This document shows, one piece after another, positions 1 through 64,000 of a stretch of 64,000 bases of DNA. Below the pieces are notes generated by a model. That model was not told where the DNA came from, searched no databases, and worked only from the letters and a program-made list of their open reading frames with translations. This DNA comes from Gaiellaceae bacterium. Its GTDB lineage: Bacteria; Actinomycetota; Thermoleophilia; Gaiellales; Gaiellaceae. The stretch is from the NCBI GenBank assembly GCA_036376615.1, contig DASUZZ010000010.1:4614-68613 (forward strand). The letters are read 5' to 3'. Within the stretch, counting starts at the first letter, position 1; each line of letters starts with the position of its first letter. A program made the position numbers and the translations under genes.

Positions 1-73
1 CGCCCTCCACGAGTGCCCCGGGGAGGGACACGATCACGTCGAGAATCAGATCGCCGAGCGCGGTGATGCGCAC
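1..73 (-). CDS. N-terminus of a PfkB-family sugar/ribo-kinase-like protein (partial, runs off window start)
   Basis: Reverse strand from GTG at 73 reads VRITALGDLILDVIVSLPGALVEG, a typical PfkB-kinase opening. Only 24 codons are visible. Confidence 0.3.
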   Translation of the reverse strand, partial: MRITALGDLILDVIVSLPGALVEG

Positions 74-214
74 GCGTACGATGCTCGCATGGAACGGCTC
101 GGGCGCGGCGGCAGGCTCCGCTCGTTCGCGATCGGCGGGCTCGTCGGCGCGGCGGGCGCGATCGCGACCGCACAGCGCGCCGCCTCCCGCTCCCGTCGCC
201 CGCGCGGCGGGCCG

Positions 215-1504
215 TCAGGGCTGGCGGCGTTCGAGGACGCGCCGTGCTTCCTCGAGGCGGTCGCCGGCGAGCCGCGCCCCCATCGTGACGGCGCCGACGC
301 CGGCCCGCCGCTTCGGCGTCTCTGACGTCGGGCGCAGCTGCGTCAGCACCGCGACGACGACGACGATCAGCGCGATCGCGGCGATCTCCACCGCGATCGC
401 GCGCGCGAGGCGCGGCGAGCGCTGCTCGAGCAGCGCGCGGCTCCGGCTCCCCAGCACGAGCAGCGCGGCGAAGAGCAGCGTCTTGACGAGGAGCGCGTGC
501 CCGTACGACGTCGTCCACAGATGGTCGATCCCGCCCAGCTCGGTGAACGCACGGCCGAGGCCCGTGGCCGCGACGACGACGACGGCGATCACCGCCGCCG
601 AGGAGAAGCGGCGCAGGACGGCGCGGCGCTCCCAGGTGTCCCGCGACGCGCGCGGCAGCAGCCAGGACGCCGCCACCAGCCCGCCGAGCCACACCGCCGC
701 CGCCAGCGTGTGGGCGACGTCGAGCAGCGGTGCGAGCACCGTCGGCTGGTCGCGGTCGAGCGCGTGGCCGGCGAGCGCAGGCGCGACGGTCAGCGCCAGC
801 GCGCACCCACCGCTCACGGCGAGCAGCGGCGCGGCGGCGGGCGCGAGCGCGGCGGACGCCGCCCCGACCAGCGCGACCACGACCGCCACCTCGAGGACGA
901 CGTCGAAGCGGGTACCGGACGCGGCGCCGGCCGCGAGCCCGCTCGCTCCGACGAACGCGACGAGCAGCGAGAGGAACAGGAGGCCCGCCAGGGGCCGTCG
1001 CAGACGGGCGCCGAGCAGGCCCCGCGCGAGCAGCGCGAACACGGTCGCGCCGGAGGCGACGAGAAGGCCGAAGTAGTAGAGGGCACGCAGCGCGACGTCG
1101 CGGGCACGGGCGGGCGCGTGTGCGGCGAGCACCGGCTCCGGCGGCGCCGCCGTCGGTCCGACCGCGAACGCGAGCACGCCCTGCTCACGATGGCCGTCCT
1201 CCGAGACGATGCTCCAGCGCACCGTGTACGCGCCGCGCGGAAGGCGCGGACGGAGCGGCAGCAGGAGGACGTGCCCGTGGGCTCGCGCGGCCCCGGCGAG
1301 CACGGAGCGCCGCGACGTGTTCGCGACGGCCGCGTTTCCCGCCGACGCGCGCACCGTGTCGTCGAACTCGACGAGCACCTGGTGCGGCGCGCGCACGACG
1401 TCGGCGCCGTCGGCCGGGACGGTGCGGACGAGCCTCGCGTGTGCCGTCGCGGCCGCGGGCGCGACCAGCGCCGCCAGGACGAGGACGGCGAGGGCGCGCG
1501 CCAC
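215..1504 (-). CDS. Copper resistance CopC-CopD fusion protein (YcnJ-like)
   Basis: 429-aa ORF. A signal peptide is followed by a CopC-type start (AHARLVRTVPADGA...YTVRWSIVSEDGH) and then a multi-TM CopD-like C-terminal half. Confidence 0.85.
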   Translation of the reverse strand: MARALAVLVLAALVAPAAATAHARLVRTVPADGADVVRAPHQVLVEFDDTVRASAGNAAVANTSRRSVLAGAARAHGHVLLLPLRPRLPRGAYTVRWSIVSEDGHREQGVLAFAVGPTAAPPEPVLAAHAPARARDVALRALYYFGLLVASGATVFALLARGLLGARLRRPLAGLLFLSLLVAFVGASGLAAGAASGTRFDVVLEVAVVVALVGAASAALAPAAAPLLAVSGGCALALTVAPALAGHALDRDQPTVLAPLLDVAHTLAAAVWLGGLVAASWLLPRASRDTWERRAVLRRFSSAAVIAVVVVAATGLGRAFTELGGIDHLWTTSYGHALLVKTLLFAALLVLGSRSRALLEQRSPRLARAIAVEIAAIALIVVVVAVLTQLRPTSETPKRRAGVGAVTMGARLAGDRLEEARRVLERRQP

Positions 1505-1542
1505 CGTCGGCGAGCGTACCCGCTGCTAGCCTTGCCGCTCCC

Positions 1543-1848
1543 ATGCCGCTGTACGAATACAAGTGTCCGAACGGGCATCTGTTCGAGGTGATGCACGGCA
1601 TGACGGAGGACGGGCCGGCCGCGTGCGAGGTCTGCGGCGAGGGCCCGCTCCAGCGCGTCCTCTATCCGGTCGCGGTGCACTACAAGGGCAGCGGGTTCTA
1701 CTCGACCGACTACGGGCGGAAGAAGAAGGCCGCCGCCAAGGACGGGGCGGGCTCCTCCGATTCGTCGTCCTCCGGCGAGTCGTCCTCCGGCGACTCCGGC
1801 TCGTCGGATGCGAAGGGCGGCGAGACGAAGAAGGCCGCCGAGGCGTAG
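1543..1848 (+). CDS. FmdB-family zinc-ribbon protein with Ser/Gly/Asp-rich tail
   Basis: ATG 1543 is in frame within ORF 730-1848. MPLYEYKCPNGHLFEV...CEVCG is the FmdB/CxxC zinc-ribbon signature, followed by a low-complexity acidic Ser tail. Confidence 0.8.
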   Translation: MPLYEYKCPNGHLFEVMHGMTEDGPAACEVCGEGPLQRVLYPVAVHYKGSGFYSTDYGRKKKAAAKDGAGSSDSSSSGESSSGDSGSSDAKGGETKKAAEA

Positions 1849-1856
1849 CCCGGCCG

Positions 1857-3017
1857 CTACTGCTGGAGCGGGTGGCCGACCTCGCAGCCGGGATCGAACT
1901 GCCCGGCCGGCGGCTGCGGCGCCGACTTGCCGAGGAACATCGCGATCGTCGCCGGGTTGTCCTCGCTCGGGGCGCCCGTGCCGCCACCGCCGAAGTCGCC
2001 GCCGAGCCGGCAGTGCACGGAGCTCGACTCGTTCGAGCGGAACTTGATCCAGCCGAGCTGCAGCAGCTGGCTCGTCGTCAGGTCGGTGGTCAGCGGCTTC
2101 ACGAACGACGAGCCCGAGAACGGCATGTCGATCAGGGTGCCGAACGAGGTGAGCTTCGACGCGACTGCGTTCAGCACCGCCTGCTGGCGCGCGCCGCGCG
2201 TGAAGTCGGTCTCCGACGGGTCGAGCTGGTTCTCGCGGATCCGCGAGTAGATGAGCGCGCGCTCCCCGTTCATGTGCTGCGTCCCCTTCGCGAAGCGCCA
2301 GCCGGGCCAGCGGTCGCAGCGCGCCTGGGTCGAGTAGGGGCAGTCGAAGCGGTTGGAGCGAATCGGCTTCGGCACGTCGACGTCGATGCCGCCGAGCGCG
2401 TCGATCAGGTCCTTGAAGTCGGCGAAGTTGACGACGACGACGTGGTTGATCGGCAGGCTCGTGAACTGGTGGATCGTCCTGATCGCCAGCGCCGGCCCGC
2501 CGATCTGGAACGCCGCGTTGATCTTCTGCGTCGGAGCACCCGGGATCGGGACGACGAGGTCGCGCGGGACCGAGAGGTAGTAGAGACGGTGGTGCGACGG
2601 ATCGGTGCGCATCAGGAGGATCGAGTCGGAGTGCCGGTCTCCCTCACGTCCGCCGATGCGGGCGTTGTCGGTTCCGAGCAGCAGGATCGTCGTCGAGTGC
2701 GAGAGGAGCAGGCCGTTCTGGTGCGCCAGGGCGAGCTTCGCATTCGGATCGAGCCGCGCGTTCGCGTCCGAGACGCCGCTCGAGACGGCGAACCAGCTCG
2801 CGATCGCCCAGACGATCACCACGAGCAGCAGCACGAGCACGATCAGCAGCGCGAGGCGCCCGCGGCCGATGCGCCGCCTCTTCGGGACCGCTCCCGGGCC
2901 GCGGTAGTCGTCGGGTGTGCCGGAACGAGCAGGACGACCGGGCCGCGCCGGTGCCGGAACCTTTCCCTTGACGCGTCCGCCGCGATAAAGGCGGTACGGC
3001 TTCGGCTCCGTCGCCAT
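1857..3017 (-). CDS. LytR-CpsA-Psr (LCP) family cell-envelope phosphotransferase
   Basis: 386 aa with an N-terminal TM anchor. The LCP core is LLLGTDNR...RSDSILLMRTDP...YLSVPRDL...INAAF...VVVNFADFKDLIDALGGIDVDV. Confidence 0.85.
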   Translation of the reverse strand: MATEPKPYRLYRGGRVKGKVPAPARPGRPARSGTPDDYRGPGAVPKRRRIGRGRLALLIVLVLLLVVIVWAIASWFAVSSGVSDANARLDPNAKLALAHQNGLLLSHSTTILLLGTDNARIGGREGDRHSDSILLMRTDPSHHRLYYLSVPRDLVVPIPGAPTQKINAAFQIGGPALAIRTIHQFTSLPINHVVVVNFADFKDLIDALGGIDVDVPKPIRSNRFDCPYSTQARCDRWPGWRFAKGTQHMNGERALIYSRIRENQLDPSETDFTRGARQQAVLNAVASKLTSFGTLIDMPFSGSSFVKPLTTDLTTSQLLQLGWIKFRSNESSSVHCRLGGDFGGGGTGAPSEDNPATIAMFLGKSAPQPPAGQFDPGCEVGHPLQQ

Positions 3018-3026
3018 CCGGCGGGT

Positions 3027-3032
3027 TAGGTT
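3027..3032 (+). promoter_or_regulatory. -10-like hexamer TAGGTT, 11 nt upstream of the glucokinase ATG (near-leaderless transcript candidate)
   Basis: TANNNT match in a 26-nt divergent gap with no Shine-Dalgarno sequence before ATG 3044. Confidence 0.25.
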
Positions 3033-3043
3033 ACCGAGCGCAG

Positions 3044-3919
3044 ATGAAGGAACAGCGCGTGATCGGGGTCGATCTCGGCGGCACCAAGATCCTCGCGGGC
3101 GTGATCGATTCCGACGGGCGGCTGCACGAGACGGTCGAGCGGCCGACGGTCACGACCTCGCAGACGGCGCTGCTCGACGAGCTCGCCGACGTCGTCCGGT
3201 CGCTTCCGGTCGACGACGCGGCCGCCGTCGGGTTCGGGATCCCGTCGCGGATCGACCACCGCACGGGCATCGCGCTCGGCGCCGTCAACATCCCGCTGCG
3301 CGAGGTGCCGTTCCTCGCCGAGATGGAGCGGCGTCTCGAGCGGCCGGTGGCGATGGAGAACGACGCCAGCTGCGCCGCCTACGCCGAGTTCAGGCACGGC
3401 GCCGGGCGCGGAGCGGAGAACTTCGTGATGCTGACGCTCGGGACCGGCGTGGGCGGCGGGGTGATCGCCGGCGGCGCCCTGCTCCAGGCGTGGACGGAGC
3501 TCGGCCACATGGTGATCGTCGAGGACGGCGAGCCTTGCTCCGGCGCGTGCTCGGGTCGCGGCCACGTCGAGGCGTACTGCTCGGGCCGCGCCGTCGACCG
3601 GCTCGCGCGCGACCTGCTCGGCCCGGGCGCGACGGCGCACGATCTCGTCGACGACCGAAACCCCGTCCTCGAGCAGGTCGGGTACCACCTCGGGGTCGCG
3701 ATGGGCTCGCTCGTCAACATCTTCGGCGCGGAGCGGATCGTGATCGGCGGCGGCTTCGGGGTCGGCGCGTTCGAGCTGCTGCTCCCGAGCGCGCGGCTCG
3801 CCGTGCTCACCGAGGCGCTCGCGCCCGCGGGCCAGCAGCTCGAGATCGAGCGTGCGGAGCTCGGCGCCTCGGCGGGCGTCATCGGGGCCGCGCTCATCGC
3901 GGTCGAGACGCTGGACTGA
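3044..3919 (+). CDS. ROK-family glucokinase
   Basis: 291 aa. N-terminal VIGVDLGGTKILAGV ATP-binding motif, with ROK-type Cys/His cluster CSGACSGRGHVEAYCSG. Confidence 0.85.
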   Translation: MKEQRVIGVDLGGTKILAGVIDSDGRLHETVERPTVTTSQTALLDELADVVRSLPVDDAAAVGFGIPSRIDHRTGIALGAVNIPLREVPFLAEMERRLERPVAMENDASCAAYAEFRHGAGRGAENFVMLTLGTGVGGGVIAGGALLQAWTELGHMVIVEDGEPCSGACSGRGHVEAYCSGRAVDRLARDLLGPGATAHDLVDDRNPVLEQVGYHLGVAMGSLVNIFGAERIVIGGGFGVGAFELLLPSARLAVLTEALAPAGQQLEIERAELGASAGVIGAALIAVETLD

Positions 3920-3930
3920 CCGCGCGCGCC

Positions 3931-4731
3931 GTGCCGCTCGCAATCTGCGCGACGCCGATCGGAAACCTCGAGGACGTCACCCTGCGCGTCCTCGCCGAGC
4001 TGCGTGATGCCGACCTCGTCCTTGCCGAGGACACGCGCCACACGCGCACGCTGCTCGAGCGCCACGACATCCGGGCGAAGCTGCTCTCCTACCAGGCGCA
4101 CAACGAGGAGGCCCGGCTCCGCGAGGTGCTGCCCCGCCTCGAGTCCGGCGAGCGAATCACACTCGTGTCCGACGCCGGACTCCCGGGCATCTCCGATCCC
4201 GGCATGCGGCTGGTGCGCGCGGCGCGCGACGCGGGCGTCGCCGTCACCGTCCTGCCCGGTCCTTCGGCTGCAACCACCGCACTGGTCGCGAGTGGCCTCG
4301 ACGAGACGCGGTTCATGTTCGTTGGGTTCCTGCCGCGGCGGGATGTCGAGCGCGATCGGCTGTGGGAGTCGCTCGCGGCGTGGGAGGGGGCGATCGTCGC
4401 CTACGAGTCGCCGCGCCGCCTCGCCGCAACGCTCCGCTCGCTGGCGCGCCACGACCCCGCACGAACGGTGGTGGTGTGCCGCGAGCTGACGAAGCGCTAC
4501 GAGGAGGTGGTGCACGGCACCGCCGCGGAGCTCGCCGAGCGCTTCGCCGGCCCGGTGAAGGGCGAGATCACGCTCGTCCTCGGGTCGGCGGCGCCGAGGT
4601 CCGACCCTGCCGACGCCCTTGCGGCCGTGCGGGAGCTCGTGGCGGCGGGCGCCCCGCGCGGGGCGGCCGCCGAGGTCGTCGCGCGGCTGACCGGCACGCC
4701 GCGCAACGAGCTCTACCGCGGCACTCTGTGA
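3931..4731 (+). CDS. rsmI: 16S rRNA (cytidine1402-2'-O)-methyltransferase
   Basis: GTG 3931 is in frame with ORF 3490-4731. PIGNLEDVTLRVLAELRDADLVLAEDTRHTRTLL and SDAGLPGISDPG are RsmI signatures. Confidence 0.9.
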   Translation: MPLAICATPIGNLEDVTLRVLAELRDADLVLAEDTRHTRTLLERHDIRAKLLSYQAHNEEARLREVLPRLESGERITLVSDAGLPGISDPGMRLVRAARDAGVAVTVLPGPSAATTALVASGLDETRFMFVGFLPRRDVERDRLWESLAAWEGAIVAYESPRRLAATLRSLARHDPARTVVVCRELTKRYEEVVHGTAAELAERFAGPVKGEITLVLGSAAPRSDPADALAAVRELVAAGAPRGAAAEVVARLTGTPRNELYRGTL

Positions 4732-4748
4732 CAACTTCGTGAACTCGC

Positions 4749-4778
4749 TTGACGCCGTGTGCGGCCTGCGCCTACCGT
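4749..4778 (+). promoter_or_regulatory. Candidate housekeeping-sigma promoter TTGACG-N18-TACCGT upstream of the M23 peptidase
   Basis: The -35 (4749-4754) and -10 (4773-4778) lie in the rsmI-M23 intergenic region. A GGGAGG Shine-Dalgarno sits 7 nt before ATG 4830. Confidence 0.35.
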
Positions 4779-4829
4779 GCGTGCGAACAGACGTTCTCCG
4801 ATCTGACAACACTCGCCCGGGAGGTGCTC

Positions 4830-6242
4830 ATGCGATTCTCGCTGCCGCTGGTCGCGCTGGCCTCGCTCGTCCTCGCCCACGGCGCCGCCGCCTGGACGTG
4901 GCCGGCGAGCGGCGACGTGGTGCAGGCGTACTCCTTCGACCCGGCGCATCCCTACGACGCCGGGCAGCACCGCGGCATCGACGTCGCCGGCGATGCCGGA
5001 GCGACGGTCGTGGCGCCGGAGGAAGGCTCCGTCTCGTTCGCCGGGACGGTCCCTTCCTCCGGCAAGAGCGTCACGATCCTCACGCCCGACGGCTATGCCG
5101 TCACGCTCACGCATCTCGGCACGCTCCTCGTCGCGAAGGGCACGACCGTCGGCGAGGGCGGCGCGGTGGGCACGATCGGGCCGAGCGGCGACGCGGAGGT
5201 GGCGGTGCCGTACGTCCACCTCGGCATCCGCCTCGCCGCCGACGACCAGGGCTACCTCGACCCGGGTTCGCTCCTGCCCCCGCGGACGGCGCCCGCGCCT
5301 CCCGTGCCGCCTGCGCCCGCTCCGGCGCCCGCGCCTGCGGCCCCGGCGGTCGCCCCGGCACCGGAGGCTCCACCGGCCGTCCCGGCGACGCCGCCCGTCG
5401 CCGTCCCGCCCGCCGGGCAACCGGCCGCGACGGTGCCCGGAGACACAACGGGGCCGGTCTCCGGCGCGATCGCGCCTGCGTCGGCGACGACGGCCGCGCA
5501 CGCACCGCCGGTCGCGGCGGTTCCGCGGAACCGCGCCGTCGCGACACCACGAGCCGTGCGCGCTGCCCGCTCCGCGAGGCCGGTCGTCGTCCCGGCTGCT
5601 CGGGCGCCCGGCCCGGAGGGGACGAGCCCGCCCGTGGTGCGCCCTGCCGCCCGCGTGCGCGCGGCCGCGTCGCATCGGGCCGACGTACGGCCGCGCATTC
5701 CCGCGCCGGCGACGCCGGTCGCTCGCGCGACGCGCCCGGTGACGGTGTCCCGGCGACCGGCGCCCGCGCGGCGGGAGCCCGTGCCGCGTGCGACGCCGCC
5801 GCCCGCTGCGTTCGCGCCCCTCGCAGCCGACCCGCGCGACCGCTCGACCGTCCCGGTGCGTGCTCCGCAGCCGCCGGCGACGGCCGTCCCGGCCACGCGC
5901 CGGACAGTGCCCGTCCCCGCGCTCGGGCTCGGGGCGGCGACGCTGGTCGCGTGTGCGCTGTTCGGCTGCGTGGTGCTCCGGCGGCGACGGAGTGAGGCGG
6001 CGAGACCCGTTCGTATGATTGCCGCCAGTGTCGAGCGGCCCGAAGAAGGTCCTGGTGGCGCCTGCGTGGCCGTATGCGGCGGGGTTCCGGCACCTTGGGC
6101 ACGCAGCGGCGTACGTGCCGTTCGACGTGTTCGCGCGCTACCACCGGCTCAAGGGAGACGACGTGCTCGCGGTGAGTGGGACGGACGAGCACGGCACGCC
6201 CGTGATGGTGGCCGCCGACAGAGAGGGGAAGTCCTACCGTGA
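4830..6242 (+). CDS. M23 (LytM-type) metallopeptidase with Pro/Ala-rich linker and C-terminal TM anchor
   Basis: ATG 4830 has a Shine-Dalgarno sequence. A signal peptide [21 protein letters not shown] is followed by the motifs HRGIDVAG and PYVHLGIR. A long PAPAPAP linker and a TM segment ([19 protein letters not shown]) follow. The frame has no stop until 6242, inside metG. Confidence 0.8.
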
Positions 6243-7818
6243 GGTGGCCGACTTCTACAACGCTGCGCATCGCGAGGACTTCCGCAAGCTCGGCTTTACG
6301 TACGACTGCTTCACGCGCACCACCACCCGCAACCACGAGCGCGTCACGCAGGATCTGTTCGCGACGCTGTACGCGCACGGGGCGATCTTCGAACGCGCGC
6401 AGCTCGTTTCGTTCTCGCCGACGACCGGCCACACGCTCCCCGACCGGTACATCGAGGGGACCTGCCCGATCTGCGGCTACCCGCAGGCGCGCGGCGACCA
6501 GTGCGACAACTGCGGCAACCAGCTCGACCCGACCGACCTGATCGACCCGCACTCGAAGATCGACGGCTCGGTGCCGGAGTTCCGCGAGACGAAGCACCTC
6601 TTCCTCGACCTGCCGCGCTTCGCCGAGACGCTCCGCGGGTGGATCCGGGGCCACGACGCGTGGCGGCCGAACGTCCGCAACTTCTCGCTCGGCCTGCTCG
6701 ACGAGATCCGGCCGCGGCCGATCACCCGCGACCTCGACTGGGGCGTGCCCATTCCGGTTCCTGGCTACGCCGACGATCCGAACAAGCGCATCTACGTCTG
6801 GTTCGACGCCGTGATCGGCTACCTCTCGGCGAGCATCGAGTGGGCCTCGCTCCAGGACGACCCCGATCGCTGGCGCGAGTGGTGGCAGACCGAGGACACG
6901 TTGCACGCGTACTTCCAGGGGAAGGACAACATCGTCTTCCACACCGTGATCTGGCCGTCGATCCTGCTCGGCTACGAGGGCGGCGGCGAAGTCGGCGCCG
7001 GCCGGCCCCTGCACCTGCCGGACGACGTGTTCGCGACGGAGTACCTGACGATGGAGAACAAGAAGTTCTCGTCGAGCCGGTCCCAGGGGATCCTCCTGGG
7101 CGACTTCCTCGAGCGCTACGAGCCGGACCCGCTGCGGTACTACCTGGTCGCCGCGAGCCCCGAGACGCAGGACGCCGACTTCACGTGGGCCGATTTCGTC
7201 CGCCGCACCAACGACGAGCTGCTCGCCAACTGGGGCAACCTCGTCAACCGGACCGTGACGAACGCGCACCGCAACTTCGGCGCGGTGCCCGAGCCGGGCT
7301 CGCTCGAGCCGGCCGACGAGGCGCTACTCGCGACGGTCGACGGGGGTTTCGCCGCCGTCGGCGACCACATCGAGCACGGGCGGTTCCGGGCAGCCCTCGG
7401 AGAGGCGATGCGGCTCGCCTCGCAGGTGAACCAGTACCTCTCCGACCAGGCCCCGTGGGCGCTCGTGAAGACCGATCGAGCCCGTGCGGGAACCGTCCTC
7501 TACGTCTCGCTGCGCGCGGTCGACAGCCTGAAGACGATCTTCACGCCGTTCCTGCCACACACCTCGCAGCTCGTGCACGAGCTGCTCGGCTACGACGGCT
7601 GGATCGCCGGCCCGCTCGAGTTCCGCACCGTCGGCGACGGAGCCGACACGCACGAGATCCTGACCGGCGACTACTCGGGCTGGGTGGGGAGCTGGTCGCC
7701 GAGTGAGCTGCTGCCGGGCCAGGAGCTTCGCGAGCCGAAGCCGCTCTTCCGGAAGCTCGACGAGTCGATCGTCGAGGAGGAGCTCCGCCGCATGGCCGCC
7801 GACGGCGCCGGCGCGTGA
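6019..7818 (+). CDS. metG: Methionine--tRNA ligase
   Basis: 599 aa. HLGH (HIGH) motif, Zn knuckle [18 protein letters not shown], and KFSSSRS (KMSKS-like) motif. Confidence 0.95.
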
Positions 7819-8549
7819 TCGACACCCACGCGCACCTCGGCGAGGACGCGGCCGAGGTGCTCGACCGCGCGCGCGCGGCCGGCGTGACTCGCATCGTCGC
7901 CGTCGCGACGACGGTGGCCGACGCGCACGGTGTGCTGGCGCTCGCCGACGCCGAGGACGGGGTGTACGCCGCGCTCGGCATCCATCCGCACGAGGCGGGA
8001 ACCGCGCGCGAGGCCGACGTCGACGAGCTGCGTGCGCTGCTGTCCCATCCCAGGGTCGTCGCCGTCGGCGAGACGGGCCTCGACCACTTCCGGGACTATG
8101 CGCCGCGCGATGCGCAGCGCTGGCTCTTCGAGGCGCAGCTCGGGCTCGCGGCCGAGTGGGGGAAGCCCGTCGTGATCCACACCCGCGCCGCCGACGACGA
8201 CACGCTGGAGATGTTGCGTGCCCACGATGGAGCGGTCGTCCTCCACTGCTTCTCGTCGCCGCCGCTGCTCGCCGAGGCGTCGCGGCGCGGCTGGTACGTC
8301 TCCTTCGCCGGGAACGTCACCTACAAGAACGCGTACGACCTGCGTTCCTCCGCACGCGCGGTGGCGTCCGACCGGCTGCTCGCGGAGACGGACAGCCCGT
8401 ACCTCGCGCCCCAGCCGGTCCGGGGACGCCGCAACGAGCCCGCGTTCGTCGTCCATACGTATCGCGCGCTCGCGGAGGCTCGCGGCGTCGAGCTCGACGC
8501 GCTCGTCGCGCGGGTCGACGCGAACGCCGACGCCGTCTTTGCGCTGTGA
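7815..8549 (+). CDS. TatD-family metal-dependent hydrolase/DNase (YabD-like)
   Basis: The start MIDTHAHL is typical. A GTGA overlap joins it to the metG stop. Confidence 0.9.
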
Positions 8550-9304
8550 GCGTCCGCCCCCGGAAGGCACTGGGCCAGCACTTCCTCGCCGACGCCAACA
8601 TCCTCGGCGTGATCGAGCGGCTCGCGTCGCTCGCGCCGGAGGACGTCGTGCTCGAGGTCGGCCCCGGCCTCGGTGTGCTCACCCGCTTCCTCGCTGAGCG
8701 CGTCGCCCTGGTGCACGCGGTCGAGGTCGACCGGCGCCTCGAGGGCGAGCTCGCCGGGATCCCGCGCGCGGTGATCCACTGGGGCGATGCGCTCGCCGTC
8801 GACCCGTCGCAGCTGGAGCCGAGCCCACGCAAGCTCGTCGCGAACCTGCCGTACAACATCGCGACGCCGCTCGTCGTCGAGAGCCTCTCGTTCGAGCCGC
8901 TCGACCTGTGGTGCGTGATGGTGCAGCGCGAGGTCGCCGACCGCTTCTTCGCCGAGCCGTCGACGAAGGCGTACGGTGCAGTCTCGGTGCTCATCCAGCT
9001 GGCGGTGACACGCACCGGCTTTCATCCCGTGTCGCGCGAGGTGTTCCGTCCGCGCCCGAATGTCGAGTCGGCGCTCGTCGCCTTCCGGCGCACCGGCGCC
9101 GGAGCGGGGCCGCAGGTGAAGCGCGTGGTCGAGGCCGCCTTCTCGCACCGCAGGAAGACGCTCGCGAACGCGGTAGCGCTCGCCGGGGTCGCGTCACGGC
9201 AGCAGGCGGTCGCCGCGCTTGCCGCGATCGGCCGTCGCGACGGCGCGCGGGCGGAGGAGCTCGCCCCGGGCGAGTTCGTCGCGCTCGCGGAGGCGCTCGC
9301 ATGA
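8546..9304 (+). CDS. rsmA: 16S rRNA (adenine1518/1519-N6)-dimethyltransferase
   Basis: GTG 8546 overlaps the tatD-like stop. ALGQHFLADANILGVI and VLEVGPGLGVLT are the KsgA SAM-binding motifs. Confidence 0.93.
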   Translation: MSVRPRKALGQHFLADANILGVIERLASLAPEDVVLEVGPGLGVLTRFLAERVALVHAVEVDRRLEGELAGIPRAVIHWGDALAVDPSQLEPSPRKLVANLPYNIATPLVVESLSFEPLDLWCVMVQREVADRFFAEPSTKAYGAVSVLIQLAVTRTGFHPVSREVFRPRPNVESALVAFRRTGAGAGPQVKRVVEAAFSHRRKTLANAVALAGVASRQQAVAALAAIGRRDGARAEELAPGEFVALAEALA

Positions 9305-10098
9305 TCGCGTCGGCGCCGGCGAAGATCAACCTGTCGCTGGTCGTCGGGCCCCGTCGGGACGACGGCATGCACGAGCTGCTCACCGTCTACCAGCGCGTCG
9401 CGCTCGCCGACACGATCGCCGTCGAGCCCGCGCCGGCGACGACGGTCGAGGGGTTCGCCGACGACACGCTCGTCGCCGCCGCGCTGGCGTCGCTCGACGC
9501 CCCACACGGCTGGCGCGCAGAGATCGAGAAGCACGTTCCGGTGGCGGCGGGGCTCGGCGGCGGCAGCTCCGACGCCGCGGCGGCGCTGCGGCTCGGCAAC
9601 GCGCAGCTCGAGCGGCCGCTCGACGACGCCCGGCTGCGCGAGCTCGCCCTGCGCCTCGGCGCCGACGTCCCTTTCTTCCTCGTCGAAGGGCCGCAGCTCG
9701 GAAGCGGCGTCGGTGCGACGTTCGAGCCGCTCAGCTTGCCGCAGGACTTCGTCGTGCTTCTGCTGCTGCCCGACGGCGCCCGGAAGACCTCGACCGGCGC
9801 GGTGTACGACGCGTTCGACGCGCGCGGCGGCGGGGACGGGTTCGCGGCGCGCGCGCAGACGCTGCGCGACACGGTCGCGCGCGCTTCGGAGGCCGCGGAC
9901 CTCTCCGGGCTGCCGCCGAACGACCTCGCAAGCTCACCCCTGACCGGGACGCTGCTCGAGCTCGGCGCCTTCCGCGCCGACGTGAGCGGTGCCGGACCGG
10001 TCGTCTACGCGCTCTTCGAGGAGCGGTCCGCCGCGGACCGTGCGCGGGCCGCATCAGGGCATCTCGGCGACTGCTGGGTCACCGAACCAGCGTGGTAG
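9301..10098 (+). CDS. ispE: 4-(cytidine 5'-diphospho)-2-C-methyl-D-erythritol kinase
   Basis: ATG 9301 overlaps the rsmA stop (ATGA). APAKINLSLVVGPRRDDGMHEL and the GHMP motif PVAAGLGGGSSDAAA are present. Confidence 0.9.
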   Translation: MIASAPAKINLSLVVGPRRDDGMHELLTVYQRVALADTIAVEPAPATTVEGFADDTLVAAALASLDAPHGWRAEIEKHVPVAAGLGGGSSDAAAALRLGNAQLERPLDDARLRELALRLGADVPFFLVEGPQLGSGVGATFEPLSLPQDFVVLLLLPDGARKTSTGAVYDAFDARGGGDGFAARAQTLRDTVARASEAADLSGLPPNDLASSPLTGTLLELGAFRADVSGAGPVVYALFEERSAADRARAASGHLGDCWVTEPAW

Positions 10099-10111
10099 CG
10101 TGGACCGCGAG

Positions 10112-10462
10112 ATGTCCTATGCGATCGAGCACGGCTCGACCCGCACCGGCCGCTGGTTTCGCCAGCAGCGTCTGAAGATCACCCTCGGGGTCGCCGCATT
10201 CGAGGGGCTGCTGTATCTGATCGGCGTGCTCGGCTGGTGGGAGGCATTCCTCTTCGCTGCAATCGCGAGCGCCCTCTGGTGGTTCCTGGGCCGCGGCAGC
10301 CGCTCGGACGTCGTGCGCGAGGTCACGTGGATACTGGCTGCGTCGCAGCTGATCGTGCTCTGTGTGCCGCTCGCGCTCGGGCTCGTCAAGGCGGTGGCGA
10401 TCGCCGTCGTCGCCCTGCTCGCCGTGGTCGCGCTGGTCTTCCTGTTCACCGAGCGCCGGTAG
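10112..10462 (+). CDS. Small integral membrane protein, function unknown
   Basis: ATG 10112 is in frame in ORF 9989-10462. There are three hydrophobic helices (GVLGWWEAFLFAAIASALWWFL, ILAASQLIVLCVPLALGLV, AIAVVALLAVVALVFLF). Confidence 0.6.
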   Translation: MSYAIEHGSTRTGRWFRQQRLKITLGVAAFEGLLYLIGVLGWWEAFLFAAIASALWWFLGRGSRSDVVREVTWILAASQLIVLCVPLALGLVKAVAIAVVALLAVVALVFLFTERR

Positions 10463-10471
10463 ACCCACACC

Positions 10472-10477
10472 TATACT
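10472..10477 (+). promoter_or_regulatory. -10-like hexamer TATACT, 10 nt upstream of tRNA-Gln
   Basis: This is a near-consensus -10 in otherwise GC-rich DNA. I found no convincing -35. Confidence 0.3.
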
Positions 10478-10487
10478 CGGGGCGCAG

Positions 10488-10561
10488 TGGGGCGTAGCCA
10501 AGCGGTAAGGCAGCGGGTTTTGGTCCCGCGATCCCAGGTTCGAATCCTGGCGCCCCAGCCA
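10488..10561 (+). tRNA. tRNA-Gln (anticodon UUG), CCA encoded
   Basis: Cloverleaf folded by hand. Acceptor TGGGGCG/CGCCCCA, anticodon stem GCGGG/CCCGC with loop TT-TTG-GT, T-arm CCAGG-TTCGAAT-CCTGG, discriminator G plus CCA. It closely resembles E. coli tRNA-Gln. Confidence 0.93.
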
Positions 10562-10582
10562 TCTCGCTGACCTGGCGACGAC

Positions 10583-11917
10583 ATGCCCGACCCGCCGCTC
10601 GCAGCCCTGATCATGGCCGGAGGCCTCGGCACCCGGATGCGCTCGTCCGTGCCGAAGCACTTCCACCCGATCCTCGGCCGGCGGCTCGTCGACTGGGTGA
10701 TCGCGAGCGCCGCCGCGACCGGGTCGGAGCCGATCGTCGTCGTCGCCTCGCCGACGGGCCGCGATGCGTTCGGCGACCAGGACGTCACCGTCGCGGTGCA
10801 GGCGGAGCCCCTCGGGACGGGCGACGCTGCGCGGTCGGCGCGCGAGGCGCTCGCCGGACACGACGGCGATGTGCTCGTGCTCTCCGGCGACACGCCGCTG
10901 CTGACGCCGGAGCTGCTCGAGGCGCTCGTCGACACGCACCGCTCGACCCGTGCCGCGGCGACGATCCTCACCGCGAAGCCATCCGATCCCCGCCTCTACG
11001 GGCGGATCGTCCGCGGTGACGACGGTTCGGTGATCCGGATCGCGGAGGGCACGGATGCGACCACCGACGAGCTCGAGCTCGACGAGATCAATTCGTCGAT
11101 CTACGTCTTCCGTTCGGACGCGCTCTGGCCGGCGCTCGAGCGGCTGCAGCCGAAGAACGCGCAGGGCGAGCTGTACCTCACCGATGCGATCGGCGTGCTC
11201 ACCGGCGACGGAGCGCTCGTATCCGCGCACCTCGCGCCGGATCCCGACGAGGCCGAGGGCGTGAACACGCGGGTCGAGCTCGCGGTCGCCGGGGGGGTGC
11301 TGCGCGACCGGATCAACGAACGCCACATGCTGGCCGGCGTGACGATCGTCGACCCGTCGAGCACGTGGATCGACCCGACGGTCGAGATCGGCCGAGACGT
11401 CACGGTCGACCCGTTCACCGTGCTGCGCGGCCGCACGCGCGTCGGCGAAGGGGCCGAGATCCGTCCGCACACGGTCGCGGTGGACAGCGAGATCGGCGCG
11501 CGAGCCGTCGTCGGGCCGTTCTGTTACCTTCGCCCCGGAACGACCCTCGGCGAGTCCTCGAAGGCAGGCACCTACGTGGAGATCAAGAACTCGCGCATCG
11601 GTGACCGCACGAAGGTCCCGCACCTCTCGTACATCGGCGATGCCGACATCGGCCCGGACACGAACATCGGCGCCGGCAACATCACCGCGAACTACAGCCA
11701 TCGCCCCGGCGAGCCGAAGAAGAGGACGACGATCGGCGGCAACGTCAGAACCGCGATTCACAATGGGTTCGTCGCTCCAGTGGAGGTGGGTGACGGCGCA
11801 TGGATTGCCGCCGGATCGGTGATCACGAAAGATGTTCCGGCCGGGGCACTCGCGATCGCGAGGCAGCGGCAGGAGAACAAGGAGGGGTATGCAGCCCGGA
11901 AGCAGCGCGACGAGTGA
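10583..11917 (+). CDS. glmU: Bifunctional UDP-N-acetylglucosamine diphosphorylase / glucosamine-1-phosphate N-acetyltransferase
   Basis: 444 aa. LIMAGGLGTRMRSSVPKHFHPILG nucleotidyltransferase motif with a C-terminal left-handed beta-helix of hexapeptide repeats. Confidence 0.95.
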   Translation: MPDPPLAALIMAGGLGTRMRSSVPKHFHPILGRRLVDWVIASAAATGSEPIVVVASPTGRDAFGDQDVTVAVQAEPLGTGDAARSAREALAGHDGDVLVLSGDTPLLTPELLEALVDTHRSTRAAATILTAKPSDPRLYGRIVRGDDGSVIRIAEGTDATTDELELDEINSSIYVFRSDALWPALERLQPKNAQGELYLTDAIGVLTGDGALVSAHLAPDPDEAEGVNTRVELAVAGGVLRDRINERHMLAGVTIVDPSSTWIDPTVEIGRDVTVDPFTVLRGRTRVGEGAEIRPHTVAVDSEIGARAVVGPFCYLRPGTTLGESSKAGTYVEIKNSRIGDRTKVPHLSYIGDADIGPDTNIGAGNITANYSHRPGEPKKRTTIGGNVRTAIHNGFVAPVEVGDGAWIAAGSVITKDVPAGALAIARQRQENKEGYAARKQRDE

Positions 11918-12953
11918 GCTTGCCCTCCCGGGCCTCGAGGCGCTCGAGCCCGTGACGCAGCCTGCCCCCGGCCACTGGCTCGAGCGCGGGCCGCGGAAGC
12001 GGCTGATGGTGTTCAGCGGCCGCTCGCATCCTGCGCTCGCGGAGCGGATCGTCGAGCAGTTCGGCGTCGAGCTCGGCGAGATCGACCTCGGCACGTTCGC
12101 GAACGGCGAGACGTATTGCCGCTACGACGAGTCGATCCGCGGCGCCGACGTCTTCCTCGTGCAGACCGGCTGTGCGCCGGTCGACCGAAACGTGATGGAG
12201 CTCGTCTTCATGATCCAGGCGGCCAAACTGGCGTCGGCGAAGCGGATCACTGCCGTCATTCCGCTCTTCCCCTACGCCCGCCAGGACCGGAAGGCGAAGC
12301 CGCGCGAGCCGATCTCGGCGCGGCTGATCGCCGACATGCTCCAGCTGGCCGGCGCCGACCGGGTGCTGACGATGGACCTCCACGCCGGCCAGATCCAGGG
12401 GTTCTTCACCATCCCGGTCGACCACATGACCGCGCTGCCGCTCTTCGCTCGGCACTTCCGCGATCTCGGGCTCACCGGGGACGACGTCGTCTCGGTGTCG
12501 CCCGACGCAGGGCGCGCGAAGATGGCCGTGCGGTTCGCCGAGATGATCGACGCGGGGTTCGCGCTGATGCACAAGACGCGCCCGGCCCACGACGTCGCCG
12601 AGGTGACCGAGATCACCGGCCGCGTGCGCGGCAAGAAGGCCGTCCTCGGGGACGACGTGATCATGACCGGCGGCACGCTGCTCGCGAACGTCAACGCCCT
12701 CAGGCAGCACGGCGTCGAGGACGTCTGGGTGTTCGCGACCCACGGCCTGTTCTGCGGCGGCGCGCTCGAGCGCTTCGCCGATGCCGGGATCGAGGGGATC
12801 GTCGTCACCGACACCGTCCCGATCGATCCGATCGCGAAGCCCGAGAACCTGACGGTGCTGACCGTCGCCCCGCTGCTCGCCGAGACGATCATGAACGTCT
12901 TCGCCGACGACTCGGTCAGCGCCATCTTCGGCGGCGAGAATCAACTCTTTTAG
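11889..12953 (+). CDS. prs: Ribose-phosphate pyrophosphokinase
   Basis: MVFSGRSHPALAERIVEQFGVELGEIDLGTFANGETYCRYDESIRGADVFLVQ plus a PRPP loop. I chose ATG 11889 because AAGGAGGGG lies 3 nt upstream. ATG 12006 is an alternative start. Confidence 0.9.
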   Translation: MQPGSSATSELALPGLEALEPVTQPAPGHWLERGPRKRLMVFSGRSHPALAERIVEQFGVELGEIDLGTFANGETYCRYDESIRGADVFLVQTGCAPVDRNVMELVFMIQAAKLASAKRITAVIPLFPYARQDRKAKPREPISARLIADMLQLAGADRVLTMDLHAGQIQGFFTIPVDHMTALPLFARHFRDLGLTGDDVVSVSPDAGRAKMAVRFAEMIDAGFALMHKTRPAHDVAEVTEITGRVRGKKAVLGDDVIMTGGTLLANVNALRQHGVEDVWVFATHGLFCGGALERFADAGIEGIVVTDTVPIDPIAKPENLTVLTVAPLLAETIMNVFADDSVSAIFGGENQLF

Positions 12954-13213
12954 TCGGGGAGAGAACCGACGGTTCTCTCCCCAAGGCCCCTCTCTCCCTT
13001 GGCGCACGTCCGTGCAACGCGCTATTGGTCTCCCGCCGGGCAAAGCCCGGCTCCGGCCGCAACGGTGAGCATTCGTACGACGGAACTGTGAGGGTGACGG
13101 TGACCGTCGAGACCGAAGCCGAGCTTGGCTCGGCGAGAGGTCAGGCGCGGGTCGCGTTGGCGCGCGAACAGGGAGAGAGGGGCATTGGGGGGAGAACCGC
13201 AGGTTCTTCCCCC
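12952..13213. repeat. Structured intergenic element, copy 1 (hairpin - 13-bp long-range helix enclosing about 170 nt - hairpin); MITE-like or sRNA
   Basis: - Left hairpin: perfect 12-bp, GGGGAGAGAACC-GAC-GGTTCTCTCCCC (12956-12982).
- Long-range helix: GCCCCTCTCTCCC (12986-12998) pairs perfectly with GGGAGAGAGGGGC (13171-13183).
- Right hairpin: 12-bp, GGGGGGAGAACC-GCA-GGTTCTTCCCCC (13187-13213).
- Internal hairpins: 13034-13050 and 13118-13134.
- The two ends form roughly 50-bp imperfect terminal inverted repeats. Confidence 0.6.
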
Positions 13214-13231
13214 AAGCTAATATGGGCGGCC

Positions 13232-13909
13232 GTGCCGTCGGAGCGCCATCAACTGCCGGTCTCGCACCGGGACGTGCTCGGCTCCGCCGAGTCCCGCCGG
13301 CTGCGCCGGCAGGGGCTCGTGCCCGGGATCCTCTACGGCCGCGAGCGGCCCGTGGCGATCACCGTCCCCGAGCGCGACCTGCGCGCCGCGTTGACGACCG
13401 ACGGCGGGCTGAATGCGGTGCTCGACGTGGTCGTCGACGACGCGGGGAAAGCACATCCGTCGGTACTCAAGGAGTTCCAGCGCGACGCCGTCCGCGGCGT
13501 GATCACGCACGTCGACCTGCAGGAGGTTCGCCTCGACCAGCCGATCCACGCGACCGTGCCGGTCGCGCTCGTCGGGGAGGCGGTCGGCGTCAAGGAAGGC
13601 GGCGTGCTCTCCCAGGTGACGATCGAGGTGAACGTCGAGGCGCTACCGATGGAGGTGCCTCAGCATCTCGATCTCGACGTGTCGACGCTCGGGATCGGCG
13701 ACACGGCGCGTCTCGACGCGCTGGACGTCCCCGAGGGCGTCAGGCTGCTCGACGACCCGGACACCGTGCTCGCGAGCGTCACGCACGCGACCCGCGTCGA
13801 GGAGCCCGAGGAAGAGGCACCCGCCGAGGGCGAGGCCGCCGAGCCCGGCGCGGAGCCCGAAGCCGAAGCCGAGGCCGCCGCCGAGAGCGACGGCGACGCC
13901 GAGAGCTAG
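13232..13909 (+). CDS. rplY: 50S ribosomal protein L25 / general stress protein Ctc, with acidic C-terminal tail
   Basis: GTG 13232 is in frame with ORF 12116-13909. GSAESRRLRRQGLVPGILYG and the VITHVDLQEV motif are present, with an EAE-rich tail. Confidence 0.9.
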   Translation: MPSERHQLPVSHRDVLGSAESRRLRRQGLVPGILYGRERPVAITVPERDLRAALTTDGGLNAVLDVVVDDAGKAHPSVLKEFQRDAVRGVITHVDLQEVRLDQPIHATVPVALVGEAVGVKEGGVLSQVTIEVNVEALPMEVPQHLDLDVSTLGIGDTARLDALDVPEGVRLLDDPDTVLASVTHATRVEEPEEEAPAEGEAAEPGAEPEAEAEAAAESDGDAES

Positions 13910-13916
13910 AGACTTG

Positions 13917-14507
13917 ATGCGGCTCTGGCCGCGCCGTCAGGGCACCTCGCTCGATCTGCTCGTCGCCGGACTGGGCAACCCCGGCAGCGAGTACGCACAC
14001 AACCGCCACAACGTCGGCCGGCTCGTCGTGGACGAGCTCGCGCGCAGGCACGACGGGAGCTGGCGCTCGAAGTTCAACGGCCGCATCGCCGAGGTGCGCA
14101 TCGACGGCCACAAGGTCGCGCTGCTGAAGCCCGAGACGTACATGAACGACTCCGGGCGCTCCGTCCAGGCTGCCGCGCGCTTCTACAAGATCGAGCCCGA
14201 CGCCGTGCTCGTCGTCCACGACGAGAGCGACCTCGAACTGGGGCGGCTGCAGCTGCGGCACGGCGGCGGCCTCGCGGGACACAACGGGCTGCGCTCGGTC
14301 GCTGGTGGGCTCGGCGGCGCCGGGTTCCTGCGCCTTCGCGTCGGCGTGGGGAGGCCGGAGCGCGGCGACCCGCGCAAGCTCGCCGACTGGGTGCTGTCGG
14401 ACTTCGCTCCGCACGAGGACGCAGAGTCGATCGTGAGCCGTGCCGCCGACGCGGTCGAGGCGCTCGACGCCGACGGGCTCGAGGCGGCACAGCGGAAGGT
14501 GAATTGA
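13917..14507 (+). CDS. pth: Peptidyl-tRNA hydrolase
   Basis: LLVAGLGNPGSEYAHNRHNVG and GHNGLRS motifs. A TTG at 13914 is also possible as the start. Confidence 0.93.
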   Translation: MRLWPRRQGTSLDLLVAGLGNPGSEYAHNRHNVGRLVVDELARRHDGSWRSKFNGRIAEVRIDGHKVALLKPETYMNDSGRSVQAAARFYKIEPDAVLVVHDESDLELGRLQLRHGGGLAGHNGLRSVAGGLGGAGFLRLRVGVGRPERGDPRKLADWVLSDFAPHEDAESIVSRAADAVEALDADGLEAAQRKVN

Positions 14508-17500
14508 CGACCGTCGTGCCGACGATGCTCTCGGGGCTCGTCGAGCGGCTCCGGAACGAGGAGCGGCTGCAGGAGTACGCTGCCGCGTTCCCGGAGCGCG
14601 CGCGCGTGTCGGAGCCGATCCTGCCGCTCGTCCTCGCCGCGCTCCACATCGAGCTCGGTCGCGGGCTCGTCGTGCTCCTGCCGGAAGACGCCGATGCACG
14701 CGACACGGCCGAGGCCGCGGGCTGGTTCCTAGGCGACGAGGCGGTGGCGCTCTTCCCGTCGCGCGGCGTCCACTTCGGCTCGGGCCTCGAGCCGCCGCCG
14801 CACCTCGTCGGCGAGCGGGCGCGGGCGCTCGAGGTGCTCGAGCGCGGCGGCCTGGTCTGCGCGTCGGCCGTCGCCGTCGCCGAGGGACTGCCGCCGCCGG
14901 CTGCACGGCCCGCGGCGCTCCGCGTGGCGCGCGGCGACGAGCCCGGCCTCGAGAGCCTCGCCGAGCATCTGTCGTCCGCCGGGTACGAGCGCGTCGAACG
15001 CGTCGAGGAGCGCGGCCAGTTCGCCGTCCGCGGCGGACTCGTCGACGTCTTCGGGACGACGGGGCGCGAGCCGCTGCGCATCGAGTTGTTCGGCGACGAG
15101 ATCGAGCAGATCCGGGTGTTCTCGCCGTTCACGCAGCGCGCGTTGCGGCAGGTCGACGAGGCGGTCGTCTTTCCTGCGGCCGAGCGGCGCCGCGAGCTGC
15201 TCGAGCCGGATCTCGGCGCGGAGGACGAGGGCGCTCCCGTACCCGTCCCCGGCGATCTCGTGCCGCCGCTTGCCTGCCGGCCCGACGTCGTGTGGCAGCT
15301 CGATGAGGTGCTCGCGGTCTGGGCGGAGGAGGGGCTGCCCGCGATCGCGCTCGACGGCGCCGCGGAGGTCGGCTCGCTGCCGCAGGGCCAGCGGTTCAGC
15401 TTCGACGCGCAGCGGCCCGCGCTCGCCGCACGCGGACTGTCCGAGGCCGAGAACGAGCTCGGCGGCCTCCTGCGCCAGGAGCTGGACGTCGTCGTCACGT
15501 TCCCGCACCGGGGCGAGGCGCTCCGCCAGCAGCAGCTGCTGCGGCGCGTCTCCGCGACGATGCTCGAGCCGGGCGACGGCCCCGCCGGTCTGTCGTTCGC
15601 CGTCTCGCCCGCGCGGCGCGGGTTCGTCTGGCGGGACCTGGGCGTCGCGCTGCTCCCGGACACGCAGGTGTTCCGCAAGAAGCCGTCGCGTGCTGCGGCC
15701 GCGCCGGGACGTGCGCTCCAGAGCTTCTCCGACCTCCGCACGAGCGATTACGTCGTGCACGAGGACCACGGCGTCGCCCAGCTGCTCGGCTTCGAGACGA
15801 AGGAGGTCGCCGGCGTCACGCGCGACTACCTGCTGCTCGCGTTCCGCGGCGACGACCGCGTCTACGTCCCGCACGAGCAGATCGGGAAGGTGAGCCGCTA
15901 CATCGGCGCCGACGCGCGCGCTCCGGCCCTCTCGAAGCTCGGCGGCAAGGCGTGGGACAACCTGAAGTCGCGCGCACGGGAGCACCTGCGCGAGCTCGCG
16001 GGCGACCTGCTGCAGCTCTACGCGCAGCGGCAGACGCAGCCCGGCGTGGCGTACGACGTCGAGAGCGAGTGGCTCGAGCAGCTCGAGGCCGAGTTTCCCT
16101 ACCGCGAGACCGAGGACCAGCGCACCGCGATCGAGGCGGTCATGGAGGACCTGGAGGCGCCACGCCCGATGGATCGCCTCGTCTGCGGCGACGTCGGGTT
16201 CGGCAAGACCGAGGTGGCCCTGCGCGCCGCGTTCGCAGTCGCCGTCTCCGGCAAGCAGATCCTCATGCTCGTCCCGACGACGGTGCTCGCGCAGCAGCAC
16301 TGGAACACGTTCAGGGAGCGCTACCGCGACTTCCCCGTCCGCGTCGAGATGGTCTCGCGCTTCCGCAGGCCCGCGGACGTCAAGCGCGTGCTCGCCGAGT
16401 TCGCCGACGGCAAAGTCGAGGTGCTGATCGGAACGCACCGCGTCCTGTCGCGCGACGTGATCCCGAAGGAGCTCGGCCTGGTGATCGTCGACGAGGAGCA
16501 GCGCTTCGGCGTGGCGCAGAAGGAGCTCCTCCGGTCGCTCCGACTCGAGGTGGACGTGCTCGCGCTGTCGGCGACACCGATCCCGCGAACGCTCCACATG
16601 TCGCTCTCCGGCCTCCGTGACATCTCGGTGATCGAGACGCCTCCCGAGGGCCGCCGCCCGATCCGCACGTTCGTCGGCGAGATCGACGACGAGCTGATCA
16701 AGCAGGCGCTCGAACGTGAGGTGGCGCGAAACGGCCAGGCGTTCTACCTGCACAACCGCGTCGAGACGATCGACGAGGCCGCCGAGAAACTGCGGCAGCT
16801 GTGCCCCGGCCTGCGCTTCCTGGTCGCGCACGGGCAGATGCGCGAGCGTGAGCTCGAGGACAAGATGCTCACGTTCCTGGCAGGCGACGCCGACGTGCTC
16901 GTCTCTACGACGATCATCGAGTCCGGGCTCGACATCCCGCAGGCGAACACGCTCGTCGTCGAGCGGGCCGACCTGCTCGGGCTCGCGCAGCTCTACCAGA
17001 TCCGCGGCCGCGTCGGGCGGAGCGACCTGCTCGCGCACGCGTACCTCTTCTATCCCGACCAGTCGGAGCTCACGCCGGAATCCCGTGCCCGCCTGGCGAC
17101 CCTCGCCGACCACACGGAGCTCGGCGCGGGCTTCGCGATCGCGATGCGCGACCTCGAGATCCGCGGGGCCGGCGACCTGCTCGGCGCCGAGCAGTCCGGT
17201 CACGTCGCCGCGCTGGGCTTCGAGCTGTACGTCGAGATGCTCCACGAGGCGGTCGCGGAGCTGAGCGGACAGCGTCGCGTGGCGGCTCGCCCGGTGCGCG
17301 TCGACGTGCGCGTCGACGCCTATGTTCCCGCCGGGTACATCGCCGCCGAGGCGCTGAAGATCGACCTGCACCGGCGGATCGCCCTCACCGAGTCGGAGGA
17401 CGAGCTGCACGAGCTCCGGGTGGGCACCGAGGACCGGTACGGGCCGATGCCCGAGCCCGTCTCGAACCTGTTCGCGATCCAGGATGCGAAGCTCAAGCTC

Positions 17501-17713
17501 GCCCGCCTCGGTGCCGACTACCTGATCTTCCGGGGGGGCCGTGCGTCGGTCGGGCCGGTCATCCTCGGGTCGACGGAACTGCGCGAATTGCGGTCCCTGG
17601 TCGACACCGCGGTGTACTCCTCAGGAACCCGTGAAGTGTCATTAAGGCACGGTGAATTCAAGGGGGCGCTCGATTTGGTCGATGCTATGCTGGCGGCGCG
17701 CCGGGCGGCCTAG
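14504..17713 (+). CDS. mfd: Transcription-repair coupling factor
   Basis: 1069 aa. It has a UvrB-homology N-terminus, a CarD-like domain (DYVVHEDHGVAQ), and superfamily-2 helicase motifs GDVGFGKTEVA and VIVDEEQRFGV. The TTG start overlaps the pth stop. Confidence 0.95.
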   Translation: MTTVVPTMLSGLVERLRNEERLQEYAAAFPERARVSEPILPLVLAALHIELGRGLVVLLPEDADARDTAEAAGWFLGDEAVALFPSRGVHFGSGLEPPPHLVGERARALEVLERGGLVCASAVAVAEGLPPPAARPAALRVARGDEPGLESLAEHLSSAGYERVERVEERGQFAVRGGLVDVFGTTGREPLRIELFGDEIEQIRVFSPFTQRALRQVDEAVVFPAAERRRELLEPDLGAEDEGAPVPVPGDLVPPLACRPDVVWQLDEVLAVWAEEGLPAIALDGAAEVGSLPQGQRFSFDAQRPALAARGLSEAENELGGLLRQELDVVVTFPHRGEALRQQQLLRRVSATMLEPGDGPAGLSFAVSPARRGFVWRDLGVALLPDTQVFRKKPSRAAAAPGRALQSFSDLRTSDYVVHEDHGVAQLLGFETKEVAGVTRDYLLLAFRGDDRVYVPHEQIGKVSRYIGADARAPALSKLGGKAWDNLKSRAREHLRELAGDLLQLYAQRQTQPGVAYDVESEWLEQLEAEFPYRETEDQRTAIEAVMEDLEAPRPMDRLVCGDVGFGKTEVALRAAFAVAVSGKQILMLVPTTVLAQQHWNTFRERYRDFPVRVEMVSRFRRPADVKRVLAEFADGKVEVLIGTHRVLSRDVIPKELGLVIVDEEQRFGVAQKELLRSLRLEVDVLALSATPIPRTLHMSLSGLRDISVIETPPEGRRPIRTFVGEIDDELIKQALEREVARNGQAFYLHNRVETIDEAAEKLRQLCPGLRFLVAHGQMRERELEDKMLTFLAGDADVLVSTTIIESGLDIPQANTLVVERADLLGLAQLYQIRGRVGRSDLLAHAYLFYPDQSELTPESRARLATLADHTELGAGFAIAMRDLEIRGAGDLLGAEQSGHVAALGFELYVEMLHEAVAELSGQRRVAARPVRVDVRVDAYVPAGYIAAEALKIDLHRRIALTESEDELHELRVGTEDRYGPMPEPVSNLFAIQDAKLKLARLGADYLIFRGGRASVGPVILGSTELRELRSLVDTAVYSSGTREVSLRHGEFKGALDLVDAMLAARRAA

Positions 17714-17726
17714 ACGGCGCTTTTCT

Positions 17727-18764
17727 ATGCAGAAGTACATCCTCCGAATCGCGTTTCTTCTCGCCGGCGCGGCGCTGCTCGCGGCGTGCGGCGGCGGCTC
17801 GAGCGCGTCGCTCTCGAGCGGCGACGTGGCGGTCGTCGGAGACCAGCACATCACCCAGGAGCAGTACAACCAGCTGCTCGCCCAGGCGAAGCTGTCGTTC
17901 AAGCAGAACGGCCGGACGTTCCCGAAGGAGGGGACGACGGCCTTCGAGGCGGTCAAGACCGAGGTGATCGACCTGCTGGTGCAGGAGTCCGAGCGCGAGC
18001 AGCGCGCCAAGGCTGAGGGCATCACGGTCTCCGACCAGCAGATCTCGAATCGGCTCACGTCGATCAAGAAGCAGTACTTCGGCGGCGACCAGAAGAAGTA
18101 CCTCGCGCAGCTCAAGAAGGAGCAGCTCACCGAGGCGCAGGTGCGCCAGTCGATCAAGCAGCAGCTGATCGCCGAGGCGCTCCAGAACAAGGTCACCGGG
18201 AACATCCAGGTGTCCGACGCCGAGGTGCACGACTATTACAAGTCTCATTCTCAGTCGTACGCGACGCCCGAGTCGCGGAGCGTGCGCTACATCCTCGTCA
18301 AGTCGAAGCCGACGGCCGACCAGCTGTACAACCAGCTGAAGAGCGGCACGAGCAAGACCTGGTGCACGCTGGCGAAGAAGTACTCGCTCGATCCGAGCTC
18401 GAAGGGAACCTGCGGCCAGAGCAGCTTCACCAAGGGCCAGACCGTCGCGGCGTTCGACAAGCTGCTCTTCGCGGCGCCGATCAACCAGGTGCAGAAGCCG
18501 ATCCACAGCGCGCAGTACGGCTGGTTCGTGATGGAGCCGACGTCGAAGGTCAAGCCGAAGAGCATCACGCCCGAGGCCAAGGTCACCTCGTCGATCAAGC
18601 AGACGCTGCTCGGCCAGAAGAAGACGACGGCCGTGAACAACTGGGCGAGCGACCTGCAGAAGAGCTTCTGCAAGGGCTCGAAGATCTCGTACCAGACCGG
18701 GTACCAGCCGAGCCCGGATCCGTGCGCGCCGCCCGCGTCGACGAACGCGACGACCACCGGCTAG
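17727..18764 (+). CDS. Lipoprotein parvulin-type peptidyl-prolyl isomerase (PrsA/SurA-like)
   Basis: ATG 17727. The lipobox is LLAGAALLAAC-GGG. A SurA-N-like helical region is followed by a PpiC/parvulin domain (VRYILVKSK...KKYSLDPSSK...GWFVMEP). The protein is Lys-rich and Arg-poor, and local GC is lower. Confidence 0.85.
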   Translation: MQKYILRIAFLLAGAALLAACGGGSSASLSSGDVAVVGDQHITQEQYNQLLAQAKLSFKQNGRTFPKEGTTAFEAVKTEVIDLLVQESEREQRAKAEGITVSDQQISNRLTSIKKQYFGGDQKKYLAQLKKEQLTEAQVRQSIKQQLIAEALQNKVTGNIQVSDAEVHDYYKSHSQSYATPESRSVRYILVKSKPTADQLYNQLKSGTSKTWCTLAKKYSLDPSSKGTCGQSSFTKGQTVAAFDKLLFAAPINQVQKPIHSAQYGWFVMEPTSKVKPKSITPEAKVTSSIKQTLLGQKKTTAVNNWASDLQKSFCKGSKISYQTGYQPSPDPCAPPASTNATTTG

Positions 18765-18785
18765 CGCGCCCGCTAGGTTCTCGGC

Positions 18786-20848
<2,063 letters not shown>

Positions 20849-20912
20849 GGCTCCGCTCCGGCACCGGCGAAGCCGGCACCTCTGCTCCTGGTGAGCTCCG
20901 TCGAGCCGATGC

Positions 20913-21326
20913 TCACGCGGCGGAACGGAGCCTGCTCGCCGTCAGCAGGCGCTCCAGCGAGGCCAGGGTCTCGCGGGCCGTCCGCCGAAGCCCGACGTGG
21001 CGCACCACGCCGCCCGGGTCGACGATCATCGTGATCCGCCGGGTCTCCTCGACGCTCGTGAGCAACGGGAAGCGCGCCCGATCGCCGCGGTAGCGGTCGG
21101 CCGTCTCGTGCCAATCGTGCGGCGTCGTGGCGAGCACGACGGCGCCGTCGGCCGCGAACGTCTCCTCGAGCTCGGCGAGCTCCCGGGCGTCGAAACGCCG
21201 GGCGCCGAACGCGACTACGAGCCACGCTCCACGGTAGTCGGCAAGGCTGATCCGCCGCCGTTCCTCGCCGCGCGTGTAGGCGTCGGCCTCGACGTTCGGT
21301 GCGGCACTTCCGATCGCGATGAACAT
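20913..21326 (-). CDS. Peroxiredoxin/AhpC-TSA-fold protein lacking any cysteine
   Basis: 137 aa. The layout IGSAAP...ISLADYRGAWLVVAF....FPLLTS....IVDPGGVVRHV follows the Prx/BCP fold. The PxxxTxxC active-site stretch is replaced by GARRFDARE, and the protein contains no Cys. Confidence 0.55.
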   Translation of the reverse strand: MFIAIGSAAPNVEADAYTRGEERRRISLADYRGAWLVVAFGARRFDARELAELEETFAADGAVVLATTPHDWHETADRYRGDRARFPLLTSVEETRRITMIVDPGGVVRHVGLRRTARETLASLERLLTASRLRSAA

Positions 21327-21406
21327 GACCGTACGGTACGCCGGAGCCGCGCCGACGTCGTCGTCGGCCGGGACGATCTTCTCCTCGTTCCCGAGGACGA
21401 GTCATC

Positions 21407-21412
21407 TACTCT
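21407..21412 (+). promoter_or_regulatory. -10-like hexamer TACTCT, 9 nt upstream of the pyk ATG (leaderless candidate)
   Basis: TANNNT match. There is no Shine-Dalgarno sequence before ATG 21422. Confidence 0.25.
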
Positions 21413-21421
21413 GGACGCGAA

Positions 21422-22834
21422 ATGGCGGCCGACCGTCGGAGAACGAAGATCGTGGCCACGATCGGGCCGGTCTCGTCGAACCACGACACGCTGAAGACGC
21501 TCGTCGATGCGGGCGTCGACGCCGTGCGCCTGAACCTGTCGCACGGCACCCAGCGCGACCACGCCGTCAGCTCGGAGCTGGTGCGTGCCGTGCAGGAGGA
21601 GACGGGCAAGCCGCTCGCGGTGATCGCCGACCTCCAGGGGCCGAAGCTGCGGATCGGCGACCTGTCGGCCCCTCGCGTGCTCCTGAAGGACGAGGAGGTG
21701 GTCGTCGTCGGCGACCAGCGCGCGATCGACGGCGAGCTCCCGATCGCACCGGCCGTGATCGGGGAGGTCCTGAGCCCCGGCCACGACGTGCTGATCGACG
21801 ACGGCCTCGTGCGGCTCAGCGTCGAGGAGGTGGCCGAGGGCCGGGCACGCTGCCGCGTCCTCGTCGGCGGCGAGGTGAAGTCCCACAAGGGCGTGAACCT
21901 GCCGGGCGTGCCGATCCCGATCCCGTCGCTCACCAAGAAGGACCTCGACGACCTCGCATTCGCGCTGTCGCTCAACGTCGACTACGTGGCGCTCTCGTTC
22001 GTGCGGGCGGCAGCCGACGTCCGCGACCTGCACGAGATCATCCGTCAGCACGGCTCCGCGGCGCGGGTGATTGCGAAGATCGAGAAGGCCGAGGCGGTGG
22101 CGGTGCTCGACGAGGTGCTCCACGAGGCCGATGCGGTGATGGTCGCGCGGGGCGACCTGGGGGTCGAGATCGGTGCGGCGACCGTGCCGCTCCTGCAGAA
22201 GCGGATCATCCTGCGCTGCCTCGAGGCGGGCAAGCCGGTGATCACGGCGACGCAGATGCTCGAGTCGATGATCGAGCACGCCGAGCCGACACGGGCCGAG
22301 GCGAGCGACGTCGCCAATGCGGTGCTCGACGGCACCTCGGCGGTCATGCTCTCGGCCGAGACCGCGACCGGCAACTACCCGGTGGAGGCGGTGGCGACGA
22401 TGGACCGGATCGTGCGCGCGGTCGAGCCGTCGATGGGCTACCGGCACCAGATGCCCGAGCCGGGTGACGAGACGACGGTCGGCACGGCGATGTCGAACGC
22501 GGCGTGCGACCTCGCGGAAGCGCTCGGCGCCCGCGCGATTCTCGTCCCGACGTTCACGGGCCGGACGGCGTCGGCGGTGGCGAGGCTGCGGCCGCGGCGG
22601 CCGATCGTCGCGCTGTCGCACCACCAGACCTCCGTGCAGCAGCTCGCGCTCGAGTGGGGCGTGACGCCGGTGCTGATGCCGCAGACGCACGACGTCGAGG
22701 ATCTCTGGGCGCGGTCGATCGCCTCCGCGCTCGCGTCGGGGACGGTCGACGCCGGGGATCGCGTCGTCCTCACCGCCGGCACGGCCGTCAACCTGCCGGG
22801 CTCGACGAACGTGATCAAGGTCGACGTCGCCTGA
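21422..22834 (+). CDS. pyk: Pyruvate kinase
   Basis: 470 aa. RRTKIVATIGP, MVARGDLGVEI and TQMLESM motifs. Confidence 0.95.
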   Translation: MAADRRRTKIVATIGPVSSNHDTLKTLVDAGVDAVRLNLSHGTQRDHAVSSELVRAVQEETGKPLAVIADLQGPKLRIGDLSAPRVLLKDEEVVVVGDQRAIDGELPIAPAVIGEVLSPGHDVLIDDGLVRLSVEEVAEGRARCRVLVGGEVKSHKGVNLPGVPIPIPSLTKKDLDDLAFALSLNVDYVALSFVRAAADVRDLHEIIRQHGSAARVIAKIEKAEAVAVLDEVLHEADAVMVARGDLGVEIGAATVPLLQKRIILRCLEAGKPVITATQMLESMIEHAEPTRAEASDVANAVLDGTSAVMLSAETATGNYPVEAVATMDRIVRAVEPSMGYRHQMPEPGDETTVGTAMSNAACDLAEALGARAILVPTFTGRTASAVARLRPRRPIVALSHHQTSVQQLALEWGVTPVLMPQTHDVEDLWARSIASALASGTVDAGDRVVLTAGTAVNLPGSTNVIKVDVA

Positions 22835-22870
22835 CGCTCGGGCCGCGGGCGACCGCGGCTCCCTGCTCGC

Positions 22871-22908
22871 TGTGGACGGTTCGTCGCAGGTTTGTCACCC
22901 TCGTTTGG
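22871..22908 (+). repeat. 38-nt direct repeat, copy 1 (core GGTTTGTCACCCTCGTTTGG), embedded in a 13-bp bulged hairpin
   Basis: 33/38 identical to 23026-23063, with the last 20 nt identical. GGTTTGTCACCCT (22889-22901) pairs with AGGGTGACGAAACC (22911-22924). Confidence 0.6.
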
Positions 22909-23025
22909 GAAGGGTGACGAAACCGTGACACACCCGCTGGCCGACGCACCGCGACCCCGGCAAGCTGCGCGGAGCAGGAGAAACGCGTACGCCGACGATC
23001 GCCCGGCTCTCGTCCGATCCGAGCC

Positions 23026-23063
23026 TGTGCACGGTCCGTGACGGGTTTGTCACCCTCGTTTGG
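23026..23063 (+). repeat. 38-nt direct repeat, copy 2, 63 nt upstream of the ftsB-like start
   Basis: Same 20-nt core, 155 nt downstream of copy 1. It lacks the complementary 3' arm present at copy 1. Confidence 0.6.
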
Positions 23064-23125
23064 CAACGGGACACGTCCCGAAGGGCGCGCGTAGGGATCC
23101 GCCGCGCGCCGCCGAATCGGGGGCC

Positions 23126-23413
23126 ATGGTCCGCTTCGGGGGAGCCCGCTTGCTCGCGGTCGGCGGGCTCGTGCTCATTGCCTTCCTGTACTGGAAGCCC
23201 GCGCACGCGTACCTCCACGCGAAGGGTCAGCTCGAGGCGAGCCGCGCCGACGTGCGCGCGCTGCGGGCCGAGCGCACGCGCCTCCAGCGCCAGATCGCCC
23301 AGGCCGGGACCGGCAACCAGTTCGTCGCGGAGGCACGGCGGCTCGGGCTCGTGAAGCCCGGCGAGCGGCTCTTCATCGTCAAGGGCATCGCCGCCTGGCG
23401 CAAGAAGCACTAA
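23126..23413 (+). CDS. Septum formation initiator (FtsB/DivIC family)
   Basis: ATG 23126. A single TM segment (LLAVGGLVLIAFLYW) is followed by a coiled coil (LEASRADVRALRAERTRLQRQI) and then ARRLGLVKPGERLF, which is typical of FtsB/DivIC. Confidence 0.8.
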   Translation: MVRFGGARLLAVGGLVLIAFLYWKPAHAYLHAKGQLEASRADVRALRAERTRLQRQIAQAGTGNQFVAEARRLGLVKPGERLFIVKGIAAWRKKH

Positions 23414-23423
23414 CGTCGGAGCC

Positions 23424-23876
23424 GTGACCGACCGCGAGCTCGTGGCGCGGCAGCTCGGCCGCGAGCCCCGGGCGTTCGGGCGCGTCGCCGTTCGCTGCCC
23501 CTTCGGCCGGCCCGCCGTCACCGAGCAGCGCGCCCTCGACGAGTCCGGCCGTCCCTTCCCGACCCAGTTCTACGTCACCTGCCCGAGCCTCGTTGCCGCG
23601 ATCTCGAGGCTCGAGGCGAGGGGCGGCGTCGAGCGGTTCACGCGCGCCGCGCGCGATGACCCGAAGCTCGCGGCGAGCCTCGCCGGCGCCGATGCCGAGC
23701 AGCGCGCGATCCGGCCCGAGCTGGACGCGGGCATCGGCGGCTCGACGCGCGGCGGCAGCCTCAAGTGCCTGCATGCGCACGCGGCGTTCGCGCTCGCACG
23801 ACCCGGCTACGAGCTCGGCGACAGGATCCTCGCGGAGCTGCCTTCCCTCTGGCCGGCGACCTGCTGTACTGCCTGA
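23424..23876 (+). CDS. DUF501-domain protein
   Basis: GRPFPTQFYVTCPSLVAAISRLEA...GGSLKCLHAHAAFAL is the DUF501 pattern. The position after ftsB is conserved in Actinobacteria. Confidence 0.8.
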   Translation: MTDRELVARQLGREPRAFGRVAVRCPFGRPAVTEQRALDESGRPFPTQFYVTCPSLVAAISRLEARGGVERFTRAARDDPKLAASLAGADAEQRAIRPELDAGIGGSTRGGSLKCLHAHAAFALARPGYELGDRILAELPSLWPATCCTA

Positions 23877-23878
23877 CC

Positions 23879-24190
23879 GTGGAGCTCGAGCTCGCGCGGC
23901 ACCACTGGGACGACGGCCGGCGCCGCGTCGAGGAGGCACGGCGGGACGACCGGCGCCGCTACGACAGCCTGATGCGGGAGATCGAGCTCGTGCTCGCCGT
24001 GCTCCGGAGCAGGGTCGGCCAGACGTTCACGCTCGTCGAGCTCGCCGACGTCTACGACGACGCCGACCTGTGGGTCCGTGACCTGCTCGACGACGCCGAC
24101 CCGGAAGGCAGCCTGCGCGCCGAGCCCGGAGTCGTCGCCGACGCGGCATTCGACCGCTACTCCCACGGCGCCTCGGACTACCGTCCGTGA
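23879..24190 (+). CDS. Hypothetical acidic protein
   Basis: GTG 23879 lies 2 nt after the DUF501 stop, in frame with ORF 23765-24190. Third-position GC is coding-like. I recognise no family. Confidence 0.5.
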   Translation: MELELARHHWDDGRRRVEEARRDDRRRYDSLMREIELVLAVLRSRVGQTFTLVELADVYDDADLWVRDLLDDADPEGSLRAEPGVVADAAFDRYSHGASDYRP

Positions 24191-24429
24191 CGGTGCCCCC
24201 CGAGCGGGCCGTGCGCCGTCGGCGCCGCCGCCGCCGCGTGCCGGGCTGGGTGCCGGCCCTCGCCGGGCTGATCGTCGCGTTCCTGGTCGGCATCGCCGTC
24301 GGCGAGTCGCTCCACGACAACCCGAAGCCCGGCGGGACGCAGACCTTCGTCCGGACGCTCGAGCCGCTGACGCTCACGCCCGCCGCCGCTACGACGGTGA
24401 CGGTGACCGTGACCGTCCGCACGCCCTGA
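24187..24429 (+). CDS. Small Arg-rich N-terminus / single-TM protein
   Basis: GTGA overlap with the previous ORF. RRRRRRRRVPGWVPALAGLIVAFLVGIAV is a membrane anchor. I recognise no family. Confidence 0.5.
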   Translation: MTVPPERAVRRRRRRRRVPGWVPALAGLIVAFLVGIAVGESLHDNPKPGGTQTFVRTLEPLTLTPAAATTVTVTVTVRTP

Positions 24430-24453
24430 GTGGCTTTTCGCCCGGGCACGCCC

Positions 24454-24490
24454 GCGCGTGTTTAGGTACGCGCAGCTTTGGTTACTTTTT
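24454..24490 (+). terminator. Hairpin GCGCGT-N8-ACGCGC followed by a T-rich tract
   Basis: A 6-bp stem (24454-24459 / 24468-24473) is followed by AGCTTTGGTTACTTTTT, one of the rare T-runs in this DNA. Confidence 0.3.
24483..24488 (+). promoter_or_regulatory. -10-like hexamer TACTTT, 6 nt upstream of GTG 24495 (leaderless candidate)
   Basis: TANNNT match, with no Shine-Dalgarno sequence. It overlaps the T-tract of the putative terminator, so the two calls compete. Confidence 0.2.
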
Positions 24491-24494
24491 CGAG

Positions 24495-25061
24495 GTGGCA
24501 CCGCACCAGCCGAAGCGCGGCGACCCGGACTGGCTGACCCTAGGCCAGGCTGCGAAGTACCTCGGTGTCGCCCAGTCGACGATCCGGAAGTGGTCCGACC
24601 AGGGACGGGTGCCGGCGTTCTACACGCCGGGCCGCCACCGCCGCTTCCTGCGCAGCGACCTCGAGGAGTTCGTCGACCGCTCCGGGCCGGCGGCGCCCGA
24701 GGGCGGGCCGTGCGTCCTCGTCGTCGACGACAACTCGGCGCTGCGCGCGGTCGTGCGCGCGAACCTGGAGCAGGAGGGGTACGAGGTGGTGGAGGCGGGT
24801 GGCGCCGACGAGGCGCTCGAGGCGGCCGCGACGCGGACGCCCGAGCTCGTCCTGCTCGACGTCGTCCTGCCGGGGACCGACGGCTGGCAGCTTCTGCAGC
24901 GGCTGCAGGAGCTGTACGGAGCGGTGCCGGTGATCATGTTCAGCGGCCAGGTGGACGCGTCGCGCGAAGAGGTGCGTCAGCGCGGCGCGAAGGCGTTTGT
25001 CGGGAAGCCGTTCGACCCGCAGCAGCTCGTCGAGCGCGCGCGCCAGCTGTTGCCGGCCTGA
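24495..25061 (+). CDS. Response regulator with N-terminal excisionase/MerR-type HTH and C-terminal receiver domain
   Basis: GTG 24495 is in frame in ORF 24078-25061. The HTH is LTLGQAAKYLGVAQSTIRKWSDQGRVPAFYTPGRHRRF. The receiver domain is VLVVDDN...LVLLDVVLPGTDG...VIMFSG...KPF. Confidence 0.8.
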   Translation: MAPHQPKRGDPDWLTLGQAAKYLGVAQSTIRKWSDQGRVPAFYTPGRHRRFLRSDLEEFVDRSGPAAPEGGPCVLVVDDNSALRAVVRANLEQEGYEVVEAGGADEALEAAATRTPELVLLDVVLPGTDGWQLLQRLQELYGAVPVIMFSGQVDASREEVRQRGAKAFVGKPFDPQQLVERARQLLPA

Positions 25062-25067
25062 CCGCGG

Positions 25068-25556
25068 TCAGAGCTCTTCGAGCGCGCGCAGCAATCCGCC
25101 GGCGATCACCGCCAGCGCGGCCACCAGGCTGATCCAGATGCCGATCCCCCGCCCGTCCGCGGGCAGCACGGCATCGGGGATCGAGATCACGCGGATGACG
25201 ACGAACACGGTCGCGAGGATCCCGAGCGCGAGCACGATCAGGCTCTCCGGCACCGCGGGCGGGAGCTCGAACCCGAGCTCGCGGAAGACGACGAGCGCGA
25301 GCACCGCCGCTCCGATGAAGAAGACCAGCTTGCCGAGCACGCCCGTGTGCCAGCCGATCACGGCCAGCTTGATCCCGACGCCCGAGCCGGCGTACCAGCC
25401 CATGAACGAGGACAGCGCGAGCACGAGCGCCGCGACCCACGTCACCTGGTCGCCGAGTGCCCGCAGGCCGCCCGGAGCGAGCTCGTGCCGGCCGCCGGCC
25501 GGGGGCGGCGGGCCGCCGGCGGGAGCGTCGATGTCGAAGAAATCGGGCGTTTCCAC
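25068..25556 (-). CDS. Integral membrane protein (4 TM), unknown function
   Basis: 162 aa with a Pro/Gly-rich N-terminus followed by four hydrophobic helices. Confidence 0.65.
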   Translation of the reverse strand: METPDFFDIDAPAGGPPPPAGGRHELAPGGLRALGDQVTWVAALVLALSSFMGWYAGSGVGIKLAVIGWHTGVLGKLVFFIGAAVLALVVFRELGFELPPAVPESLIVLALGILATVFVVIRVISIPDAVLPADGRGIGIWISLVAALAVIAGGLLRALEEL

Positions 25557-25592
25557 AGCGAGCAGTATGCGGGTTTCCGCGGCCGGCGCCGC

Positions 25593-25835
25593 CTACACGC
25601 CGAACAGGGTCTCGACCTCGTGCCAGACCGCGAGCGCGAGCACGGCCGCGAGCAGGCACAGGAAGAGCAGTGTCATCCAGAAGCGAAGGCCCGACCGGCG
25701 TGCGGCGTGGCGGCGGTCGATCCTCGCCCTCCGCCGGGCGCGCTCGCGGCGGTAGGCGCGTTCGATCGCGTACGGGTCGAGCGAAGGGGTGTCGTCCGCG
25801 ACCCCGGGGGCGGGTCCACGTGCTGGCTCGGCCAC
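25593..25835 (-). CDS. Small tail-anchored membrane protein
   Basis: 80 aa with an Arg-rich cytoplasmic segment followed by FWMTLLFLCLLAAVLALAVW. Confidence 0.5.
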   Translation of the reverse strand: MAEPARGPAPGVADDTPSLDPYAIERAYRRERARRRARIDRRHAARRSGLRFWMTLLFLCLLAAVLALAVWHEVETLFGV

Positions 25836-25847
25836 GAGGAGAGTGTA

Positions 25848-28565
25848 ATGGGTCAGGTCGGCCGCCCGATGCAGGCACTATCACCGAAGGAGATGGCGGT
25901 GGAAGCGGGACGCAGGCCGGTGGAGGCGCTCGCGGAGGCGGCCGCGGGGCTCGCCACGGCGCAGGACCTGGCGGATGCGCTCGACCTGCTCGCCGACGGC
26001 GCACGGGCGGCGCTCGGCGCCGACGCGCTCGTCGTCCGCGTCCTCGACGCCGAGGGCCGGCTCGAGGCGCGTGCCGTGGCCCCGCCGGGCTCGGTGCTCG
26101 GCGCCGAGCTCGCCGCCACGCGGGTTCCGGCGGACGTGGTTGCGGCCGGCGATCTGCCTGGGCCGACAGGCCGCGCCGCGGTGCGCGCCGGGGCCGCGGG
26201 AGTGCTCGCCGTGCCGGCCCTCGCGGAGACGCGCGTCGTCGGCTCGATCGAGGCGGTCAGGGTCGGCTCGCCGTTCGACGAGCACGAGCTCGTCCTGGCG
26301 AAGCTCGCGGCGACGCAGCTCGTGCTCGCGGTCCGGGGCCATGCTCCGGGAGGCGCGATGACGGCGACCCGAAGGCAGGAACGCCTGCTGGGCCTCGCAG
26401 GCGACGCGCTCGCCTCGGTCGGCAACGTCCAGCGCGCCTCGTCGCAGGCGGTACGCATCGCCGTCGAGGCGACCGGGGCGCGGGCCGGCGCACTGTGGCG
26501 GCGATCGGCGTCCGGCGCAGCGGAGCTCGCCGCGGCCGACGGGCTGCCGCAGGACGAGGCCGCGGTCGTTGCGGCGCTCGCCGAGGACGCGCTGCGCGAG
26601 CGACCGCGTCCGACGTTGCTCGCCGACGCCCGCCTTCCCGCCGGTCTGCGCCAGGTGGCGGTGATACCGCTCGGTCAGCGTCCGGTCGGAGTGCTGCAGC
26701 TCTTCTTCCCGGACGGCGACGCTCCCAGCGTCGAGGAGCTCGGGCGACTCACCTCGTTCGCCGCCCGCTCGGCGCACGCCCTGCGGGAGGGCGAGCGCCT
26801 CGAGGAGCTCGTCGGGGAGCTCGAGCGTACGCGCACGCTCCTGCGCGTGATCGCCGAGGCGAGCTCGCGGCTCTCGCTCGCGCATACGCTCGAGACGGCC
26901 GTCGACCGGATCGCGGAGCTCCTGCCGCTTCGCCGCGTCGGGCTCTATCTCCGCGAGGAGGACCGTCTCCGCGCCGCCGCCGGCCGGGCGCTCCCGCGCG
27001 GTCACCTCGACCTCGCATCGGTTCTCCTCGAGGCGATGCTCGGTCCGCTGCGCGCGCGGCGCGCGGTGCACGTCGTACGCGACGGTGTGGAGCCCGGTCT
27101 CGAGCGGGTCCGCGCAGCGCTTCGGTCGACGGGCGAGACCGGGGCGGTCGCGGTTCCCCTGCAGATCCACGACGAACTGATCGGCCTGCTCGTCGCCTAC
27201 CCGCGCGGAGGCGCGCTCGCGGAGACCGACACGTCGCTGCTCGCGGCGCTCGCCGCGCAGCTCGCGGTCGCCGTCCAGAACGCGCGTCTCCACGAACAGT
27301 CGCAGCAGCTCGCGCGGGAGCGGTCGACGGCTCTGCGCAGCGCGCGCGAGGCGGGGCGGCGGCTGGGCTCGCTCTACGAGATCTCGAGCGCGTTCTCGCA
27401 CAGCTTCTCCCTCGAGCGGACCGGGGATGCGATCGCCGGGGCGATCGCGGAAGCGCTCGGCGTCGACGCCGTGGTGCTGCGCGTTCCCGACGCGCGCGGC
27501 GAGCTGCTCGTGCCGCGCGCCGTGCGCGTGCCGGACGAGGCGCTTCGGCCCGCGCTCGACGCCGTGCTCGCGCGGCGGCAGGCGCTTCGGCGCCGCCGAG
27601 GCGGAGCGCCGGAGCTCCTCGACGTCGAGACGGCGCGCCGGCTCGGGGGCGCGCATGCCCTGCTCGTGCCGTTTCTGGCGCGAGGATCGACCGTCGCGCT
27701 CGTCCCGGTGCTGGCGAAGGGAGAGTTGCTCGCGGAGTTGACGATCGTCTCCCTCGACCCGGCGAGGCCTCTCGACGCGGACGCCCTGGAGACCGCACGG
27801 ACGCTGGCGCAGCAGGCGGCGCTCGCGCTCGAGAATGCCCGGCTGCACCAGCAGCTGACGCGTTTCGCGGAGACGATGCGGGAGTCGCTGCTCCCCCAGG
27901 AGGCGCCCACCGTCCGGGGCCTCGACATCGGCCATCGCTACGAGCCGGCGGCGCAGGTCGAGCTCGGCGGAGACGTCTTCGACTACCTCGAGCTTCCCGA
28001 CGGCCGGCTCGCCGTCGTCCTCGGCGACGTGACGGGCCACGGGATCGAGGCGGCGGCGGACATGGCGATGGGCAAGTTCGTGTTCCGGTCTCTGGCCCGG
28101 CAACACGCGGCACCGTCGGCCTTCCTCGCCCAGGCGAACGACGTGGTCGCGGCCGAGATCAAAGGCGGTGCGTTCATCACCATGGCCTACCTGACCGTCG
28201 ACTCGCAGGGACGCATCTCCTGTGCGGGTGCGGGCCACCCGTGGCCCCGGCTCGTGCGCCGCGACGGGCGGGTCGAGGAGCTGCCCTGCAGTGGGCTCGC
28301 GCTCGGAATCGCCCCCGAGGAGACGTACGACGAGGTGCAGGTGGAGCTGGAGCCCGGCGATGCGCTGGTCGTTTACACGGACGGGCTCGTCGAGTCGCGG
28401 CGCGACGGCGAGCTCTACGGCGTCGAGCGCCTCGACGCCGTCCTCGGCGCATCGGCGGCGCTCGGCGCGCAGGACCTCGCCGACCGGCTCGTCGCCGAAT
28501 GCCGCGCGTTCGCAGGCGGCGAGCTACCGGACGACTGCGCGATCGTGGTGATCCGCCGCCCGTGA
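25848..28565 (+). CDS. Multi-GAF-domain PP2C (SpoIIE/RsbU-type) serine phosphatase
   Basis: ATG 25848 has a GAGGAG Shine-Dalgarno. The roughly 650-aa N-terminus is made of repeated GAF-like modules. The C-terminal PP2C domain is GGDVFDYLELPDGRLAVVLGDVTGHGIEAA...LVVYTDGLVESRR...DDCAIVVIR. Confidence 0.85.
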   Translation: MGQVGRPMQALSPKEMAVEAGRRPVEALAEAAAGLATAQDLADALDLLADGARAALGADALVVRVLDAEGRLEARAVAPPGSVLGAELAATRVPADVVAAGDLPGPTGRAAVRAGAAGVLAVPALAETRVVGSIEAVRVGSPFDEHELVLAKLAATQLVLAVRGHAPGGAMTATRRQERLLGLAGDALASVGNVQRASSQAVRIAVEATGARAGALWRRSASGAAELAAADGLPQDEAAVVAALAEDALRERPRPTLLADARLPAGLRQVAVIPLGQRPVGVLQLFFPDGDAPSVEELGRLTSFAARSAHALREGERLEELVGELERTRTLLRVIAEASSRLSLAHTLETAVDRIAELLPLRRVGLYLREEDRLRAAAGRALPRGHLDLASVLLEAMLGPLRARRAVHVVRDGVEPGLERVRAALRSTGETGAVAVPLQIHDELIGLLVAYPRGGALAETDTSLLAALAAQLAVAVQNARLHEQSQQLARERSTALRSAREAGRRLGSLYEISSAFSHSFSLERTGDAIAGAIAEALGVDAVVLRVPDARGELLVPRAVRVPDEALRPALDAVLARRQALRRRRGGAPELLDVETARRLGGAHALLVPFLARGSTVALVPVLAKGELLAELTIVSLDPARPLDADALETARTLAQQAALALENARLHQQLTRFAETMRESLLPQEAPTVRGLDIGHRYEPAAQVELGGDVFDYLELPDGRLAVVLGDVTGHGIEAAADMAMGKFVFRSLARQHAAPSAFLAQANDVVAAEIKGGAFITMAYLTVDSQGRISCAGAGHPWPRLVRRDGRVEELPCSGLALGIAPEETYDEVQVELEPGDALVVYTDGLVESRRDGELYGVERLDAVLGASAALGAQDLADRLVAECRAFAGGELPDDCAIVVIRRP

Positions 28566-29275
28566 ACCTCCGCCGCGCCGGCGGGCCGCCGCTCGTGATC
28601 GGCCACCGGGGCGCCGCGGCCCGTGCGCCCGAGAACACGCTCGCCTCGCTGCAGGCCGCCGTCGCCGCGCGGGCCGACCTCGTCGAGTTCGACGTCGGCC
28701 CGGACCTCGTCCTCGCGCACTCGCGGCACGAGCGGCCCGCCGACCTGGTGCCGCTCGACGACGCGCTCGCGTACCTGGCGTCCGCCGGCGTCGGCGTGCA
28801 TCTCGACGCCAAGGAGACGGGCTACGAGGAGGAGCTCGTGGCCGCCCTCCGGCGGCACGGGCTCGCGACGCGCGCGGTCGTGTCGACGGCATTCGGAGCG
28901 AGCACGCGCCGACTTGCGGCGCTCGCGCCGGACGTCCCGCGGGCAATCGGCTACCCGCACGACCGCTACCGCGTCTCCCGCTTCCGCTGGCCGGGCGGGC
29001 TGACCCGAGCGGCGGCCGGCTCGCTGCGCCTGGCGATGCCGAGGCGGCTGCCGCTGCTGCTCCGGCAGTCCCGGGCGAACGTCCTCTCGCTCCACCACAC
29101 GCTCTGCTCGCCGGCGGCCGTCGCCGTCTCGCACCGCGTGGGCGCACCCGTTCTCGTGTGGACGGTCAACGATCCGGCGTCGGTCGCGCGGCTGGCGGGG
29201 TTCGGCGTCGACGCGATCGTCTCCGACGACCCGGAGATGGCCCGCGAGACGCTCGGTACACTGCATCACCCGTGA
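28562..29275 (+). CDS. Glycerophosphodiester phosphodiesterase family protein
   Basis: GTGA overlap. LVIGHRGAAARAPENTLASL...VEFDV...VWTVND motifs. Confidence 0.85.
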   Translation: MNLRRAGGPPLVIGHRGAAARAPENTLASLQAAVAARADLVEFDVGPDLVLAHSRHERPADLVPLDDALAYLASAGVGVHLDAKETGYEEELVAALRRHGLATRAVVSTAFGASTRRLAALAPDVPRAIGYPHDRYRVSRFRWPGGLTRAAAGSLRLAMPRRLPLLLRQSRANVLSLHHTLCSPAAVAVSHRVGAPVLVWTVNDPASVARLAGFGVDAIVSDDPEMARETLGTLHHP

Positions 29276-30330
29276 AGCGGCTGTTTTTCCCTGCACTCTT
29301 CGCTGTCGGCTTCGTGGCCGCCGGGACGTTCTCGGGCGTCGTGATCGCCGGCGGGACGAGCACCGGCACGACGACGACGACCGTCGCGACGACGCCGCTC
29401 CCGCCGACGACGACCGAGCCGGCGATCACGACCGTGCCGACGACGACCGCGAGCGTTCCCGCGTCGGCCAAGCTCCCGGCCCGGGTCCGGGTGGCCGGCG
29501 TGCGCGTCGGCGGCCTGACTCCGGCCGCGGCCGTGTCGGCCGTCGAGGCTGCGTTTGCGCGTCCGCTCGTCGTCGTGGTCGACCGCGCGAAGCTGACGCT
29601 CGACCCGACGAGCCTCGCCACGCCGTACGCCAACACCGCAGTCGCCCGCGCGCGCATCTCGGCGCCCGGGTCGAACGCGCACCTCGTGGTCAACGTGCGC
29701 GGCTCGCAGGTGCGCGCCTGGGCCGCACGGATCGCGCACCGGTTCGAGCGGCCCTCGTCCGATGCGTCGCTCGCGTTCGTGAACGGCAAGCCGCGCCTGA
29801 CGAGGGAGCGCGTCGGCCGTGCCCTCGACGCCCACAAGCTGACCGTCCGGATCGTGTCGGCGCTCCGGGCGAACTCGCGCCTGCCTTTGCACGTGAAGAC
29901 GCGGGCCGTCTCGCCGGCGGTGACGGCGACGTCCTTCGGGCCGGACATCGTGATCAACCGCGCCCTCAACCGGCTGACGCTGTACGACGGCGCGCGCTTC
30001 GTGCGCTCGTTCCCGGTCGCGACCGGCCAGGCGATCTACCCGACGCCGAAGGGCGTCTTCCACATCGTCGTCAAGTGGGAGAACCCCTGGTGGTACCCGC
30101 CGACCCAGGACGCCTGGGCGCGAGGATTGCAGCCCGTCCCGCCCGGGCCCTCGAACCCGCTCGGCACACGCTGGATGGGCCTGTCGGCGCCCGGCATCGG
30201 CATCCACGGGACGGACGAGCCGGCGTCGATCGGCTACAGCGCCTCGCACGGCTGCATCCGCATGCAGGTGCCCGACGCCGAGTGGCTCTTCACCCGCGTC
30301 GACATCGGCACCACGGTCGACATCATCTGA
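29272..30330 (+). CDS. L,D-transpeptidase (YkuD) with TM anchor and Thr/Pro-rich linker
   Basis: GTGA overlap. C-terminal YkuD motif IHGTDEPASIGYSASHGCIRM. Confidence 0.88.
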   Translation: MKRLFFPALFAVGFVAAGTFSGVVIAGGTSTGTTTTTVATTPLPPTTTEPAITTVPTTTASVPASAKLPARVRVAGVRVGGLTPAAAVSAVEAAFARPLVVVVDRAKLTLDPTSLATPYANTAVARARISAPGSNAHLVVNVRGSQVRAWAARIAHRFERPSSDASLAFVNGKPRLTRERVGRALDAHKLTVRIVSALRANSRLPLHVKTRAVSPAVTATSFGPDIVINRALNRLTLYDGARFVRSFPVATGQAIYPTPKGVFHIVVKWENPWWYPPTQDAWARGLQPVPPGPSNPLGTRWMGLSAPGIGIHGTDEPASIGYSASHGCIRMQVPDAEWLFTRVDIGTTVDII

Positions 30331-30863
30331 TGCGGCCGCTCAGGGCCGCCGCCGTCGTCGTGGTCGCCGCACTCCTCGGGCTGCTGGTCTGGGACGTCGC
30401 CCACCAGCAGAACAAGGGCATCGCCGCCAAGGTCGACAAGGGGGAGTCGGTGGCCGCGCCGGCGCTCAGCCTGCCGCGGATCGGCGGCGGTCCGAAGCTC
30501 GACCTGGCGGCCTATCGCGGGAAGGTCGTGGTCGTGAACTTCTGGGCGTCGTGGTGCGTCGAGTGCAAGCTCGAGGCGACCACCCTGCGCGACGCGGCCG
30601 CGCGCTGGCGCGGCAGGGCCGTCGTGATCGGCGTCGACACCAAGGACCTCACTTCGGCGGCCGAGCGCTACATGGCGCACTACAAGGTCAACTACGGCGT
30701 CGCGAAGGACGTCAGCGGCGACGAGAGCGACCGCTGGGGGGTCACCGGCTATCCCGAGACGTTCATCGTCGACCGGGCCGGGAAGGTGATCCCGCCGCAC
30801 GTCGACGGGCCGATCCCGGCGAGCCGCCTCGACGCCGCGATCCGGAACGCGATCCGCTCGTGA
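30330..30863 (+). CDS. Membrane-anchored TlpA/ResA-like thiol-disulfide oxidoreductase (WCVEC)
   Basis: ATG shares 1 nt with the upstream TGA. N-terminal TM segment, then GKVVVVNFWASWCVECK and GYPETFIVD. Confidence 0.85.
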   Translation: MRPLRAAAVVVVAALLGLLVWDVAHQQNKGIAAKVDKGESVAAPALSLPRIGGGPKLDLAAYRGKVVVVNFWASWCVECKLEATTLRDAAARWRGRAVVIGVDTKDLTSAAERYMAHYKVNYGVAKDVSGDESDRWGVTGYPETFIVDRAGKVIPPHVDGPIPASRLDAAIRNAIRS

Positions 30864-31405
30864 GCCCACGTGCCGGCATCCGCGCCGCTGCGGCAGCCGC
30901 CGTCGCCGCGCTGGCCGCCGTGCTCGTCTGGCACCTGACGCACCAGCCCGCTTCGGTGGCGCCCCAGGTGGCGAAGCACGAGATCGTGCAGGCGCCGGAC
31001 TTCGACCTCGCGCGCCTCACCGGCGGCGGCAGGCTGTCGCTTGCGTCGCTCCGCGGCAAGGCGGTGGTCGTCAACTTCTGGGCGTCGGACTGCGCGCCCT
31101 GCAAGGAGGAGATGCCGCGCCTCGTCAGCTTCGCCCGCGACTGGGAGCACCGTGACGTCGTCGTCGTCGGCATCGACGTCGACGAGCTGCACCGCGGCCC
31201 GGCGCAGGCGTTCGCGCGCCACTACGGCGCGACCTATCCGATGGTGTTCGACCCGAACGGCTCGACCGTCGACCCGTGGGGGGTCGGCGAGGGCACGCCG
31301 CAGACGTTCTTCGTCGACCGGCGCGGGCGGATCGTCGACCACGTGCTCGGCCCAGTGTCGGCCGACAGGCTCATCGCGGGCGCGCGCGACGCCCTTCGCA
31401 CGTGA
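30860..31405 (+). CDS. Second TlpA/ResA-like thiol-disulfide oxidoreductase (DCAPC)
   Basis: GTGA overlap. N-terminal TM segment, then GKAVVVNFWASDCAPCK and TPQTFFVD. Confidence 0.85.
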   Translation: MSPRAGIRAAAAAAVAALAAVLVWHLTHQPASVAPQVAKHEIVQAPDFDLARLTGGGRLSLASLRGKAVVVNFWASDCAPCKEEMPRLVSFARDWEHRDVVVVGIDVDELHRGPAQAFARHYGATYPMVFDPNGSTVDPWGVGEGTPQTFFVDRRGRIVDHVLGPVSADRLIAGARDALRT

Positions 31406-31851
31406 GGCTCGCCGCCGCAGCGCTGCTCGCGCTGGTGCTCGCCGCGCCCGCGCTCGCCGCCTCGCGGCCGAGCGAGGCCGACCTCGAGACGAAGCTTGTC
31501 TGCCCCGTCTGCCACGAGACGCTCGACGAGTCGAACGCCCCCGTCGCGCAGCAGATGAAGGCCGAGATCCGGCGGCGAATCGCCCAGGGCTGGACGGAGA
31601 AGCAGATCCTCGACGAGATGGTCGCCAACTACGGCCCGGGCGTGCTCTCGACGCCCGCGACGCACGGTTTCGACCTGCTCGCGTGGGTGCTGCCGCTGGG
31701 CGGGATCGCGATCGGGGCGCTCGCCCTCGGCGCGGGTGCGTGGTACTGGTCGCGCAGCGCCCGCCGGGGCCCGCCAGGGCCGCCTGCGCCGCCGCTGCCG
31801 CCCGAGGACGAGGCGCGGCTCGACCGCGAGCTCGCGCGCTTCGATGCTTGA
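31402..31851 (+). CDS. CcmH/CycL/NrfF-family cytochrome c maturation thiol protein
   Basis: GTGA overlap. A signal peptide is followed by LVCPVCHETLDESNAPVAQQMKAEIRRRIAQGWTEKQILDEMVANYG and a TM segment. Confidence 0.8.
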   Translation: MRLAAAALLALVLAAPALAASRPSEADLETKLVCPVCHETLDESNAPVAQQMKAEIRRRIAQGWTEKQILDEMVANYGPGVLSTPATHGFDLLAWVLPLGGIAIGALALGAGAWYWSRSARRGPPGPPAPPLPPEDEARLDRELARFDA

Positions 31852-32554
31852 GAAGCTTCCCGTAGCGTTCCTCGCCGGCCTCGTCTCCGTTGCGACACCG
31901 TGCGTGCTTCCGCTCGTTCCCGGTTACCTCTCGGCGCTCTCCGCCGTCGAGGTCACCAGGCTCGGCGAACGGAGCGTGGCGCGCCGCGTCGTCGTCTCGA
32001 GCGTCCCGTTCATCTTCGGCTTCACCGTCGTCTTCGTGGTTCTCGGTGCCGGCGCGGCGGCGGTCGGCAGTGCCGTCGACAAGCGCTCGCAGCTCGAGAT
32101 CGCGGGCTTCGTGCTCATCGTGATCGGGCTCGGCTTCCTGCGCGTGCTGCCGTGGCCGGAGCGGACGTTCGCGCCGGCCCTCGTCTCGCAGGCGCACGGC
32201 TCGGGCTCTCAGGTGCTGCTCGGCGGCGCGTTCGCGGTGTGTGCGGCGCCGTGCATCGGCACCGTGCTCGCGTCGATCCTCGTGCTCGCGTCCTCCTCCG
32301 GCACGATCTACCGCGGCATCGTGCTGCTCGTCGCGTACTCGCTCGGGCTCGCCGCCGCGTTCGTGGCGGCCGGCATCGCGTTCGCGCATGCGATGCGCGT
32401 CTTCCGCTGGACGCGCGACCACTACACCGTGCTGCGGGTCGTGTCGGGCACGACGCTCGTCGTCCTCGGGCTGCTGCTCTTCTTCGACCGCGACTGGTGG
32501 CTACGCGTCGCGCTCGACCAGCTGTTCACGCGGATCGGCCTCGGGACGGTCTAA
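31844..32554 (+). CDS. ccdA: Cytochrome c biogenesis / thiol-reductant transporter CcdA (DsbD-family)
   Basis: ATG 31844 overlaps the upstream gene by 8 nt. Six TM segments, with the two conserved Cys in VATPCVLPLVPGYL and AVCAAPCIGTVL. Confidence 0.88.
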   Translation: MLEKLPVAFLAGLVSVATPCVLPLVPGYLSALSAVEVTRLGERSVARRVVVSSVPFIFGFTVVFVVLGAGAAAVGSAVDKRSQLEIAGFVLIVIGLGFLRVLPWPERTFAPALVSQAHGSGSQVLLGGAFAVCAAPCIGTVLASILVLASSSGTIYRGIVLLVAYSLGLAAAFVAAGIAFAHAMRVFRWTRDHYTVLRVVSGTTLVVLGLLLFFDRDWWLRVALDQLFTRIGLGTV

Positions 32555-32845
32555 CGCCGCCAGGAGCGAGGCGACGTCGAGCCCGCGATGCCGCGGTGCG
32601 TACGGGGCGAGGCGCCGCAGCGCCTTCAGGCGCTGCCGCTCGGCTGCGACCGGCCGCCCGCGGCCGCGCTGGTAGGCCGAGACGACCACGTGCACGAGCC
32701 CCTGGAAGAAGTCGCGTTCCTCCGGTCCGCACGCGCGCCAGGCGAGCTCGAACGCCTCGTGCGCCTCGAAGAACGAGCCCTCTTGCGCGAGCCGGAGCCC
32801 GCGCTTGTATTCGAGGGCGACGATGCTAGATTCGCGGGCGGGCAT
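32501..32845 (-). CDS. DUF309-domain protein
   Basis: GSFFEAHEAFELAWR...FFQGLVHVVVSAY matches the DUF309 pattern. ATG 32845 was chosen, and an internal GTG start is possible. Confidence 0.65.
   Translation of the reverse strand: MPARESSIVALEYKRGLRLAQEGSFFEAHEAFELAWRACGPEERDFFQGLVHVVVSAYQRGRGRPVAAERQRLKALRRLAPYAPRHRGLDVASLLAALDRPEADPREQLVERDA
32827..32832 (+). promoter_or_regulatory. -10-like hexamer TAGATT, 11 nt upstream of ATG 32844
   Basis: TANNNT match, with no Shine-Dalgarno sequence. It lies inside the divergent DUF309 coding sequence. Confidence 0.25.
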
Positions 32846-33158
32846 GGCGACGATCCTGTTGTGTGGGGTCGATCTGTTGGTCAGGAGCAAGCTCGAGGCG
32901 CTCGTTCCCGGGCATCGGTTCGAGACGACGGACGGCGTCGAGCCGCCCGATCTCGTGATCGCCGACGTCGCGCGACTCGATCCCGACGACGTCGCCGACC
33001 GATTCCCGGACGTGCCGATCCTCGGCTTCACGAACCACACCGACACGTCGGGCCTGCGGCGCGCTCACGCCGCCGGCTTCGACCAGGTGATCGCGAAATC
33101 GGCGCTGTTCGAACGCGGTCCGGAGGTGATCGATCGACTTCTGGCGTCGGTAGAGTAG
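32844..33158 (+). CDS. Stand-alone receiver (CheY-like) domain protein
   Basis: 104 aa. It shows a beta1 strand (ILLCGVD), a phospho-acceptor-like Asp (DLVIADV), a Thr (ILGFTNH) and a Lys (VIAKS) in receiver-domain spacing. It ends 8 nt before fdxA. Confidence 0.6.
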
Positions 33159-33165
33159 GCGCCGA

Positions 33166-33471
33166 ATGACGTACATCATCGCCGAGCCCTGCATCGACAT
33201 CAAAGATCGCTCGTGCGTCGACGTGTGCCCCGTCGACTGCATCCACGAGTTCGACCGCATCCTCGTCATCGACCCCGAGGAGTGCATCGACTGCGGTGCC
33301 TGCGAACCGGAGTGTCCGGTCGAGGCGATCTTCCCCGAGGACGCGCTGCCGGAGAAGTGGAACGCGTTCGTCCCGATCAACTACGCCTTCGCCGACGGCG
33401 CGGAGGCGGTGAACCGGCTGACGAACGAGTACGCCACCGAGCACAACGTCCAGAACGAGCCGATCGAGTAG
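33166..33471 (+). CDS. fdxA: 7Fe ferredoxin ([3Fe-4S][4Fe-4S], FdxA type)
   Basis: [27 protein letters not shown]...[16 protein letters not shown] is the classic actinobacterial FdxA. Confidence 0.92.
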
Positions 33472-33480
33472 CGAACGAGG

Positions 33481-33505
33481 CGCGTCCGAGCACGCGTTTT
33501 CCTTT
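33481..33505 (+). terminator. Weak intrinsic terminator after fdxA
   Basis: CGCGT-CCGAGC-ACGCG (5-bp stem) followed by TTTTCCTTT. Confidence 0.35.
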
Positions 33506-33602
33506 CCAGCAACGTGCGCGCGATGCTTGTCGTCCGCATTGCACGTTAGAAACCAACGTGGTAGGGAATCGTGCACGCGGAATGCGAACAGGAGGTCAAT
33601 AG

Positions 33603-34331
33603 ATGACCCAAGAGGATTGGAGCGGGACCGGATCGACGGACGAACCGTCCGCCGACTCGTTCGGTGAGTCGACCGACACGGCAGAGGAGACGATCCCTGC
33701 ACCGATGTGGAGCGGCTCTCCGCTCGAGGAGGAATCAATCGACGAGATCGCGGAGCCGGCACGCGCCGTTCCGGCAGCGACACGCTCGTCGTCCCGGTCC
33801 GGGACGCGCTCCAGTTCGCGTAGCGGCCCGAAGGCCAAGTCCGGAGCGAAGCGCAAGGCCGCTCCGAAGCGGAAGGCGGCCCCCAAGCGGAAGGCAGCTG
33901 CGAAGAAGACAGCAGCCCGCAAGACGACCGCGCGGAAGAAGACCGCCGCGCGCAAGACGACCGCGCGCAAGAAGACCGCTGCCCGCAAGACGACGGCCCG
34001 CAAGACGACCGCGCGCAAGAAGACCGCGGCCCGCAAGACGACGGCCCGGAAGAAGACGGCCGCCCGCAAGACGACCGCCCGGAAGAAGACGGCCGCCCGC
34101 AAGTCGACGGCCCGCAAGACGACAGCACGGAAGAAGACGGCGGCGCGCAAGACGACCGCGCGGAAGACGGCCGCCCGCAAGTCGACGGCCCGCAAGTCGA
34201 CCGCCCGCAAGTCGACCGCTCGCAAGTCGACTGCCCGCAAGTCGACCGCGCGGAAGACGACCGCCCGCAAGTCGGCGGCCCGTCGTCCCGCATCGCGCTC
34301 ACGCTCGTCGTCGCGGCGCAGTTCGAGGTAA
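33603..34331 (+). CDS. Histone-H1-like / AlgP-like basic repeat protein with acidic N-terminal domain
   Basis: ATG has an AGGAGG Shine-Dalgarno. Residues 1-56 carry about 15 Asp/Glu and almost no basic residues. Residues 77-227 are tandem AARKTTARKKT and ARKST units, followed by an SR-rich end. Confidence 0.8.
   Translation: MTQEDWSGTGSTDEPSADSFGESTDTAEETIPAPMWSGSPLEEESIDEIAEPARAVPAATRSSSRSGTRSSSRSGPKAKSGAKRKAAPKRKAAPKRKAAAKKTAARKTTARKKTAARKTTARKKTAARKTTARKTTARKKTAARKTTARKKTAARKTTARKKTAARKSTARKTTARKKTAARKTTARKTAARKSTARKSTARKSTARKSTARKSTARKTTARKSAARRPASRSRSSSRRSSR
33831..34283 (+). repeat. Coding tandem repeats (33-nt AARKTTARKKT units, then 15-nt ARKST units)
   Basis: The units are visible directly in the DNA (GCCCGCAAGACGACC / GCCCGCAAGTCGACC), with many synonymous differences between them. 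Confidence 0.85.
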
Positions 34332-34411
34332 GCACCGCGAGGTGCCGGGCTCTCGCACGAGGTGCGGAGCCCGGCATCCGCGACCAGCACCGCTTCGCTA
34401 TCGTCGGAGCA

Positions 34412-35074
34412 GTGCAGGCGAACACGCTCGACCACGTCGCGTTCTGGGTTGCCGACCGCCACGCGATCGCCCGCTTCGCCGAGCGGCATCTCGGCATGCA
34501 CGCAATCGTCAGCGAGGAGAACTTCACGCTCCTCGGCAGCGACGCGCGCCGCGGCAAGCTCACCCTCTTCGATGCCGAAGGACCGCGCGAGAGCGGGGCA
34601 TTTCGGCACGTCGGCCTCCGTGTCGGCGACCTGGCGGCCGCGCGCGCCGCGCTTCCCGAGGGAACCCCGGAGACGTTCGACATCGGCGAGGGGATCAACG
34701 TCGTGCTCGTCGAGGGCGACGCGGACGTCGACTACGACCTCGACCACGTCGCGCTCTGGTCGCCGGAGCCGGCGGCGACCGCTCGCGAGTACCTGCGCTA
34801 CGGCTTCGCGCCCGCCGGGGATGCCAGGGTCGAGGTGGGCGGCGCGTTCGTCGCGCTGCACCAGGGAGCCGATCCGGCGTCCGAGCGGCCGCTCCTCAAC
34901 CACATCGCGGTGCTCGTCGACTCCGCGGACGATGTGGTTGCCGACGCGGCCGAGCTCGCCATCGAGGTCGAGTCGGTCGTCGACGCCGCGAACACGTATG
35001 CAGCGTTCCTCGTCGGGCCCGACCGGGTCCGCATCGAGTACGTCGAGCACAAGCCCACATTCAGCCTGACGTAG
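34412..35074 (+). CDS. VOC (glyoxalase/bleomycin-resistance/dioxygenase) superfamily protein, two modules
   Basis: 220 aa. LDHVAFWV...FRHVGLRV and LDHVALWS...LNHIAVLV are paired beta-alpha-beta-beta-beta module starts. Confidence 0.75.
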   Translation: MQANTLDHVAFWVADRHAIARFAERHLGMHAIVSEENFTLLGSDARRGKLTLFDAEGPRESGAFRHVGLRVGDLAAARAALPEGTPETFDIGEGINVVLVEGDADVDYDLDHVALWSPEPAATAREYLRYGFAPAGDARVEVGGAFVALHQGADPASERPLLNHIAVLVDSADDVVADAAELAIEVESVVDAANTYAAFLVGPDRVRIEYVEHKPTFSLT

Positions 35075-36159
35075 TCATCGCGGGCGGCGGGATGGCCGGG
35101 CTCGTCGCGGCGGCCCGTCTGCGTGACCTGGGCGTTCCCGCCGTCGTGCACGAGAAGGGAGCGCGGCTCGGCGGCTCGATGCTGCTCTCCTCCTGCGTGG
35201 TCTGGCGGCACCGGGAGTGGGACGACTTCCGGCGCGAGTGCCCCGACGGCGACGAGCGGTTGCAGCGGCTCGTCTGGGAGCGGCTCGACGACGCGCTCGA
35301 GTGGCTCGCCCGGCGCGGCGCGGAACCCGTCGCCGTCGAGACCGGCAACGCCCTCACCGTCGGGCGGCGGTTCGACCCGGCTGCGCTGACGCGTGTGCTC
35401 GCCGCCTGCGCGGGCGAGGTCGAGCTCGGCGTGTCCTCGATCCCGGCGGCGCGGCCGCTGATCCTGTGCACGGGGGGCTTCGGCGGGTCGCCGGAGCTCG
35501 TGGCACGGCACATCCGGCCGGCGGCGCCGCTGCGCCTTCGCGCGAACCCGTGGTCGGTCGGCGACGGCCTCCGCGCCGGCGTCGGGCGCGGCGCTGCGCT
35601 CAGCCGCGGCCTCGACGAGTTCTACGGCCGTAACATGCCCGACGCGCCCTGGGGGGAGCCCGACTTCGTTCCGCTCTCGCAGCTCTATGCGCGGTTCGCG
35701 CGGATCTTCGACGAGGACGGGGTCGAGTTCTTCGAGCGTGGGCAGGTGTCGTGGTCCGAGACGAACGTCGTCGCCGCCACCGCGCGGCGGCCCGGCGCCC
35801 GCTCCTACTACGTGCTCGACGAGGATGCGCTCGCCCGGGAGGTGCGCGGCCGCTCCGTCGCCGACGTCGTCGCGGCCGCACCGGCCTCGGCTCGGGTGGC
35901 CCCCGCCGAGCTTCCGTTCGCGGCGCCGCTCGGTACGCTCGTCGCGGTCCGGGTGGCGGCGTCGATCACGCACACGATCGGCGGCGTGTGCGTCGACGAC
36001 CGCGGCCGCGTGCTACGCGCCGACGGCTCGCCGGTGGACGCCACCTGGGCGGCGGGCGTCGACGCGGGCGGCGTCGCGACGGGCGGGTACGCGAGCGGGC
36101 TCGCCCAAGCGCTCGTGCTCGGCCTCGCCGCGGCCGAGGACGTAGCGGCGACGCTCTGA
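35059..36159 (+). CDS. FAD-binding oxidoreductase (fumarate-reductase/succinate-dehydrogenase-flavoprotein-like); start codon uncertain
   Basis: The Rossmann motif DVVIAGGGMAGLVAAARL begins at 35068. The C-terminal motif is THTIGGVCVD...AAGVDAGGV. No ATG, GTG or TTG lies in frame between the upstream gene body and the motif. ATT 35059 is listed as a provisional start. Confidence 0.7.
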   Translation: MQPDVVIAGGGMAGLVAAARLRDLGVPAVVHEKGARLGGSMLLSSCVVWRHREWDDFRRECPDGDERLQRLVWERLDDALEWLARRGAEPVAVETGNALTVGRRFDPAALTRVLAACAGEVELGVSSIPAARPLILCTGGFGGSPELVARHIRPAAPLRLRANPWSVGDGLRAGVGRGAALSRGLDEFYGRNMPDAPWGEPDFVPLSQLYARFARIFDEDGVEFFERGQVSWSETNVVAATARRPGARSYYVLDEDALAREVRGRSVADVVAAAPASARVAPAELPFAAPLGTLVAVRVAASITHTIGGVCVDDRGRVLRADGSPVDATWAAGVDAGGVATGGYASGLAQALVLGLAAAEDVAATL

Positions 36160-36201
36160 ACCGGGTGCCTGGCACCGTGGTACCAGGCCTAGCTCGGCGG
36201 C

Positions 36202-36399
36202 TCAGCTCTTGCCGACCGAGAAGGCGCAGGGCCGGCGGTCGCCGGGGAGCGGCGACGCCCCGATCTTCGAGACGACGATCGTGCGGCCGTCGTCCTCGAG
36301 CTCCTCGCCGATCCGCGGCAGGTCGCCGTGGGCCTCGCGCAGCGTGTAGCCGGCCGGCGACCACACGAACAGCAGGTAGTCGGTGCCGCCGAACGTCAT
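36202..36399 (-). CDS. Small hypothetical protein (65 aa)
   Basis: Third-position GC is coding-like and the ORF does not overlap a stronger one. I recognise no family. Confidence 0.4.
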   Translation of the reverse strand: MTFGGTDYLLFVWSPAGYTLREAHGDLPRIGEELEDDGRTIVVSKIGASPLPGDRRPCAFSVGKS

Positions 36400-36425
36400 C
36401 AGCGACGATCGTAGTCCACTTGGGG

Positions 36426-36585
36426 AGTCGGGGAGGGCACCTCCGGTGCCCTCCCCGAATATCGAAGCGCAGACGGTTGCCGCCGGGGGCCGGCTTGGCC
36501 GGCCGGGAGGCGAAGAGCGAAATCGCGACGGCAGGCGAAGAGGGAGGGATGGGCCTCGGGAAGGGAACCGCAGCTGCCCTTCCCG
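36426..36585. repeat. Structured intergenic element, copy 2 (diverged relative of 12952-13213)
   Basis: - Left boundary: AGTC plus a perfect 12-bp hairpin GGGGAGGGCACC-TCC-GGTGCCCTCCCC (36430-36456).
- Internal hairpin: 7-bp with a TTG loop (36488-36504), followed by GGGAGG.
- Right side: GAAGAGGGAGGGATGGGCC, then hairpin CGGGAAGGG-N11-CCCTTCCCG (36557-36585).
- The order and sequence of these modules parallel copy 1. Confidence 0.55.
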
Positions 36586-36587
36586 AT

Positions 36588-37247
36588 TCAGCGGCGTGTC
36601 GCGTAGGGCGGCAGCGTCACGACGACGTGGGTGCCGCCCGAATCCGCGGCCTCGATCGCGATCTCCCCGTGGAGCTGCTTGACGCGCTCTTCGATTGCCT
36701 CGAACGACCGCCGGCGGCGCTCGGGCTCGGCGTCGTCGGAGACGATCGTGGTCACGCCGCCGCCGGGCGCCTCGGCCATCGCGACGCGGATCCGCGTCAG
36801 CGGACCGCGGCGCACCGCCTGGTCGAGCAGCTCGCGGATGATCGTGTACACCGCGATCTGCGCCGACTCGCCGAGCCGGTCGGCCTGCTCCAGGTCGACG
36901 TCGATCTGGATCGCATGCGCCTCGCCGACCTGCGAGGCGAGCGCCTGGAGTGCCGCGCCGAAGCCCTGGTCGCGGAGCACGACCGGCTCGAGCGCGAACG
37001 ACAGGTCGCGTAGCTCGCGGATGGTCGCGCGCTGCCGCTCGGTCGCGCTCTGCAGGATCCGGGCGGCATCGTCGAGGTTGCCCGTCTGCACGGCGTCGAG
37101 CACGGCGTCGAGCATCAACGCGATCCCGGAGAGGTTCTGCACGGGGCCGTCGTGCAGGAACAGCGCGATCCGCCGCCGTTCGTCCTGCTCGGCGGTGATC
37201 ATCCGGTCGAGCGTCTCGCCGCGGCCGACGCCCGCGCTGTCAGTCAA
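36588..37247 (-). CDS. Soluble NarL-class sensor histidine kinase lacking any input domain (HisKA_3 + HATPase only)
   Basis: 219 aa. The H-box EQDERRRIALFLHDGPVQNLSG starts at about residue 20. There is no TM or sensor segment. The TTG start overlaps the RR stop by 8 nt. Confidence 0.8.
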   Translation of the reverse strand: MTDSAGVGRGETLDRMITAEQDERRRIALFLHDGPVQNLSGIALMLDAVLDAVQTGNLDDAARILQSATERQRATIRELRDLSFALEPVVLRDQGFGAALQALASQVGEAHAIQIDVDLEQADRLGESAQIAVYTIIRELLDQAVRRGPLTRIRVAMAEAPGGGVTTIVSDDAEPERRRRSFEAIEERVKQLHGEIAIEAADSGGTHVVVTLPPYATRR

Positions 37248-37863
37248 TGATCGCTTCGCGGAGCGCGATCGCGACCGCGTGCGTCCGGGTGTCGGCCTCG
37301 AGCTTCGTCAGGATGTGGCGCACGTGGCTCTTGACGGTCTCGGCCGAGATGAACAGGCGACCGGCGACGTCCGCATTCGAGAGGCCGTCGGCCAGCAGCT
37401 GAAGGATCTCCCGCTCGCGCGTCGTGAGCATGTCGGTGGAGTCCTTGCCTGCGAGGAACGCCGGCATCAGCGCAGGGTCCACGTAGCCCTCGCCCTGCGC
37501 GATCTTCTCGATCGCGCGGACGAGCGTCTGGTGGGGTGCCTCCTTCAGGATGTAGCCCTTCGCGCCCGACTCGAGCCCGCGGCCCAGGAGCGAGCGCTCC
37601 GAGTAGGCGGTGAAGATCAGCACCTTCGCGTCGGGCACCTTCTCCGTGAGCAGCTTGGTCGCCTCGAGGCCGTCCATGCCGGGCATCCGCACGTCCATGA
37701 TCACCACGTCGGGTCTGCGCCGCTCCGCGAGCTCGACGGCGCTGGCGCCGTCGGACGCCTCGCCGACCACCCGGATGTGCGGCGCCCGCGAAAGCGACAG
37801 GCGGAGGCCCTCCCGGACGACCTCGTGGTCGTCGACGATCAGCGTCGTGATCTCGTCGGCCAT
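37240..37863 (-). CDS. NarL/LuxR-family response regulator
   Basis: ATG 37863. The receiver domain is LIVDDHEVV...VVIMDVRMPGMDG. The LuxR HTH is LTTREREILQLLADGLSNADVAGRLFISAETVKSHVRHILTKL. Confidence 0.92.
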   Translation of the reverse strand: MADEITTLIVDDHEVVREGLRLSLSRAPHIRVVGEASDGASAVELAERRRPDVVIMDVRMPGMDGLEATKLLTEKVPDAKVLIFTAYSERSLLGRGLESGAKGYILKEAPHQTLVRAIEKIAQGEGYVDPALMPAFLAGKDSTDMLTTREREILQLLADGLSNADVAGRLFISAETVKSHVRHILTKLEADTRTHAVAIALREAIID

Positions 37864-37876
37864 GCGAGCGCCCATC

Positions 37877-38794
37877 CTATGTGAGCAGCGAGAGCTGCTC
37901 GTCGCGTGCGGGCGGCGCGAGCGGGGTCGTGCGACGGTCGCGAATCCGCAACTCCCGGGCGATCGCACGCACCCGTTCGCGGACCGGCGCGGTCTCCTGC
38001 GCGCGCAGGTACGCCCGGCCGCCTGCGTACAGGCTCTCGTACTGCGGAAGCAGCTCGGGCCAGTCGCGCGCGAGGCAGTCGAGGAAGTGCTCGCGCGTTC
38101 CGGGCTTCAGGTGGAGCAGGTTCGCCCACACGCCGCACGCGCCGGCGGCCCGCGCCGCCTCCACGACGCGCCGCAGCTGGTCCGGCCGGTCCGAGAGGCC
38201 GGGGAGGATCGGCGCCATCCCCACGGATGCCCGGACCCCGGCATCGACCAACGTCGAGAGCGCGCGCAGCCGCTGCCGCGGCGGCGCCGTGCCGGGCTCG
38301 GTCGTCCGCCACACGCGATCGTCGAGCGTCGGTACCGAGAACGTGACGGAGACGGACGCGCGCCGGGCCGCGTCGGCGAGCACGTCGACGTCGCGAACGA
38401 CCAGCGGCCCGCGCGTGATGATCGAGAACGGGTTCGCGGCGGCGGCGAGCACCTCCAGGCAGGCGCGGGTCAGGCGGTAGCGGCCCTCGGCAGGCTGGTA
38501 CGGGTCGGTGGCGGCGCCGATCACGATCTCGCCCCCCTCCCACGACGGCCGGAGGAGCTCGCGGCGCAGCGCCTCGGCGATGTTCACCTTGACGCGGATC
38601 GACCGGCCGTAGCGGTCGTCGAACGGCCGGTCGGCGCGCCGCTCGAACGCCCGCACGTAGCAGAACGTGCAGCGGTGCACGCAGCCCGTGTACGGGTTCA
38701 GCGACCAGCCGAACGGCATCCCGCGCACGCGGTTGAGCGCGCTCCGGCAGGGCTCCTCGCGGTAGGCGACCCGCACCGGCGGATCATAGAACAT
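37877..38794 (-). CDS. Radical SAM protein (Rv2578c / SplB-like family)
   Basis: 305 aa. The CX3CX2C cluster motif is NPYTGCVHRCTFCYV. The stop lies 13 nt upstream of the RR start on the same strand. Confidence 0.85.
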   Translation of the reverse strand: MFYDPPVRVAYREEPCRSALNRVRGMPFGWSLNPYTGCVHRCTFCYVRAFERRADRPFDDRYGRSIRVKVNIAEALRRELLRPSWEGGEIVIGAATDPYQPAEGRYRLTRACLEVLAAAANPFSIITRGPLVVRDVDVLADAARRASVSVTFSVPTLDDRVWRTTEPGTAPPRQRLRALSTLVDAGVRASVGMAPILPGLSDRPDQLRRVVEAARAAGACGVWANLLHLKPGTREHFLDCLARDWPELLPQYESLYAGGRAYLRAQETAPVRERVRAIARELRIRDRRTTPLAPPARDEQLSLLT

Positions 38795-38820
38795 ACGTTC
38801 GTCTCGCCGGTGCCGGCGGC

Positions 38821-38826
38821 TATACT
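38821..38826 (+). promoter_or_regulatory. -10-like hexamer TATACT upstream of the CNNM/CorC gene
   Basis: A near-consensus -10 with a weak -35 (TTCGTC) 17 nt upstream. It would give a leader of about 60 nt to GTG 38893. Confidence 0.25.
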
Positions 38827-38892
38827 CGTCGGACTGATTCGCGTGGACGACGATCTGCCGCCCAGTACGCGCGCGCCTACGGGGCGCACTTC

Positions 38893-40206
38893 GTGACCTT
38901 CGCCCTCGAGCTGCTGGCCCTGTTCGGGCTGATCGCCCTGAACGCGTTCTTCGTGGCCGCCGAGTACGGGCTGGTCACCTCGCGGCGTACGCGCATCATG
39001 GAGCTCGAGCACCAGGGGAACCGGCGTGCCCGGAGGGTGCTCGGGATCACGTCCGACCCGCCGCGCTTCATCGCGGCGATGCAGCTCGGCGTGACGATCT
39101 CCTCGCTGGCGATCGGTGCTCTCGGCGAGCAGGTGCTCTCGCGCCGCTTCGACGCCGTGATGGCGTCGTTCCTCGCCGTGATCGTCGCCCTGCTGATCGT
39201 CACCTACCTCCATGTCGTGATCGGCGAGCTCGTGCCGAAGGGGATCGCCCTGGGGCACCCGGAACGAACGGCGCTCTGGGTGTCGGCGCCCGTGCGGGCG
39301 TTCTTCGTCGTGTTCCGTCCGCTGATCTGGCTGCTCGAGCGCTCGTCGGAGGTGATCCTGCGCCTGCTCTCCCTGGAGCCGCCGGGCGCGGAGGGCGAGG
39401 CGCACTCCGAGGCCGAGCTGCGGATGCTGCTCTCCTCGTCGGCCGAGCAGGGCGAGATCGAGCCCGGCGAGCAGGAGATGCTCTACAAGGTCTTCGACTT
39501 CGCCGACAAGGAGGTCGCGGACGTGATGGTGCCGCGGCCGGAGGTGGCTGCGATCGCGATCTCGCTGCCGCCCGAGGAGGCGCTGCAGGCGGTCCTCGAC
39601 TCCCCGTACACGCGCTACCCGGTCTACGGCGAGTCGCTGGACGACATCGTCGGCGTCCTCCACGTACGCGACCTGTTCGAGGCGATCTACGACCGTGGGC
39701 TCGCCGCCGTCGACATCGCCCAGATCGTCCGGCCCGTCTACATGGTCCCGGAGACGAAGGACCTCGCTGCGCTTTTGACCGAGTTCCGCCGCACGAACCA
39801 GCACCTCGCGATCGTGATCGACGAGTACGGCTCGACGGAGGGAATCGTCACCCTCGAGGACCTGCTCGAGGAGATCGTCGGCGAGATCGAGGACGAGTTC
39901 GACCTCCCGGACGAGACTGTCGAGAGGGTCGACGACGACACGGTGCGCATCGACGGCACGTTCACGATCGACGACTTCAACGAGCGCTTCGACGTCGAGC
40001 TGCCCGAGGACGACTACCACACCATCGCCGGCTTCGTGTTCGGGCGGCTCGGTCGCGCGGCCGTCCCGGGTGACGAGGTGTCGCACGACGGGCTGCGGTT
40101 CCAGGTCGAGTCGGTCGACGGGCAGCGCATCGGGCGCCTGCTCGTGACCTTCCAGCCGCGGCACCGGCACGAGGCGGAGCGCGGTGCCGCCGGCCAGGAC
40201 GGATAG
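38893..40206 (+). CDS. CNNM/CorC-HlyC family protein (DUF21 membrane domain + CBS pair + CorC_HlyC)
   Basis: 437 aa. The N-terminal DUF21 domain reads LIALNAFFVAAEYGLV, followed by a CBS pair and a C-terminal transporter-associated domain. Confidence 0.9.
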   Translation: MTFALELLALFGLIALNAFFVAAEYGLVTSRRTRIMELEHQGNRRARRVLGITSDPPRFIAAMQLGVTISSLAIGALGEQVLSRRFDAVMASFLAVIVALLIVTYLHVVIGELVPKGIALGHPERTALWVSAPVRAFFVVFRPLIWLLERSSEVILRLLSLEPPGAEGEAHSEAELRMLLSSSAEQGEIEPGEQEMLYKVFDFADKEVADVMVPRPEVAAIAISLPPEEALQAVLDSPYTRYPVYGESLDDIVGVLHVRDLFEAIYDRGLAAVDIAQIVRPVYMVPETKDLAALLTEFRRTNQHLAIVIDEYGSTEGIVTLEDLLEEIVGEIEDEFDLPDETVERVDDDTVRIDGTFTIDDFNERFDVELPEDDYHTIAGFVFGRLGRAAVPGDEVSHDGLRFQVESVDGQRIGRLLVTFQPRHRHEAERGAAGQDG

Positions 40207-40216
40207 ATTGCCCGCG

Positions 40217-40453
40217 ATGACGGAGCCGCTGATGACGCTGCGCGCGAACGCCGAGGAGCTGCCGGCTCCGCCGGGCGCGATGACGGACTACCTCGAGAAG
40301 GTGCGCGTCCGCGCCTCCACGATCACCGACGCGGACGTGGAGGAGCTGAAGTCGGCCGGCGTCTCGGAGGACGAGATCTTCGAGCAGACCGTCGGCGTCG
40401 CGATCCGCGAGGGGATGCGCCGGCTCGACGCGGCGGCGGAGGCGATCGGATGA
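40217..40453 (+). CDS. Short CMD/AhpD-family fragment (C-terminal half-domain only)
   Basis: 78 aa. YLEKVRVRASTITDADVEELKSAGVSEDEIFEQTVGVAI resembles the C-terminal helices of CMD peroxidase-related proteins. The CxxC half is absent. The stop overlaps the next start (ATGA). Confidence 0.5.
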   Translation: MTEPLMTLRANAEELPAPPGAMTDYLEKVRVRASTITDADVEELKSAGVSEDEIFEQTVGVAIREGMRRLDAAAEAIG

Positions 40454-41058
40454 ACGTCCGGCTCGAGTGCATCGACCACGGCCATGCGCCCGAGCAGGCC
40501 GAGATGCTCGCGGAGATCCGCGAGCGCGGCGGACGCGAGCCGCTCGGCGTCGTGAAGACTCTGCTCTACCGTCCGGAGCTCTTCGGCGGGCCGTTCTCGG
40601 ACGAGCTCGACGACGTCATGCGCGGCCCGTCCGACTGGAGCCCCGGCGAGCGGGAGCTCTTCGCCGGCTTCGCCTCGCAGCTCAACCAGTGTTTGTTCTG
40701 AGCGGGCTCCCACGGCGCGGTCGCGTCGTACGCACTCGGAGAGGACGTCTGGCACGCGGTGGTCGCCGACTACCGCACGGCGCCGATCGACGAGCGCCTG
40801 CGGGCGGCGCTCCGCTTCATCGAGAAGCAGACGCTGCGCCCCGAGGAGCTGACGCCGGCCGACGCCGAGGAGGCGTACGCGGCCGGCGTCTCGAAGCAGG
40901 CGCTGCTCGACGCGGCGAAGGTCTCGGCGCTCTTCAACATGATCGTGCGGCTCGCCGACGCCTTCGGGTGGGAGGTGCCGGAGTGGGACCGGCTGCTCCA
41001 ACGCGCCGCCGCGATGCTCGAGGGCGGCTACCGGATGGGCGCGATCCGCAGCCGGTAG
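40450..41058 (+). CDS. AhpD/CMD-family peroxidase-related protein with in-frame TGA (candidate selenocysteine, CxxU) at 40699-40701
   Basis: ORFs 40450-40701 and 40759-41058 share a frame, and TGA is the only stop between them. The joined sequence gives E-x11-C-L-F-[TGA]-A-G-S-H, the AhpD catalytic signature, and a complete 202-aa CMD domain. A pseudogene (TGY to TGA) is not excluded. Confidence 0.6.
40707..40741 (+). other. SECIS-like stem-loop downstream of the in-frame TGA
   Basis: The upper hairpin is ACGGCGC-GGUC-GCGUCGU (40712-40729), starting 10 nt after the TGA. The outer helix is CUCC/GGAG (40707-10 / 40738-41). The GGUC apical loop resembles the E. coli fdhF SECIS loop in sequence and distance. 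Confidence 0.45.
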
Positions 41059-41085
41059 GCCGCGCCGGTGAGGCCGGCCTGGCGT

Positions 41086-42486
41086 TCAGGTCCCGTGCCC
41101 CTCCAGAGGTCCGAGGGCGGGGTAGAGGCGGCGGAAGCGCGCGTAGCCGCGCTCGTACGCGTCCGTCCAGGCGTCGTCCGGGTCGATGCGGTCGCGCACG
41201 CGCACGCAGCGCTCGACCGCCTGCTGTGCGTCGGCGAACACGCCGGCGCGCACGCCGGCGAGCAGCGCGGCGCCGAACGCGGATCCCTCCTCGGACTCCG
41301 TGCGCTCGAGTGGCAGTCCGAACACCGCCGCGACGATGCGCAGCCAGAGCTCGCTCCGCGCGCCGCCGCCGGAGACGCGTCCGACGTCCGCGCGGACGCC
41401 GAGCGCGCGCAGCAGCTCGAGCGAGTCGCGCAGCCCGTAGGCGACCCCTTCCAGCATCGCGCGCCAGAGCGCGCCGCGGTCGTGGCGCAGGGAGAGGCCG
41501 GTGAAGGCGCCGCGTGCGTCCGGGTCGGCGTGCGGTGTCCGCTCGCCGGCGAGGTAGGGCGCGAACTGCAGGCCCTCCGTGCCCGGTGACCAGCGCGCCG
41601 CCTCCTCGTCGAGGAGCGCGTAGCCCGTGCCGAGCGCGCCGCGCAGCCACGCCGCCGAGCCGGCGGCGCTCAGCATCACGCCCATCGCATGCCAGGTCGC
41701 CGGCACGGCGTGGCAGAACACGTGCACGCGCGCCTGCGCGTCGGCCGCGTACCCGGGGAGCACGGCGAAGACGACGCCCGACGTCCCGAGCACGACCGAG
41801 ACGGGGCCCGGGGAAGCGATCCCGACGCCGAGGGCGGCCGCCGCCTGGTCGCCGGCACCCGCGACCTCCGTCGACTCGTGCGCCTCGGGCAGCCACCCGG
41901 CCGGAAGCTCGAGCGCGTCGAGCATCTCATCCGACCAGCGGCGGTGCGCGACGTCGAAGAGGAGCGTGCCCGACGCGTCGGCGGCATCGATCAGCCGCTC
42001 GCCGGTCAGGCGGAAACGGACGTAGTCCTTCGGCAGCAGCACGTGGCGAATGCGCGCGTACGTGTCGGGCTCGTGGGCTCGAAGCCAGAGCAGCTTCGGC
42101 GCGGTGAAGCCGGTCAGCGCCCGGTTGCCGGTGAGCGCGATCAGCCGGTCGAGCCCGACGCGCGCCTCGATCTCCGCGCACTCCGCCGCCGTCCGCTGGT
42201 CGTTCCAGAGGATCGCCGGCCTCAGCACCCGGTCGTCTCCGTCCAGGACGACGAGCCCGTGCATCTGCCCGGAAAGGCCGACCGGGCCGGCCGGCAGTCG
42301 CGCGAGGCACGCCTGTGCGGCGCGCCACCAGTCCTCCGGGTCCTGCTCGGCGAAGCCCGGCTGCGGTGTCGACAGCGGGTAGCCCTCCTCCGTGGTCGCG
42401 AGCACGGTCCCGTCGGGCGAGATCGCGATCGCCTTGACGCCCGACGTGCCGACATCGAGGCCGATCAGGATGTCCGGCGACGTCAC
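41086..42486 (-). CDS. xylB: FGGY-family carbohydrate kinase, probably xylulokinase
   Basis: GTG 42486 overlaps the upstream stop (GTGA). ILIGLDVGTSGVKAI...GLSGQMHG...ILWNDQR...GGGARSELW motifs. The xylulokinase call rests on context with the xylose-isomerase-like gene and the xylose-type ABC system. Confidence 0.85.
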   Translation of the reverse strand: MTSPDILIGLDVGTSGVKAIAISPDGTVLATTEEGYPLSTPQPGFAEQDPEDWWRAAQACLARLPAGPVGLSGQMHGLVVLDGDDRVLRPAILWNDQRTAAECAEIEARVGLDRLIALTGNRALTGFTAPKLLWLRAHEPDTYARIRHVLLPKDYVRFRLTGERLIDAADASGTLLFDVAHRRWSDEMLDALELPAGWLPEAHESTEVAGAGDQAAAALGVGIASPGPVSVVLGTSGVVFAVLPGYAADAQARVHVFCHAVPATWHAMGVMLSAAGSAAWLRGALGTGYALLDEEAARWSPGTEGLQFAPYLAGERTPHADPDARGAFTGLSLRHDRGALWRAMLEGVAYGLRDSLELLRALGVRADVGRVSGGGARSELWLRIVAAVFGLPLERTESEEGSAFGAALLAGVRAGVFADAQQAVERCVRVRDRIDPDDAWTDAYERGYARFRRLYPALGPLEGHGT

Positions 42487-43481
42487 GCGCCGAGCGCGGC
42501 GTAGACGAGCTCGTAGGCGCGGACGGCGTCCTTGGCCCGCTGGGCCTTGCGCAGCTCGGCGTCGTCGATCCGTGCGGCGACGCCGTCGATGAAGCGCCAC
42601 TGCAGCACCGACCGCGCCACCGCGCCCACGGCGTCCTCCGTGTACGGATAGAGGTCGAAGCCGAGCCGTTCGCCGTTCTCGCCGTAGCCGGCGCGGCGCA
42701 GCTCGATCGCCAGCTCGATCGTCTCCATGAACGCAGTGGCGCCGACCATGTTGTCGTCGTCGAACGTGCCCCAACCGGAGTTCGCGTGCTGGTGGCCGAG
42801 CACGCCCTCGGCCGCGAGCAACGCCGCGTACTCGGCGAGGTTCTCGCCGTTCATGATCAGGTGCTGCCAGTCCATGTTGACGCTCACGTTGTCGATCCCC
42901 TGGGCGCGCAGCTTGTGGATCACGTGGAGCGTCATCCCGATGTTCCGCATCAGGATCTTCATCGCCGGCTCGGAGTTCTTGTGCTCGAGGAAGACCGTGA
43001 CGCCGCGGTCCCTGGCGTGCTGCGCGGCCTCGCCGACCCCGTCGACGAACCGGGCCCACGCCTCGCGGTAGGGCGTCTGGAACGGGTAGTTGTAGCCCTC
43101 GATCCCGGGCCAGATGATCATCTGGGCACCGACCTCGCCGGCCAGGTCGATCGCCTCGCGCGTGAGCCGCAGCGCCTCGGCGCGCGTGGCGTCGTCCGGC
43201 GAGGACATCGCGCCCTTGCCGAAGCGCGGGTCGAGGTGGAGCCCGCTCGCGATGCAGTAGATGCCGTGCCCGTCGAGGGCGTCGCGGACGACGTCGAGGT
43301 TGTCCGGGGACAGCTCCTGCGGATAGTGGAACTCGTAGTCGTCGATGAGCTCGCCGAGGCCCTCGACGGCGGTGCGGACCCGGTCCGCCGTCGTCGCTCC
43401 GGCCAGATCCGGCTTGTACCCGCCGGGATTGAACCGCGTCGCCATGGCGCCGAACGCCCAGATACCGAGACTCGTTTTCAT
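42483..43481 (-). CDS. Xylose-isomerase-like TIM-barrel sugar isomerase/epimerase (short, 332 aa)
   Basis: LGIWAFG...FHYPQEL...FLEHKNSEP...NMDWQHL...GHQHANSG...FDLYPYTED shows metal ligands in xylose-isomerase-fold spacing. It is shorter than canonical XylA. Confidence 0.8.
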   Translation of the reverse strand: MKTSLGIWAFGAMATRFNPGGYKPDLAGATTADRVRTAVEGLGELIDDYEFHYPQELSPDNLDVVRDALDGHGIYCIASGLHLDPRFGKGAMSSPDDATRAEALRLTREAIDLAGEVGAQMIIWPGIEGYNYPFQTPYREAWARFVDGVGEAAQHARDRGVTVFLEHKNSEPAMKILMRNIGMTLHVIHKLRAQGIDNVSVNMDWQHLIMNGENLAEYAALLAAEGVLGHQHANSGWGTFDDDNMVGATAFMETIELAIELRRAGYGENGERLGFDLYPYTEDAVGAVARSVLQWRFIDGVAARIDDAELRKAQRAKDAVRAYELVYAALGA

Positions 43482-43601
43482 GCGGCGAGCCTAACCACCC
43501 GCTGCGGTTCGCGGGCCCGGACTTGACTGTGGCATCATTTTCCGCGAACTTGGTTCAACCCTGACCCCCCCTCACCGTCAGCGAAAGTAGAGGAGACAAC
43601 G

Positions 43602-44678
43602 TTGAAGAAGGCTCTAGGCAGACCTCTGGTCTTGCTGCTGATCGCCGTGATCGGCATATCCGCGGTGATCGCAACGACCGCCATGGCGAGCAACAAGGCT
43701 CATAAGGCCAGCATCCAGGTCTGCGTCCTCCTGCCGGACACGAAGTCGTCGGTTCGCTGGGTGCAGTTCGACGCGCCCGACTTCAAGAAGGCGTTCGCCG
43801 CGGCCCACGTGTCGGCGTCGATCACGAACGCGCTCAACGACCCGCTGAAGCAGAAGGCCCAGGCGCAGGCGTGCCTCGCGGCCGGTGCGAAGGTGGTCAT
43901 CGAGACGGCGCTCGACAACGGCTCTGCCGCGTCGATCGAGAAGCTGTTCACGTCGAAGGGCGGGAAGGCCATCGACTACGACCGCCAGGTCACCGGCGGG
44001 ACGGCATCCGTCTACGTCACGTTCGACGGCAAGAAGGTCGGCCAGGCACAGGCAGCCGGCGTCATCGCCGCGATGAAGGCGAACGGGACGTACAAGCACG
44101 GCGTGGTTGCCCAGCTGTGGGGCGGCCAGACCGACCAGAACGCGTACTGGTTCCAGAGCGGCAACCTCGCCGTCTTCAACCCGCTCTTCAAGAGCGGCGC
44201 GATCAAGAGAGGCCCGCAGCAGTTCGTCCCCGACTGGGATGCGAACAACGCGGCGACCATCTTCAACCAGATGCTCGTCAAGACGAACAACAACATCCAG
44301 GGCGTGCTGGCGGCGAACGACAACATCGCCGGCGCAGTCGTCGCGGACCTGAAGGCGAAGCATCTCAAGCCGCTCCCCCTCTCGGGCCAGGATGCGACCT
44401 CTCAGGGCGTCCAGTACATCATCTCCGGCTGGCAGACCGGTACGGTCTACAAGTTCGTGCCGAACGAGACGAAGGCGGCAGTTGACGCCGCCATCGCGCT
44501 CCTCAACGGCAAGAAGCCGAAGTCGAACAGCACCCGGCCGAACGGCAAGCATCCGGAGCCGACCTACACGTTGCCTGTCGTGTGGATCACGAAGGCGAAC
44601 TACAAGCGCCTCTTTACGGATAAGTGGCTGACTCGCAGGGAAGTCTGCGTCGGCCAGTACGCGAAGTACTGCAAGTAG
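43602..44678 (+). CDS. Sugar ABC transporter substrate-binding protein (XylF/FrcB-like periplasmic-binding fold)
   Basis: TTG start with a GAGGAG Shine-Dalgarno. A signal/anchor segment is followed by a type-I PBP pattern (VCVLLPDTKSS.RW...IDYDR...ANDNIAGAVV...SGQDA). The protein is Lys-rich and Arg-poor. Confidence 0.88.
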   Translation: MKKALGRPLVLLLIAVIGISAVIATTAMASNKAHKASIQVCVLLPDTKSSVRWVQFDAPDFKKAFAAAHVSASITNALNDPLKQKAQAQACLAAGAKVVIETALDNGSAASIEKLFTSKGGKAIDYDRQVTGGTASVYVTFDGKKVGQAQAAGVIAAMKANGTYKHGVVAQLWGGQTDQNAYWFQSGNLAVFNPLFKSGAIKRGPQQFVPDWDANNAATIFNQMLVKTNNNIQGVLAANDNIAGAVVADLKAKHLKPLPLSGQDATSQGVQYIISGWQTGTVYKFVPNETKAAVDAAIALLNGKKPKSNSTRPNGKHPEPTYTLPVVWITKANYKRLFTDKWLTRREVCVGQYAKYCK

Positions 44679-44693
44679 GGTCTGCAACCACGT

Positions 44694-44727
44694 GCGTTGG
44701 AGGCGCCCGGAAGGGCGCCTCCAACGC
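44694..44727 (+). terminator. Perfect 15-bp GC-rich stem-loop (GGAA loop) between SBP and ATPase genes; attenuator/mRNA-stabiliser candidate
   Basis: GCGTTGGAGGCGCCC-GGAA-GGGCGCCTCCAACGC, with no U-tract following. Confidence 0.4.
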
Positions 44728-44747
44728 GTATCGAATCGAATGAGCGG

Positions 44748-45526
<779 letters not shown>

Positions 45527-45530
<4 letters not shown>

Positions 45531-46798
45531 CGACCGCGGAAGCGGACGTCGTCGGCCCGGGCGGAGCCACGCCGGCCGAGGAGGACGAGCTCCCGGGCGG
45601 GATCGCCGGACTCTGGCAGCGCGCCTGGCTGAACCTGCGGACGGGCAACCTCGGGCCGTTCCCGATCATCCTCGGCCTGATCATCGTCGTCGTCATCTTC
45701 GGGCTGACGGCGACCAACTTCTTCACCGCCGTCAATTTCGTCAACCTGATCACCGAGACGGCCGGCACCACGATGCTGGCGTACGGCGTCGTCTTCGTGC
45801 TCCTGCTCGGCGAGATCGACCTGTCGATCGGCTACCTCGCGGGGATCGGCGCGCTGATCGTGGCGGAGCTCCAGCTTCCCGGCAGCGCGCAGCAGATGAA
45901 CGGCATCCTGGCGATGCTCATCGCGGTCGTCGTGGTCGCGCTCATCGGCGGCCTTCAGGGGTCGATCGTCGCGTTCGTCGGCGTGCCGTCGTTCGTGGTC
46001 ACGCTCGGCGGCTTCCTGATCTGGCAGGGCGTGATCCTGAACAAGCTCGAGCAACGCGGCACGATCATCATCCAGGACCGCTGGATCAACTACACCGACG
46101 CGTACATCTTCTCCCACCTCGGCGGGTGGATCATCGCGTTCATCGTCACGCTGCTGTACCCGCTCAGCATCGTCTACAAGTCGATCGTCGCCCGCGGGAC
46201 CAAGATCGCGCAGCAGAACCTGCTCGTCACCGCGCTGAAGACCGTCGGCGTCGCGATCGCCGCCTTCGGCACGGTGGCGATCTGCAACCACGGCACGATC
46301 ATCTCCACGCCGGAGGGCCTGCCGCTGGCGGGCCTGATCATGATCATCTTCTTCGTCCTGCTGACGTTCCTCGCGAAGTGGACGACGTTCGGGCGGCACG
46401 TCTACGCGGTCGGCGGCAACGCCGAGGCGGCGCGCCGCGCCGGCATCAACGTCCCGCGCATCCGCGTGATCGTCTTCATGATCTCCGGTGCCACCGCCGG
46501 CATCGGCGGGATCATCTTCGCCGCGCAGGTGAACTCGGTCGCGCTGACCTTCCCGCCCGGCAACCTGCTGCTGAACGCGATCGCCGCGGCGGTGATCGGC
46601 GGCGTGAGCCTGTTCGGCGGCCGCGGCGAGGTGCGTGGCGCGCTGCTCGGCGCGATCCTGATCGGCACGCTGCAGAACGGCCTGAACACGCTGAACGTCT
46701 CGAACGGCTGGATCTACATCATCACCGGCCTCGTGCTGCTCGGCGCGGTCACGCTCGACACGTTCGCGCGGCGCCTGCAGGCCCGCTCGGGCCGCTAG
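45527..46798 (+). CDS. Sugar ABC transporter permease (XylH/FrcC-like, BPD_transp_2)
   Basis: GTGA overlap. About 10 TM segments, with the conserved motif GRHVYAVGGNAEAARRAGINV. Confidence 0.9.
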
Positions 46799-49700
46799 TC
46801 CGCGTAGCGGCGGGCGGCGGCGAGCGCGCGCCGGCCGGCCTCGGCGCCGAGCTTGCGGCCGGCGGCGACGTCCGCCGGGAGCTGGATCCCGTCCGCCAGG
46901 CCCGACGCGCTCGCCTGTGCGGCCTCGCGGGCGAACGAGCGGCCCGTGAGCGCGCTCAGCACCGCGTCGGCGGCGTCGGCGAATGCGCTCGACTCGGAGA
47001 CCCATCCCGGCGATGCCGGCGTGGCGGCGGGCGGCGTCCAGCGCGAGCCGAGCACCCAGCGTCCGCGTAGGCGAACGCGCACCTGGCCCGCGTCCGGCCC
47101 GGTCTTCACGAGCTCGATCAATCCCGGCACGAGCGGCAGCCCATCCGTGCTGTACGACGGCGCACTGCGGTCGCTCGACTGCCCCTGGAAGGCGAGGTAG
47201 CGGATCATCGAGATCGGCCGCGGCGACTGGTAGGCGCGCTTGGCGCCGAACGCCGCCACGGCGGCGTCGTTGAGGGCGCCGTTGAGCGCGAGCTCGAGGC
47301 GCACGTCCCGGGCGAGCGCCTCAGGAGCGCCGGCGGGGGCCGGGAGCGAGTCGACGACGGCGTTCCAGCGGAGCGGCGAGGTGCCGGGACGCGTGACCCT
47401 GCTCCGGCCCGCGGTCGCACGGATCACGGCCACCGCCGCCCGCTTGTACGCGGAGCCCGACGGATCGCCGGTCGGCGGCGAGCCCGGGTCGAGCGGCCGA
47501 CCCTTCGCGAACGTGCGGACGCGGCCCCAGTGTGCGCCGACGAAGGTCTGGACGGCCGCGGGGACGGGGGAGAGGCCCTTCTCGGCGACCTGCCCGAGCG
47601 CGAGCGGCTGCCAGAAGGTTGCGTCGTGCACCGTCGACACGCCCTGGCTCACGACCAGCGGCGCGTTCTCCGGCGTATATCTGGCGTCGACGTAGTGCTG
47701 CGCCTCGAGCGAGCCGTCGTCGCGGCCGGCGGCGATCGCCGCGGCGGCGATCCGATTGCCGAGCGCCTCCGGCGAGCTGCCCTTCGTGCTCGTGAGCCCG
47801 GGCGAGTAGCAGAGCGAATGCAGGCGCCGGTCGAGCGTCGCGAACGTCGTGCCCAGGTTCGCGTCGAAGGACGCACGCCACACGAGCAGGCGGTAGGCGG
47901 CGTAGCTGATCGCCTCCCGCCGCGCCGCCTCCACGTCGGACGAGCTCTGCTTCTCGGTGTCGAAATAGCCGTGCGCCCTGGCGTCGTACGCGGCCCATGC
48001 GTCCCACATTGCGGCGGACAGGTCGAACAGGTTGCGCGCCTGCACCGGCTCGGCCGCGTTGCCGGCGCGCAGGACGTCGAGGGCCGTCTCGTTCCAGGCG
48101 GCCGCGATCGACGATGCGTGCAGCGGCGTCGGGGTGCAGGTCGCGAGCCGGCCGGCCGCGGGCGCTGCGCTCTGCGAAAGCGTGCGCGGAGGCACGAGCA
48201 CCGGCACGATCTGGTCGGCGGCCACGTCCTCGAGGCGGATCGAGCCGCCCCACGGATAGCGCACGATCAGCTGCCTGACCGACGTCGCCGCCCCGAGGCC
48301 GAAGTGCACGCGCGGGTCCGATGACGAGAGGTAGCTGCTGCCTGCCTGCACCTGTTGCACGAGCCGCCGGCCGCTCGGCAGGACGAGGGTGATGACGGCT
48401 CCGGGCGCGAACTTCGTCAGCCCGACGTCGAGCCAGTGACCGCTCCTCCCGGATGGCTGCAGCAGTACGAGCCTGCCGCCGATCGTGTTGATCGCGATGT
48501 CCATCCGTCCGTCGTTGTCGACGTCGGCGGCGGCGAGCCCGCGTCCGTTGAGCGACAGGCCGTTTCGACCGAGGATGCTGCGGGCGTTGCCGTAGCGCTG
48601 GAGCGTTCCCCGGTTGGCGGCGCGCGTCAGCACGCGCACGGGCTCGGCGTCGCGGGCGAGGCTCGTCACCGGGATCGCGCCGGCCGTGAGGACGAGGTCG
48701 GGGTTTCCCGAGTTCGCGAGGTCGACCCACGACGCGCCCCAGCCGGCGAAGTCGGAGCCGAGCGCCTCGTCGAACGACGGGCGCGCGCTCGCGAACGCGG
48801 GCGGGCCGGCCGCCCGGAGGCGGCGGAACGCGGCCGACGGCTCGTGTCGCGAGTTCGTGACGAACAGGCTCTGGAGGCCGTCCGTGCCGTCGCTCGTGGC
48901 GATGCCCATCCCCGCGAAGCGATCGGCGACGCCCTCTGCGGCGGCGCGCTCCTCGAAGCGGAAGCCGAGCCCGGCCGGGTCGGCCTTCGCGCCGCCGGGC
49001 CACGGGACGTTCTCGTAGAGCTGGTTCGGGTCCTCGTCGTTCGCGACATAGAGATCGGGTCGCCCGTCGCCGTTGTAGTCGACGAAGACGGCGCCGAGGC
49101 CGTGGCGCGGGGCGGCCGACTCCAGCCCCGCCGGCACGCCGACCTCGCGGAACCGAGCCCGGCCGTTCGGCCCATTCCCCTCGTTCAGATAGAGGAGGTC
49201 GCGGACGGCTGCGAGGTTCGTCGGGAAGCCGGCGATCGAGCCGGGCACGGGCGTGTTCGGGTCGGCGTAGCCGGCGACGAAGACGTCGGGCCGCCCGTCG
49301 CCGTTCACGTCGGCGACGGCCGCGCCGCTGTACCAGCCGGTGGCGTCCATCCCGGCGGCGCGCGCGCCCTCGCTGAACGTGCCGTTGCCGTTGTTCCAGA
49401 GCAGGTGGATCCCGGTCGTGGTCGTGACGAGCAGGTCGGGCCGCCCGTCGCCGTTCAGGTCGGCGGCGACGCAACCGTCGCCCTGCACCTGCACGCCGGC
49501 GTGCGCGCTCGTAGTCACGTTGCGGAACGCGCCGTGCACGTTCTCGAATAGCGCCGATCGCGGCAGGCCGCCGTGCGCCTTCCACTGCGCGACGTCGGCG
49601 TCCGAGTACGAGTTGACGGCGAAGAGATCCTCCCAGCCGTCGCCGTTGTAGTCGAGCCAGCAGACCCCTCCACCCATCATCGCCCGGTAGTCGTTCGACA

Positions 49701-51330
49701 TGCCGTAGCGGAACGAGCCCTGGCGGAAGTCGAGTCCGACCTGCGCCGCCACGTTGCGCAGCCGCACCCCGCCGGCGCTCGACCTGAGCTCGCTGACGGT
49801 CTGCGTGGTCTGCGGCTGCACCGCCGCGCCCGTCGTGCCGGGCATCGCGACGATCACGAACCTGCCGCCGCTCTGCTGCAGGTCGAACGTGCCCGTGAAG
49901 GTGCTCGGGGCACTCTGGCCGTCGGACGTGGGCGGAACGCCGCGATACGCGACGCGCTGAACGGTCCCCTTTGCGAGTGCGACCACCGTCGGCGGCCCCT
50001 GATCCTTGCCGGGCACGAGCCTGAGGCTGAGCCGGTCGATGCGGTAGTCGGGGACCTGCACCGCCTCGGTGACGGGTGCAGCGACCTTGCTCTGCAGCTG
50101 GTCGAGCACGTCGGTCCCGACGGCCTGCGAGGCGAGGCTGAGGTTGCGCTGCGAGACCGCCCGCGCCTGCAGGTCGAGGTCTGCGAGCAGGTCCCGTGCG
50201 ATCGCGCGCGCCGTCTGGCTGTCGAGCTGGGTCGACACGCCGCTCGAGTGGAGGATCGTGAGTTGCGGTAGCGCGCCCGTGCTCGCGGGCATCGCCGCAG
50301 TTGCGACCGGCCCGGGGCTGGCGGCGACGAGCGCGCCGACGTAGGCGGCGAGCCCGGCCGCACCGGCGACGGCGAGCCAGCGCCGCGAGAGCCTCGGCAA
50401 CGGCCGCGGCAGGGCCGCCAGCACCGTCTGGCCGAGGCAGACGACGGCGAGCGCGCTCAGCAGCGCGACCTTCGACCAGTACTCGGTGCGCATCGGCGCG
50501 ATCAGCAGCGTCGCGACGACCCCGATCGCGACCGCATAGCGGAGCCGCGCCGTCGGCCCCTTCGGCGCAGTCTTCGGGTCGGTGATCATGAAGAAGAGGA
50601 AGACGAGGACCTCGGGCGACGTGACGAGGAGCCACCAGAACGTGAAGCCGCCGATCGGGCCGAGATGCCAGCGCGCGGTCATCTGGTGGCCGGCCGCGGC
50701 GAGAACGCCGATGCCGACGGCGAAGGTCGCCCAGAACCCGAGCGCGACGCGCAGCAGCGCGAGCCGCGAGAGGATCGTGAAGCCGCCTGCGAGGATCACG
50801 GCGAGCGCGACCACGAGCCACGCGGACATCGGGCCCCACCAGAAGTCGAGCGGCTCCGCCTTCGTCACCGGCAGCAGCAGGAAGCAGAGGACGAGGCCGA
50901 CGTTCGACGGGTTGAAGACGTGGTTGCCTCGGAACGTGAGCACGTACTTCGAGAGGAGCGAGACCGCGGCGGTGGCGGCGAAGATCCACCAGCCGCGCAT
51001 CGACCACCAGTCGCCGTGCTGCGTGCCCGGCACCCGGAGCACGAAGGCGACGCCGTTGCCGGTCAGCATCGCGCTCGCCGGCCAGAGCAGGACGTGCTGC
51101 GTGCGCATCGCGATTCCGATCTCGAGGACGGCGCACGTGAGGATCGCGACCAGGATCTGGGCGATCGAGAGCCGGAAGTGGAACCCGATCTGGCCGATCA
51201 CCTGCAGCGAGATGATCGTCGCCGCGAGGTGAAGGCGCGGGTCGCGGAGCTTCGGCAGCAGCACCGGGTAGGCGCGGCCGCGGATGGTGAGCGTCGGCGG
51301 GCCCGCCGGAGCCGGTACCGCTGTACTCAT
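46795..51330 (-). CDS. 1511-aa multidomain membrane protein: RnfD/NqrB-like polytopic domain + linker domain + FG-GAP/VCBS repeats with UnbV/ASPIC domain + degenerate PAP2/vanadium-haloperoxidase-like domain
   Basis: ATG 51330 (MSTAVPAP).
- RnfD/NqrB-type motifs: LRDPRLH, PASAMLTGNGVAFVL, HVFNPSNVG, MITDPKTAP.
- FG-GAP repeats: DYNGDGWEDLF, DLNGDGRPDLLV, DVNGDGRPDVFV, DYNGDGRPDLYV, DVDNDGRMDIAI.
- UnbV/ASPIC domain: GSSYLSSSDPRVHFGLG.
- C-terminal PAP2-like domain: KRAYQSPRP is present, but the SGH and GIH positions read SES and GIQ. Confidence 0.8.
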   Translation of the reverse strand: MSTAVPAPAGPPTLTIRGRAYPVLLPKLRDPRLHLAATIISLQVIGQIGFHFRLSIAQILVAILTCAVLEIGIAMRTQHVLLWPASAMLTGNGVAFVLRVPGTQHGDWWSMRGWWIFAATAAVSLLSKYVLTFRGNHVFNPSNVGLVLCFLLLPVTKAEPLDFWWGPMSAWLVVALAVILAGGFTILSRLALLRVALGFWATFAVGIGVLAAAGHQMTARWHLGPIGGFTFWWLLVTSPEVLVFLFFMITDPKTAPKGPTARLRYAVAIGVVATLLIAPMRTEYWSKVALLSALAVVCLGQTVLAALPRPLPRLSRRWLAVAGAAGLAAYVGALVAASPGPVATAAMPASTGALPQLTILHSSGVSTQLDSQTARAIARDLLADLDLQARAVSQRNLSLASQAVGTDVLDQLQSKVAAPVTEAVQVPDYRIDRLSLRLVPGKDQGPPTVVALAKGTVQRVAYRGVPPTSDGQSAPSTFTGTFDLQQSGGRFVIVAMPGTTGAAVQPQTTQTVSELRSSAGGVRLRNVAAQVGLDFRQGSFRYGMSNDYRAMMGGGVCWLDYNGDGWEDLFAVNSYSDADVAQWKAHGGLPRSALFENVHGAFRNVTTSAHAGVQVQGDGCVAADLNGDGRPDLLVTTTTGIHLLWNNGNGTFSEGARAAGMDATGWYSGAAVADVNGDGRPDVFVAGYADPNTPVPGSIAGFPTNLAAVRDLLYLNEGNGPNGRARFREVGVPAGLESAAPRHGLGAVFVDYNGDGRPDLYVANDEDPNQLYENVPWPGGAKADPAGLGFRFEERAAAEGVADRFAGMGIATSDGTDGLQSLFVTNSRHEPSAAFRRLRAAGPPAFASARPSFDEALGSDFAGWGASWVDLANSGNPDLVLTAGAIPVTSLARDAEPVRVLTRAANRGTLQRYGNARSILGRNGLSLNGRGLAAADVDNDGRMDIAINTIGGRLVLLQPSGRSGHWLDVGLTKFAPGAVITLVLPSGRRLVQQVQAGSSYLSSSDPRVHFGLGAATSVRQLIVRYPWGGSIRLEDVAADQIVPVLVPPRTLSQSAAPAAGRLATCTPTPLHASSIAAAWNETALDVLRAGNAAEPVQARNLFDLSAAMWDAWAAYDARAHGYFDTEKQSSSDVEAARREAISYAAYRLLVWRASFDANLGTTFATLDRRLHSLCYSPGLTSTKGSSPEALGNRIAAAAIAAGRDDGSLEAQHYVDARYTPENAPLVVSQGVSTVHDATFWQPLALGQVAEKGLSPVPAAVQTFVGAHWGRVRTFAKGRPLDPGSPPTGDPSGSAYKRAAVAVIRATAGRSRVTRPGTSPLRWNAVVDSLPAPAGAPEALARDVRLELALNGALNDAAVAAFGAKRAYQSPRPISMIRYLAFQGQSSDRSAPSYSTDGLPLVPGLIELVKTGPDAGQVRVRLRGRWVLGSRWTPPAATPASPGWVSESSAFADAADAVLSALTGRSFAREAAQASASGLADGIQLPADVAAGRKLGAEAGRRALAAARRYAD

Positions 51331-51377
51331 CAGGCCGTCAGGGTAGCCGGGTGAACCGATTCTCTTACTATCTCGCG

Positions 51378-53176
<1,799 letters not shown>

Positions 53177-53182
53177 CGCGAA

Positions 53183-54286
53183 ATGGGAGAGATCGGCGTT
53201 GGCATGCTGGGCTACGCGTTCATGGGCAAGGCGCACTCGAACGCCTTCAGGAAGATCGCCTACATCACGTGGCCGCCGCCGCTCTCACCGAGGCTCGTCG
53301 GGATCGCGGGCCGGAACGAGGAGGCGGTCGCCGAGGCCGCGCGCCGCTACGGCTACGACTACGCGACGACCGACTGGCGCGACCTTGTCGCCGACGAGCG
53401 GATCGGCCTCTTCGACAACGGCGGCCCCAATTCGCTGCACGCCGAGCCGACGATCGCCGCCGCCGAGGCCGGCAAGCACGTCGTCTGCGAGAAGCCGCTC
53501 GGCCGCGACGCCGACGAGAGCTACGAGATCTGGCAACGCGTCGCCGCGACGGGCGTCAAGCACCTGTGCGCGTTCAACTACCGGTTCGTCCCGGCCGTGC
53601 GGCTCGCGCGCGAGCTGATCGACGCGGGCGAGCTCGGCGAGGTGCGCCACTTCCGCGGCCGCTACCTGCAGGACTGGGCCGACGACGCGTCGCTCGACAC
53701 GTGGCGCTTCCATCCCGACGAGGCGGGCTCCGGCGCGCTCGGTGACCTCGGCACGCACGTGATCGACCTGGCCCGCTTCCTGAACGGCGAGATCGCCTCC
53801 GTCGGCGGCTTCCTGAAGACGTTCCTGCCTGGCCGGAAGGTGGACGACGCGCTCGAGGCGACCGTCGAGTTCGAGAACGGCTCGATCGGGACGATCGAGT
53901 CGACGCGGCTCGCGCTCGGGCGCCGTAACGCTCTCCAGTGGGAGATCAACGGGTCGAAGGCGTCGCTCGCGTTCGACATGCAGCAGATGAACGACCTCCA
54001 GGTGTTCCGCGCCGACGGCGACCGTGCCCGCGGCTTCAAGACGGTGCCGGTCACCGAGGCCGACCATCCGTTCTCGGAGCACTGGTGGCCGCCGGGCCAC
54101 GTCGTCGGCTGGGGCGACACCTTCGTGCACGAGCTGCACCACTTCCTCGCGGCGATCGCGACCGGCGAGGCGGTCGCGCCGTACGGAGCGACGTTCGAGG
54201 ACGGCTACCGCGCCGCCGAGGTCGCCGATGCGATCGTTCGCTCGGGCACGTCCGCCGCGCGCGAGACGGTCTCGTACCGCTCCTGA
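53183..54286 (+). CDS. Gfo/Idh/MocA-family oxidoreductase
   Basis: IGVGMLGYAFMGKAH...GKHVVCEKPLGR, with a C-terminal alpha/beta oligomerisation domain. Confidence 0.88.
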   Translation: MGEIGVGMLGYAFMGKAHSNAFRKIAYITWPPPLSPRLVGIAGRNEEAVAEAARRYGYDYATTDWRDLVADERIGLFDNGGPNSLHAEPTIAAAEAGKHVVCEKPLGRDADESYEIWQRVAATGVKHLCAFNYRFVPAVRLARELIDAGELGEVRHFRGRYLQDWADDASLDTWRFHPDEAGSGALGDLGTHVIDLARFLNGEIASVGGFLKTFLPGRKVDDALEATVEFENGSIGTIESTRLALGRRNALQWEINGSKASLAFDMQQMNDLQVFRADGDRARGFKTVPVTEADHPFSEHWWPPGHVVGWGDTFVHELHHFLAAIATGEAVAPYGATFEDGYRAAEVADAIVRSGTSAARETVSYRS

Positions 54287-54331
54287 TCAGTCCGCTCGCT
54301 GTTCATCTTCCTGCCGAAGTCGCCCGCGATC

Positions 54332-55393
54332 TCACCGGCCGAGGACGACCGTCGCCTTCCCGCCGCGGAAGCCGAGCGCCTCCTCGAAGCGGTCGAGCGG
54401 AACGCGCACGGCGATCAGCGCCTCGAGCGCGTCCTGCCACCGGGCGCGGGCGCGGTCGAGGGCGGCGACCCCCTCCATCCAGTCCGACCGGTGCGCGTTG
54501 ACGCTGCCGAAGACGACGCGGTTCTCGAGGATCGTGTCGACGCCGAGCACGCGGCCGTCGAGCGTGACGCGCTGCTCGCGTCCGTCGATCCCGAGCAGGC
54601 AGAGGATGCCGCTGCGGCCGAGCAGCGCGAAGCTGTCGGCCTGCAGCTGGGCATCGCCCGCGGCCTCGACGACGAGGTCGAAGCCGCCCGCCTCCTCGCG
54701 CAGCGCGGCGAGCTCCGTGTGCTCCGTCGAGGCATAGCGCGCCCCGCATGCCTCGATCACCGCCGCGCGCTGATCGTCCGCAGGCTCGAGCGACGCGACC
54801 CAGACGTCGACGTCCGCGAGCCGGAGCAGGAACGTCGTGAGCGCTCCGACGGAGCCGGCTCCGAGGACGAGCGCCCGCCGGAGGCGCCACGGCTGCCGGC
54901 CGCCGATCGTGCGCGCGTGGCGGATCGCGCGCGCGCAGATCGACGCCGGCTCGGCCAGGACGCCGAGCCTGCCGAGCGATGCCGGGATGGAGACGAGCTG
55001 GGCCGGGTCCTCGGGCACGAGCTCGCGCGCGAAGCCGTCCAGGCGGGTGATCCCGCGCTCGAAGTAGTCCCCGCTGAGGCACGAGTCGGGCGCGCCCTCG
55101 TCGCAGGCGAGGCAGTGCGTGCAGGAGCGGCGCACCGTGGCGGTGACGAGCTGGCCGCGCGTAAACCCGTGGCCGTCGCGCTCCACGACCGCGAGTGCCT
55201 CGTGGCCGAGGACGAGCTCGCGTTCGCCCGTGGGCGCGACCCCGAACAGTCCGTGCGCGATCTCGCGGTCGGTTCCGCACACGCCGACCTCGAGCACGCG
55301 GAGCAGTACCTCGTGGGCGCGAGCTGCCGCGTCGGGGACGTCGGCGACGTGGATCGAGTGCGGGACGCCGGGCTGGGTGAGGAGTGCCTGCAC
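54332..55393 (-). CDS. Zn-dependent medium-chain dehydrogenase, glucose/aldose 1-dehydrogenase-like
   Basis: The GTG start shares 1 nt with the upstream TAG. Motifs include VGVCGTDREI, GHEALAVV, a structural-Zn Cys cluster CTHCLACDEGAPDSC, and GAGSVG. Confidence 0.85.
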   Translation of the reverse strand: MQALLTQPGVPHSIHVADVPDAAARAHEVLLRVLEVGVCGTDREIAHGLFGVAPTGERELVLGHEALAVVERDGHGFTRGQLVTATVRRSCTHCLACDEGAPDSCLSGDYFERGITRLDGFARELVPEDPAQLVSIPASLGRLGVLAEPASICARAIRHARTIGGRQPWRLRRALVLGAGSVGALTTFLLRLADVDVWVASLEPADDQRAAVIEACGARYASTEHTELAALREEAGGFDLVVEAAGDAQLQADSFALLGRSGILCLLGIDGREQRVTLDGRVLGVDTILENRVVFGSVNAHRSDWMEGVAALDRARARWQDALEALIAVRVPLDRFEEALGFRGGKATVVLGR

Positions 55394-56109
55394 TACGCGG
55401 CGGTGAGGCCGCCGTCTGCGACGAGCACGGTGCCGGTCACGAACGCCGCCTCGTCGGAGGCGAGGTACGCCGCCGCGCCGGCCACCTCCTCCGGCGTGCC
55501 GAGCCGGCCCATCGGCTGACGGGCGCGGAGGTCGTCGAGCGATTCGCCAGCGTCCTCGACGAGACGCCGCACCCACGGCGAGTCGACGGTGCCGGGACAG
55601 AGGGCGTTGACGCGGATCCCGTCGCCGACGTGGTCGACCGCGAGCGCGCGCGTCAGCGACACGACGGCGCCCTTCGACGCGCAGTAGGCGGCGCGGTTCC
55701 GCAGGCCGACGAGCGCGGCCACCGACGCGACGTTGACGATCGAGCCCGCGCCGCGTGCGGCCATGCCGGGGATCGCGTGCTTGCAGCACAGGAACGTGCC
55801 GCGCGCATTCACCGCGAAGACGTTCTCCCAGACGTCGAGCGGCGTCGCGGGTGCGGTGGTCGTGGTACCGATGCCCGCGACGTTCACCAGCACGTCGAGG
55901 CCCTCCATCGCGGGCCCGACCTGCTGCTCGTCGCGCACGTCGAGCCGGATCGCCGTTCCGCCCAGCTCGGCGGCGAGCGATGCGGCCGGGGCGAGCTCGA
56001 CGTCCGCGAGCACGACGTCGGCGCCTTCGCCGGCAAGCCGGCGCGCGATTGCGGCGCCGATACCCGAGCCGGCCCCCGTCACGAGCGCGCGCTTCCCCGT
56101 GAACCTCAC
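55393..56109 (-). CDS. Short-chain dehydrogenase/reductase (classical SDR)
   Basis: GTG 56109 (GTGA overlap). TGAGSGIGAAIA, NVAG and YCASKGAV motifs. Confidence 0.9.
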   Translation of the reverse strand: MRFTGKRALVTGAGSGIGAAIARRLAGEGADVVLADVELAPAASLAAELGGTAIRLDVRDEQQVGPAMEGLDVLVNVAGIGTTTTAPATPLDVWENVFAVNARGTFLCCKHAIPGMAARGAGSIVNVASVAALVGLRNRAAYCASKGAVVSLTRALAVDHVGDGIRVNALCPGTVDSPWVRRLVEDAGESLDDLRARQPMGRLGTPEEVAGAAAYLASDEAAFVTGTVLVADGGLTAA

Positions 56110-57803
56110 GGCACCGATGCTCTCAGGACCGCTCCCTCGGAGGCCGAGCGGACGAGCGCGCGGTAGCGCCCGAACACGCCGGCGTCGTACGGAAGCGGAG
56201 GGAGCGTCCAGGCTGCGAGCCGCGACGCCAGCTCCTCCTCGGTCACGTCGAGCTCGACCCGGCCGGCATCGACGTCGATGGCGATGAGGTCGCCGTCCGC
56301 GACGACGGCGATCGCGCCGCCGCGCGCCGCCTCCGGCGAAACGTGGCCGACCATCAGTCCCCGGGTCGCGCCGGAGAAGCGCCCGTCGGTCACGAGCGCG
56401 ACCGAGTCGCCCAGCCCGGCGCCGACGACCGAGGCGGTGACGCTCAGCATCTCGCGCATGCCGGGCCCGCCCGCCGGCCCCTCGTAGCGCACGACGAGCA
56501 CGTCGCCGGGCCGGGCCGCGCCGGCACGCACCGCCGCCGTGCACGCCTCCTCGCTGTCGAACACGCGTGCAGGCCCGCGATGTGTGCGGCGCCCGCCGGC
56601 GAGCTTCACGAGGCTGCCGTCGGGAGCCAGGTTGCCGCGCAGGACGTGCAGCGCTCCCGTCTCGCGGAAGGGCGCGCCGGCCGCGAAGAGCACCTCGCCG
56701 TCAGGGTCCGCGCAGCCGTCCGACGCCTCGCCGAGCGTGGCTCCGGTCACGGTCGGCGCGCCGCCGTCGACGTGGCCGCCGCGGATCAGCTCGCGGATCA
56801 GCGTCGCGGTGCCGCCGGCGCGCTCGAGCTCGTCGGCGGCGTGCCGGCCGCCCGGAACGAGGCTGGCGAGCACGGGCGTGCGGCTGCCGATCGCCGCGAG
56901 ATCGTCGAGTGTGAGCTCGACGCCGGCCTCGCGCGCGATCGCAAGCAGGTGGAGGACGGCATTGGTCGAACCGCCGCTCGCAGCGACGCCTGCCATCGCA
57001 TGCTCGAGTGCACGGCGGTCGAGGAAGCGGCGCGCGGACGTGCCGGCGTGTGCCAGCGCGACGGCGAGCGTGCCCGTGCGCCGGGCGGCCTCCGCCTTGC
57101 GCTGCGTGTCCTCGGCGGGGATCAGCCCGTCCCCGGTCGCGGATACCCCGAGCAGGTCGAGGGCGACGGCCATGGTCGTGGCGGTGAAGTTGCCGGCGCA
57201 GCTGCCGGCGCCGGGGCAGGCGTGCAGCTCGAGCTCGTCGAGCGCGCTTCGCGAGAGCAGGCCGCGCTCCTCGGCGCCGACCGCCTCCCAGACGTCCTGG
57301 ATCGTCACCCGCCTTTCCGCCACCCGGCCCGCGCGCATCGGCCCGCCGTGCAGCACGACCGCGGGCTTGTCGAGCCGAGCGAGGGCCATCAGCGCCGCCG
57401 GCGTCGTCTTGTCGCAGCCGACGAGGCAGACGAGTGCGTCGAAGTCGTGCGCGTGTGCCATCAGCTCGATCGAGTCCGCGATCACCTCGCGTGAGATCAG
57501 CGAGGCACGCATGCCCGGTGTTCCCTGGGACTGGTTGTCGGAGACGGCGATCGTGTTGAACTCGAGCGCGACGCCGCCGGCCGCCTCGACGGCGTCGGCG
57601 ACGCGCGCGGCGAGCTCGCGCTGGTTGAGGTTGCAGGGCATCGTTCGCGTCCACGTCGACGCGATCCCGACGATCGGTCCTTCGAGCCGCGCCGGATCGA
57701 TGCCCATCGCCCGGAAGTGCGCGCGGGCCGGCGCGCGCTCCGCTCCCCCGACGAGACCGGCGCGCGACCGGCGGCGGAGCGACTCCTGCTGCGGCGTCCT
57801 CAC
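56106..57803 (-). CDS. IlvD/Edd-family dehydratase (sugar-acid dehydratase candidate)
   Basis: GTG 57803 (GTGA overlap). GCDKTTPAALMA, PGAGSCAGNFTATTM and TDGRFSG motifs. Confidence 0.9.
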   Translation of the reverse strand: MRTPQQESLRRRSRAGLVGGAERAPARAHFRAMGIDPARLEGPIVGIASTWTRTMPCNLNQRELAARVADAVEAAGGVALEFNTIAVSDNQSQGTPGMRASLISREVIADSIELMAHAHDFDALVCLVGCDKTTPAALMALARLDKPAVVLHGGPMRAGRVAERRVTIQDVWEAVGAEERGLLSRSALDELELHACPGAGSCAGNFTATTMAVALDLLGVSATGDGLIPAEDTQRKAEAARRTGTLAVALAHAGTSARRFLDRRALEHAMAGVAASGGSTNAVLHLLAIAREAGVELTLDDLAAIGSRTPVLASLVPGGRHAADELERAGGTATLIRELIRGGHVDGGAPTVTGATLGEASDGCADPDGEVLFAAGAPFRETGALHVLRGNLAPDGSLVKLAGGRRTHRGPARVFDSEEACTAAVRAGAARPGDVLVVRYEGPAGGPGMREMLSVTASVVGAGLGDSVALVTDGRFSGATRGLMVGHVSPEAARGGAIAVVADGDLIAIDVDAGRVELDVTEEELASRLAAWTLPPLPYDAGVFGRYRALVRSASEGAVLRASVP

Positions 57804-59146
57804 ACCTTCTTGCCGGGGTTGAGGAGCCCCTTCGGGTCGAAGGCGTGCTTCAGCCGCATGTGCAAGTCGTAGCCGGTCGGGCCGAGCTGACGCTCCAGCT
57901 GGCCGCGCTTCAGCCAACCGATCCCGTGCTCGCCGGAGACCGTGCCGCCGAGCGCATGGGCGAGGTCGAAGAGCTCGTGGCAGGCCGCGTCCGCGCGGCG
58001 CTCCTCTTCGGGATCGTCGGGCGAGAAGAGGAACGTCGCGTGAATGTTCCCGTCGCCGGCGTGGCCGAACGAGAGCGCGGGGACGCCGTGACGCGCCCCG
58101 ATCAGCTCGGTCTCGCGCGCGACCTCGCGCAGCCGGTCGAGCGGCACGGCGATGTCCTCGCTGAACGCGCCGCCGCGCTGCGCGAGGATCGCGAACGCGA
58201 CGCCGGCCCGCCAGCGCCACAGCGCGGCCACGTCCTCGCCCGCCTCGGGCGCGTGCACGGCGACCGCGTCCTCCGAGAGCGCCTCCTGGAGCTCGCCCGC
58301 GACCCGGCGGGCCTCGGCGGCGGAGCCGTCGGCCTCCGTGATCACCATGAACCCGGCGCCGCCGGGGAGCCCGAACGGGTACGAGTCGGCCGCGTAGCCG
58401 AGCAGCACGCCGTCCAGGTACTCGATCGCGGCCGGCACGACACCCGATCCGAGCACCCGCTCGATCGCCGCGATCCCGCTGTCCGCGTCCGGGTAGAGCC
58501 CGACCACCGGCAGCTCCGCCTCGGGCGCCGGCGTCAGCCGCAGCCACGCGGCGGTGACGAGCCCCAGCGTCCCCTCGGAGCCGACGAGCAGCCCCTTCAG
58601 GTCGTAGGCGGCGACGTCCTTGCGCAGCGGGCCGCCGAAGGTGACGACCTTGCCGGGCGGGACGACCGCCTCGATCCCGGTGATCCAGTGGCCCGTGACG
58701 CCGTACTTGAACGCGTGCGGGCCGCCCGCATTGCACGCGATGTTGCCGCCGATCTGCGAGATCTCCGCCGCGCCCGGGTCGGGCGGAAAGCGGAGGCCGC
58801 TCTCGCGGGCGAGCCGCTGGACGTCCCCCGTCGTGACGCCGGCCTCGACGTGCATGCGCCAGAGCAGGGGATCGAACTGGCGGATGCGGTTCAGCCGCTC
58901 GAATCCGATCACGACGCCGCCCTCGACCGGGATCGCGCCCCCAGCGAGGCCGGTCCCGCCGCCGCGGGCGGTGAGCGCCACGTCGTGCTCGTAGCACCAC
59001 CGCATCACCGAGGCGACCTCGTCGGTGGTCGCCGGCATCACCACCGCGTCGGCGTGGCCGACGACGCCGCGGCCCATCAGATCCGAGAGGAAACGGCCCT
59101 GCGGCTCGACCAGCGAGCCGGGGGAGAGAACCGACGCGAGATCCAC
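57800..59146 (-). CDS. FAD-linked oxidase (GlcD / D-lactate dehydrogenase family)
   Basis: GTG 59146 was chosen because the longer ORF would overlap the cupredoxin gene. The PCMH FAD domain reads ARGGGTGLAGGAIP, and the C-terminus has GEHGIGWLK...DPKGLLNPGK. Confidence 0.85.
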   Translation of the reverse strand: MDLASVLSPGSLVEPQGRFLSDLMGRGVVGHADAVVMPATTDEVASVMRWCYEHDVALTARGGGTGLAGGAIPVEGGVVIGFERLNRIRQFDPLLWRMHVEAGVTTGDVQRLARESGLRFPPDPGAAEISQIGGNIACNAGGPHAFKYGVTGHWITGIEAVVPPGKVVTFGGPLRKDVAAYDLKGLLVGSEGTLGLVTAAWLRLTPAPEAELPVVGLYPDADSGIAAIERVLGSGVVPAAIEYLDGVLLGYAADSYPFGLPGGAGFMVITEADGSAAEARRVAGELQEALSEDAVAVHAPEAGEDVAALWRWRAGVAFAILAQRGGAFSEDIAVPLDRLREVARETELIGARHGVPALSFGHAGDGNIHATFLFSPDDPEEERRADAACHELFDLAHALGGTVSGEHGIGWLKRGQLERQLGPTGYDLHMRLKHAFDPKGLLNPGKKV

Positions 59147-59198
59147 GCCGGCGAGAGTACCCTGAGTTCGGGCAGGGTCACCGAACCGAGGAGATGCA

Positions 59199-59540
59199 GT
59201 GAAGATCGTTCTACTTGCGCTGCTCTGCGCGGCAGTCGCCGCGCCGGCAGCGTTCGCGAAGTCCCCGACCTTGACCGGGACGGTCGGTCCCGGCTTCACC
59301 ATCACCCTCAAGCAGGGGAGCAAGTCGGTGAAGACGATGAAGGCGGGGACCTACACCTTCAAGATCAGCGACAAGTCGAACATCCACAACTTCCACCTGA
59401 CGGGCCCCGGCGTGAACAAGACGACGTCGGTCGGGGGGACCGGCTCGAGCACGTGGAAGCTCAAGCTGAAGAAGGGGACCTACAAGTACGTCTGCGACCC
59501 GCACAAGACGATCATGAAGGGGTCGTTCAAGGTCACGTAG
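59199..59540 (+). CDS. Secreted cupredoxin (type-1 copper, plastocyanin/azurin-like)
   Basis: GTG with a GAGGAG Shine-Dalgarno. After a signal peptide, candidate Cu ligands are His in NIHNFH and C-D-P-H-x3-M in YKYVCDPHKTIM. The protein has no Arg and about 17 Lys. Confidence 0.8.
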   Translation: MKIVLLALLCAAVAAPAAFAKSPTLTGTVGPGFTITLKQGSKSVKTMKAGTYTFKISDKSNIHNFHLTGPGVNKTTSVGGTGSSTWKLKLKKGTYKYVCDPHKTIMKGSFKVT

Positions 59541-61653
59541 CATCGTCCGTGTTCTCTCGCTGCTCACGCCGGAAGAGCGCGAGCAGCGAGGGGACGAGGA
59601 TGGTCCGCACGACGAACGTGTCGAGCAGGATGCCGACCGACAGCGCGAACGCAAGCTCTCGCATCGGCCAGATCGGGATGAGCGCGAGCATCGCGAAGCT
59701 TCCGGCGAGCGCGACGCCTGCCGTGGTGATCGTCGACGATGCTTCGGGGACGGCGCCGGCGATCGCCTCGCGCATCGGCTTCCGTTCGGCCGCGCGGCGG
59801 ATGCCGCCGACGACGAACACGTTGTAGTCCGACCCCAGCGAGAGCAGCAGCACGGCGGCCGCGAACGGCACGTAGTACGTCAGGTTCTCGTGCCCGAGGA
59901 GCCCCTGCATGACGAACGTGAGCAGCCCGAGCGTGGCCGCGAGCGCGAGGAGGCTCGCCGCCAGCAGGTAGACCGGCATCAGGAGGCTGCGGAGGAAGAC
60001 GGCGAGCAGCGCGAAGTTCACGAGCAGGACGGCGATGCCGACGCGGATCCCGTCGGAGCGCATCGTGGCGATCGTCTCCTCGGCGAGTGCCGTGTCACCG
60101 GCGTAGGACGCGCGTACGCCGTGGAGCTTCGCCCGCGCGAGCAGAGTGGGGACGCGGGTGCGGATCCGGTCGAGGTCGGCGATCGCGCGTGCCCCGAGCG
60201 GCTCGTCCGCGAGCACGATCGCGAAGCGTGCCGCGTTGCCGCTGCGCGCGACGGCGACCGGGAGATCGCGCTGCGCCGGCTGGTTGCCCGGCCCGAGCAC
60301 GTCGGCGACGCCGGGGATCGCGCGGAGCCCGCGCTGGAAGCGCATGAGTGCGGCGCGACGGCTTCCGACCCGGCCCTCGAGCAGCACCTCCGTCGGCGAG
60401 ACGATGCCCGGGGCGAAGCCGCGCGCGGCGTTGACCGCGGCGACCTTGACCTCGGCGTTCTCCGGCTGGCCACGCACGAGCGTGAAGCCGAGCCGTGTGT
60501 GCAGCAGGCCGGACGAGGCGACGACGAGCGCCGCGGCGACGACGAGGACCAGGGTCGCGGACGCCGGCCGGGCGGTTGCAAACCGCCAGACGCGCGACGG
60601 CCCGTGCTCCGACGGCTCGGCGGGGTGCGGCCAGGAGATCGCGCCGCCGAGCAGTGCGAGCAGCGCCGGCACGAACGTCACCGCGACCGCGACGGTGACG
60701 ACCACGGTGATCGCCATGCTCGGCCCGAACGTGCGGAAGAACGAGAGCTGCCCGACGACCAGCGCGAGGGAGCCGAGCGCGACGATCATCCCGGCCGTGA
60801 GCACGATCGGCAGGTTGTCCCGCGTCGTTCCCTCCGCGGCCGCGAGGCGCCTCTCGCCGGCGGCGAGCCTCCGGCGCATGCCGGAGACGAAGAAGACGCC
60901 GTAGTCGGTGAGCAGCCCGAGCAGAAGCGCGATCAACACGGGCTGTACCTCGTTCGGGACGGTGCGATGGTCGATCCGGCCGATCCAGGCGAGCAGGCGG
61001 ATCGCGATCGTGTACGCGATCGCCGCCGACGCGAGCACGACGAGCGGCGGGCCCGGGGCGCGGAACGTGAGCAGCAGGATCAACGCCACGAGCCCGATTG
61101 TCGCGAGCGTCACCCGCGGCAGGGCGCTCTCGATCCGCTGGAACTCCGACTTCCGTGCGAGCAGCGCGCCGGTGCGCAGCCCGGGCGGGTCGAGTGCCTG
61201 CGCATAGGCCTGCGCGGCGGCCAGCTGGTCGTGCGCGCCGATCGACGGCCTGAAGTAGAGGTAGATGACGACCGTGGTGTGGTTGCGCGAGGGAAGCGGT
61301 GCGGCGAACGAGATCTGCCGGAACTCGGGCAAGCGGTGACGGTCGACGGCCACGGCCAGCCGTGCGGTGCGTCGAACCTGCCGGCGCGTGAGCGGGCGGT
61401 CCGCATGCTGCACGACGACGACGCGCGTGAGGAAGCTCGACCCGAACTCCTTCGCCTCGCGCTCCTGCGTGGCGATCGCCGCGGCGCCGCCGGGAACGAG
61501 GCCGCCGAGCGGCGCGTCCGACGCCTCGGTGACGCCGGGGAGGTAGTGGAAGGCGGCGACGGCTGCGACGATCCAGGCCGGGACGATCAGGAAGGCCAGG
61601 CGCACGATCGCCCACGCGGCGGCGCCTGTCACCGCGGACGGACGGGTCGACAC
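59533..61653 (-). CDS. MMPL-family (RND superfamily) membrane transporter
   Basis: 706 aa with two 6-TM bundles and interposed periplasmic domains, showing typical MMPL motifs (SLGSDYNVFVV, LTDYGVFFV). Confidence 0.88.
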   Translation of the reverse strand: MSTRPSAVTGAAAWAIVRLAFLIVPAWIVAAVAAFHYLPGVTEASDAPLGGLVPGGAAAIATQEREAKEFGSSFLTRVVVVQHADRPLTRRQVRRTARLAVAVDRHRLPEFRQISFAAPLPSRNHTTVVIYLYFRPSIGAHDQLAAAQAYAQALDPPGLRTGALLARKSEFQRIESALPRVTLATIGLVALILLLTFRAPGPPLVVLASAAIAYTIAIRLLAWIGRIDHRTVPNEVQPVLIALLLGLLTDYGVFFVSGMRRRLAAGERRLAAAEGTTRDNLPIVLTAGMIVALGSLALVVGQLSFFRTFGPSMAITVVVTVAVAVTFVPALLALLGGAISWPHPAEPSEHGPSRVWRFATARPASATLVLVVAAALVVASSGLLHTRLGFTLVRGQPENAEVKVAAVNAARGFAPGIVSPTEVLLEGRVGSRRAALMRFQRGLRAIPGVADVLGPGNQPAQRDLPVAVARSGNAARFAIVLADEPLGARAIADLDRIRTRVPTLLARAKLHGVRASYAGDTALAEETIATMRSDGIRVGIAVLLVNFALLAVFLRSLLMPVYLLAASLLALAATLGLLTFVMQGLLGHENLTYYVPFAAAVLLLSLGSDYNVFVVGGIRRAAERKPMREAIAGAVPEASSTITTAGVALAGSFAMLALIPIWPMRELAFALSVGILLDTFVVRTILVPSLLALFRREQRENTDDAT

Positions 61654-61690
61654 GCTCGTCGACGTTCCCGGTCGGCGGGGGCTGAAGCGC

Positions 61691-62068
61691 CTAGCCCGGG
61701 TTTAGCGGCATCTCCTCGACCGCCTCGCGCGAGATGCGCCACCCCCGGAGCTCGTCGAATGCGAGCGAGTAGATCAGGAACGGCCGCCCCGCCCAGAGCC
61801 CCGACAGCTCGCGGTCGGTGCGCGACGGCTCCGGCTTCGTCGCCGGATGGGAGTGGAAGACGGCGAGCTCGTAGCCGTCGTCCTCGAGGAACCAGACCGA
61901 CGGGTCGATCTCGAGCTCGTAGCGGTACGGCGACTCGAGCGCGTTCCGGCCGCGCACGTAGCGCTGCGCGACGCCGTCGGCGAGCACGATCACGCCGCAG
62001 CACTCGTTCGGCGCCTGCTCGGCCGCGTGCGCCTGCAGCTCTGCGCGGATGGAAGCCGGGATCACCAC
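61691..62068 (-). CDS. mec: JAMM/MPN+ metalloprotease (Mec+/CysO-cysteine peptidase-like)
   Basis: NECCGVI...AVFHSHPATKPEPSRTD gives the E...HxHx7Sx2D JAMM motif. The GTG start overlaps the cysM stop. Confidence 0.8.
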   Translation of the reverse strand: MVIPASIRAELQAHAAEQAPNECCGVIVLADGVAQRYVRGRNALESPYRYELEIDPSVWFLEDDGYELAVFHSHPATKPEPSRTDRELSGLWAGRPFLIYSLAFDELRGWRISREAVEEMPLNPG

Positions 62069-62970
62069 CAGAGCGTCTCCTCGTCGATCTCCTCGCCGCG
62101 CCAGAAGTCGGCCGAGATGTACTTCCAGCCACCGTCGGCGAGGATCGCGACGACGACCGCGCCCTCCGGCAGCTCGTCGGCGATCCGGCGGGCAACGTGG
62201 ACGACCGCGCCGGAGGAGACGCCCGCGAACAGCCCCTCGCGGTCGAGCAGCGCCCGCGCGGCGGCCGCGGCCTCGCCGTTCGAGACGAGCAGCTTCCGGT
62301 CGAGCGCGGCGACGTCGAGGATCGGCGGGACGTAGCCCTCCTCGAGCGAGCGCAGCCCCATCACCGGATCGCCGGGCAGCGGCTCCGCCGCCACGACCTG
62401 CGCGCCGGGGAACGCTTCGCGGACCCGCGCGCCGGCGCCCATCAGCGTGCCGCCGGTGCCGAGCCCTGCCACGACGGCGTCGACGCGCGGAAGGTCGCGC
62501 GCGATCTCGGCGCCGGTCCCCTCGTAGTGCGCCCGGGGGTTCGCCTCGTTCGCGTACTGGAAGAGCATCACGTACCGGTCGTCGCGCTCGGCGATCTCCT
62601 GCGCGAGCCGCACCGCGCCGTTCGATCCGCCCTCGCCGGGCGACTCGACGATCGTGGCGCCGTACAGCTCGAGCAGCGTCCGCCGCTCGGGCGTCGCGTT
62701 CGACGGCATCACGCACGTGAGCCGGTGCCCCCTGAGCTTGGCGACGAGCGCGAGTGAGATGCCCGTGTTCCCGCTGGTCGGCTCGAGCAGCTCCTGGCCG
62801 GGCTCGAGCTGCGCGGCGTCCACCATCGCGAGCGCCACGCGGTCCTTGATCGAGCCGGTCGGGTTCTGTCCCTCGAGCTTCGCGTAGATCGTCCGGCCCG
62901 GGGGCGCGACGTGCCGCAGCTCGACGAGCGGCGTGTCGCCGATCAGGTCGAGCAGGGAGTTAGCAACCAC
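62062..62970 (-). CDS. cysM: Cysteine synthase B-type PLP enzyme (CysM; CysO-thiocarboxylate-dependent type by context)
   Basis: GTG 62970. LEGQNPTGSIKDRVA (PLP Lys), TSGNTGISLA and GLGTGGTLMG motifs. Confidence 0.9.
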   Translation of the reverse strand: MVANSLLDLIGDTPLVELRHVAPPGRTIYAKLEGQNPTGSIKDRVALAMVDAAQLEPGQELLEPTSGNTGISLALVAKLRGHRLTCVMPSNATPERRTLLELYGATIVESPGEGGSNGAVRLAQEIAERDDRYVMLFQYANEANPRAHYEGTGAEIARDLPRVDAVVAGLGTGGTLMGAGARVREAFPGAQVVAAEPLPGDPVMGLRSLEEGYVPPILDVAALDRKLLVSNGEAAAAARALLDREGLFAGVSSGAVVHVARRIADELPEGAVVVAILADGGWKYISADFWRGEEIDEETLWW

Positions 62971-63232
62971 CGGCCATCGCCGGCAGGAGGATGACGGTGG
63001 AGCCGTTGCCGACGGGCGTGTCCAGCCCGTCGCGCGTGCGGACGTCCTCGCCGTCGACGTAGACGTTGACGAACGGCTGCAGCTCGCCGCCCGCGTAGAC
63101 GCGCGTCCCGAGCGCCGGCACACGGCGCGAGAGGTCCTCCATCACCTCGCGCACGGTCGTCCCTTCCGCCTCCACCTCGCGGACGCCCCCCGCCTCGGTG
63201 CGGAGGACCGGCGGAACGCGGACGACCGTCAT
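62960..63232 (-). CDS. cysO: ThiS/MoaD-fold sulfur-carrier protein (CysO-like) ending ...AMAGG-C
   Basis: ATG 63232 has a GGAG Shine-Dalgarno. 90 aa. FVNVYVDGEDVR...GSTVILLPAMAGGC is a ubiquitin-like beta-grasp pattern, with one extra Cys after the Gly-Gly. Confidence 0.8.
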   Translation of the reverse strand: MTVVRVPPVLRTEAGGVREVEAEGTTVREVMEDLSRRVPALGTRVYAGGELQPFVNVYVDGEDVRTRDGLDTPVGNGSTVILLPAMAGGC

Positions 63233-63299
63233 CTCCGCTCCGGCGCCGGCGAAGCCGGCACCTCCGCTTCGCGCGACTCCGTCAAGCCTACGGCGCCGG

Positions 63300-64000
63300 T
63301 CACCTCGCGCAGAACTCGACGTAGTCGATGTACTCGGTGATCGTCGGATGATCGCCGCACACCGGGCAGTCGGGGTTGCGCTCGATGCGCACCTCGCTGA
63401 ACTCCGTCGACAGGGCGTCGAACAGCAGCAGCCGTCCGACGAGCGGCTCGCCGATCCCGGCCGCGAGCTTGATCGCCTCGTTCGTCTGCAACGAGCCGAT
63501 GATCCCGGGCAGGATGCCCAGCACGCCGCCCTCGGCGCACGACGGCGCGAGCTCGGCCGGCGGCGGCTCGGGGAAGAGGCAGCGGTAGCACGGCCCCTGA
63601 TGGGGAGAGAAGACGGTGACCTGCCCCTCGAAGCGGTAGATCGAGCCGTGGACGACGGGGATGCCGTGCCACACCGACGCGTCATTGACGAGGTAGCGGG
63701 TCGGGAAGTTGTCGGCGCCGTCCAGGATCAGGTCCCAGCCGTCGCCCAGGATGCGCTCGACGTTCTCCGACGTGAGCCGCTCGCGGTAGGTGACGACGTC
63801 GACGTCGGGGTTCAGCGCCTCGATCGCGCGCTTCGCCGAGTCGACCTTCGGCGTGCCGAGCGTGTCGAGCGAGTGCGCGACCTGCCGCTGCAGGTTCGTC
63901 TCGTCGACGATGTCGGCGTCGATGATCCCGATGCGCCCGATTCCCGCCGCCGCGAGGTAGAGCGAGGCGGGCGAGCCGAGCCCGCCGGCGCCGATCAGGA
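63300..64000 (-). CDS. ThiF/MoeB-family E1-like adenylyltransferase (partial; N-terminus beyond window end), no C-terminal rhodanese domain
   Basis: The frame is open to the window end. LIGAGGLGSPASLYLAAAGIGRIGIIDAD, NLQRQ, and Zn motifs CYRC and CPVC are present. The protein ends about 20 aa after the second CxxC. Confidence 0.88.
   Translation of the reverse strand, partial: LIGAGGLGSPASLYLAAAGIGRIGIIDADIVDETNLQRQVAHSLDTLGTPKVDSAKRAIEALNPDVDVVTYRERLTSENVERILGDGWDLILDGADNFPTRYLVNDASVWHGIPVVHGSIYRFEGQVTVFSPHQGPCYRCLFPEPPPAELAPSCAEGGVLGILPGIIGSLQTNEAIKLAAGIGEPLVGRLLLFDALSTEFSEVRIERNPDCPVCGDHPTITEYIDYVEFCAR

Follow-up and report, generated by a model that had tools for sequence, protein, structure and literature searches.

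The window analysed here, a 64-kb stretch of DNA from a Gaiellaceae bacterium, carries on its plus strand two open reading frames, 40450-40701 (83 aa) and 40759-41058 (99 aa), that lie in the same frame (offset 309 = 3 × 103). The TGA at 40699-40701 is the sole stop between them, and the codons from 40702 to 40758 are open. An earlier note on this DNA had claimed that the TGA alone separates the two halves of one 202-aa product (...GERELFAGFASQLNQ-C-L-F-[TGA]-A-G-S-H-GAVASYALG...), and re-reading of the frame confirmed this. Frame, HMM matches, a match to the PDB entry 6k40 and codon-position entropy together point to a complete gene from the ATG at 40450 to the TAG at 41056-41058. Its 202-aa product would be an AhpD-like selenoprotein (peroxidase-related, CMD superfamily) with selenocysteine (Sec) as residue 84. 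A GGAGG motif on the same strand (40438-40442), 7 nt upstream of the ATG, might function as a Shine-Dalgarno sequence, as read from the sequence.

The in-frame UGA occupies the second position of a CxxC/CxxU redox motif, and the conservation of the TGA together with Cys in distant homologues argues that it encodes Sec (U84). The first residue of the motif, Cys81 (codon TGT, 40690-40692), is kept in all fetched orthologues. Glu69 (40654-40656) is located 12 residues before Cys81, and His88 (CAC, 40711-40713), an invariant residue in the alignment, follows 4 residues after Sec84. The spacing E69-x11-C81-x2-[UGA]84-x3-H88 is likewise kept in all fetched orthologues and bears out the earlier placement of the TGA at the second Cys of the signature E-x11-C-x-x-C-x3-H. 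The relay of M. tuberculosis AhpD comprises Glu118, Cys130, His132, Cys133 and His137 (PMC3141380), in agreement with the numbering given in the earlier note for Glu118, Cys130, Cys133 and His137; Glu69 and His88 match Glu118 and His137. The third base of the His88 codon is an invariant C in 84/84 loci, and the last two bases of this codon are the first two bases of the stem of a hairpin.

Immediately upstream lies a conserved small ORF of 89 aa (40184-40453, plus strand), and the last bases of its TGA-terminated frame are shared with the start codon of the selenoprotein gene (ATGA). Its product shows a weak similarity to C-terminal helices of the AhpD-like domain (TIGR01926 positions 109-160, E = 5.7e-4; BLASTP against selenoprotein residues 123-154, E = 6e-5). 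Of 87 loci with the gene, 86 have a small ORF at this position, mostly with an ATGA or GTGA overlap, and one JGI call made with code 4 reads small ORF and selenoprotein as a fusion. The 89-aa ORF is probably co-translated with the selenoprotein gene as its operon partner. The neighbouring genes encode a radical SAM protein, a CNNM/CorC protein, an FGGY kinase and a xylose-isomerase-like protein; ahpC was sought among them and is not adjacent.

Protein family and solved relatives

With U set to C, the best NCBIfam match of the joined product is TIGR01926, which scores 81.7 bits against a curated cut-off of 81.8 and is covered at 159 of its 178 profile positions. The AhpD core domain TIGR00778 (30.3 bits, cut-off 27.8) and Pfam CMD (PF02627; 23.2 bits, cut-off 23) are both matched above their cut-offs, as expected from the earlier assignment of the product to the CMD/AhpD-like proteins. 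As judged from these profiles, membership in AhpD/CMD is established at the superfamily level. NF041238 (AhpD_rel_CFYUT) was matched only over the C-terminal third of the profile (48.4 bits, cut-off 175). Membership in this family and in other named AhpD selenoprotein models was rejected: NF041238 requires an architecture of about 357 aa and the motif CFYUT, and the motif here is CLFUA/CPFUT.

Solved structures are among the relatives. A family profile matches the AhpD structure 6k40 with E = 1.4e-29, and the entries 6k40, 3c1l, 2oyo, 2pfx and 2prr together with E values between 1e-29 and 1e-18 across some 120-150 residues, subfamily members matching at E = 1e-23. Their CxxC aligns with C81/U84 (6k40: LNRCVYCAVSHGA). 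All of these relatives contain Cys instead of Sec, and identity is moderate. With M. tuberculosis AhpD the product shares the identical spacing E-x11-C-x2-(C/U)-x3-H and the all-helical CMD/AhpD core represented by TIGR00778. It differs in the middle residues of the motif, which are L-F here and S-H there, so that His132 has no equivalent, and in Sec taking the place of Cys133. Furthermore, the product probably belongs with the shorter 'peroxidase-related' subfamily (TIGR01926) rather than with canonical AhpD. A canonical AhpC/AhpD system was rejected on the grounds that no ahpC is adjacent and that C-L-F-U has no His at the x2 position.

AhpD-like selenoproteins are known. The GOS survey lists 'AhpD-like 1, COG2128, CxxU' with 299 members (PMC2398784), and a 2026 review of selenoproteomes lists an 'AhpD-like protein, TIGR01926, CxxU' (PMC13188914); the statement in the earlier note that such CxxU proteins had been reported is correct. 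The Gaiellales gene resembles this family (TIGR01926/COG2128, CxxU; surveys of Zhang and Gladyshev) in its best-matching domain family, in Sec at the second CxxU position, in abundant Cys homologues and in a SECIS immediately downstream within the ORF. The likeness to the family of the review (reference MCB9421940.1) is one of description, with TIGR01926 0.1 bit under its cut-off. Whereas the known members come mainly from marine metagenomes, the gene described here is syntenic and apparently occurs throughout the Gaiellales of soil (Thermoleophilia, Actinomycetota). Further distinguishing features are the conserved small partner ORF upstream and, within one sub-lineage, direct linkage to selA, selB and tRNA-Sec.

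Conservation of the UGA codon and the downstream hairpin

Orthologues were compared across the 84 fetched loci in which the gene is present; 80 of these come from GTDB species-representative genomes (Gaiellales/Thermoleophilia MAGs). The Sec-column codon is TGA in all 84 and in none TGC, TGT, TAA or TAG; a further 121/121 metagenome contigs that match the hairpin pattern likewise have TGA. The fetched orthologues are 66-81% identical at the amino acid level, with nucleotide p-distances of up to 0.32 (median 0.20). Codon-position entropy is nearly the same upstream (0.33/0.30/0.90) and downstream (0.35/0.32/0.94) of the TGA, and codons +1 to +19 after it are under amino-acid-level selection with free synonymous change. 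Judged by these patterns, the two terminal halves and the 19 'orphan' codons share one reading frame and evolve as coding sequence throughout. Signs of decay, i.e. extra stops or frameshifts, were looked for among the orthologues and none were found; purifying selection is alike in both halves.

More distant homologues have Cys at this column, as in 84 full-length proteins that include CMD-family proteins of Mycobacterium; in three homologues the Cys codon (TGT/TGC) was verified at the DNA level. A second homologue search returned 84 C, 15 'W' (equivalent to TGA) and 2 R at the Sec column. The comparison proposed earlier, whether this column holds TGA or Cys, thus gave TGA in close relatives and Cys in remote ones. 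The two R forms, in loci L089 and L092 from the JGI samples 3300076629 and 3300048539, have AGA at the Sec column and an intact hairpin, and they arose separately, each beside a TGA-form relative. No further R forms appeared in the second homologue search, a metagenome scan for AGA combined with the hairpin pattern gave 0 matches as against 121/121 with TGA, and no tRNA genes were found on the two contigs. Natural recoding of sense codons, reportedly described by Mukai et al. in 2016, was considered for these variants. Since they are singletons, recoding of AGA to Sec is unlikely. They may be sporadic mutations from Sec to Arg, or errors, and are provisionally regarded as such.

Ten nucleotides after the TGA begins a SECIS-type hairpin (40712-40729, plus strand; ACGGCGC-GGUC-GCGUCGU), composed of a 7-bp stem with one G-U pair (40712-40718/40723-40729) and a 4-nt loop (40719-40722). 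It had been pointed out in the earlier note and is present in the MFE fold. Conservation, loop covariation and synonymous constraint support it. In 73 distinct sequences all 7 stem pairs are invariant. The loop is GGUC in the window and RGUY in the family: its central G and U (40720-40721; nt 22-23 counted from the U of UGA) are invariant, and its outer R:Y pair is A:U in 38 and G:C in 35 sequences, with 0 mismatches. On an NJ tree this pair switched at least 9 times independently between G:C and A:U, with no intermediates. Thus, of the apical GGUC to which the earlier note had drawn attention, the central GU stands and the full tetranucleotide is not conserved. As the stem is invariant, covariation comes from one pair only. 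This pair would close a 2-nt loop, unlike a standard helix extension. The wobble position never varies in 4/7 codons of the hairpin, as compared to 4/87 elsewhere (p = 7e-4), and the hairpin is absent from all three Cys forms examined.

An outer CUCC/GGAG helix (40707-40710/40738-40741), also suggested earlier, exists in the window without being conserved: 58/81 distinct orthologue sequences have T at position 40740, which breaks its U-A pair. RNAalifold proposed other lower pairs, the UGA itself included; these pairs are invariant, so covariation cannot judge them. A 65-nt segment folds less well than shuffled sequences (z = +1.96), and stability was therefore not used as evidence. In the GC-rich window, the frequency of hairpins with a 7-bp stem and a 4-nt loop is 0.00125 per nt, and a hairpin with an NGUN loop that starts 8-14 nt past a given TGA is expected with a frequency of about 4e-4. 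Among the 965 TGA triplets of the window one has such a hairpin, and this is TGA 40699-40701. Rfam searches of the whole window (gathering threshold) and of 40600-40850 (E ≤ 10) returned no SECIS-type family, a result that is uninformative since Rfam apparently has no applicable bacterial SECIS model. Two hairpin matches in locus L149 are partial inverted copies that look like an assembly artefact and were discarded.

The hairpin resembles the SECIS of E. coli fdhF (geometry as summarised in PMC8659212) in being a stem-loop inside the coding region, in its distance from the UGA (10 nt here, about 11 nt in E. coli) and in the apical G and U (nt 22/23 here, G23/U24 in E. coli). In contrast, the U17 bulge of the E. 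coli element has no equivalent here, the region showing an invariant G-U wobble instead. Moreover, the loop sequence is not fixed but of the type RGUY, in which R and Y covary, the lower stem is not supported by covariation, and SelB binding is putative.

Selenocysteine machinery and probable decoding of the UGA

The 64-kb window contains no detectable selA, selB, selD or tRNA-Sec. A tblastn search with SelA, SelB and SelD fragments combined with ARAGORN over the window and the 84 loci (1.54 Mb in all) found sel genes only in locus L078, where selD, selA, selB and a tRNA-Sec (Rfam RF01852, 64.5 bits) are located; reading these sel genes requires many frame switches, which stem from assembly indels or decay. 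Their position is the same as in a further locus, L085, in which intact selA (431 aa), selB (564 aa) and tRNA-Sec(UCA) directly precede the small ORF and the orthologue. The tRNA that adjoins the orthologue is called tRNA-Sec by both ARAGORN and Rfam. SelA converts Ser-tRNA(Sec) to Sec-tRNA(Sec). Proteins named SelA by NCBI exist for Gaiellaceae, and the Gaiellaceae MAG GCA_035650615.1 (L086/L087) has selD-selA-selB beside an fdhA with an in-frame UGA, which is followed at nearly the same spacing as here by a 7-bp stem with a GGUCU loop. The Sec machinery is thus present in the lineage and adjoins the orthologue in two MAGs (L085 and L078). From these relatives we infer that the source organism is Sec-competent.

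Taken together, the UGA at 40699-40701 is very probably read as Sec, which would make 40450-41058 one gene for a 202-aa AhpD-like selenoprotein with a SECIS hairpin. The sequence comparisons behind this reading also bear on its rivals. A single base change turns TGT or TGC into TGA, and hairpins of this kind are common in the GC-rich DNA of the window, where the fold at the locus is not unusually stable; a Cys-type AhpD-like gene inactivated by a nonsense mutation next to a chance hairpin might therefore look alike. Such a pseudogene would hardly retain TGA in 84/84 loci and 121/121 metagenome matches, purifying selection on both halves with no other stops or frameshifts, and frozen synonymous sites in the hairpin, and the median p-distance of 0.20 indicates that the orthologues are not assembly duplicates of one sequence. 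We consider the pseudogene effectively refuted by the comparative data and give it practically no weight. UGA could also be a sense codon throughout the genome (code 4 or 25), with nothing special at 40699-40701, and the JGI pipeline indeed translated several homologues with TGA as W. This is refuted by stop-codon usage in the window and has next to no probability: TGA is the commonest ordinary stop, terminating 22/37 gene-like ORFs including the small ORF upstream, and the TGA at 40699-40701 is the single one in 64 kb that falls within a coding-type frame, both flanks being open and showing the GC3 signal of coding sequence.

Two further explanations accept the locus as functional. The UGA might terminate translation at 40701, giving an 83-aa N-terminal piece that joins non-covalently with a re-initiated C-terminal piece to a split AhpD-like protein. 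Gene callers do predict two ORFs, and 12/81 distinct orthologue sequences carry a codon with T in the middle (ATG, CTG or CTC) directly behind the TGA, the ATG being taken as a start by the callers. In most orthologues, however, no start codon stands here (ACG or GCG), and the next in-frame start in the window, GTG at 40759, would forfeit both His88, which is catalytic and invariant, and the conserved segment GSHGAVASYALG, although codons +1 to +19 are under amino-acid-level selection. Nor would a split protein account for the frozen state of the hairpin, the absence of the hairpin from Cys forms or the linkage to selA, selB and tRNA-Sec; we regard it as exceedingly improbable. Alternatively, UGA might be read as a standard amino acid such as Cys, Trp or Gly by near-cognate decoding or by a suppressor tRNA, for instance a tRNA-Sec-like tRNA-Cys(UCA); the hairpin would then do no more than stimulate read-through. 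There is a precedent in the tRNA-Cys opal suppressors resembling tRNA-Sec described in deltaproteobacteria (PMC5389517). Here, the tRNA adjoining the orthologue is identified as tRNA-Sec by two methods and flanked by intact SelA and by SelB, selD is found in L078 and in GCA_035650615.1, the site is a redox Cys and as such a classical position of Sec/Cys exchange, and the hairpin geometry agrees with that of the fdhA SECIS from the same family of organisms. Such a reading is thus very improbable.

Proposed function and annotation

If the UGA is decoded as Sec, 40450-41058 would give rise to one AhpD-like (TIGR01926 'peroxidase-related', CMD superfamily) thiol/selenol oxidoreductase. Its gene would be translationally coupled to the conserved 89-aa ORF upstream. 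The mRNA hairpin 40712-40729, with its invariant loop G-U exposed, would act as a bacterial SECIS and recruit SelB-GTP-Sec-tRNA(Sec) when a ribosome pauses at the UGA. Translation would then run through A85-G-S-H88 to the TAG at 41056. In the product, the redox centre C81-L-F-U84, in which Se replaces the second Cys, would cooperate with the Glu69/His88 relay of AhpD. Its probable role lies in the detoxification of peroxides or disulfides, as a reductase or as an adaptor.

A more far-reaching view is that the selenoprotein and its small partner form an unrecognised two-protein Se-dependent redox module. This would be a core, vertically inherited pair of all Gaiellales and perhaps a main reason for the retention of the Sec machinery in these abundant, aerobic Actinomycetota of the soil, and its SECIS would represent a lineage-specific mode of SelB recognition. 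The order selA-selB-tRNA-Sec-partner-selenoprotein in L085 and L078 fits the proposed reason for retention of the machinery; we nevertheless think the view as a whole unlikely. The SECIS of such a module would consist of the frozen 7-bp stem and a covarying R:Y pair around the exposed GU dinucleotide.

The locus is almost certainly a new and widely mis-annotated member of the already catalogued AhpD-like (TIGR01926, CxxU) selenoproteins that is very common in soil Gaiellales. As had been predicted, public gene calls split it, either into fragments of 83 and 99 aa or of 81 and 118 aa. Across hundreds of genomes of Gaiellales and contigs from soil metagenomes the gene is thus divided into two hypotheticals or its UGA is read as Trp, and consequently the catalytic centre is missing from protein databases. 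Knowledge of Sec decoding and of AhpD-like selenoproteins, the latter catalogued since 2005-2008, is unchanged. Restoring the gene adds one more selenoprotein to an abundant and poorly cultured order of soil actinobacteria, and its more than 80 distinct orthologues, with their frozen stem and covarying loop pair, could help to train SECIS predictors for high-GC Actinomycetota.

A conserved UGA in an AhpD-like reading frame

Two ORFs on the forward strand, 40450-40701 (83 aa) and 40759-41058 (99 aa), share one frame, and the only stop separating them is TGA 40699-40701, followed by 19 open codons (40702-40758). Read-through yields a product of 202 aa, ...SPGERELFAGFASQLNQ-C81-L-F-[UGA84]-A-G-S-H88-GAVASYALG..., in which Glu69 lies 12 residues ahead of Cys81 and His88 4 residues past UGA84. 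This spacing is that of Glu118/Cys130/Cys133/His137 in M. tuberculosis AhpD, a numbering which the earlier note had given and which the literature confirms (PMC3141380). What that note had observed is borne out by a conserved TGA, coding sequence on both sides and a frozen hairpin, and its Sec interpretation is supported: TGA 40699-40701 is very probably a genuine Sec-encoding UGA with a SECIS.

With Cys substituted at the UGA, the window protein reaches 81.7 bits (cut-off 81.8) for the NCBIfam 'peroxidase-related enzyme' family TIGR01926 (159 of 178 profile positions covered), 30.3 bits for the AhpD core domain TIGR00778 (cut-off 27.8) and 23.2 bits for Pfam CMD PF02627 (cut-off 23). It scores 48 bits for the selenoprotein family NF041238 (AhpD_rel_CFYUT) versus a cut-off of 175 and is therefore not a member. 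The family profile matches solved AhpD-like structures (6k40, E = 1.4e-29; 3c1l, 2oyo, 2pfx and 2prr), whose CxxC aligns with C81/U84. The proposed Sec84 sits at the equivalent of Cys133, presumably the more reactive cysteine of AhpD, beside the Glu/His relay.

Among 5.8 billion proteins searched, 349 matched. Among the best 120 of these, the great majority are ORFs of ~118 aa spanning 57-58% of the query; those fetched start with 'MGSHGAV...', exactly one codon past the UGA position. Full-length JGI calls show 'CPF-W-TGSHG', the W being TGA under an alternative code (verified on the fetched contig L213), and a true Cys occupies the UGA position in more distant homologues. A scan of GTDB species-representative genomes returned 292 relatives, the best 80 being without exception MAGs of Gaiellales, Gaiellaceae or Thermoleophilia, with 66-81% amino acid identity. 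Every one of the 80, like four additional contigs, has TGA as the orthologous codon; TGY, TAA and TAG are absent from this site. When metagenome contigs were scanned with a pattern demanding the hairpin and leaving the codon unconstrained, at least 120 contigs matched and TGA was present in 121/121 of the matches listed.

Across 84 distinct orthologue sequences (nucleotide p-distance median 0.20, maximum 0.32), column entropy averaged 0.33/0.30/0.90 (codon positions 1/2/3) upstream and 0.35/0.32/0.94 downstream of the TGA. The similarity of the two patterns indicates that both halves and the 19 codons after the TGA are under equal purifying selection in one frame, which excludes a pseudogene. 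The same constraint makes it very unlikely that translation terminates at the TGA and the C-terminal piece is made independently, since most orthologues have ACG or GCG directly after the TGA and the first start in the window, GTG 40759, would leave out the invariant His88. A genome-wide reassignment of UGA is likewise rejected, because 22 of the 37 gene-like ORFs in the window end in TGA. This TGA alone in 64 kb has an open coding-type frame with GC3 >= 0.86 on both sides. Its immediate context is constrained as well: the Phe codon directly before it (40696-40698) is TTC in 84/84 sequences and TTT in none, and the following base is A in 60, G in 17, C in 4 and never T (n = 81). The fixed TTC and absent T may reflect a context need for Sec decoding or avoidance of termination.

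A frozen hairpin downstream of the UGA

The hairpin ACGGCGC-GGUC-GCGUCGU, reported earlier as SECIS-like, is present at 40712-40729, 10 nt past the TGA, and forms part of the MFE fold. The fold of 40696-40760 is no more stable than shuffles (z = +1.96), and hairpins with a 7-bp stem and a 4-nt loop are frequent in the ~72% GC window (0.00125 per nt). For a given TGA, such a hairpin carrying an NGUN loop and beginning 8-14 nt past the codon is expected with a frequency of ~4e-4; it follows 1 of the 965 TGA triplets in the window, namely TGA 40699-40701.

The stem (+13..+19 / +24..+30, with position 0 at the T of the TGA) is unchanged in 73/73 distinct aligned sequences, down to the wobble bases of its His (CAC), Gly (GGC), Ala (GCG) and Ser (TCG) codons. 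Zero third-base variation was found in 4 of 7 conserved degenerate codons within the hairpin versus 4 of 87 elsewhere (Fisher p = 7e-4), and adjacent Gly, Ser and Ala codons outside it vary freely. The loop of the 73 sequences reads R-G-U-Y with an invariant central GU. Both flanking bases are synonymous sites; they read G...C in 35 and A...U in 38 sequences, never G...U or A...C, and switched between the two states at least nine times independently (NJ tree). With the flanks varying and the GU fixed, conservation applies to a GU dinucleotide carried by a closing R:Y pair and not to the full GGUC. The outer CUCC/GGAG helix proposed in the earlier note is not conserved either, position 40740 being T in 58 of 81 distinct sequences. 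The lower pairs that RNAalifold suggests show no variation, and so no covariation. In three Cys-form homologues with TGT or TGC at the UGA position the hairpin is lost, with 3, 2 and 7 of 8 pairs broken. In this pattern of conservation and loss, the hairpin behaves as a functional RNA element; Rfam scans yielded no model matching it. In the window gene the stem begins at nt 14 and the GU occupies nt 22-23 (U of UGA = 1); the upper stem-loop of E. coli fdhF begins at nt 15, with G23/U24 as its essential loop bases (PMC8659212).

Sec machinery and gene neighbourhood in relatives

Standard bacterial Sec insertion is the best-supported mechanism for decoding UGA84. With the ribosome at the UGA, the hairpin would bind SelB loaded with Sec-tRNA(Sec), and insertion of Sec would produce a 202-aa CxxU AhpD-like oxidoreductase. 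The 64-kb window holds no sel genes, and its sole tRNA, also its sole Rfam match at the gathering threshold, is tRNA-Gln(UUG) at 10488-10561 (+). In the relative locus L078, whose orthologue is 67% identical, selD, selA, selB and a tRNA-Sec(UCA) were found; ARAGORN and Rfam RF01852 (64.5 bits) both call the tRNA, which ends ~260 nt ahead of the orthologue. The stitched sel gene pieces exceed the NCBIfam equivalog cut-offs (SelA 435.9/267.9, SelB 265.8/242, SelD 133/125). On the 1.03-Mb contig L085, selA (431 aa) and selB (564 aa) are both intact and precede tRNA-Sec (12998-13089), which is followed by the small ORF and then by the orthologue, whose TGA is at 13607. Many intact SelA proteins with 73-87% identity exist, several of them named by NCBI as Gaiellaceae.

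In the Gaiellaceae assembly GCA_035650615.1 (L086/L087), selD-selA-selB adjoin a formate-dehydrogenase-type molybdopterin gene (L087 3823-7089) with an in-frame TGA at 4390 (ARI-U-HSSTV), next to Fe-S and NrfD subunits. NCBI gives it as a 1088-aa read-through, ENA as two pieces. The hairpin past this TGA, GGUCCCC-GGUCU-GGGGACC (7-bp stem +14..+20 / +26..+32, loop GGUCU), has the same design as that of the window's selenoprotein gene.

L085 (10001-14000) and L078 (5594-10603) share the order sel operon, tRNA-Sec(UCA), small ORF, selenoprotein gene, with selD in L078. In L078, a long-read MAG, the selD/selA/selB frames (5594-9640) need roughly one switch per 150-300 nt, and another gene (~13250) is likewise frameshifted; tRNA-Sec and selenoprotein gene are intact. 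The switches in the sel genes may stem from indels in the assembly or from true decay.

Unlike the sel genes upstream in L085 and L078, the upstream neighbours in the window encode a radical SAM protein and a CNNM/CBS/CorC transporter; an FGGY kinase and a xylose-isomerase-like protein lie on the opposite strand. This synteny is kept in relatives, and no ahpC adjoins the selenoprotein gene in the window. Directly upstream, the small ORF (40184-40453, +, 89 aa) overlaps the selenoprotein ATG with its TGA stop (ATGA) and recurs in matching position in 86 of 87 loci carrying the selenoprotein gene. Its product shows weak similarity to the C-terminal helical part of the AhpD-like domain (TIGR01926 109-160, E = 5.7e-4; selenoprotein residues 123-154, BLASTP E = 6e-5). 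The small ORF is probably an operon partner, and its product may be a partner subunit.

Known relatives, variants and annotation

Since AhpD-like CxxU selenoproteins are already catalogued, the window gene belongs to a known selenoprotein family. 'AhpD-like 1' (COG2128, CxxU) has 299 members in GOS data (PMC2398784), a 2026 review lists 'AhpD-like protein, TIGR01926, CxxU' (PMC13188914), and BSepDB includes an AhpD-like family page. Our literature search found no paper tying Gaiellales to selenoproteins. The window gene is new within this established group and systematically broken in public annotation; its main interest lies in its ubiquity in Gaiellales and in the clean SECIS data set.

Two divergent metagenomic singletons, L089 (codon at 1575) and L092 (codon at 1399), have AGA (Arg) for TGA with the SECIS hairpin preserved (7/8 and 8/8 pairs). 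Their nearest TGA-form sequences differ, indicating separate origins, and neither contig carries a tRNA gene. The AGA-plus-hairpin pattern gave 0 matches in metagenome contigs versus 121 for TGA among the matches listed, and the Sec column of full-length calls holds 2 R, 15 'W' and 84 C, with no R forms besides these two. The AGA variants most likely stem from sporadic mutation or from sequencing error; recoding of a sense codon to Sec is a less likely, unsupported reading.

JGI calls on short contigs (L213 252-1193; proteins P0001-P0005, P0007, P0060 and others) turn TGA into W and give full-length 'CPFWTGSHG' proteins, so that such entries mask Sec as Trp in protein databases. In P0007, the same translation artificially fuses the small ORF with the selenoprotein through the small ORF's TGA stop. 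P0010, a 184-aa call on a 51-kb ENA contig, matches the family at both ends with the CxxU region out of frame and looks like a frameshifted or mis-called version bypassing the TGA. The 5.8-kb metagenome contig L149 carries partial UGA-plus-hairpin copies in opposite orientation (2333-2365, -, and 3476-3508, +), one with a garbled upstream frame; this duplication is probably an assembly artefact.
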